Virus record (IMG/VR): IMGVR_UViG_3300005805_000299
Location: 1-31,438 of that record
Source of the DNA: a virus
Lineage: Duplodnaviria; Caudoviricetes
Strand: one strand, 5' to 3'
DNA: 31,438 nucleotides
This document shows, piece by piece, positions 1 through 31,438 of this stretch (positions are counted from its first letter, which is position 1; the number at the start of each line of letters is the position of its first letter). Position numbers and translations under genes: made by a program. Under the pieces are notes generated by a model. The model had not been told where the DNA came from. It made no database searches and was given only the letters and a program-made list of their open reading frames with translations.

Positions 1-1
1 T

Positions 2-439
2 GTTAATGCTCTGCCAATAGTTAATGACTTGTCAATTAAAAATATTGAAAATGGAATAAGTAGACAGTTCCTAAGAAATGTCAACAATGTTATATTAAAT
101 TTATTGACATATAAGGATAATCAGGACTTTAACTCCAATTTTGTGTTTTCTTTATTTGCACAAGATACGGCTAAGGTTGGAGCTGGTGTTTTTGTTGAAA
201 CTAAGCTTTCTTCTAGGAATGGGCTTTTGCATAATTATAAAGTATATGTTTACGCAAAAACACAAGATGGGTTAAAGTTCTTGTCTAGTAGTGACCAGAA
301 GTTACGAAAGGGCCATATATTGATATCACGTTTAATGCGAGTGCCTGCTGTTCCTGGCAAAATAACGGTAATATCAATTGTAGTAGATTCCAATGATGAT
401 ATTATTGGTCTTAGATATAAGGATGTCACTATAACATGA
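2..439 (+). CDS. Hypothetical protein, probably the C-terminal part of a gene beginning upstream of the window
   Basis: The frame is open from base 2 (VNALPIVNDLSIK...), so the TTG at 29 is probably not the start. The stop overlaps the next ATG (ATGA, 436-439). Confidence 0.6.
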   Translation, partial: VNALPIVNDLSIKNIENGISRQFLRNVNNVILNLLTYKDNQDFNSNFVFSLFAQDTAKVGAGVFVETKLSSRNGLLHNYKVYVYAKTQDGLKFLSSSDQKLRKGHILISRLMRVPAVPGKITVISIVVDSNDDIIGLRYKDVTIT

Positions 440-1470
440 GTTTCTTAGAAATCGATGATTCACTGTTCCAATGCGTTGCAGCTGGCATCGGTGGTGTAAC
501 GGTACCAGAACAGGTAACTATAATAGATTGTTGCCAAGACGCCGAGAATAATAGTATAATATATATTAATTGTTCTTTACGTGGCATATATGAGTATACG
601 CCTAAGTGTACTGTATCTTGGGATGGTGGCTCGGTAGATGTAACAAACTTAATTATCTACGGCTATAAAGGAGCTGGAGTCCAACCAGGGCTTCTTAGTG
701 TTGGATGTGGTACGGGCTCTTTTCTATTGGCATTTAACGCTGGTGTAGCTATTCCAAATTTTGCAACTTTGTCTACCATAACTGTTACGCTACAGTTTTT
801 AGGAATAGCATCTAACCCAAATTTAAGTCAATATATTCAAAGTTTAAATTTGTTTTCTTCCACGAATCCATCTGCTTCTATTATCTTAAATAAAGGCCTG
901 AACCCAAAGCCTTATAAGATATATCTTGATCCAGTAACTAATCAATTAAAGGTTCAGTATTCAAATCTTGGTGGTGCCGCATGCCTATGTGCAATAAATT
1001 GTGTTGCACCATCAGTTGATGACTATGACCTTACAGTTTGTGAAGATGAAGTTCAAGAAATTACAATAGATTCTAGTTCTGTATTTGGAGATCCAGCTGA
1101 AGCAAATGTAACATTTTTAGATCCTAAAGGAAATAAAACATCTTTAGATATACAATCTATGGTTAACGTAATACCATTAGCTCCTAATGTATTGCGTCAA
1201 AATACTCCAAATCATAATAATATATCTGTATTTTATAATTCTGCTAATGGTAAACCAATTAACCCGGAAAAGGTAAAGGTTCAGGTATTAAAATACGAAA
1301 ACAATCCTGATAATGTATATGTATGGAAAGATTGGACATCAAAGTCTTGGAAGTCTCTTTACGATAAAAATATAATACCAGGAAGAAAATATGGATATGC
1401 AGTTAGATTTAAAGGTGAATTTGGCGAAGTCAGTAACGCCTCTAGTTGGACGGTAGTGGAGGTAACTTAA
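436..1470 (+). CDS. Putative virion protein, Cys-rich N-terminal half, C-terminal fibronectin type III-like domain
   Basis: 344 aa. C-terminus LYDKNIIPGRKYGYAVRFKGEFGEVSNASSW matches the FN3 pattern D..L.PG..Y.Y.V.....G..S..S. About 10 Cys in the first ~205 aa. Confidence 0.65.
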   Translation: MSFLEIDDSLFQCVAAGIGGVTVPEQVTIIDCCQDAENNSIIYINCSLRGIYEYTPKCTVSWDGGSVDVTNLIIYGYKGAGVQPGLLSVGCGTGSFLLAFNAGVAIPNFATLSTITVTLQFLGIASNPNLSQYIQSLNLFSSTNPSASIILNKGLNPKPYKIYLDPVTNQLKVQYSNLGGAACLCAINCVAPSVDDYDLTVCEDEVQEITIDSSSVFGDPAEANVTFLDPKGNKTSLDIQSMVNVIPLAPNVLRQNTPNHNNISVFYNSANGKPINPEKVKVQVLKYENNPDNVYVWKDWTSKSWKSLYDKNIIPGRKYGYAVRFKGEFGEVSNASSWTVVEVT

Positions 1471-1471
1471 T

Positions 1472-4400
1472 TTGACTTTTAATCCTCAGTATGGTTTTTG
1501 GGCGTCTGAAGATTTTACATCATCTGATGGTGCTGTTTATGCTAATCCTTTAGCTTTCCAGATTCTTAATGGAGCAACTACCTATATACCATCGGGGTAT
1601 ATTGGTTCAGTTAAAGTTTTTAACGGTATCTGGGACCCTGTCAGGTCTTGGAACATAGAAAATAAAATAGACTCTTTATCTGGTTTATCTGGAAATTTTT
1701 CCACTGTTGTAACTACAGGCTACAATTCAAATATAACTGGATTTGTTGGCTATTCTGGCTTAAGTGGCCAATCTTCTTTTGTTACTGACACTCCAAGTCT
1801 GGTATACGATACTGTTAATAGTTACTATACTAGTGGTTCAGCTGCATCTTTTGTTTATAACGCTGACACTCTAAGCACTTCTCAATTTTCAAATTTTGTT
1901 CTTGAATTTTCTGCAAGGACATTAAGAGACAAGATAAGTCACTCTTTGTATACTGATGTTTCTAGTGGTGTTTCTTGTCATGGCATTACAATAGCTAACG
2001 CTGGAGGCAGTGAAACTTTTATTGAGATACATCCAGATGGATTAAAAGTTCATGGAGTTACTGGAGCAATATTGCCAGGAGATTTTTCATCGTCTGCAAG
2101 AAGAATCAGAATAGTAAGAATTGCTACTGGCTCTTTAGTGATTATGGCAGACGATGGGAATAGCCTTTATGTCCCAACTGGGTTTAATACAGCAAATACA
2201 TCTTTACCTTTGGGACAGTATATTTCGTTTGGAGCTCATCCTGTTTCTACTGGCGATGTATATTACAGTGGAGTTACAGCTTCTGGGTTTAGTGAGTTAA
2301 ATTGGCTATTAGACCAAAGCGGAATTTCTGGCATTGCTGGTTTCGTAGGAACAACATTATGGGATGATATTAATTTTAAGTTCAGTGATACTACATATAC
2401 TAATCCTTCAGGATCTATTTATAGTTGGCCTACTGGAGAAAATTTAATATATTCGGCTCCATGGTACCCTAGTGAATCTTGTAACTCGTACCTAGGCGCA
2501 GTAGTGGATTCTATTCAGGTAGGAGCAGGATATACTAAAGTCTCTGCACAATATTTAGCTCCATCAGGCTATGAAGGCGGTTCGTCTTGGACAGATTATG
2601 ACTCTATTGTAACTATTACCAATAAGTCTGACACGTCTACATATTTAGACTTGTCAAAAATGCCAATATACCATGGATATACAAACGCGGTAAGATTTAA
2701 AATTGCTTCATCAGGTTCTTCAAGCCAAGTTCCGCAAATCGATACTATTACCGTAATTGGAAAAAATGAAGAGGACGATTTTGTAGAAGTGACACCAAAT
2801 TGGAAGCTATCTTCTCTTCCAAAGAACATTTACTTTACTGTAGATAAAACTAAATATAGTGAGCATATACCAAAAGCTCACTATCAAGATGATATATTTA
2901 TCCACAATGAAGACTCTACTGCTTTATATACTCCAGGTGAATTCATTGTTAATTCTGGTTTTAATTTAGCATCCGGCGAGGTTATGACTTCTTTAGGAGG
3001 AGACGGTATCTCCCGGGTTTTAGATGGCAAGTATGGTTCTGCTTTTAGAAATGTCGTTTCCAGTTCTGGAATTATAAATTCTACCGTAGCTCCTGCATAT
3101 TACAGTGTAAGTACTGGTATTTTTATTGGAAAATTAAATGATTCTTTTACATTTTATCCAGCTGTAGCGTCACTTCCTAGTACTGCTACTGGCACTGCTG
3201 TGTGCTCATTTTCCTATGATACCTATGTTGGATCTGATGGTGATGTACTAAACACTCAGACTGTTAACTTAGCAAGTTGGACCGATGCTAGTAGTTCTGC
3301 TATAATTGGTATAAAGCTTTCTGGAACTTCTGGAGGGCCAGCTAACGATCTTGTAAATGTATATGAAGGAATACTTTCAATTCCTAAAGGCCCTGGAATT
3401 GTTGCTTCTATAACAAATGGACTAGAAGAATATCAATATTATATTGATGGACACAATTATAGAACTCCAAAAGAATTTAAATGTGCAGCAGTATTTACTG
3501 GATCTTCATCTAATACTAGTTTAATTCTTGGATTTAGAGCACGCAGGTCTGAGCCAAGCGGACTAGACCCTGTTAGATGGGGAGAATGGGCTTCTAGGCT
3601 AGAAGAGCATAATAATAGCGAATTCACGCTGTATTCTTTATCTGGATATACTGCTACACATTCATATCTACAATTTATTTCTACTGGAGATGCTTCACGA
3701 TTTAGCTACCTAAATGATTATGATATATATGATACAGTATCATATAGGCCAGTAAGGCGAGGTTCAATGCTATTTGAAGGCTGGTTTAGGCCATTTGGCT
3801 TAACCGGTTCTGCTAATAGCGGTGTGTTATTCCAAACTTTAGATGCTCAAAATAGAGGTTTACAGCTTTATTTAGATAGATCTGGCTATCTTACTGCATT
3901 AGTTAATATAACTTATTCATCGGCATCTATTGGCAATAGGCTTGATGCTATAACTAATATTGGTCCAATGGCTAATCAGGTAATGTATTCTGGCATTTCT
4001 GGAGTCGTTACATTGGCTGGCACTTCTTCTCCAATTGCTTTTGGAGATTGGAACCATATTGGTGTGTATCAGGATACTAGATGTTTAGGTGATACATATA
4101 CTACTACAGACCAACCAGATATAGCAGATGGACAAAGCAATCATGGCGCTAGGACATCTAGACTTTACCTAGAGGTCAATGGCAATATAGTGAACAGTAC
4201 CGATCTTGCTTTGCCAGGCTACACTAAACGTATATTTGGTGATGGAACTGTTGCTACTTCATATCCTGTTGGGGATCAATATTCTAAATGCTGGCCAAGA
4301 GTAACTGCTTTTGGTATAACTGGGTCAAGAACTGCTGTTCTAGGTAAAGATGTAATATGCGACTTTGATCATGTAAGGTTTGGTATCCATAATACTGTGG

Positions 4401-6679
4401 ATGCTAGAATGTGGTCAAACGTTTTAGGTGCAAAAACAACACCTCCATTGTTTACGCCATGGAATGCAATTAAAATGCCAACAATGGTTTCTGGTGAATA
4501 TGATCATATGAAATATGCTCATATTTATAGATTTGATTATCCAACGTCTTATCAAGGTTGGGATGAAGGCTTTGCAATTAACCATGGCATTTTTTCAAAT
4601 TATGCCACGTCTACAGAACTAACTTCTCGTGGAATCAATGGGTCCAAATTCTTTATTGAAAAAGTTGATGATGGTCCTAAAGGTCGTTCTGCTTTAAGAC
4701 TTGGTCCAGGTACAAATATGGTAATCCCTTGGAATTCTTTAGATGAAAGAATGTTCAATGGAACTGGTAGTATGTCTTTATTCTGGGCTGGTAATGCTAC
4801 TAAAGCGGGATTTTACTACGCTAACAGTGGAACTTATCTTTATAATTTAAGCTCTTGGTATACAGGCGTACAGTCTTTTGAAGAAACGACAGCTAACTCC
4901 AGGGTTGCTTTTGGAGGCAAATTTAGGCTCCATAATTATCCAACAGGGACTTATATTGGGGATTTAATGGCTTATGAGGAAACTAATGCTCAAGTCTCGT
5001 ACCCTAGAGCTGGGATTTATATTGCAGTAAATTCTGGGGGCGTTATTTGCTATGGAACTAGAAGAGTAGGCGCTTTTGATACTCATGACGGTAACGCAAA
5101 TCCTCATATAGTTGGACAATTTACAGGCAATGTGTTGCCTCTTAATGAATGGCACCATGTAGCTATAGACACTAAGCTTGATTATGGTATTGGATATGTA
5201 TCATTATATTTTGATGATCAATTAGTAGAAAAACATACTGTCTTTTTAAATGACGATGGGACTACGAGCTCTATTTCTGGAAGACCCGTTGGATATCAGG
5301 GCCTATTAGGCATGGAAACTGGCACCCTTAATTCAGGTACTTCAGGAGTGCCTACTCATAAGTCATGCTTTGTAATTGGTGGAGAGCTACCACATCCTAG
5401 CGTAATACGTACATATCAATATATGGATATGGATGTTAGCGAATGTTATGTATATATGCCAATCGGTGAATCCAGTTTAGTTGATTCTTCTTATAGCCCT
5501 TTAGATTTTTCATACACTGGTGATATAGAAATCAATGGGCATTATGATGTATCAATAAAAAACGATAGCACGAAAATTGCTAGTGTCATTGGGACTGGTC
5601 AAGGATATAATGCATTTTATTATGGGAAAGCTCTTTATCCGGCTACTAGCTTCTCTGAAGCTGGCGAACACTATTTCTATAGCACTTCTACTGCTGGCAA
5701 TGACCCAGAAAACTTCAAGGATTTTGGATATAAATTAGCTGATACAAATGTATTTAATAATGCTGAATCCTACTATGTTGTATATGAAGATCAGGAGGCA
5801 GTTAAGTCGTTTGGTACAACAGATAGTCCCATACAAATTTTAGAAAGGGTTCCACCAGAAGGTGTTAACCTTGCTTTGATTGCAAATAAAGAATGGGTAT
5901 CGGACAATGCACTTTCTGCCTTTAATTTATCTGATCAAAATTATGCAAACGTTACAAACCTAAATGGTGATTCTACAGTAGGATCGCTAGTTAAAATTGG
6001 TGGCATTATATCTGGCGTTGTATCATCTGGCTCATTAGCTGCTGAAGATGTTAGAATAAGTAGCTGTTCTGTTTGGAATGATGAGTCAAGTAATGCGTTT
6101 GTTGCATATTTTGCGCATTTAATTGGTGGAGACTTTAAAGGTGTCTATACACCAAGTGCATATAGTCATGGTGACGTAATTGGAGATTATGATAAATACT
6201 ATTTCAATAAGTCTAAAATTAAAGAACTTATAAAAATAACGGATGCAGATGGTAAAGAACTTTCTTTTGACGAGTTCCCATTCGATATAATTATATCGCC
6301 ATATTCTCCAAATATAGAAGACTATGATAATGGTGATCCAGAATATGTAGACCATTCTTTAATGGGATATGGAACTATTAATACTGGTTCAGTTAACGCT
6401 GATGGCATATTTACATGTACATTAATAAGCCCATATCAAACTATTGGGAAGTCAGTTTTTGTAAATTATCCTTCCCACGTCTATAAAGGCACGGTAATAA
6501 ATTTACAGGACTCTGAGGTATACAATCCTGTTCCATTAATGAAAAAGGTAGAATATGCTGATGGGCCTAAAGATGATGGGACTCCTGTGATCCCCGGAAG
6601 TTACTCTATTAATTATGGCACAAATCAAAAATATCTTGATATTACTATCTGGGGGGCAGACCTTTCTGGTTGGGTATAA
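1472..6679 (+). CDS. Large virion structural/adhesion protein with two LamG (concanavalin A-like) domains
   Basis: 1735 aa. TTG start with GGAGG at 1458-1462. LamG-type motifs FEGWFRP...WNHIGV...LYLEVNG and WHHVAI...LYFDDQLV. Ser/Gly/Thr/Tyr-rich. Confidence 0.7.
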   Translation: MTFNPQYGFWASEDFTSSDGAVYANPLAFQILNGATTYIPSGYIGSVKVFNGIWDPVRSWNIENKIDSLSGLSGNFSTVVTTGYNSNITGFVGYSGLSGQSSFVTDTPSLVYDTVNSYYTSGSAASFVYNADTLSTSQFSNFVLEFSARTLRDKISHSLYTDVSSGVSCHGITIANAGGSETFIEIHPDGLKVHGVTGAILPGDFSSSARRIRIVRIATGSLVIMADDGNSLYVPTGFNTANTSLPLGQYISFGAHPVSTGDVYYSGVTASGFSELNWLLDQSGISGIAGFVGTTLWDDINFKFSDTTYTNPSGSIYSWPTGENLIYSAPWYPSESCNSYLGAVVDSIQVGAGYTKVSAQYLAPSGYEGGSSWTDYDSIVTITNKSDTSTYLDLSKMPIYHGYTNAVRFKIASSGSSSQVPQIDTITVIGKNEEDDFVEVTPNWKLSSLPKNIYFTVDKTKYSEHIPKAHYQDDIFIHNEDSTALYTPGEFIVNSGFNLASGEVMTSLGGDGISRVLDGKYGSAFRNVVSSSGIINSTVAPAYYSVSTGIFIGKLNDSFTFYPAVASLPSTATGTAVCSFSYDTYVGSDGDVLNTQTVNLASWTDASSSAIIGIKLSGTSGGPANDLVNVYEGILSIPKGPGIVASITNGLEEYQYYIDGHNYRTPKEFKCAAVFTGSSSNTSLILGFRARRSEPSGLDPVRWGEWASRLEEHNNSEFTLYSLSGYTATHSYLQFISTGDASRFSYLNDYDIYDTVSYRPVRRGSMLFEGWFRPFGLTGSANSGVLFQTLDAQNRGLQLYLDRSGYLTALVNITYSSASIGNRLDAITNIGPMANQVMYSGISGVVTLAGTSSPIAFGDWNHIGVYQDTRCLGDTYTTTDQPDIADGQSNHGARTSRLYLEVNGNIVNSTDLALPGYTKRIFGDGTVATSYPVGDQYSKCWPRVTAFGITGSRTAVLGKDVICDFDHVRFGIHNTVDARMWSNVLGAKTTPPLFTPWNAIKMPTMVSGEYDHMKYAHIYRFDYPTSYQGWDEGFAINHGIFSNYATSTELTSRGINGSKFFIEKVDDGPKGRSALRLGPGTNMVIPWNSLDERMFNGTGSMSLFWAGNATKAGFYYANSGTYLYNLSSWYTGVQSFEETTANSRVAFGGKFRLHNYPTGTYIGDLMAYEETNAQVSYPRAGIYIAVNSGGVICYGTRRVGAFDTHDGNANPHIVGQFTGNVLPLNEWHHVAIDTKLDYGIGYVSLYFDDQLVEKHTVFLNDDGTTSSISGRPVGYQGLLGMETGTLNSGTSGVPTHKSCFVIGGELPHPSVIRTYQYMDMDVSECYVYMPIGESSLVDSSYSPLDFSYTGDIEINGHYDVSIKNDSTKIASVIGTGQGYNAFYYGKALYPATSFSEAGEHYFYSTSTAGNDPENFKDFGYKLADTNVFNNAESYYVVYEDQEAVKSFGTTDSPIQILERVPPEGVNLALIANKEWVSDNALSAFNLSDQNYANVTNLNGDSTVGSLVKIGGIISGVVSSGSLAAEDVRISSCSVWNDESSNAFVAYFAHLIGGDFKGVYTPSAYSHGDVIGDYDKYYFNKSKIKELIKITDADGKELSFDEFPFDIIISPYSPNIEDYDNGDPEYVDHSLMGYGTINTGSVNADGIFTCTLISPYQTIGKSVFVNYPSHVYKGTVINLQDSEVYNPVPLMKKVEYADGPKDDGTPVIPGSYSINYGTNQKYLDITIWGADLSGWV

Positions 6680-9600
6680 ATGACTAATTTATCTGATAAA
6701 GCCTTAAACTATCTTAGGAAGCTTACTGGGGAATTTACTACTAAGCCTTTGGGAGCCTTAGTTTTAATAAATAAAGAGTTTAAAAATTCTACAGTTAATT
6801 ATACAGTTCAAGTAACTAGTACTAATAGAATTATTTTATCTAATGGGACAAAAAGTTTCACTGTCATTTATTTAAATAAATCAATACGTCAAGTTGCGCA
6901 GGAGCTGTCTAATAGCCCATTCCCGATTGATGTTATTCCTTTAGCAGATATACAAAAGCTTGCCTCTAAGGAGCTTGTAGTATTTGCTCCAAAAGTTATT
7001 CCAACTGATTTTGATATTTATGATATATCAAATGATGGTAATGGCTGTATAATAAGGTCTATCAGATATGGGATTAAATACGATTCAATAACTGCTTTCG
7101 ATTTAAAAAGTCCATACCGTAATAATTCATTGCTACCGTGGTTTGCAAGGATTACAAACGGTACCTTTTCGCAAAAGTATAAAAATATAGTATACTATTT
7201 TGGCATACCAGAATATAAGGACCAGCTATGGTCAACTACTGCTGGTAAACCGTATATTGATGTTCAAGGTGAACAGGCAAATTTCGTAAACGGTAGCACA
7301 ATTAAGCTTGCTAGATCTCCAATTTTTTATAAAAATAATATCCTTATTACTAACTCTTCTGGGGAAAAAGTCTACTCAAGTTCAGTAATAAAGCATGTAG
7401 ATATAATCAATGGATATGTTTATATTGATCCTTCAGTTGATTTGCCTAGGGATATATCTGTATCTTATACTTATTATGAAAAAAGTTTAATATACAAAGG
7501 AATCAATCTAAACGGTCACTTTTCTCAAAATCCTTATATTTTAAATAAGTATATTGTATTTTATGCTTTACCTATAAAAAGTAGCGCTGGTGGTCATAGG
7601 TCACGAAGTATTTACCATGCAATTGGCACTTCTATAGCAGATGCTATATTTAGCATTAAAGTTGATGATCCTAATGAGCCTTTAACTGTTATTGGCGCTG
7701 TTAATGTGCAGTCATCTTTAGGTGCTGATGATATTTCTATTACTGATACAAGATCTTTTGGCGGAGGATTAAGGGATGACGAGGCTGGGAAAGCCACTGA
7801 AAAAAGATTTAAAGAGTCTCAGTATTTTTTTGATATAGGTAGAGTAGAAGGCATTCCATATCCTGGAACTGCTGCTATTGTAGTTGATATTCCTTCTTCT
7901 TTAAAAGAGGTGCTAACTCTTGCACAAATAAGAGAGAGAGCTAGTAAATTTATTGCAGCAGGGGTTTATCCTGTAATAAATATTAATAATGAAAGTTATT
8001 ATAATCAATTTGATGTTAACGAATATAATTCAGATATTTCTTTTGTTAACTATGGATTAGCTTACTCTAATCCCGGGTATTCAGAATCAACATATGGATT
8101 AAGTGGCACGGCTGGCGGCTATCTAAATATAAATAATGCCCTGCCGACTGGCTTATATACTAATCAGTATTCCACTACAGGCAGTAAGATATGTCCTACT
8201 GTTCAAAATGGAATTCTTAAACTGTCTCCTGGAGAAAAGTATAAAGTATCTTTTATCAAAGGTTCTGCAGACGCTGTATTTTCATATGAATGGAAAACAA
8301 AAGATGGCGAATGGCAGCTCAAGACTGTTAACAATTTTAATACCGTTTCTACGGGAAACTTAAGTTGCCAATCTTTTGATCTTGATGCAAGTTATGGCTA
8401 TAAAGAAATACGAAACATAACAGGTTTAAGCCCTTATATTTTAAGTCAAAGTTTTTTTGATGATTGTTTATTGTCATCAACTAGAATAATAGAATATACG
8501 CAACAGCAGTCTAATGGCTATTCATTAACTGGATATACTCCAGATGTTTTTAATTTTGACTTAGAAAGTAGTCCAATTACCATTGGAGTTCCTAAGGCAC
8601 TAGAGCCTATTTTTACTAATTATGACAATTTATGGAGAATGAATTATTATTCTGAAATTCAGAATTCTTTGTTGTCTGGTCATGTAGCTGTAATTTATTC
8701 TGGAACATTAGGAAACACTTTCCCACTGCCATATAACTATAGTAACGGTTCTTTTGCATCTGCCTATAATGGTACATATGATGCATTAAAGGATGTACAT
8801 GCTTATTCCAGGTATGTGCATGGAAGAATAAATGAAACTGTATTATCAAGTTCTGATAATATTCAAGCTGTTAACTTTACTGGCTCATCAGCTTGGATTT
8901 CTTTAAATCCAAGCAATGATATTACGCATGCTTTTTCAGGCGCTAATGCTATTTTTAATAAAGTATTTTCGTTGTCTCCATTTTCAAATGTTACAACAGT
9001 AAATAACGACATAATTACTCCGTTCTATAATCCAAGTTTAAATACTGCTATATCTTTATCTAGTTCATATTCTAATGGAGAAGTTACAGAAAATAATAAC
9101 AATCTTTATTTAGGATGTAATTATATTAAAACAGCTGCGGCTTTTTACTCTTCTCAAACATCGCCTTCTACTGGAGTTTATAACTCCGATGTTAGCACAA
9201 GAATACCATACAACTGCAGAGACTTAGCCATATCTGGAATGGCAATTTGGAACAATAACTTTAATATATATTTCTCTACTCCTACTTATAGTGGCAGTTA
9301 TTTGTTAAATAGCTGGGTAACAACATACAATAGGATATCAAGTTTTGCTTCAAGTTATCTCGATGCTGTATGTAATGCATATGACTATATATATTATGGC
9401 AATAAGGCTTGGGCAGGCTGGACAGGTCATGAAGCTAAATCTCCTATTTATTATGATGCTACAAATAATCCAGTTACTCATTTAAGTGGAGATATGACAT
9501 GGACTGGCAATATAGTATGGCCTGATTCTCAGACTTTTACTGCTATTCAGGCTCTTAATGTTCTTCAAAATGAAATACAGTCTAATATAGCTACCTTGAT

Positions 9601-10147
9601 CCCATATATAAGGACTAATGCTTATAATGGAGGCATAATGCAAAAAGGGATATTTAAAGCATTAAAATATTTGCTATGGCATCCAACAAATAGCTTAATG
9701 GGGCATGATTTTATTACTGGTAGTTACCCGAGTCATGTTGAGACTTTTGAAATTGGTATGGGCGCAGCCTTAAAAGGTTGTTTAAATGAAAATGGTATAA
9801 TAATAGAAGGTGGAAGTTTTAATTACCAAAACGCTCCATTTGATGCTGTGCTTCCTAATGATATGCTTGATGCATCTTTTTATGCAGCTAACTATTATAA
9901 TTTAGCAAACGATACTACAAATAGGAACAAGTGGTTGGCCATTGCTGAAGGGATATACAGGACTACAGAAAAATTATATGCCCTTAGTGGTGGTTATCCT
10001 TATAACCCATATTTTAGTGTGTCAGCATCTGGGGATGCTGGATCTTCAGTTTTGAATGGCTATCTACAAGTTTTAACTGCTTTAGATGCTCCACTAACTG
10101 ATGATGAGTTTATATATTTTGTCGGTTCGATAGATAGGGTATTCTAA
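6680..10147 (+). CDS. Putative baseplate/tail structural protein with a long C-terminal helical extension
   Basis: 1155 aa. The block DTRSFGGGL...YFFDIGRVEGIPYPG..IVVDIP...KFIAAGVYPVI (about 7745-7985) resembles a domain I recall from structural genes of other large phages. Abuts the upstream gene and overlaps the next by TAATG. Confidence 0.6.
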   Translation: MTNLSDKALNYLRKLTGEFTTKPLGALVLINKEFKNSTVNYTVQVTSTNRIILSNGTKSFTVIYLNKSIRQVAQELSNSPFPIDVIPLADIQKLASKELVVFAPKVIPTDFDIYDISNDGNGCIIRSIRYGIKYDSITAFDLKSPYRNNSLLPWFARITNGTFSQKYKNIVYYFGIPEYKDQLWSTTAGKPYIDVQGEQANFVNGSTIKLARSPIFYKNNILITNSSGEKVYSSSVIKHVDIINGYVYIDPSVDLPRDISVSYTYYEKSLIYKGINLNGHFSQNPYILNKYIVFYALPIKSSAGGHRSRSIYHAIGTSIADAIFSIKVDDPNEPLTVIGAVNVQSSLGADDISITDTRSFGGGLRDDEAGKATEKRFKESQYFFDIGRVEGIPYPGTAAIVVDIPSSLKEVLTLAQIRERASKFIAAGVYPVININNESYYNQFDVNEYNSDISFVNYGLAYSNPGYSESTYGLSGTAGGYLNINNALPTGLYTNQYSTTGSKICPTVQNGILKLSPGEKYKVSFIKGSADAVFSYEWKTKDGEWQLKTVNNFNTVSTGNLSCQSFDLDASYGYKEIRNITGLSPYILSQSFFDDCLLSSTRIIEYTQQQSNGYSLTGYTPDVFNFDLESSPITIGVPKALEPIFTNYDNLWRMNYYSEIQNSLLSGHVAVIYSGTLGNTFPLPYNYSNGSFASAYNGTYDALKDVHAYSRYVHGRINETVLSSSDNIQAVNFTGSSAWISLNPSNDITHAFSGANAIFNKVFSLSPFSNVTTVNNDIITPFYNPSLNTAISLSSSYSNGEVTENNNNLYLGCNYIKTAAAFYSSQTSPSTGVYNSDVSTRIPYNCRDLAISGMAIWNNNFNIYFSTPTYSGSYLLNSWVTTYNRISSFASSYLDAVCNAYDYIYYGNKAWAGWTGHEAKSPIYYDATNNPVTHLSGDMTWTGNIVWPDSQTFTAIQALNVLQNEIQSNIATLIPYIRTNAYNGGIMQKGIFKALKYLLWHPTNSLMGHDFITGSYPSHVETFEIGMGAALKGCLNENGIIIEGGSFNYQNAPFDAVLPNDMLDASFYAANYYNLANDTTNRNKWLAIAEGIYRTTEKLYALSGGYPYNPYFSVSASGDAGSSVLNGYLQVLTALDAPLTDDEFIYFVGSIDRVF

Positions 10148-12876
10148 TGGATATACTTAAAAAGATTGCAAACTTTATTACAGTTGGCCATAAAGAGGCA
10201 ATAAAGAATATTCTATCCACTACGAAAAAAAATAAACTTGATTTAACACCAAGAGAGTTTGAAAATGAGGCAAAGCGGTTAGCCTTAAAGTTATCAAATA
10301 AGCAAAAGATTTTGTCGCCACTCTATGCAGAAAAAGAAGGCAAGATATCTTCTGCTACGCACAATTCTAATATGGAATCAGTTTATATAGATTTAGTTGC
10401 TATATATAAACAAGCAGATGCTGTTGGCGCTACTAATCTAAAGCAAAAAGATGTAATGTCTGATAGCTTTAATAAAGCAAGAGCTGCTATTTTAAAGCTT
10501 ATTAATGATGCAAGAGTTTTTACGATTAGGAATCGTAATCCAGAGTTTGACGACATCAAACTAGTAAATTTTAATATTTCTAGAAATGTTTCTAATTTTG
10601 CGCCAAGCGCTTTTGTTGATCCAGACTCTAGATTATTAAAGCTTCCACAGATATTAAAAAGAAGAAATCATTTACCAAACAGGGATATTAAAAAGACTGA
10701 TATAAAAGTAGAGTTATATGGAGGTCGTCCTGGACAACTTGGCAAGCAGTTTCCTATAAAAAAGTCAGTGGATGCCCGTCCAGAAACCTTTTGGGCTGAT
10801 ATAATATATTCTGATGTTCCAATTCAGACTACTTATAATAGATGGAGTCCAAATGAAAATGGCTCTATGATTGAGATTGTTAATGGTCCATATGCAGTTG
10901 TAACATTAACATATGGGGCTGCAGAGGCTATCAATCAAATAAAGTTGCTTCCTTTTGCTAGATCTGCAGTAAAAGTACTAGAGATAACATATCGTCCCAA
11001 TTTAAGTTCTAAAATTAAATACCAGATTCCAGGATTTAAAACAGAAGAAACTTTAGATTGGATCGAGTATAATTTTGAAACTATATTTGCATGTGAAATA
11101 GAAATAGTTTTTGCACAAGAAAATTATTCTAATTTAGTTGTTCATGTTCCCAAAGGCATTTTGTATGCGACTGACTTTATGTTACGTTTACAAGATGCAC
11201 GTGCGCAAGAGCTTGCTGAAATACCTAATTCAGAAAATATAGATTTTGGTGGTAATCGTCAGATATATGACGAAGCGATTAAAGATCTATCGAGCATAAT
11301 AACAGAAAAAGAATTAAATTTCATATCTACTACTAAGATAGATGTTGCTGGAAAAACTATACTTTCTATTGGTGAAACTCTTTCTTCTTTAAATCAAGAG
11401 ACAGATAAGTTATTAGAAGACGTTAGTGCTTTTACTAATGCCTTACCAAAAGATATTGCCAACGAAATTGAAGTCATAAATAAAACAGAGTATTTAATTG
11501 GCGCAAGAGAGATTGAAACTAATTATATTGTATACAGTCCTGTTGCTTACTATGAGTCTGAAAAATTTGAACCTGCAGCGACAGTCTCAAATGTAGAGAT
11601 TGAAGTAGATGAGCATCATCCATCATTTAAATCTCCTTATGGTGAATTTTATAAAACCTCTACCGAATGGGAAGTAGAATTTGCTGATGATAGAAAAGTT
11701 CCTATTTTCCCTAAAAACCTAGAAGAAAATGGACTTTTAAAAGTAAAATCTGAACGTCTCTTTATCGAGAGCGCAGGATTTTATGCCTATACTAGATTTA
11801 GATCTTATACATCTTGGGCTCAAGTTCGTGAAAACGACTCTATACTTATCGCCAATGTAGATTATAGCATTGTATGGAACTCAGACTACAATGGCAGGCT
11901 ACAGATACAGATCAACAAAGATAGATATGATCTTGGCAAAATCTATACAGTAGACTATTATGCACATCCATCTTCTAAGTCTATAGATGCCATATCATTA
12001 TTTACTGATAAGTCATTAGCAATTCCAGATTCTTTTAATGGCACTAAGTCTAATAATAGCGTTAAGCTTTTAAATTTCCCGTATATTAATTATAATATAA
12101 TTAATGCAGACGTTTTTGAGTATAACAATGAGCTTAATAGCTATCAATATAATACACCAGCGCCATCGTTTACAAGTGGCTTTTTAAGGCTATATCCTGA
12201 ATGGACTAATAGCAATGGAGAAACAATAACCGGGATTACTGGATACAACTTGACCGGGTCTGGTATCAGCCCGGGTATTGATTATGTAGCTGGTTTGTCT
12301 ATTGAGTATTCGGTAGAACCTTATTCTTATTACGTTACATTAAGTGGATTACCTGGCCTATCTTATAAGTTAGACGGCTATACACAAGACTTGCTTTTGC
12401 TATCTGAAACGCCAAGACTATATACGGGCTTAATTGGCAATGAAATCCCTACATCATATTTTTCTGGTAACTTTACAGGGACTCCTCCTTCTGGGTTTAT
12501 AACAATACCTTATTCAATAGATGTTGCCTATATAGATGGAGACCAAATTTTTGCTGGCTCTAATCTACTTTATTCTCCTTTAGATGTTACAGTAGGCGGC
12601 AAACAAGCAAAAAATATTACATCATATCAAAATCTAGAGCAGCCAGCTTTCAATGTTGCAAATACAAAAGATGGGGAATACGAATACGTTCAGGATGGAA
12701 ATATACTTTATTTTAATCAGCCTGTTGATGAAAGTAAAGAAATAAAAGCAAACTACCGTTGGATGACACAATATGTAAAAGTCAATTGTACTCTTCGTGC
12801 TAATAAAGCGATTAGTCCAACTATTACACCAACGGTAAATGAATATAGATTACTACTTAATACAACTATATTATAA
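10147..12876 (+). CDS. Putative baseplate/tail protein, paralogue 1 (N-terminal helical region, discoidin-like domain, C-terminal TPxVxxYxL strand)
   Basis: 909 aa. Motifs [39 protein letters not shown] and [10 protein letters not shown] are shared with downstream ORFs. Confidence 0.65.
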
Positions 12877-12880
12877 TAAT

Positions 12881-13024
12881 ATGCCACTAAAAAAAGGTTC
12901 TTCGCAAAAAACTATTAGCAAAAATATTGAATTACTAAGGAACGAAGGATATAAGCAGCAGCAAGCAATTGCTATTGCCTTAAGCCAAGCCGGTAAATCT
13001 AAGAAAAAGAAGAAAAAGAAATGA
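12881..13024 (+). CDS. Small basic phage protein (MPLKKG.S...IS.NI...QAIAIALS family)
   Basis: 47 aa from ATG 12881; the track start at 12839 lies inside the upstream gene. Recognisable widespread phage motif, poly-Lys tail, ATGA overlap with the next gene. Confidence 0.85.
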
Positions 13025-14562
13025 GCGATTTATTCTCAGTAGTAGAGATTAGTAGAACAGATGCTGATAAAATTCAGCATCATTTAAATAAAATTAAACA
13101 AACTCAAGCTGTGTCTTCTGATGCTATTGAGGCTGTTAACTCTGCTTCTGTAGAATTTACTAAATTTTTTAGTAATTATGGTCAGCCATATTTTTCTGCT
13201 CATAAATTAAGATTAAACGATACTCCAAGATCTTCTCTTTATAATGAGAATTTAAACACTTTAAATGATGACATTTCTAGGGCCTACGTGTCTTTAGAGT
13301 CTGCCAATAATTCGACAATCAATGCTTTTAATTTTGCGTCTATCGTCTCTGATGAGATCAAAAACACAGCGGATTTAGCAGCATCTAAAGTTCTTGATTT
13401 AAATATATTAAATGGCTATACTAAAGGTCAGGTTATTATAGCTGGTGACGACTTTGCAGACAACAGCAAACTAGATATTAGTGCTGCTGTAGGATCTAGT
13501 CAGGCAGACCAGCTGCTAGGGTCTAAAGCTTATGGACTTAGTGTAATTGACAGTAAAACAATATCTAACGAAAACATAAAAGTTTCAGTTTTTCCTTTGA
13601 AGCCAGTATCTTCTTCTGGCGGTACTGTTAACACATCTCCTACTCCTTTTAATTTACAAAGATTTTATGAAGGCAAATTCTATGCTTTTATAGGTCAGCA
13701 AGACCCAGAAGGTGGTCAACTACAGTTTAAGTATACAGTAAGCCCTTCTGTTTTGCCAGAAAAGGTTAGCGAAACATACGTTAATGGGGTCAAAGTAGGA
13801 CAATCAAATAGTTCTGCACCAGGTTCTCAGGATAACTTATCCATTGCGGATGCTAAGAATACTCCAAATTTTTTCGCAGTTGTTCCTGCTTCTGAAGAAC
13901 TTAAAAATAACATTAGACTTAAAATGTTTGACAATAACCCTGATACATATTGGCAATGTGAATATGTATATGAGACTGAACCTTTAATAGATCCTTATGC
14001 TTCTAGCAGTGAAGATTTTGAAAAATTTAGAGCTGAAGGTAAAGATACAGATTTAGCTCCTGTATTGGAAGGTTCTCAGGTTACTATTGATCTGAAAGCA
14101 GCTGAAGAATTAGCCCAAAAATATGACTATACAGGTCGTGATCTTGAAATAATTATGGACATTGATCTTGGGTCAATCACTCCAATAAACTATATTTTAA
14201 TTAATCCTATAGTTGCAGGAACTTCTTCGTTTGTTAAGATCCTTGATCTTGCTACAGCAGATGGCTCTAGTGACTTTTCTACAGTAGATGGATTTGATTC
14301 TCAATCTTTTGACAAGGTGCTTACTCCAGAAGCTAATAAATTTTTAGATAAAGAAACTCAGGCTAAATCTATGGCTCCTAGTGCTTTTTCGTATGGCGGT
14401 TTAGGAGTATTTAGTTTCCCTGTTAGGTTTGCTTCTAAGGTAAGAATTAGAATGTCTGCTGAAGAGCCAGTTCCAGCTCCTTACGAGCGTATGCATATAC
14501 TTGTCCAAGAAGAAACTAAGCTTACTACAGTAAACAAGTCAAAGAAAAAAGGCTTATTTTAA
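13021..14562 (+). CDS. Putative baseplate/tail protein, N-terminal part of split paralogue 2
   Basis: 513 aa. Has [23 protein letters not shown] and INYILINP, but lacks the family C-terminal motifs. Ends KSKKKGLF. Confidence 0.7.
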
Positions 14563-14580
14563 TACTAAAGGTATTTAACT

Positions 14581-15330
14581 ATGGGCAGTAAAAAGAAGAA
14601 GAAAACAATTGTAACTAAAACTTTGATAACTAACGTTATAAAGTTAAGCTATTTGCAGACATTAGCTTTAACACAAGGGTTATTGCAGACTTCTGATTTA
14701 GAAAAAGAAGGGTTTTCTAAAAACATTTCTAAAAGCAGTTCTTCTAGTAGTACATTAGAAAATGTAGTAGATCCTTTAGGTGTTCTTGGCATAGGAAAAA
14801 AGAAAAAAAGCTCTAGCACGGTTCTAGAAAGCAATGGTGTAAAAGTAAAAGAGCAGTGGCTTCAGCCATACTTTGATAGAATTAGATATACTATTGGAAT
14901 AAGAGAACTCTCTATTGCTCAGTACGTTTTTGCAGAACGGTCTGAGCTTGTATCTGTTCCTTTTGGCTCTCCAAAAGAAGTAATAAAGGTGCATATTATA
15001 GTAGATGAGTACATTCCATCTAGCTTTGATTCAGCAGTAAATTGGATTAAATACTATATTAAGTCTGAAGGATCCGAAGAATGGATAGAGGTTTGTCCTT
15101 TAAACCTTCCAAGTAGATTTAATGATACTGGCGAAATTATACCAAAGATAGTAAATTTTAATTTACCAAAGCCAGCTATTGTTGCTACGGAAAACAAATA
15201 TAATTATACACCTGCTCCTGTTCAGGGTTTACGTTTTAAAGCAGTTTTAACTAGGCCGACCGGTGATGCTTATAATGCTATAAGTCCACTGATAAAATCA
15301 TACAGGATGATTATGACGCCTCGCAATTAA
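14581..15330 (+). CDS. Putative baseplate/tail protein, C-terminal part of split paralogue 2
   Basis: 249 aa, same frame as 13021-14562. Carries YTIGIRELSI, VSVPF, VDEYIP and SPLIKSYRMI, the motifs missing from the upstream ORF. AAAGG lies upstream of the ATG. Confidence 0.7.
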   Translation: MGSKKKKKTIVTKTLITNVIKLSYLQTLALTQGLLQTSDLEKEGFSKNISKSSSSSSTLENVVDPLGVLGIGKKKKSSSTVLESNGVKVKEQWLQPYFDRIRYTIGIRELSIAQYVFAERSELVSVPFGSPKEVIKVHIIVDEYIPSSFDSAVNWIKYYIKSEGSEEWIEVCPLNLPSRFNDTGEIIPKIVNFNLPKPAIVATENKYNYTPAPVQGLRFKAVLTRPTGDAYNAISPLIKSYRMIMTPRN

Positions 15331-15342
15331 GGATAAAATATT

Positions 15343-15444
15343 ATGATGAAAAAATCAACTTCTAAGTCAGGCAAAGGCAAAAAAATGACAGGCAAGAAGA
15401 CTATGTCTTCAAAGGCTATGTCAAAAATGCCTAAAGGTAAGTGA
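15343..15444 (+). CDS. 33-aa Lys/Met/Ser-rich basic peptide (not in the ORF track)
   Basis: Translated by hand: MMKKSTSKSGKGKKMTGKKTMSSKAMSKMPKGK. AAGGA at 15329-15333. Fills the gap between two genes. 12 Lys, no acidic residues. Confidence 0.75.
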   Translation: MMKKSTSKSGKGKKMTGKKTMSSKAMSKMPKGK

Positions 15445-15452
15445 GGCAAGTA

Positions 15453-15665
15453 ATGGACTTTAACGATAAAAAGTTAAATGCCAAAGAGCGCAAAAAATTG
15501 CGTAAATCGCAATTTGCTGGGCCAGGAAGATCATATCCAATTCCTGATATAAAGCATGCTCGTGCAGCATTGTCAATGTTGCATAATGCTCCAGCGTCTC
15601 AACAAGCTTCAATAAAAGCAAAGGTATATAAAAAATATCCGGAGCTTAAAAAAGGGAAGAAATGA
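15453..15665 (+). CDS. Small basic phage protein, DUF6582-like
   Basis: 70 aa from ATG 15453 (GAGG at 15443-15446). Motif R..L..SQFA.P.RSYPIPD..HARAAL. ATGA overlap with the next gene. Confidence 0.75.
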   Translation: MDFNDKKLNAKERKKLRKSQFAGPGRSYPIPDIKHARAALSMLHNAPASQQASIKAKVYKKYPELKKGKK

Positions 15666-18640
15666 CAATTGCTCTTCGTCAATACCGAGAAATTTACAAT
15701 AAATATCTTCTTTTATTTTTAAAAGAAGGTCGTATTCCAAGTCTTGATGAAGTTGTGGCAAGAGCAGGCTCTGATCTACCTAACGTAGATCAACCTGCTG
15801 TGCCTTTATATTCGTATATTCCACAAGCGTCTAATAGCATATTTGATATACATTTATATAATAAGGCTATTGACAATATCTTATTAGATCTTAAGATTGT
15901 ATTTGCTGAGCTTAGTGAAGTAGAGCTAAGCAATATACAGAGAATATTGCATGCCAATTTATTTCATAGTGTTCATTCATATGAACTAAATAGACTTAAT
16001 AGTCAATTAGACGCTTTACTGTTTTCTCTCCAAGGTGCAGAAGATAACTTTTTTTCTTCCTTTGAAAATTTTGGAGATACATCTAAAACAGATGTAGTTT
16101 TATCTACTAATGGTATTGTTGATACCTATGAAGGATGTCTTTCGTTACCTATTGGGGGCAAAGGCACATTCAAAATTGATACAAGTTCTTTATATGCAAT
16201 ATCGGATATAAAGGTTAATGTAGTTTCTGGTAATGGCAAGATTACAAATACATTACCTGGAGCCAAGTTTGGAGATATTTTTAGAGATACTCAAAAGCCT
16301 TGGGGCATAATAATTGATTCTGATACTCCAGGTTTATGCGAAATTAGTTTTACGTTTGCTATCTCAAGAGAAGAATTTATAAATAGAATCACACTTTTGC
16401 ATCATGGCGTTAAGCCGCAGAGTGTTTTCATTTCAACAAGTGTTGATAATGTAAACTATAAAGACATATTAGAATATTCTAGTGGCGTTCTTTTAGAAGA
16501 TCAGTCCAAGATTGTTTCAATGGACTTTGATGATCGATTAGTAGAATATGTACGGATTAGATTAACAAAGCCACAGTATGATTTAGCGTTAACAGATCAG
16601 GACACTAATCAGCAGATATATCGGTACATTTTTGCTTTAAAGAATATCAGTCTATATTCTACTGGCAGAATTACATCTGGAACTTATGTTTCAAAGCCGT
16701 TTGATTTCAGTGCAGACGTACCATCAATTTCTAGGTTAGCAATATCAGCTAATGAAAAAATTCCAGATGATACAACAGTGGATTGGTATATTGGGCTTGT
16801 AGATCAGTCTGGAACTCAAATTGGCAACTATATGTTTATTACGCCAGAGTCTAGATTAACTAGCTCGGGTCCTCCAAAAGTCTTAACATTACAGGACACT
16901 GTAACAGATAGTACTTATATTGTAAGTACAAATACATCTTATATAAATGTATTTGATTATAACAATATAGACTATTATAGTATAGTTACTTTAGATGAAA
17001 AGCCAATTTTTGGTACTTCTAAGCTTTATCGTGGTCAGAGAGCTTGGTTAAAAGACAGTAAGGGAATTTTTAATCTCATAACTGTAAATGACAATTTTAT
17101 TGCTTTTTCTAAAGGAAATACTCAAAAACTTTATAAGATTACACAAGAAGTTTCTACTATAAAAGCTATTGGTGGAATTTCATCTCAAAAAGTTTTACTA
17201 CTTTCTAATAGTCCGCTATACACTGAAAATGGTCCTTACACATTAGCTCCTGGACAAGGAGTAAACGTCGATAAGGATACTGCTCCTATATATGCTATAT
17301 TTAGTGTAACATTAGCATCTGGCTCTATGGCTAAAGAAAAACTAAATGTAAGCTTTGCTGCAAGCTCTAGCATTGATCTTGGCCAACCAAATATAAAGTA
17401 TGAACAGTCGTCAGATATAATTATTGATGAAATAGCTATTGCACCATTTGGATCTACACCTGCAGGTACAATATTACGACAGTTTAGAGATGGTATAGAT
17501 TATATTGTAGAACTAGGGCCTGACAGTAAGCCAACTGGAATTATTTATGCTACGCAAAATAGTCCATTAAATACTGATCCTGCAAATACAGCTGAAGTTA
17601 ATTATAGAGTTAGATATTCAACAGACGCGGATATAACAAGATTTGTTAGCAATGTTGTCAACAATCAACTTTATTTGACAATAGATTCTACTTCTCAAAG
17701 TTTTTTAATAGAAGAGCAGGCTATTGTAAAGTATCGTTATGTTCCACTTGATGTTGTTAAATCTTCCATTAAAGTGAAATCGGGTTTTGGAACTTCATCT
17801 GAAATGGTATTTAAGCAAGGATCAGATTATATCTTTGATAGTGATACCTCTACGATACAAAGACTAAGTACAGGCAAAATACTACAGGATCAGGATGTAT
17901 ATGTAGATTATCAATATAATGATAACGCTAATGGCCTGCAGCAATATTTTATTTGGGCATACGTTTCTAATAATGAAGGTTTAACTATTAAACCACAGTT
18001 GAAATCTTCTGATACTTTAATATCAACAAAAACAATCCTAACTCCAAATACAGACTTAGGAGAACAGCTTTATGCCAATATACAAGGACTTGGTTTAATC
18101 AAGCTTACAGAAGCTACTGAATGGCCTAAAATGAAGGGCTGGGTCCAATTTGTAGTAAGATCTGTTTCTCCAGAAAGTCTTACCACAAGCAGTCTGACAG
18201 CGTTTATAGATCAAGTCATTAAACTGAAAGATAGAGACGGTCAGTTTATATTTGTTTCTGGTGGAAAATATTTCAAAGAGTTAGCAGCTTATAGAGAGCC
18301 AATGACCCAAGTTTCTTTGCCATTTTTAAAGACTAACGTCCTAAAAAATGATAGAAATTATTTTGCTATACAAGAAGTATCTGGACTTGACGGTAAGAGT
18401 TATAACATTGTTATAAACTTTGAGCCTGGAGCTACAGATGATCTTTACTTGTATTCTGTAGATACCAATACAAACCAGATAATTAAAAACTCTGAAGAGT
18501 GGAAACTAGATTGGTCTTCTAGCGAAGTTGATGCGGATTTCAAAAAAGTTATAGTTAAAGCTATACTTAATAGAAAGTCTACTGCAAATGGCAATAAAAC
18601 ACCAAAGGTATACAGTTATTATTTAAAAGTGAGCTATTAA
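15662..18640 (+). CDS. Putative baseplate/tail protein, paralogue 3
   Basis: 992 aa. Motifs LYN..DLKIVF, IVDTYEGCLSLP, INRITLL, YIFALKNI, YVSKPF, ANEKIP, internal G.DY...VYVDY.Y beta modules, and C-terminal TPKVYSYYLK. Confidence 0.65.
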   Translation: MTIALRQYREIYNKYLLLFLKEGRIPSLDEVVARAGSDLPNVDQPAVPLYSYIPQASNSIFDIHLYNKAIDNILLDLKIVFAELSEVELSNIQRILHANLFHSVHSYELNRLNSQLDALLFSLQGAEDNFFSSFENFGDTSKTDVVLSTNGIVDTYEGCLSLPIGGKGTFKIDTSSLYAISDIKVNVVSGNGKITNTLPGAKFGDIFRDTQKPWGIIIDSDTPGLCEISFTFAISREEFINRITLLHHGVKPQSVFISTSVDNVNYKDILEYSSGVLLEDQSKIVSMDFDDRLVEYVRIRLTKPQYDLALTDQDTNQQIYRYIFALKNISLYSTGRITSGTYVSKPFDFSADVPSISRLAISANEKIPDDTTVDWYIGLVDQSGTQIGNYMFITPESRLTSSGPPKVLTLQDTVTDSTYIVSTNTSYINVFDYNNIDYYSIVTLDEKPIFGTSKLYRGQRAWLKDSKGIFNLITVNDNFIAFSKGNTQKLYKITQEVSTIKAIGGISSQKVLLLSNSPLYTENGPYTLAPGQGVNVDKDTAPIYAIFSVTLASGSMAKEKLNVSFAASSSIDLGQPNIKYEQSSDIIIDEIAIAPFGSTPAGTILRQFRDGIDYIVELGPDSKPTGIIYATQNSPLNTDPANTAEVNYRVRYSTDADITRFVSNVVNNQLYLTIDSTSQSFLIEEQAIVKYRYVPLDVVKSSIKVKSGFGTSSEMVFKQGSDYIFDSDTSTIQRLSTGKILQDQDVYVDYQYNDNANGLQQYFIWAYVSNNEGLTIKPQLKSSDTLISTKTILTPNTDLGEQLYANIQGLGLIKLTEATEWPKMKGWVQFVVRSVSPESLTTSSLTAFIDQVIKLKDRDGQFIFVSGGKYFKELAAYREPMTQVSLPFLKTNVLKNDRNYFAIQEVSGLDGKSYNIVINFEPGATDDLYLYSVDTNTNQIIKNSEEWKLDWSSSEVDADFKKVIVKAILNRKSTANGNKTPKVYSYYLKVSY

Positions 18641-18641
18641 A

Positions 18642-19337
18642 ATGAATATTAAATATGCAATATTTGGTCTGATACTAGCCTCTGTTTTGGTGCTTCCTGC
18701 ATGTGAGGCTGTTCCACCACAACAGGTTATTGTTTCTAAAGCAGACTTGAAAGAGAATGTTATTACTACTCCTGGGCCTAAGCAGCAAGCGGCTCCTATT
18801 GTAATTGATGCTATTCCCAGCGAAAAGATAAAAGAAACGCTAAAGAAGAATTTCCCTGGTCAGGATACTGTTTATTTAACTCAAATAGACTTTGTAAAAC
18901 CTACTAAGATAGTAGAAGATAATCCTACTACACCAGAAAATGAATACTTGCTTGATTCTTATCAACCAATAGTAGTTCCTATTACTCCTCCTGCTACTGA
19001 AGAAGGCAAGCCTGATTTAATGGGATGGCTAGAGCAGGCAATTCCTGCTATTACTAGCGTCCTTCCTGTTGGCGCTGGACCTTGGGTCCCACTGGCTGGA
19101 TATTTAATTGGATTACTAGGATACAAAAGATCACGCAAACATTTAGCAAATGCCGCTAAAGCGTTAAACCCCTTTGATGGTGCTAATGTAGACCTTGGCG
19201 AAGCTAAGGACAGCATTAAGAAAGCTCTTGGATGGGAGCATACAGTAGCTACCCCGGAAGAACTAAGAGCAATTGCTGATAAGTTAGAAGCAGATCAAAA
19301 GGCAAAGGAAAAGTTTGATTCTGTTGTCACTAAATGA
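18642..19337 (+). CDS. Putative lipoprotein with a second membrane segment (possible unimolecular spanin-like protein)
   Basis: Signal MNIKYAIFGLILASVLVLPA-C21 (atypical lipobox LPAC), Pro-rich linker, uncharged residues 133-161 followed by KRSRK. Confidence 0.55.
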   Translation: MNIKYAIFGLILASVLVLPACEAVPPQQVIVSKADLKENVITTPGPKQQAAPIVIDAIPSEKIKETLKKNFPGQDTVYLTQIDFVKPTKIVEDNPTTPENEYLLDSYQPIVVPITPPATEEGKPDLMGWLEQAIPAITSVLPVGAGPWVPLAGYLIGLLGYKRSRKHLANAAKALNPFDGANVDLGEAKDSIKKALGWEHTVATPEELRAIADKLEADQKAKEKFDSVVTK

Positions 19338-19355
19338 ACCATTTAAGAGGACCCA

Positions 19356-20684
19356 ATGGCCGACATAAAAATAATTACACCGACTGTAAAGCGCGTTCCT
19401 GCTCGTGCTAGAGGTCCTTTATCTTCTGAAGAGTATAACGACTTTCAGGATCAAGTCTATTTTGATATTACAAATATATCTGAATCGGTAAATACCTTAT
19501 ATACAAGTAATGCTAGATCAAATAGATCATTTGAGTCTGAAAATATAAATATAAAAAGAAGACTGGATGCCTTAGAAAATGCGCTCCATTACAAGGAATT
19601 TGTAAATGGCAAGACGCAAACTAATGTTGACCGGTATATTGATTTTCACGATGCCAGCAATGTTCTTTATCTTGATACGTTAGCTAATACCAAAAGGGCA
19701 GAGCTTAAATCTCAGTTTGGAGAAATATATCTTCCAGCTAATGGCGTAGACAATAAGTTTTTTAATTTTAGTTTACGTACTAATCAGATAGTAGCTCCTC
19801 CTGATTTTTCTGTTAATGTTACAGCTATTTTTGATAAAGCTGATGGCAATGGGATTAAGAACTATGAATATGGTGGCATTGTAGATCCTGGAATGCCAGA
19901 AAATGCTTTTAATGGTATCAATGAAAGCTATTGGCAAAGAGCTATAACATTCCCATTAGAGTCTACTGTTGAACAAGTTGAAATTGAAATAACAGCAATT
20001 GTTCCTGCTGGAATATCATCACAAGCAAATTTACTAGAACTTGTTCCTTTTCCAGAAGGTACAGTTGATGTTACTAGCATAGGAACGTCTCCTAACTTAT
20101 CTTCATCATTCACGGCTTTAGATAATTTTGCTGAAACTAATGATGTTGTAGCTACTAGGTACCATTTTAGTCCAAGAGAAGTAGAGCAAATTCGCATTAG
20201 ATTGCGTTGTAGACATTGGCGAGAAATCAATGGCAAAAAAGTGTTTCTTTATGGACTACAAGAAGTTGGTTTAAAGTTAGTTGACTATAACAAGGTAACA
20301 AGTAGTGATGTTGCTTTTGGTGACAGCATTACAGCAATAGTTAAAATACCTGCCCCAGAAGGCCATGTATTCAATAAACTGTTTAGAGTTGATCCAAAGC
20401 CAAATTTTTATCTTGAAGATGCTTCTAATAGGCATGTTCGCTTAAGATTGTCCTCTACGCCAGATTATCTTAATGTCAAATGGGATTCAGCTCAAAATGT
20501 GTTACCACAGCAGGGAATATCTACTGGGGTGTCACTTGGCAATGTTAGTATGCTTTATGCCATATACACACTTAAATTTGTTTCTAGTAGCGGCGGTTAT
20601 CAATCGCCATTCCCAGTAGGCACTACTCCAACTGTAAAAGGATTAGGACTTTTATTCTCTACAACACCTATTAATGGGTTATGA
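19356..20684 (+). CDS. Putative baseplate/tail protein, paralogue 4 (shortest)
   Basis: 442 aa. Motifs LSSEEYN..DITNI, coiled coil, FGEIYLP, NAFNGINESYW, LLELVPF, FLYGLQEV, TPTVKGL. GAGG RBS. Confidence 0.65.
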   Translation: MADIKIITPTVKRVPARARGPLSSEEYNDFQDQVYFDITNISESVNTLYTSNARSNRSFESENINIKRRLDALENALHYKEFVNGKTQTNVDRYIDFHDASNVLYLDTLANTKRAELKSQFGEIYLPANGVDNKFFNFSLRTNQIVAPPDFSVNVTAIFDKADGNGIKNYEYGGIVDPGMPENAFNGINESYWQRAITFPLESTVEQVEIEITAIVPAGISSQANLLELVPFPEGTVDVTSIGTSPNLSSSFTALDNFAETNDVVATRYHFSPREVEQIRIRLRCRHWREINGKKVFLYGLQEVGLKLVDYNKVTSSDVAFGDSITAIVKIPAPEGHVFNKLFRVDPKPNFYLEDASNRHVRLRLSSTPDYLNVKWDSAQNVLPQQGISTGVSLGNVSMLYAIYTLKFVSSSGGYQSPFPVGTTPTVKGLGLLFSTTPINGL

Positions 20685-21124
20685 CCGATTTATCAGGACG
20701 CGTACTAGATCTTGAAAAACAGATTCTAGCTTTGCCAACCTATGGGGATTGGCAAGTATTACAGGTTGAGTCAAGTTCAAGATTTAACGTTGTTGAAGGG
20801 AATGTTGCGGACTTGTATGTTAAGTTTAATGAACTTAACAATAAAATTACAAATCTTCAATTATATGGCAATACTGGCTTTACTGGTAATCATTGGCATG
20901 TAGGCAGTGAAGTTCCTTCAGGTAGTATTGATGGTGTCAATAAAGTGTTTGTTTTGGCACAGACCCCATATCCTACTACTTCCCTTGCATTATACAAAAA
21001 TGGACTATTGCAAAGGATTGGTGCCGGAAATGATTATACCTTATCTGGTAAAACTGTTACCTTTGAGACAGATTGCGAACCTGTCGTAGGTAGCAATATT
21101 TTAGCATATTATCAAATCTCGTAA
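20681..21124 (+). CDS. Short fibre/adaptor protein: coiled coil plus beta-sandwich module
   Basis: 147 aa. N-terminus shared with 22989-23744. C-terminal EVP.G.IDG.N..F.LA...LYKNG..Q....NDY module shared with 21147-21731. Confidence 0.7.
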   Translation: MTDLSGRVLDLEKQILALPTYGDWQVLQVESSSRFNVVEGNVADLYVKFNELNNKITNLQLYGNTGFTGNHWHVGSEVPSGSIDGVNKVFVLAQTPYPTTSLALYKNGLLQRIGAGNDYTLSGKTVTFETDCEPVVGSNILAYYQIS

Positions 21125-21146
21125 CCAAGACGACAGGAGTGGTTAA

Positions 21147-21731
21147 ATGGCTCAAACAAGAATAGTATCTCAAGATATCAAAGATGGCACAATAGTTAAC
21201 GTTGACATTAATGCTAATGCTGCAATTAGTGCATCAAAAATAGCTAGCGGTACCGTTGACGATACAGAGTTTGGTTTTCTTAATAATGTTGCTTCACAAG
21301 TAGTTGGTATTAGTGATTCTAATACACTTACCAATAAATTCATTACAGGTACTACCAACACAGTAGCTGCGCATTATATTAAAAATGCTGATGGCACCCA
21401 AATTTCTGTTACAGGTCTGCCAGCAAATGGTTACATACTTACTGCTAGCAGTTCAACACAGGCAAGCTGGGCGCCGGCCACTACTGCATTAGCAACTGGT
21501 AACTTTGTTTTTAATGAAGTCCCTGCTGGTGACATAGATGGCTTGAATGCTGCTTTCACTTTAGCAAATTCTGCCTCTCCTACAAGCAGCATTCAGCTTT
21601 ATAAAAACGGTATTCGCCAAAAACCAGGTAGTGGCAACGATTATGTAATTACTGATGCAACGACTGTAACATTTGAAGCTGGCAATATACCTCAAACTAA
21701 TGATAACCTTTTAGTAGATTATATTAAGTGA
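21147..21731 (+). CDS. Short tail-fibre-like protein
   Basis: 194 aa. AGGAG RBS. IKDGTIVNVDINANAAISASKI fibre-type repeat, TLTNK motif, same C-terminal module as 20681-21124. Confidence 0.7.
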   Translation: MAQTRIVSQDIKDGTIVNVDINANAAISASKIASGTVDDTEFGFLNNVASQVVGISDSNTLTNKFITGTTNTVAAHYIKNADGTQISVTGLPANGYILTASSSTQASWAPATTALATGNFVFNEVPAGDIDGLNAAFTLANSASPTSSIQLYKNGIRQKPGSGNDYVITDATTVTFEAGNIPQTNDNLLVDYIK

Positions 21732-21750
21732 TTATATAGGAGTTTATTGA

Positions 21751-22764
21751 TTGGGTCAGACACGGATTAATTCACAAGATCTTGGTGACAGTCAGGTTAC
21801 GTTGACTGACTTAGGAGCGCTTTCTACAACGGGAGCACTCATAAGTTACTCTAATGGAGCACATGTAGCCTTCCCAAGCGGCCAATCTGGCCGGGTACTT
21901 GTGTCTGATCCAAGCAATACAACTGGTCTTAATTGGTCTAGTACTCCAGCTTTAACTAGAATAAATGATCTTAGCGGTAATGCTATTTTAGATTTTGCTC
22001 CAACATTAAATGCTACAGAATATCTTAGAATTGGAAATACTACAAGTGGAGCAACTACATCTATATCTTTAGCTGTAGCAGGTACTGCTACAGATATAAA
22101 TATTAGGTTTGTACCAAAAGGTGCTGGCGATCTTCGTGTTGGAAGTGCTACAGTAGCTACTACTACTAATGCTATTACGTTAACAAATAAAACATTAACT
22201 ACTCCTAGTATAGCAAGTTTTGTTTCTGGTAATCATAATCATGAAGATTCTGCTGGTGGTGGCCAATTAGGAGTAGCTGCAATAAATGCAGGTGGAACTC
22301 CAAATAGTACAACCTTTTTGCGTGGAGATGGCCAATGGGCTACTCCATTAAAAGGAGTTTTAAGTATATGCTTTAAATCGGAAAATATTGCAGCATGGAC
22401 TAATATGCCTGCAGCGTTAACGTTTTTTGCAGGTAATCTTAGTTATATTGCTAAGGTAAATCTTGAGGGGTATTCGTCTGGCAGGCTTCTTGTAAATAGA
22501 GCTACTGTGGCAGGAGCAACTGACTCATCACTAATGGTTAGGTATAATAGAAACTATTCGACTACAGCAAGCACCTATAGCCCTTTAGGGCAAACTACTG
22601 ATATTATTGTTAATGTTCAAGCTGCATCAGCTTATGACGACTCAAATTGGCAAAGATTATCGTCAGACCCTAATACTGGAGATATTTATATTGGTTTATT
22701 TGGTATTTCTGGAGATGGTGCTTTAGATCCACAGTTTGGAAATATATATGCTCAATTTATTTAA
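21751..22764 (+). CDS. Tail fibre protein
   Basis: 337 aa. TTG start supported by AGGAG and by an N-terminus matching the upstream gene (M.QTRI.SQD). Fibre motifs TLTNKTLTTP and TFLRGDGQW. Directly followed by a fibre chaperone. Confidence 0.75.
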   Translation: MGQTRINSQDLGDSQVTLTDLGALSTTGALISYSNGAHVAFPSGQSGRVLVSDPSNTTGLNWSSTPALTRINDLSGNAILDFAPTLNATEYLRIGNTTSGATTSISLAVAGTATDINIRFVPKGAGDLRVGSATVATTTNAITLTNKTLTTPSIASFVSGNHNHEDSAGGGQLGVAAINAGGTPNSTTFLRGDGQWATPLKGVLSICFKSENIAAWTNMPAALTFFAGNLSYIAKVNLEGYSSGRLLVNRATVAGATDSSLMVRYNRNYSTTASTYSPLGQTTDIIVNVQAASAYDDSNWQRLSSDPNTGDIYIGLFGISGDGALDPQFGNIYAQFI

Positions 22765-22773
22765 GGAATAAAA

Positions 22774-22986
22774 ATGACTTATTCTCAGGAAGATATATCT
22801 ACACAATGGTATATGATTAGAGTTCAGCGTGATTATCGCTTATCTTTATCCGATTGGATAGGTTTATCTGATTGTCAGTTAAATGCAGATAAAAAAAATG
22901 AATGGATTATTTATCGTCAAGCATTGCGAGATATAACATCACAAGAAGATCCGTTTAACATTATTTGGCCTAATAAGCCAACTTAA
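22774..22986 (+). CDS. Tail fibre assembly chaperone (Phage_tail_APC-like)
   Basis: Classic pattern R..RD..L..SDW....D......W..YRQALRDI........WP.KP. AAGGA RBS. Confidence 0.92.
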   Translation: MTYSQEDISTQWYMIRVQRDYRLSLSDWIGLSDCQLNADKKNEWIIYRQALRDITSQEDPFNIIWPNKPT

Positions 22987-22988
22987 TT

Positions 22989-23744
22989 ATGACATTAAGT
23001 GAATTATCTGGTTTATATTCTGGTTTATCTGGAGATCTTCAAGATCTTGAAGATCGTGTATTAGACATAGAAGGCAAGATAGTTGCATTTCCAACTTCAG
23101 ATGATTTTGATACGTTATCAGCTTTAACTACGTCTAGGTTTAATACGCTTCAATCTAGTATTAACAGTTTAACTTCAAAACTTGCAACTCTTGAAGTTTA
23201 TGTTGTAAACCTTAAGTTATCACATACTTCATTAGAGCGAGCTTTTACTGGTCATACTGGCGTTTCCTTTACTGGAAACTTTGGATACTGGGGCTCTTTC
23301 TGGGACACTGGTACACAAACAAATGCTGGGGCTGACAGTGGCAATATAATGTTAATTAGGTCAACTGATCCAGAAAGCAATGGGATATCTATAGTTGACA
23401 ACAGTAAGATCACTTTCCAAAACTCTGGAGTATATAATATACAATTTTCTGCTCAGTTTGATAAAACAGACGCTGGAGATGATGCAACAGAAATATGGTT
23501 TGCAAAGAATGGCATACCACTGTCAGATAGCAATACTACTATAATGCTTCATGGGAACAATAGTAAGGAAGTAGCTGCCTGGAACTATATGTTGCCTTTA
23601 AACTCTGGTGATTACATACAAATAGTATGGCATAGTAATGATACAGATATGAGACTACTTTACCAAACATCTGGGACTAATCCTACAAGACCTGCTATAC
23701 CTTCTGTTATAGTAACTGCGCATCAAGTAAGATTTGAAGCATAG
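22989..23744 (+). CDS. Fibre protein: N-terminal coiled coil plus C1q/TNF-like trimeric head
   Basis: 251 aa. Heptad region followed by SKITF.NSGVYNIQFSAQF...IWF.KNG...LNSGDYIQI.W. Confidence 0.72.
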   Translation: MTLSELSGLYSGLSGDLQDLEDRVLDIEGKIVAFPTSDDFDTLSALTTSRFNTLQSSINSLTSKLATLEVYVVNLKLSHTSLERAFTGHTGVSFTGNFGYWGSFWDTGTQTNAGADSGNIMLIRSTDPESNGISIVDNSKITFQNSGVYNIQFSAQFDKTDAGDDATEIWFAKNGIPLSDSNTTIMLHGNNSKEVAAWNYMLPLNSGDYIQIVWHSNDTDMRLLYQTSGTNPTRPAIPSVIVTAHQVRFEA

Positions 23745-23746
23745 AT

Positions 23747-25966
23747 ATGGTTGTTTTGACTAGAACTTTTGTTATTACAAAAGGTGGTGGAGGCATTGAT
23801 GATGTCTCCATTTTTTTAGAGCGTGAACTTGGTAGAGATGCCTCTTTAGTAAGGTCTATAAGCGCTGCTAGTGTTAATAATATTTCTACATATTTAACTG
23901 TAGAGTATAATGATCGTCCAGACAGCCCAATAGAAATAACAAGTCCTATAAATGGTCTTGTTGTTTCTACTGTAACGCCACCATTACAGTATCTTGCTCA
24001 ATATAGTTATCCTATACAGGAAGCTTCTTTTACTAGTGGTAATGTAAGGTTTGCCAAGAATGGCATTACTACAGGAGCGCTTGTTCAAGTTGAAACTGGA
24101 ACAAATAGCCAGATAGTAGCAGTTAATTTAAGTGGATATTTAACTGGGGCTGGTTCCGGCCAGTCTGGATCTTATACTGTTTATTTTGATAGAGATATAT
24201 TAGATATAGATAATTCTTATCAAAAGAACAGCTCTTTATATGGCTTTAACATAACTAAAGAAGCAGCCCCATATATTGGCCTAGAAGAGTTTTACACAAA
24301 AGAAATTAAACGTGGAAGTATGCGTATGAAATACGCTATACTTGACACATCTGTTTTAGCATCAGTAAAGATCAAGACCATATTATCTAGCTTGCTTGCA
24401 GGAGGCGATCTATTAGCACAGGCAACTTGCCAGAAGGATAATCAAACAGAGGTCTTTGCTATAGTTCTTGACAAGCCAGAGCCTGTACCAGACTATGTAT
24501 ATCCTCGCGTAGGCACAATGAGTCAACAGCAGGTTGGGGTTGAAAAGGTTACTATAACTTATAGGCACCCGATAAGAACTGCTCAAATTGCTGATAATAA
24601 TTTATATAGTTTATTTTACGATTGGCAAGACAGAATAAATATACAAGATATTTATATTACGCCAATTGATGATAGAACTTTAGAGATTGATCTTCAGCAA
24701 TTAATGGCAGATGAGATGATATCATCTTATGATTTAAATTTAATCTGCTTACCTGGACTACATTCTTCAAATGAGGTTGGCGGTCTTGCTTCTACAAGAC
24801 CATATTTGTTGCCATATAAGCGGTTTATATCAGAGGTTGCGGTAGGAACAGGTATATCAGGTGTTACTGGTCCTCAAGGTCCTCAAGGTCCTGAAGGGCC
24901 TCAAGGCCCTGAAGGTCCACAGGGCCCTGCAGGTCCTCAAGGGCCTGCTGGAGGAGGTGGCACAGGAGTTTCAGGGGTCCCTCCATATATTGATCAAAGT
25001 ATACCTGCATGGAGCGGTGCTGATGGTTCATATATAAATGGCACTGCTACAAAATTGACTACAGCTGGAGCTATGACATTAGGCTCTACCCTTACTGTAT
25101 CCGGTAGTACAATCTTAGGGTCTACTATGACAGTATCTGGTACAGCTGGTATAACTGGTGCTACTACAATGGGTAGCACTTTAACAGTTGCAGGGACTAT
25201 TCTAACTTTAGGATCTGCTGGGACAGCAGGAGTCTATAAAATAGGTTCTGATGAAATTTTAAGAGTTTCTACTTCGGGAACTACTTTATTAAAATGCAAA
25301 AATTCTATAAACTTCCAGTCTGGTAGTACAAATCTGCTACATATGACTGGGACAAATGGATCTTTGTATCCAAGTGCTGGCAATTTGCCGTCATTAGGGA
25401 TTCCTAGTAATCCTTTTGGCGCGTTATATTCAAATGAAATAATCCACTCTGGTTTAAATCAGCCTTTAATTACATACAGTGATGCGTCTAATCCAACAGT
25501 ATCTGCCTTTGGCAATATAGTATATAGAACAGATAATTCAATTGAAGATTTGTTTTGCTATGATGCAAGCAGATCGAACTTTTTAAGCGCTGGCACATTT
25601 ACATTGACGGCTGGAAGTACAGGCGCCAATGATACAGAAGAATTCCTAAATTTTGGAAACGGATCTATAGCTTTTCAACAGGGCTTTGGTTATGCTTTAC
25701 CGTTTAGTGGAATTATTGTTGCTGCATTTGCTTCTGCAGAAGCTGCAGTTAATACAGATGTAGAATATAATTTATATGATTCTGACGGTGTTTCTGTAGC
25801 TGGCAATCCGATAGTACTTATCAACAATGGTGCCCAAGTTGGGCATTCGACAGAACTTAATATGATTTTGAGCGGTCTTCATCAGTATTCTATAAAGGTT
25901 GATGCTGATGGCGGTCAGATACTTAACAATAACATTACTTTATTTATTAAAAGGATTGCAAATTAA
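23747..25966 (+). CDS. Collagen-repeat tail fibre/appendage protein
   Basis: 739 aa. Probable Ig-like N-terminal domains, Gly-X-Y run, T.GST.TV.G repeats, C-terminal beta head. Confidence 0.75.
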   Translation: MVVLTRTFVITKGGGGIDDVSIFLERELGRDASLVRSISAASVNNISTYLTVEYNDRPDSPIEITSPINGLVVSTVTPPLQYLAQYSYPIQEASFTSGNVRFAKNGITTGALVQVETGTNSQIVAVNLSGYLTGAGSGQSGSYTVYFDRDILDIDNSYQKNSSLYGFNITKEAAPYIGLEEFYTKEIKRGSMRMKYAILDTSVLASVKIKTILSSLLAGGDLLAQATCQKDNQTEVFAIVLDKPEPVPDYVYPRVGTMSQQQVGVEKVTITYRHPIRTAQIADNNLYSLFYDWQDRINIQDIYITPIDDRTLEIDLQQLMADEMISSYDLNLICLPGLHSSNEVGGLASTRPYLLPYKRFISEVAVGTGISGVTGPQGPQGPEGPQGPEGPQGPAGPQGPAGGGGTGVSGVPPYIDQSIPAWSGADGSYINGTATKLTTAGAMTLGSTLTVSGSTILGSTMTVSGTAGITGATTMGSTLTVAGTILTLGSAGTAGVYKIGSDEILRVSTSGTTLLKCKNSINFQSGSTNLLHMTGTNGSLYPSAGNLPSLGIPSNPFGALYSNEIIHSGLNQPLITYSDASNPTVSAFGNIVYRTDNSIEDLFCYDASRSNFLSAGTFTLTAGSTGANDTEEFLNFGNGSIAFQQGFGYALPFSGIIVAAFASAEAAVNTDVEYNLYDSDGVSVAGNPIVLINNGAQVGHSTELNMILSGLHQYSIKVDADGGQILNNNITLFIKRIAN
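24851..24949 (+). repeat. Collagen-like Gly-X-Y coding repeat (11 triplets, 9 of them G-P-Q/E/A)
   Basis: 9-nt GGN CCN NNN periodicity at 24869-24949, preceded by GIS GVT. Confidence 0.95.
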
Positions 25967-26742
25967 TGGCTAAACCAAGGCCTACAGACGAAGAGCTGTA
26001 TAATATGCCATACCCAGATTTTGCGGTATGGTTTTTAGAATACAATAAAGTAATAATCAATAGATATATACAGCGTAGGCTTATACCTAACAGGTATGAG
26101 CCTTCTGACATTAAAGCATACATGGCAGAGCGTATAATAGATATATTAGAGAAGCGTTCTGCTAAGGGAAAGCCAATAGCAAACCCAAGAACCTACTTTG
26201 GAAGGCTTATAGACTTCTGGTGTATTGAATACCAGAGGATGCATGGCTACATATTTGGTATGCCTAAAAGGCCTCGTAATGCGTTAGCAGAGGAAGAGAT
26301 TTCAAAGTATGGATTTGTTTATTTTGAAACCGATGAGGCTTCAAAAGAAAACAACTATAATCAGAATCCTGAGCTGTCATACGTAGATGCTAACATCACT
26401 GCTAATCATGAGCACTTTGGCTTAATGGGCTATCAAACAAAGGGCGATGATCCTGGCGAAATTACAGAAGCCTGGGATTCAATGATGAAAATGGTCTTGC
26501 CAGAAGACCGAGACATTCTACATTGTCTATTTAGAATGGGAATGTCAATTCCAGAAGCAGGTCGCTATCTTGGTATAGCAGTATGCACTGCTTATGCAAG
26601 AAGAGATAGAGCCTTTATGACAATATCAGGCTATCTAATGTCTGGCGTTGACCTGAACCAGGAGACTTGGAAGATTTTAGAAGACACAAAAGATATAAAA
26701 TCTTCGTCTTCTGATATAAGCAGTCTATTTGAAGATATGTAG
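25966..26742 (+). CDS. Sigma-70 family (ECF-like) RNA polymerase sigma factor-like protein
   Basis: Region 2-like DIKAYMAERII...NPRTYFGRLIDFWCIEYQR and region 4-like LPEDRDILHCLFRMGMSIPEAGRYLGIAVCTAYARRDRA (HTH). Confidence 0.7.
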   Translation: MAKPRPTDEELYNMPYPDFAVWFLEYNKVIINRYIQRRLIPNRYEPSDIKAYMAERIIDILEKRSAKGKPIANPRTYFGRLIDFWCIEYQRMHGYIFGMPKRPRNALAEEEISKYGFVYFETDEASKENNYNQNPELSYVDANITANHEHFGLMGYQTKGDDPGEITEAWDSMMKMVLPEDRDILHCLFRMGMSIPEAGRYLGIAVCTAYARRDRAFMTISGYLMSGVDLNQETWKILEDTKDIKSSSSDISSLFEDM

Positions 26743-26746
26743 ACTA

Positions 26747-26986
26747 TCAATCATTGATTGAGTCTATTGATATTATCTCTTTATCTAAGAGATAATCTAC
26801 GGTATCCATCACTTCTTCTAGGGCTATATCTAATGCCTTGGCCATATCTTCTTCTGATACGCCAGGGTTATCGTTTATATACTTGAGTATTAGTAACTCT
26901 AGATCCGTAAGTCGCTCAATATGAGCATCGTCGTCATCGCCGTTAAGCTTGTCGTTACCAATATCGTCAAAATTGTTATATTTCAT
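26747..26986 (-). CDS. Very acidic winged helix-turn-helix protein
   Basis: LTDLELLILKYINDNPGVSEEDMAKALDIALEEVMDTVDYLLDKEII follows the MarR-type wHTH pattern. 23 D/E versus 6 K/R in 79 aa. Confidence 0.7.
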   Translation of the reverse strand: MKYNNFDDIGNDKLNGDDDDAHIERLTDLELLILKYINDNPGVSEEDMAKALDIALEEVMDTVDYLLDKEIISIDSIND

Positions 26987-26988
26987 GG

Positions 26989-27669
26989 TTATTTGAATAT
27001 CAGTTCTCTGATATCATCGATCTTTTGTAAAACCATCTGAGACCATTTTTCGAATTTTTGTGCATCTGCTGGTTTATTGATAAATTTATAGCTAAGAATT
27101 GAGTCTTCTTCTCTTACCTTGATCTCATAGTTGTCAACTAAGAGAGCATATACAATTCCGATGTGGACTTCTCCTACTGCAGGACCAGGCTTTGACTTAT
27201 CAGCAGTCTCATCAAATGGCGTATAAAGAATCCCGCAAAGCGTTAATCGGCTATCGACAAACTTAGGGTCCATGTCCAGTTCTTCACAGATCTCTCGCAC
27301 AGCGGCTTGCTGTACAGTATCCCAGCCAATGCCATAAATATTGTTCTTATGACCTAATCCTTTTGATCTATCTTCTGGGTTAATATGGCCACCTATGCCA
27401 ATAGAAAATCTATCTATTAAGCGCTTTTCTGATCCTCTTCTTTGATAAGAAAAGACTTTCTTATCTGGTGAAAAAATTAGAATGTATGGTATTATTTGTA
27501 GCGTAGTGCTATCTACTTCAGCCATCCATCTATCAACAAAAGCTGCTTTGCACATTACCTCGTCTATCCAAGCCTCCATAGTAGGATCTACAAAATGGAA
27601 ATAATTTCCATTGCTAAAGTGTATAGAGCTTTTATTTTGGATTACTAATACTTGTTCTTCTTTTTTCAT
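26989..27669 (-). CDS. NUDIX-family phosphoesterase (COG4112/YmaB-like)
   Basis: AE.D....QIIPY, Y.R...E.RL....SIGIGGHIN, Nudix box AVREICEEL, VG.VH.G, E.WS. Confidence 0.88.
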   Translation of the reverse strand: MKKEEQVLVIQNKSSIHFSNGNYFHFVDPTMEAWIDEVMCKAAFVDRWMAEVDSTTLQIIPYILIFSPDKKVFSYQRRGSEKRLIDRFSIGIGGHINPEDRSKGLGHKNNIYGIGWDTVQQAAVREICEELDMDPKFVDSRLTLCGILYTPFDETADKSKPGPAVGEVHIGIVYALLVDNYEIKVREEDSILSYKFINKPADAQKFEKWSQMVLQKIDDIRELIFK

Positions 27670-27741
27670 GTCTTATTATCGCTTTTAGAATGTATACTTT
27701 GGAAATATTTTTAGCGTTTGTAGGCCGGTTTCTTTTAAGGT

Positions 27742-28200
27742 TCAAAATTTTATTATAGATGGATAGTCTGTACAGATACCTAAAATATTAGGATTTTGCT
27801 TTACGGCTAGCTGCCAGTCAGGTCTACAATTAACTGTTATACCGCCTATTACGTAAGTTCCTGGATAACACCAAAGGATTCCTTTGCTAGTTAAAGTAAC
27901 CTTATCATTCTCATGCCAAAAATAGTTAAAATTAGCAAATGCACTGTTTCTATTTTTTAAAAATAATAAAGCTTCTATATTTTTACAATGGATCCAAAGA
28001 TGGTTTTGATAATCTGATAAAAATCTATAGGATATTTTATACTGTGGTATATCATGTCCTAAATATAGTTTATCTTTTAGTACCCAAAGATCTATCTCAA
28101 CATCAAATCCTTTTTTTATTGCTAATTTTATTTGGTTAGGAGTATTTTCTTTTTTAGAATCGGGCCCAGTTAGATTTCCTCTATGAGCAATAACAATCAT
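27742..28200 (-). CDS. Short PLC-like/glycerophosphodiester phosphodiesterase-fold protein
   Basis: IAHRGN..GP...EN, GFDVEID, LGHD, WIHCKN, GICTDY. Confidence 0.8.
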   Translation of the reverse strand: MIVIAHRGNLTGPDSKKENTPNQIKLAIKKGFDVEIDLWVLKDKLYLGHDIPQYKISYRFLSDYQNHLWIHCKNIEALLFLKNRNSAFANFNYFWHENDKVTLTSKGILWCYPGTYVIGGITVNCRPDWQLAVKQNPNILGICTDYPSIIKF

Positions 28201-28208
28201 GCTTAAAT

Positions 28209-28913
28209 TTATGACTCTCTTAATGTATATTTAACTGGGAACCTAATGACTGAAATATCATTAATTTCAATATGCTTCCTAAATACCGATTCTGGGTGAA
28301 GTCCAATATTTTTATTAGCATATTCTACTAATTTTGTAAACAAAAGGCAAACTTTTCCCATAGCATCTCTAGAGCCCATACTCATTTGGTCGTTGTCCCC
28401 GCCTCGAAAATCCCTACCTATTGGTATGTATATAGTGTTTGGCTTAACATCTATAACCTGAAAACTGTCAAATAGTAAATCAAATCTCATTCTTATGATG
28501 ACATCATACTTGAAATTGTTTATATCTTCATAATGCACAACATTTTGAAAACATCTCCATATTTTATAATACATGTAAAAAACATTTTCAAGTTTTGTTT
28601 CATGTGCGTAACTTCCATCGTAACCAGTCGACCAGTTTCTTTTGTTTGTAACATTATATTTAATGTTATTAAAAACTGGGGATGTATTAAAATCTTCAAA
28701 TATTGCTATTTTTGGTTTATATAGACTTATAATCTCGTCAGGAGAAGCATCATTTGCAAAAACTCTTTCATTAGAACCTATAATTTTGCTTTCTGGTGTC
28801 CAAGTATCTATAAAAACATCTGCATTATATGGTTCGATTATTTTAGCACGTATTGAGTCTGCGCATTCTTTTGCGTTTCTAATTTGTCCCGTAATCAGTA
28901 TGGCAGTTTTCAT
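28209..28913 (-). CDS. Putative glycosyltransferase-like protein
   Basis: Pattern A....GQ.R...DVF..TW...M.Y....YD.IIR.R.D...D...G....M...PE, typical of uncharacterised proteins in polysaccharide loci and large viruses. The transferase activity is inferred. Confidence 0.55.
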   Translation of the reverse strand: MKTAILITGQIRNAKECADSIRAKIIEPYNADVFIDTWTPESKIIGSNERVFANDASPDEIISLYKPKIAIFEDFNTSPVFNNIKYNVTNKRNWSTGYDGSYAHETKLENVFYMYYKIWRCFQNVVHYEDINNFKYDVIIRMRFDLLFDSFQVIDVKPNTIYIPIGRDFRGGDNDQMSMGSRDAMGKVCLLFTKLVEYANKNIGLHPESVFRKHIEINDISVIRFPVKYTLRES

Positions 28914-28919
28914 AATAAA

Positions 28920-29531
28920 CTATTTGCTCCAGGCAAATCCAATACCCCAATCATTGGGGCAAGAATTTACTTCAACATTCCATTTTTGAGTATCAATATT
29001 TCTGATGAATAAAAATGGCCCGGGGTGTTCAGCTGTATCATGAAATCCAACAATACCATCTTTAGATAGCCATTTAGTATATTCCCATTCAGTTAATACG
29101 TGATTAACGCTATGGAACCCATCAATAAAAATAAAGTCAAATTCTCTGATCCCTAATGCATTGATTTTATCCATATTCTCTTCAATTTTTCTACTGTCGT
29201 TCTTTATAGTGAAGACATTTTGGGATGGATTATCTAAAAAATTTTTGTTCTCGATGTCAATTCCAATATATTTTGTTTCTGGTAGTTTATTGTTAATAAA
29301 TACAAAACTCGAACTATTTTCTTTATTTCTTGCAACGCCAATCTCTAAGATTGCACGGCAACGGTCTTTTATAGATAGGAACTTTTTGCGCAATGCGTTT
29401 CTATTGCAATCAGTAAACTCTTCATGTGGCCAGCTGGAATGTGGCGTCTCTCTTTTAATATAACCATTGTCAGCATCATCTCTATGATCATTAAATCTGA
29501 TATCTTTTAATAAATCCTGTTTCCACTTCAT
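28920..29531 (-). CDS. Class I SAM-dependent methyltransferase (Methyltransf_24-like)
   Basis: ILEIGV, IGIDI, FDFIFIDG.HS, L...GIVGFHDT. Confidence 0.88.
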   Translation of the reverse strand: MKWKQDLLKDIRFNDHRDDADNGYIKRETPHSSWPHEEFTDCNRNALRKKFLSIKDRCRAILEIGVARNKENSSSFVFINNKLPETKYIGIDIENKNFLDNPSQNVFTIKNDSRKIEENMDKINALGIREFDFIFIDGFHSVNHVLTEWEYTKWLSKDGIVGFHDTAEHPGPFLFIRNIDTQKWNVEVNSCPNDWGIGFAWSK

Positions 29532-29584
29532 GTTAATTTTTTCTTTTTTTAGATTTAAGTGCCCATTTTGTAACTATTTGTTAT

Positions 29585-30784
29585 CTAATTAGATCCCCAC
29601 TTATCTATAGCAGCAAAAAATTCTTCTTTGGGGGTTTTATCTATTGCTTGGCGCATTGCTAACGCGCCTGCTAATGTTCCACCAGGGTGGCCATGAATAG
29701 CTCCACCGCAGTTGGCAAGAAAATCTATGCCAAATTTGTCTACCGTTGGGTTTACAATGCCAGGATGCATTCCACAGCTTAATGCTGGGAGCACATTACG
29801 TTTATGCAGTATATCCATTATGTTGCGAAGCTCTTCGACGTCGTTGCTAAGATAGCCGCCCCACATGCCTGCATGAATAGTATCAACGCCACATAATCCT
29901 GCTAAGTTACAAAGAACACTCCAGTCAATACTAAATGGGTTGCGCTTGTCCGTTAAGATCTTATCACCACTTTTTTGATAGTGGATAAACAAAGGCAAAT
30001 CTAATTTGCGAATCGAATTGTAAACACCTAACCCACTCCAAAAATTGATATGAACACCATTGCCACCATTTGCTGCTACAAATTTAGCACGATCCAAGAC
30101 AGCATGATGATCCCCATTAATACAAAAACAATAGATTACTCCGCGACCGCAGTTATTAATAATATTGCTAATTAGTTCAACCCTATCTTCTAAACGGCAG
30201 AAGGATGGATTAGAAAGAATCTCATCTTCTTTGATAAAATCAACACCGCCATCTAATAGCTCCTTAACCATTTCTCCAAGGGTTATTGGAGAAATACCAG
30301 TTTTAGGCTTTACAATCGCACCAGAAAGAGGCTTATTGTAACGGTTGACAAACTTACGGATGCCACTAATACCATTCTTAGGTGCCAAGAACTCTGCCTC
30401 TACATCAGCAGGGAACTCTATTTTCTTAAGACGGCAAGCTTTAAATATATCAATATCTAATTGTCCGCCCATTACTTGGCATAGTAAATGTGAGATTCCA
30501 TCGCCTTTCCAATCAGTATTAGATTTAGGGAATCCAATTTTGACTGTTCCTTGATAAACCCCGGTCAAATTCTCTTCTATGTCGTAGATAACGCAAGATG
30601 CGAGTTCAAAAAGGTCATCGTTTTCCCAGCGATTGCGAACTTTTGGATTTCCCACGCTTTGGCCAATAGCAAGACTCCAGGCAGCATCTTTCAGGTCACC
30701 AATATGATGATGCGATTCAATGTAATACGTTGCTACAATACAACGGTCTTTTTCGTCTTTTGTGAGTTCTCTAAAGAATTTCAT
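29585..30784 (-). CDS. RuBisCO large-subunit superfamily protein, RuBisCO-like (form IV-type, non-carboxylating)
   Basis: IVKPKTG, GGVDFIKEDE, D.IHAG, PALSCG.HP, GGAIHGHPGG..AGA.A.RQA, terminal AIDKWG. Several carboxylase residues are substituted. Confidence 0.93.
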   Translation of the reverse strand: MKFFRELTKDEKDRCIVATYYIESHHHIGDLKDAAWSLAIGQSVGNPKVRNRWENDDLFELASCVIYDIEENLTGVYQGTVKIGFPKSNTDWKGDGISHLLCQVMGGQLDIDIFKACRLKKIEFPADVEAEFLAPKNGISGIRKFVNRYNKPLSGAIVKPKTGISPITLGEMVKELLDGGVDFIKEDEILSNPSFCRLEDRVELISNIINNCGRGVIYCFCINGDHHAVLDRAKFVAANGGNGVHINFWSGLGVYNSIRKLDLPLFIHYQKSGDKILTDKRNPFSIDWSVLCNLAGLCGVDTIHAGMWGGYLSNDVEELRNIMDILHKRNVLPALSCGMHPGIVNPTVDKFGIDFLANCGGAIHGHPGGTLAGALAMRQAIDKTPKEEFFAAIDKWGSN

Positions 30785-31107
30785 TGCTTAATCTCAAATT
30801 TATCCTGCGGTAATGAAGGAACCTTTGCACATACAATTATGCAGTTTTCAAGAAAAACGGGATCAGCAATCTCACCTTTCTCAAAGACAAATACATCTCC
30901 ACTATTTAATTCTTTCCCTTGAACCGTCATTTTTCCACTGACTAATACATTATATTCTATACTATCTTTATGATAATGTGAAGGCCATTTTTCCCCTTTG
31001 TAATGGGTTAAAACTCCAACTTCAAAATCTTTGGTTCGTAAAACTGTTGGCTCAAAATCCCCAATAAACCAACCTCTTACATAATCAGTAATCTTTGTTA
31101 TATTCAT
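30781..31107 (-). CDS. Cupin-fold protein
   Basis: GWFIGDFEP, H.H....E...V.SG, L..GD.F...GE. ATGA overlaps on both sides. Confidence 0.85.
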   Translation of the reverse strand: MNITKITDYVRGWFIGDFEPTVLRTKDFEVGVLTHYKGEKWPSHYHKDSIEYNVLVSGKMTVQGKELNSGDVFVFEKGEIADPVFLENCIIVCAKVPSLPQDKFEIKQ

Positions 31108-31436
31108 ATTTTGTCTAAATATTTTTCTAAGTCTTCAGGTGTTCCTACTGGGTTATGTTGCCATTCTGGGATATGATGTATACCAACTTTCAATTGACTT
31201 TTTATCATATAATTATAGGATGGTCCGACGTAAAATTCACCATTTGGTGCTCTATCATTACATTGTATCATAGACTGAGAGCTTTGTACAAAGTATTTTC
31301 CCTTTCTCCAGTAGTGAATTCCGTTTAGAGAAATATTACTAATAACCTCTTTCTCTCTTATTTCTTTGACAAATCCATATCTATCAATTTTAGCGTAACT
31401 ATTTTTTGGGGTTGTAGCAGTATAAGTTACAACTAA
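31104..31436 (-). CDS. Sugar-phosphate nucleotidyltransferase-fold protein (GT2_BcE/BcbE-like), C-terminal 110 aa, 5'-truncated (not in the ORF track)
   Basis: Hand translation: LVVTY...SYAKID..G.VKEIREKEVISN..LNGIHYWRKG.YF.....MI..NDR..NGEFYVGPSYN...GTPEDLEKYLDKI. The TGA overlaps the cupin ATG. Confidence 0.85.
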   Translation of the reverse strand, partial: LVVTYTATTPKNSYAKIDRYGFVKEIREKEVISNISLNGIHYWRKGKYFVQSSQSMIQCNDRAPNGEFYVGPSYNYMIKSQLKVGIHHIPEWQHNPVGTPEDLEKYLDKI

Positions 31437-31438
31437 AC

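Follow-up and report, generated by a model that had tools for sequence, protein, structure and literature searches.

We analysed a phage-derived stretch of 31,438 nucleotides (IMG/VR record IMGVR_UViG_3300005805_000299; hereafter the window), at one end of which a RuBisCO-like protein (RLP) is encoded within a cassette of six minus-strand genes, given here in gene order:

31104-31436, minus strand: nucleotidyltransferase (NT), C-terminal 110 aa, 5' end cut by the window end
30781-31107, minus strand: cupin, 108 aa (Cupin_2, E 1e-4, below the cut-off)
29585-30784, minus strand: RLP, 399 aa, intact (RuBisCO_large, E 1.8e-40, both Pfam domains)
28920-29531, minus strand: class I SAM methyltransferase (Methyltransf_24, Pfam E 1e-5)
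28209-28913, minus strand: GT-like protein, a DUF7796-like candidate transferase (Pfam E 4e-8)
27742-28200, minus strand: miniature GDPD-type phosphodiesterase (PDE), from an alignment and a profile match

An ORF check re-found this arrangement, including the ATGA at both overlaps (NT/cupin and cupin/RLP) reported in the initial annotation, and the genes downstream of the RLP follow at gaps of 53, 6 and 8 nt. A scan of the 26 window ORFs matched no PRK, small-subunit, AMP-salvage or methionine-salvage family, again as first described. The window is phage DNA by its PHROG head and tail matches, its virion structural families and its virus record, and its structural proteins matched the Bacillus phage 0305phi8-36 group at 22-23%. 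The one related phage contig found with a structural gene showed neither an RLP nor the NUDIX gene but, at 38% completeness, is uninformative. Contigs from run X1, possibly the source sample and not independent, overlap to tile positions 20000-31438, a span leading from the tail genes across the cassette, with a depth of about 20 to the left of position 27300 and 6-12 to its right. Runs X2, X4 and X5 covered parts of the structural region and little of the cassette. This drop in depth and coverage may mark a variable island, which contigs alone cannot show. An exact-pattern scan of metagenome contigs returned no DNA upstream of the window, mapping X1 to the NT region of a relative gave only three short weak pieces, and promoter and terminator counts were at the level of shuffled sequence.

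The predicted RLP structure (pLDDT 93) comprises the N-terminal α/β domain and TIM barrel of the RuBisCO superfamily, bearing out its membership, with Foldseek TM scores of 0.84-0.90 to form III RuBisCO and RLPs. The match to form III (VIA Z 44.7, rmsd 2.0 over 381) compared with Z values of 36.6 and 42.1 for the R. palustris RLP structures 3qfw and 2qyg. We mapped RuBisCO positions, in RuBisCO numbering, onto the phage protein by alignment. K159, K161, K185, D187 and E188, corresponding to K175/K177/K201/D203/E204, were each present in 137/137 RLPs, so that the Mg/carbamate core is kept, and the P1 glycines retain one phosphate site. The second phosphate site is lost, with R295 replaced by F, Y or L in all 137 sequences, and E60, N123 and K334 are likewise replaced in essentially all of them. 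At the positions of the bona fide RuBisCO set (E60, T65, N123, H294, R295, K334), the alignment to form III shows G41, N46, G107, Y269 and Y311 in the phage protein. Q42, N46, R50, D110, H245, N247, Q270, Y311 and C337 are invariant and specific to the clade; F at H294 (17/137) and Q at H327 (33/137) count against assigning a catalytic base. The RLP scored below every NCBIfam cut-off, with best scores of 193, 152 and 141 bits against 497, 409 and 700; for the MtnW enolase and OiaX models the values were 152 against 409, 117 against 514 and, for OiaX, 141 against 700. Judged by its residues, therefore, the RLP is not a carboxylase, and together with the lack of a salvage context this agrees with the earlier placement of the protein outside carboxylase and methionine-salvage roles.

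The RLP clade spans phages, SAR11, DPANN archaea, Legionella and Azospirillum. The module, at first described as phage-borne, is thus not specific to phages, as RLP-NT loci also occur in SAR11, DPANN archaea and other cells. No RLP relative was found in the 50,697 phage records of INPHARED, and there is therefore no isolate host; plasmid matches were other RLP types (28-32% identity). The NT fragment of the window matched phrog_3980 and no Pfam family. It is 78-81% identical to full-length NTs (~237 aa) of viral loci, and full-length relatives match NTP_transferase and PDB 4evw (E 6e-12), the nearest solved relative. Among loci with full flanks (60/80 viral, 24/41 genome and 32/80 metagenome loci fetched), an NT lay within 3 kb of the RLP in 60/60, 24/24 and 31/32, respectively. 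After dereplication at 95%, this amounted to 83/84 loci, drawn from phages, SAR11, DPANN archaea and other sources, confirming the expected co-occurrence, and two proteins (P0121 and P0122) are RLP-NT-cupin fusions. The NTs paired with an RLP lie dispersed across the NT tree, which requires 12 changes (strong branches force 6 of them), and some share 67-70% identity with HAD-fused NTs. The non-carboxylase residues, the absence of methionine salvage and the tie to the NT, seen in phages and cells alike, make it likely that the RLP acts biosynthetically, upstream of nucleotide activation, as the initial annotation had proposed; the linkage in 83 of the 84 loci and the fusions carry this conclusion. 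The NT may be related to BcbE/KfoE-type proteins, and its possible link to ketoses comes from the papers on those proteins by way of this putative homology. Diversity in the NT alignment was too great for it to serve in a locus scan.

The remaining genes of the cassette are less uniformly associated with the RLP. The cupin has a His-His-Glu metal triad (H44 in 123/123, H46 in 118/123 and E51 in 123/123 sequences), and compared with structures its sequence gave only weak quercetin dioxygenase matches, the atlas returning viral clusters without names. It had been regarded as the working partner of the RLP; it is present in 10/41 cellular RLP loci and in 8/76 RLP-free modules, including beside a PMM mutase in L142, L143 and L146, and so is an accessory of the NT module rather than a core RLP partner. 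The methyltransferase gene is present as described, but its assignment to the core pathway did not hold, as it occurs in 29/80 viral and 1/41 cellular RLP loci and is accessory. The GT-like protein has a predicted GT-A fold (model pLDDT 90) and best matches the GT6-type BoGT6a (Foldseek E 5e-8; VIA Z 12.1, rmsd 3.1 over 180), a fold that alone does not prove a type of transferase, because nucleotidyltransferases of that fold score Z 9-10. DUF7796/WavE-type GT-A genes occur in 40/84 RLP loci. The last gene, previously assigned a possible dephosphorylation, is better described as a GDPD-type PDE that belongs to the NT module with or without the RLP. H6, R7, E35, D37 and H49 are invariant in 15 aligned relatives and correspond to the GDPD His-Arg start, the E-x-D ligands and the second His; the profile matched glycerophosphodiester phosphodiesterase 7e0v (E 2e-4) over the first 53 positions only. 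In archaeal loci, a longer GDPD (PF03009) replaces the miniature PDE.

We compared modules with and without the RLP. A HAD-superfamily gene was present in 1/57 RLP+NT+PDE modules versus 37/40 RLP-free NT+PDE modules, the other three of which encode a KdsC-type phosphatase and a PfkB kinase. In the PDE-selected set alone, the HAD contrast gave p = 0.006 (0.0003 with KdsC counted), values that overstate independence, since related loci were counted and each of the two sets came from its own query. A PMM-type mutase (PF03332) occupies the exact RLP slot, NT-cupin-X-PDE, in L142, L143 and L146. Other RLP-free modules include an NT-RpiB fusion (Bellamy), an NT-DHBP-synthase fusion (S-SKS1) and the combination PRK + HAD + class II aldolase (L238, L319 and L320); these RpiB, DHBP-synthase and PRK partners point to pentulose phosphates. 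The N-terminal part of the L238 PRK fusion, considered as a relative of the GT-like family, proved unrelated. RLP-free NT+HAD+GDPD+WavE modules are also present on bacterial plasmids. In the redundant set, 16/227 RLP loci contain a HAD: five have two NTs, and hence two modules, and the other 11 pair the RLP with a single HAD-fused NT, so that the replacement is not strict. Around 43 RLP loci, a Pfam search of another 221 ORFs found no methionine-salvage enzyme and no PRK, and the lone HAD among them was an NT5C nucleotidase.

Several known systems resemble parts of this cassette. Phages and Beckwithbacteria encode RuBisCO-related proteins, published as 'form IV-like', whose function was left unclear (Jaffe et al., PMC6389311). 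As described in the available sections of that paper, they are, like the RLP studied here, phage-borne, divergent from known RLPs, non-canonical in their catalytic residues and found in IMG/VR, and on this description the two sets probably form the same clade. The identifier of a relative 81% identical to the phage RLP (L037) carries an IMG dataset number that recurs in the list of that paper. In contrast to the same sections, the clade here also includes SAR11, DPANN archaea, Legionella and Azospirillum, and the supplement text, excluding Figure S1 (genomic context), does not contain the terms nucleotidyl, glycosyl, cupin or pyrophosphorylase. The DeepYkr RLP of R. rubrum and R. palustris is reported, in the parts available of two papers, to convert methylthioribulose-1-P to methylthioxylulose-5-P in the MTA-isoprenoid shunt (PMC5893883, PMC6302742). 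It shares with the phage protein the RLP fold and a cupin neighbour, and its substrate is a single-phosphate pentulose whose 1-P and 5-P forms are interconverted. By those accounts it serves catabolic sulfur salvage with MtnP and MtnA, whereas the phage RLP has an NT partner and no salvage genes; no Pfam match to MtnP and MtnA with the RLP-cupin pair was found in the window or within 3 kb of 43 RLP loci. As the phage RLP is no closer to the R. palustris RLPs than to form III, this precedent is better taken as an analogy than as an orthology. The fold and the carbamate-Mg core are likewise common to MtnW (DK-MTP-1-P enolase), OiaX (decarboxylase/transcarboxylase) and form III RuBisCO, from which the phage RLP differs in its loop and P2-site residues and in gene context. 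Finally, BcbE/BcbG of P. multocida type B, KfoE of E. coli K4 and HS1.08 of C. jejuni are capsule-locus genes needed for a ketose or fructose side chain, and unlike the phage cassette these loci have no RLP reported in the available portions of the papers, which do not describe the donor chemistry either (PMC13552107, PMC8858990, PMC7901785).

We tentatively propose that the RLP supplies a ketose-1-phosphate to the NT, most plausibly via 1,3-carbonyl migration. That the RLP feeds the NT its substrate is very likely. This substrate is probably a ketose-1-phosphate made without a phosphatase, because sister clusters hold a phosphatase or mutase in the place of the RLP; its origin by 1,3-isomerisation of a pentulose-5-phosphate is a suggestion we hold with some reserve. 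The RLP would carry out a Mg-enediolate 1,3-carbonyl migration, turning host ribulose- or xylulose-5-P into pentulose-1-phosphate without ATP, and the NT would convert the ketose-1-phosphate to an NDP-1-ketose. The GDPD-type enzyme may then release NMP via a 1,2-cyclic phosphate, shifting activation to the anomeric C2, and the GT-A protein could transfer the ketose onto a glycan of the virion or the infected cell. In some lineages, the sugar would be further modified by the cupin, through a putative isomerase or epimerase activity, and by the methyltransferase. Two further points count against this proposal: a PDE or GDPD is absent from 26/84 RLP loci at 3 kb, and the genes upstream of the window could include a HAD. 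A wider and more doubtful extension is that this widespread RuBisCO clade of phages, SAR11 and DPANN archaea is anabolic, either a 'phosphomutase by carbonyl walking' that needs no ATP or a branched-sugar synthase, feeding an undescribed NDP-1-ketose/1,2-cyclic-phosphate route that would explain fructose and xylulose capsule branches.

The initial annotation had the RLP epimerise or rearrange a ketose phosphate together with the cupin. If the RLP epimerised at C3, or isomerised, a ketose-1-phosphate already provided by a host enzyme or a HAD (fructose-1-P to psicose-1-P or ribulose-1-P to xylulose-1-P, for example), it would use enediolate machinery that is intact, and C3 misprotonation is a known side reaction of RuBisCO. 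A HAD-NT, a cupin and the RLP occur together in 11 loci, and the triple fusion includes the cupin. This role is nonetheless unlikely: it leaves unexplained both the HAD absence in 56/57 RLP+NT+PDE modules and the mutase in the RLP slot, only 10 of the 41 cellular loci yielded a cupin, and the gene-replacement pattern favours supply of the 1-phosphate instead. There is a similarly small chance that the RLP builds or rearranges a carbon skeleton, either by aldol addition of a DHAP enediolate to give a ketose-1-P or by rearrangement or transcarboxylation to a branched sugar phosphate of the hamamelose or apiose type, activated by the NT. Such an activity could replace the class II aldolases of RLP-free modules (Bellamy, L238), and the clade-specific invariant residues suggest new chemistry; the available text of PMC6302742 also describes RLPs acting on branched apiose-derived acids. 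Against it, no conserved dehydrogenase or aldehyde source lies beside the RLP, the OiaX model score is far below its cut-off (141 against 700) and K334 is lost.

If the RLP instead made a ketose or polyol phosphate for a CDP-type donor and phosphodiester attachment, in a teichoic-acid-like or LicD-type manner, the PDE would be an editing enzyme and no glycoside would form. Legionella RLP-NT pairs adjoin a LicD gene and have neither the PDE nor the GT-like gene, some NTs weakly match IspD, and in the L015 clade the gene after the RLP encodes an SDR. We consider this improbable given the GT-A genes of the DUF7796/WavE type in 40 of the 84 loci; moreover, BcbE/BcbG mutants, if these proteins are homologues, lose the fructose side chain according to the available part of PMC13552107. 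It is hardly credible that the RLP gene is an auxiliary metabolic one, serving CO2 fixation, AMP salvage or methionine/MTA salvage, and that its glycan context is incidental: although the closest folds are form III RuBisCOs and an RLP and a cupin form the MTA-isoprenoid shunt's gene pair in the sections available of PMC5893883, the catalytic positions E60, N123, R295 and K334 are changed in essentially all 137 sequences, no MtnA, MtnP, PRK or AMP phosphorylase family was matched within 3 kb of 43 dereplicated RLP loci, and the NT linkage (83/84) and fusion stand against it.

The proposed supply of a ketose-1-phosphate by the RLP gives a concrete, testable reaction for a published RuBisCO clade of unassigned function and, if true, would place an RLP in glycan biosynthesis instead of salvage or catabolism. 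Our literature search found no publication on an RLP in an NT or sugar-activation context, nor on a fructose donor. That the front ends (HAD, PMM mutase, kinase + phosphatase, PRK + HAD, RLP) can replace one another points to the substrate of a shared NT-phosphodiesterase-transferase module and may bear on the activation of ketose branches in bacterial polysaccharides. Many relatives of the RLP are annotated as 'ribulose-bisphosphate carboxylase large chain', and phage genes of this clade should not be read as carbon-fixation auxiliary genes.

ORF calls and a reading of the overlap sequences confirmed the six-gene minus-strand cassette of the initial annotation, with ATGA at both gene overlaps:

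Minus strand, first gene: nucleotidyltransferase (NT), cut at the right end of the window
Minus strand, after the NT: cupin
Minus strand, after the cupin: RuBisCO-like protein (RLP), 399 aa
Minus strand, after the RLP: methyltransferase
Minus strand, after the methyltransferase: DUF7796-like gene
Minus strand, last gene: small GDPD-type phosphodiesterase (PDE)

The operon is visible from the cut NT onward, and a HAD gene further upstream would lie outside the window. Virion and tail genes occupy the plus strand of this 31.4-kb phage record, and the Bacillus phage 0305phi8-36 group gave a 22–23% match to one structural protein. Overlapping contigs of metagenome run X1, which may be the source sample, tile 20000–31438, arguing against a chimeric join. 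The cassette (27742–31436) has a mosaic make-up: the best relatives of NT, cupin and RLP are 81%, 87% and 85% identical, many of them lying in loci with the T4-like markers PhoH, ThyX and DUF6433, and top identities are lower for the methyltransferase (57%), GT (37%) and PDE (51%). Together with the composition of the RLP gene (GC 40.5%, GC3 33%, vs. 30–34% and 18–29% in its neighbours), this hints at recent transfer between phage lineages.

The RLP is real, intact and conserved. Its predicted model, built from 29 sequences, had a pLDDT of 93 and gave TM scores of 0.84–0.90 with form III RuBisCO and RLPs (VIA Z 44.7 against 2cwx, 42.1 against 2qyg and 36.6 against 3qfw); the protein scored under every NCBIfam cut-off. 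We mapped residues through form III alignments in 137 relatives (<95% identity), using what we take to be RuBisCO numbering. K175, K177, K201, D203, E204, S379 and G381 were invariant and G403/G404 almost so, whereas E60 was replaced by G, N123 by G, R295 by F/Y/L and K334 by Y; H294 was F in 17 and H327 was Q in 33 of the 137. By this pattern, the clade retains the enolising core and first phosphate site and has lost the carboxylation residues and second phosphate site. A conserved set private to the clade (Q42, N46, R50, D110, H245, N247, Q270, Y311, C337) points to selection for one specific reaction.

RLP matches at E ≤ 1e-20 comprised 2,692 proteins. We examined the best 80 of 267 viral relatives, the best 80 of at least 350 metagenome relatives, and 41 genome loci (SAR11, Woesearchaeota and other DPANN, Legionella, Azospirillum, Verrucomicrobia), including some MAG contigs that look viral. 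Where the flanks reached 3 kb on either side of the RLP, an NT lay within 3 kb of it in 60/60 viral, 24/24 genome and 31/32 metagenome cases. Dereplication at 95% left 84 loci, of which 83 had an NT; cupin was present in 61, PDE/GDPD in 58, a DUF7796/WavE-type GT in 40, the window-type methyltransferase in 20 and HAD in 4. Two proteins are RLP-NT-cupin fusions, and in a third RLP is joined to a different family from its neighbourhood. Glycan islands surround the RLP loci, with epimerases, GT families, O-antigen ligase and flippases. In nine viral loci (L015, L019, L026 and six more), the RLP is 82% and the NT ~43% identical to those of the window, and an APH-type kinase, a dehydroquinate-synthase-like sugar-phosphate cyclase and an SDR lie downstream of the RLP, possibly a cyclitol branch. 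In Legionellaceae loci L114, L115, L117 and L118 (8700–11900), an RLP-NT pair without PDE or cupin adjoins a divergent LicD-family gene.

We then took a PDE-side sample blind to RLP, the best 80 of at least 593 PDE relatives: NT occurred in 75, a beta-PGM/YqaB-like HAD in 63 and RLP in 4. Among dereplicated, flank-filtered NT+PDE modules, a HAD-superfamily gene was found in 1/57 with RLP vs. 37/40 without, as counted with profiles of the HAD subfamilies met in these loci. The other three RLP-free modules carry a KdsC-type phosphatase and PfkB kinase, with RpiB fused to NT in two. Within the PDE-selected set alone, the contrast was 1/4 vs. 37/40 (p = 0.006), or 1/4 vs. 40/40 with KdsC counted too (p = 0.0003). 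All these loci are related and were chosen by best score, so the p-values overstate independence. HAD in 16/227 RLP loci of the redundant set counts against strict exclusion; five of these have two NTs, and in the other eleven a lone NT, fused to HAD, directly adjoins cupin and RLP. In the NT-domain tree (n = 152), the RLP label takes 12 changes, 6 of them forced, and some RLP-partnered NTs are 67–70% identical to HAD-fused NTs, suggesting that RLP and HAD serve similar NTs.

Other front ends also occur. A phosphomannomutase-family enzyme is X in the NT-cupin-X-PDE loci L142, L143 and L146. The same NT family is fused to RpiB in cyanophage Bellamy (L150, 4838–5995) and to DHBP synthase, whose substrate is ribulose-5-P, in cyanophage S-SKS1 (L154, 5001–6428). 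An E. coli plasmid (L238, 5203–12405) and viral-collection loci L319 and L320 carry a phosphoribulokinase (PRK) fusion, HAD, class II aldolase, tandem NT, GtrA, GT2 and a related GDPD-type PDE. From family chemistry, each alternative may be read as a route to a ketose-1-monophosphate. In the latter three loci, PRK occurs among glycan-modification genes and RuBisCO is absent. A Rhizobium plasmid (L153, 58–8487) has an RLP-free GDPD-HAD-NT-NT-NT module adjoining genes annotated as FGGY kinase, TIM and RpiB-family isomerase, neighbours that presumably resemble erythritol catabolism.

RLP fold, residues, NT linkage, fusion and replacement pattern are the basis of our proposed pathway. Very probably the RLP feeds the NT. 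Its exact reaction is a tentative assignment: it would shift the carbonyl of pentulose-5-P from C2 to C4, giving pentulose-1-P by renaming. A precedent for this step, without implying orthology, is DeepYkr RLP, which has a cupin gene next to its own and, in R. rubrum and R. palustris, converts methylthioribulose-1-P to methylthioxylulose-5-P (PMC5893883, PMC6302742). C3 epimerisation by the RLP is unlikely, as is aldol or branched-sugar chemistry. The NT would convert the product to an NDP-1-ketose, the PDE would free NMP through a 1,2-cyclic phosphate, thereby activating C2, and the GT-A protein would move the ketose onto a virion or host-surface glycan. That the product instead ends as a phosphodiester decoration seems distinctly improbable. 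We give very little credence to an auxiliary metabolism role: in the 3-kb surroundings of 43 dereplicated RLP loci, Pfam scanning of another 221 ORFs (four long ORFs left out) turned up no PRK or methionine-salvage families. Single hits to an NT5C-type HAD, a glucokinase, a class II aldolase and a split transketolase came up among the same ORFs. In L068 (7389–11150), a split transketolase and SDR, a possible ketose phosphate source, lie immediately upstream of NT-RLP.

The PDE retains the GDPD His/Arg/Glu/Asp/His set, and archaeal loci have a longer GDPD in its place. Cyclic phosphates are intermediates of GDPD-fold enzymes. The predicted model of the DUF7796-like protein has a GT-A fold closest to the GT6 enzyme BoGT6a. 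The initial annotation had RLP and cupin jointly epimerising or rearranging a ketose phosphate; the RLP probably keeps its place upstream of NT, but the cupin, which retains H44, H46 and E51, also occurs in RLP-free modules and is absent from most cellular RLP loci. The methyltransferase is accessory, and methylation, proposed there as a pathway step, would occur in some lineages.

BcbE, BcbG, KfoE and HS1.08 are putative homologues of the cassette NT. Fructose branches need BcbE and BcbG in the P. multocida type B capsule (PMC13552107), KfoE in E. coli K4 (PMC8858990) and HS1.08 in C. jejuni HS1 (PMC7901785). The RLP clade is already known: Jaffe et al. list ~80 phage 'IV-like' sequences, with function left unclear (PMC6389311), and the GOS survey has unplaced RuBisCO groups (PMC1821046). 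Our search, with most subscription journals outside it, found no paper that places an RLP in a glycan setting or defines a fructose donor. A biosynthetic RLP role and HAD/RLP exclusion are absent from searchable papers; Figure S1 of PMC6389311 (genomic context) may show the neighbours described here.

Beside the cassette, within 25966–26986, a 258-aa plus-strand ORF, sigma-factor-like in appearance and without a family match, converges with a minus-strand winged-helix ORF of 79 aa, and with a NUDIX gene (26989–27669) on that same strand. A tail-fibre-like protein of 739 aa is encoded at 23747–25966; its collagen-like G-P-Q repeat, near 24860–24950, might speculatively be a glycosylation target.
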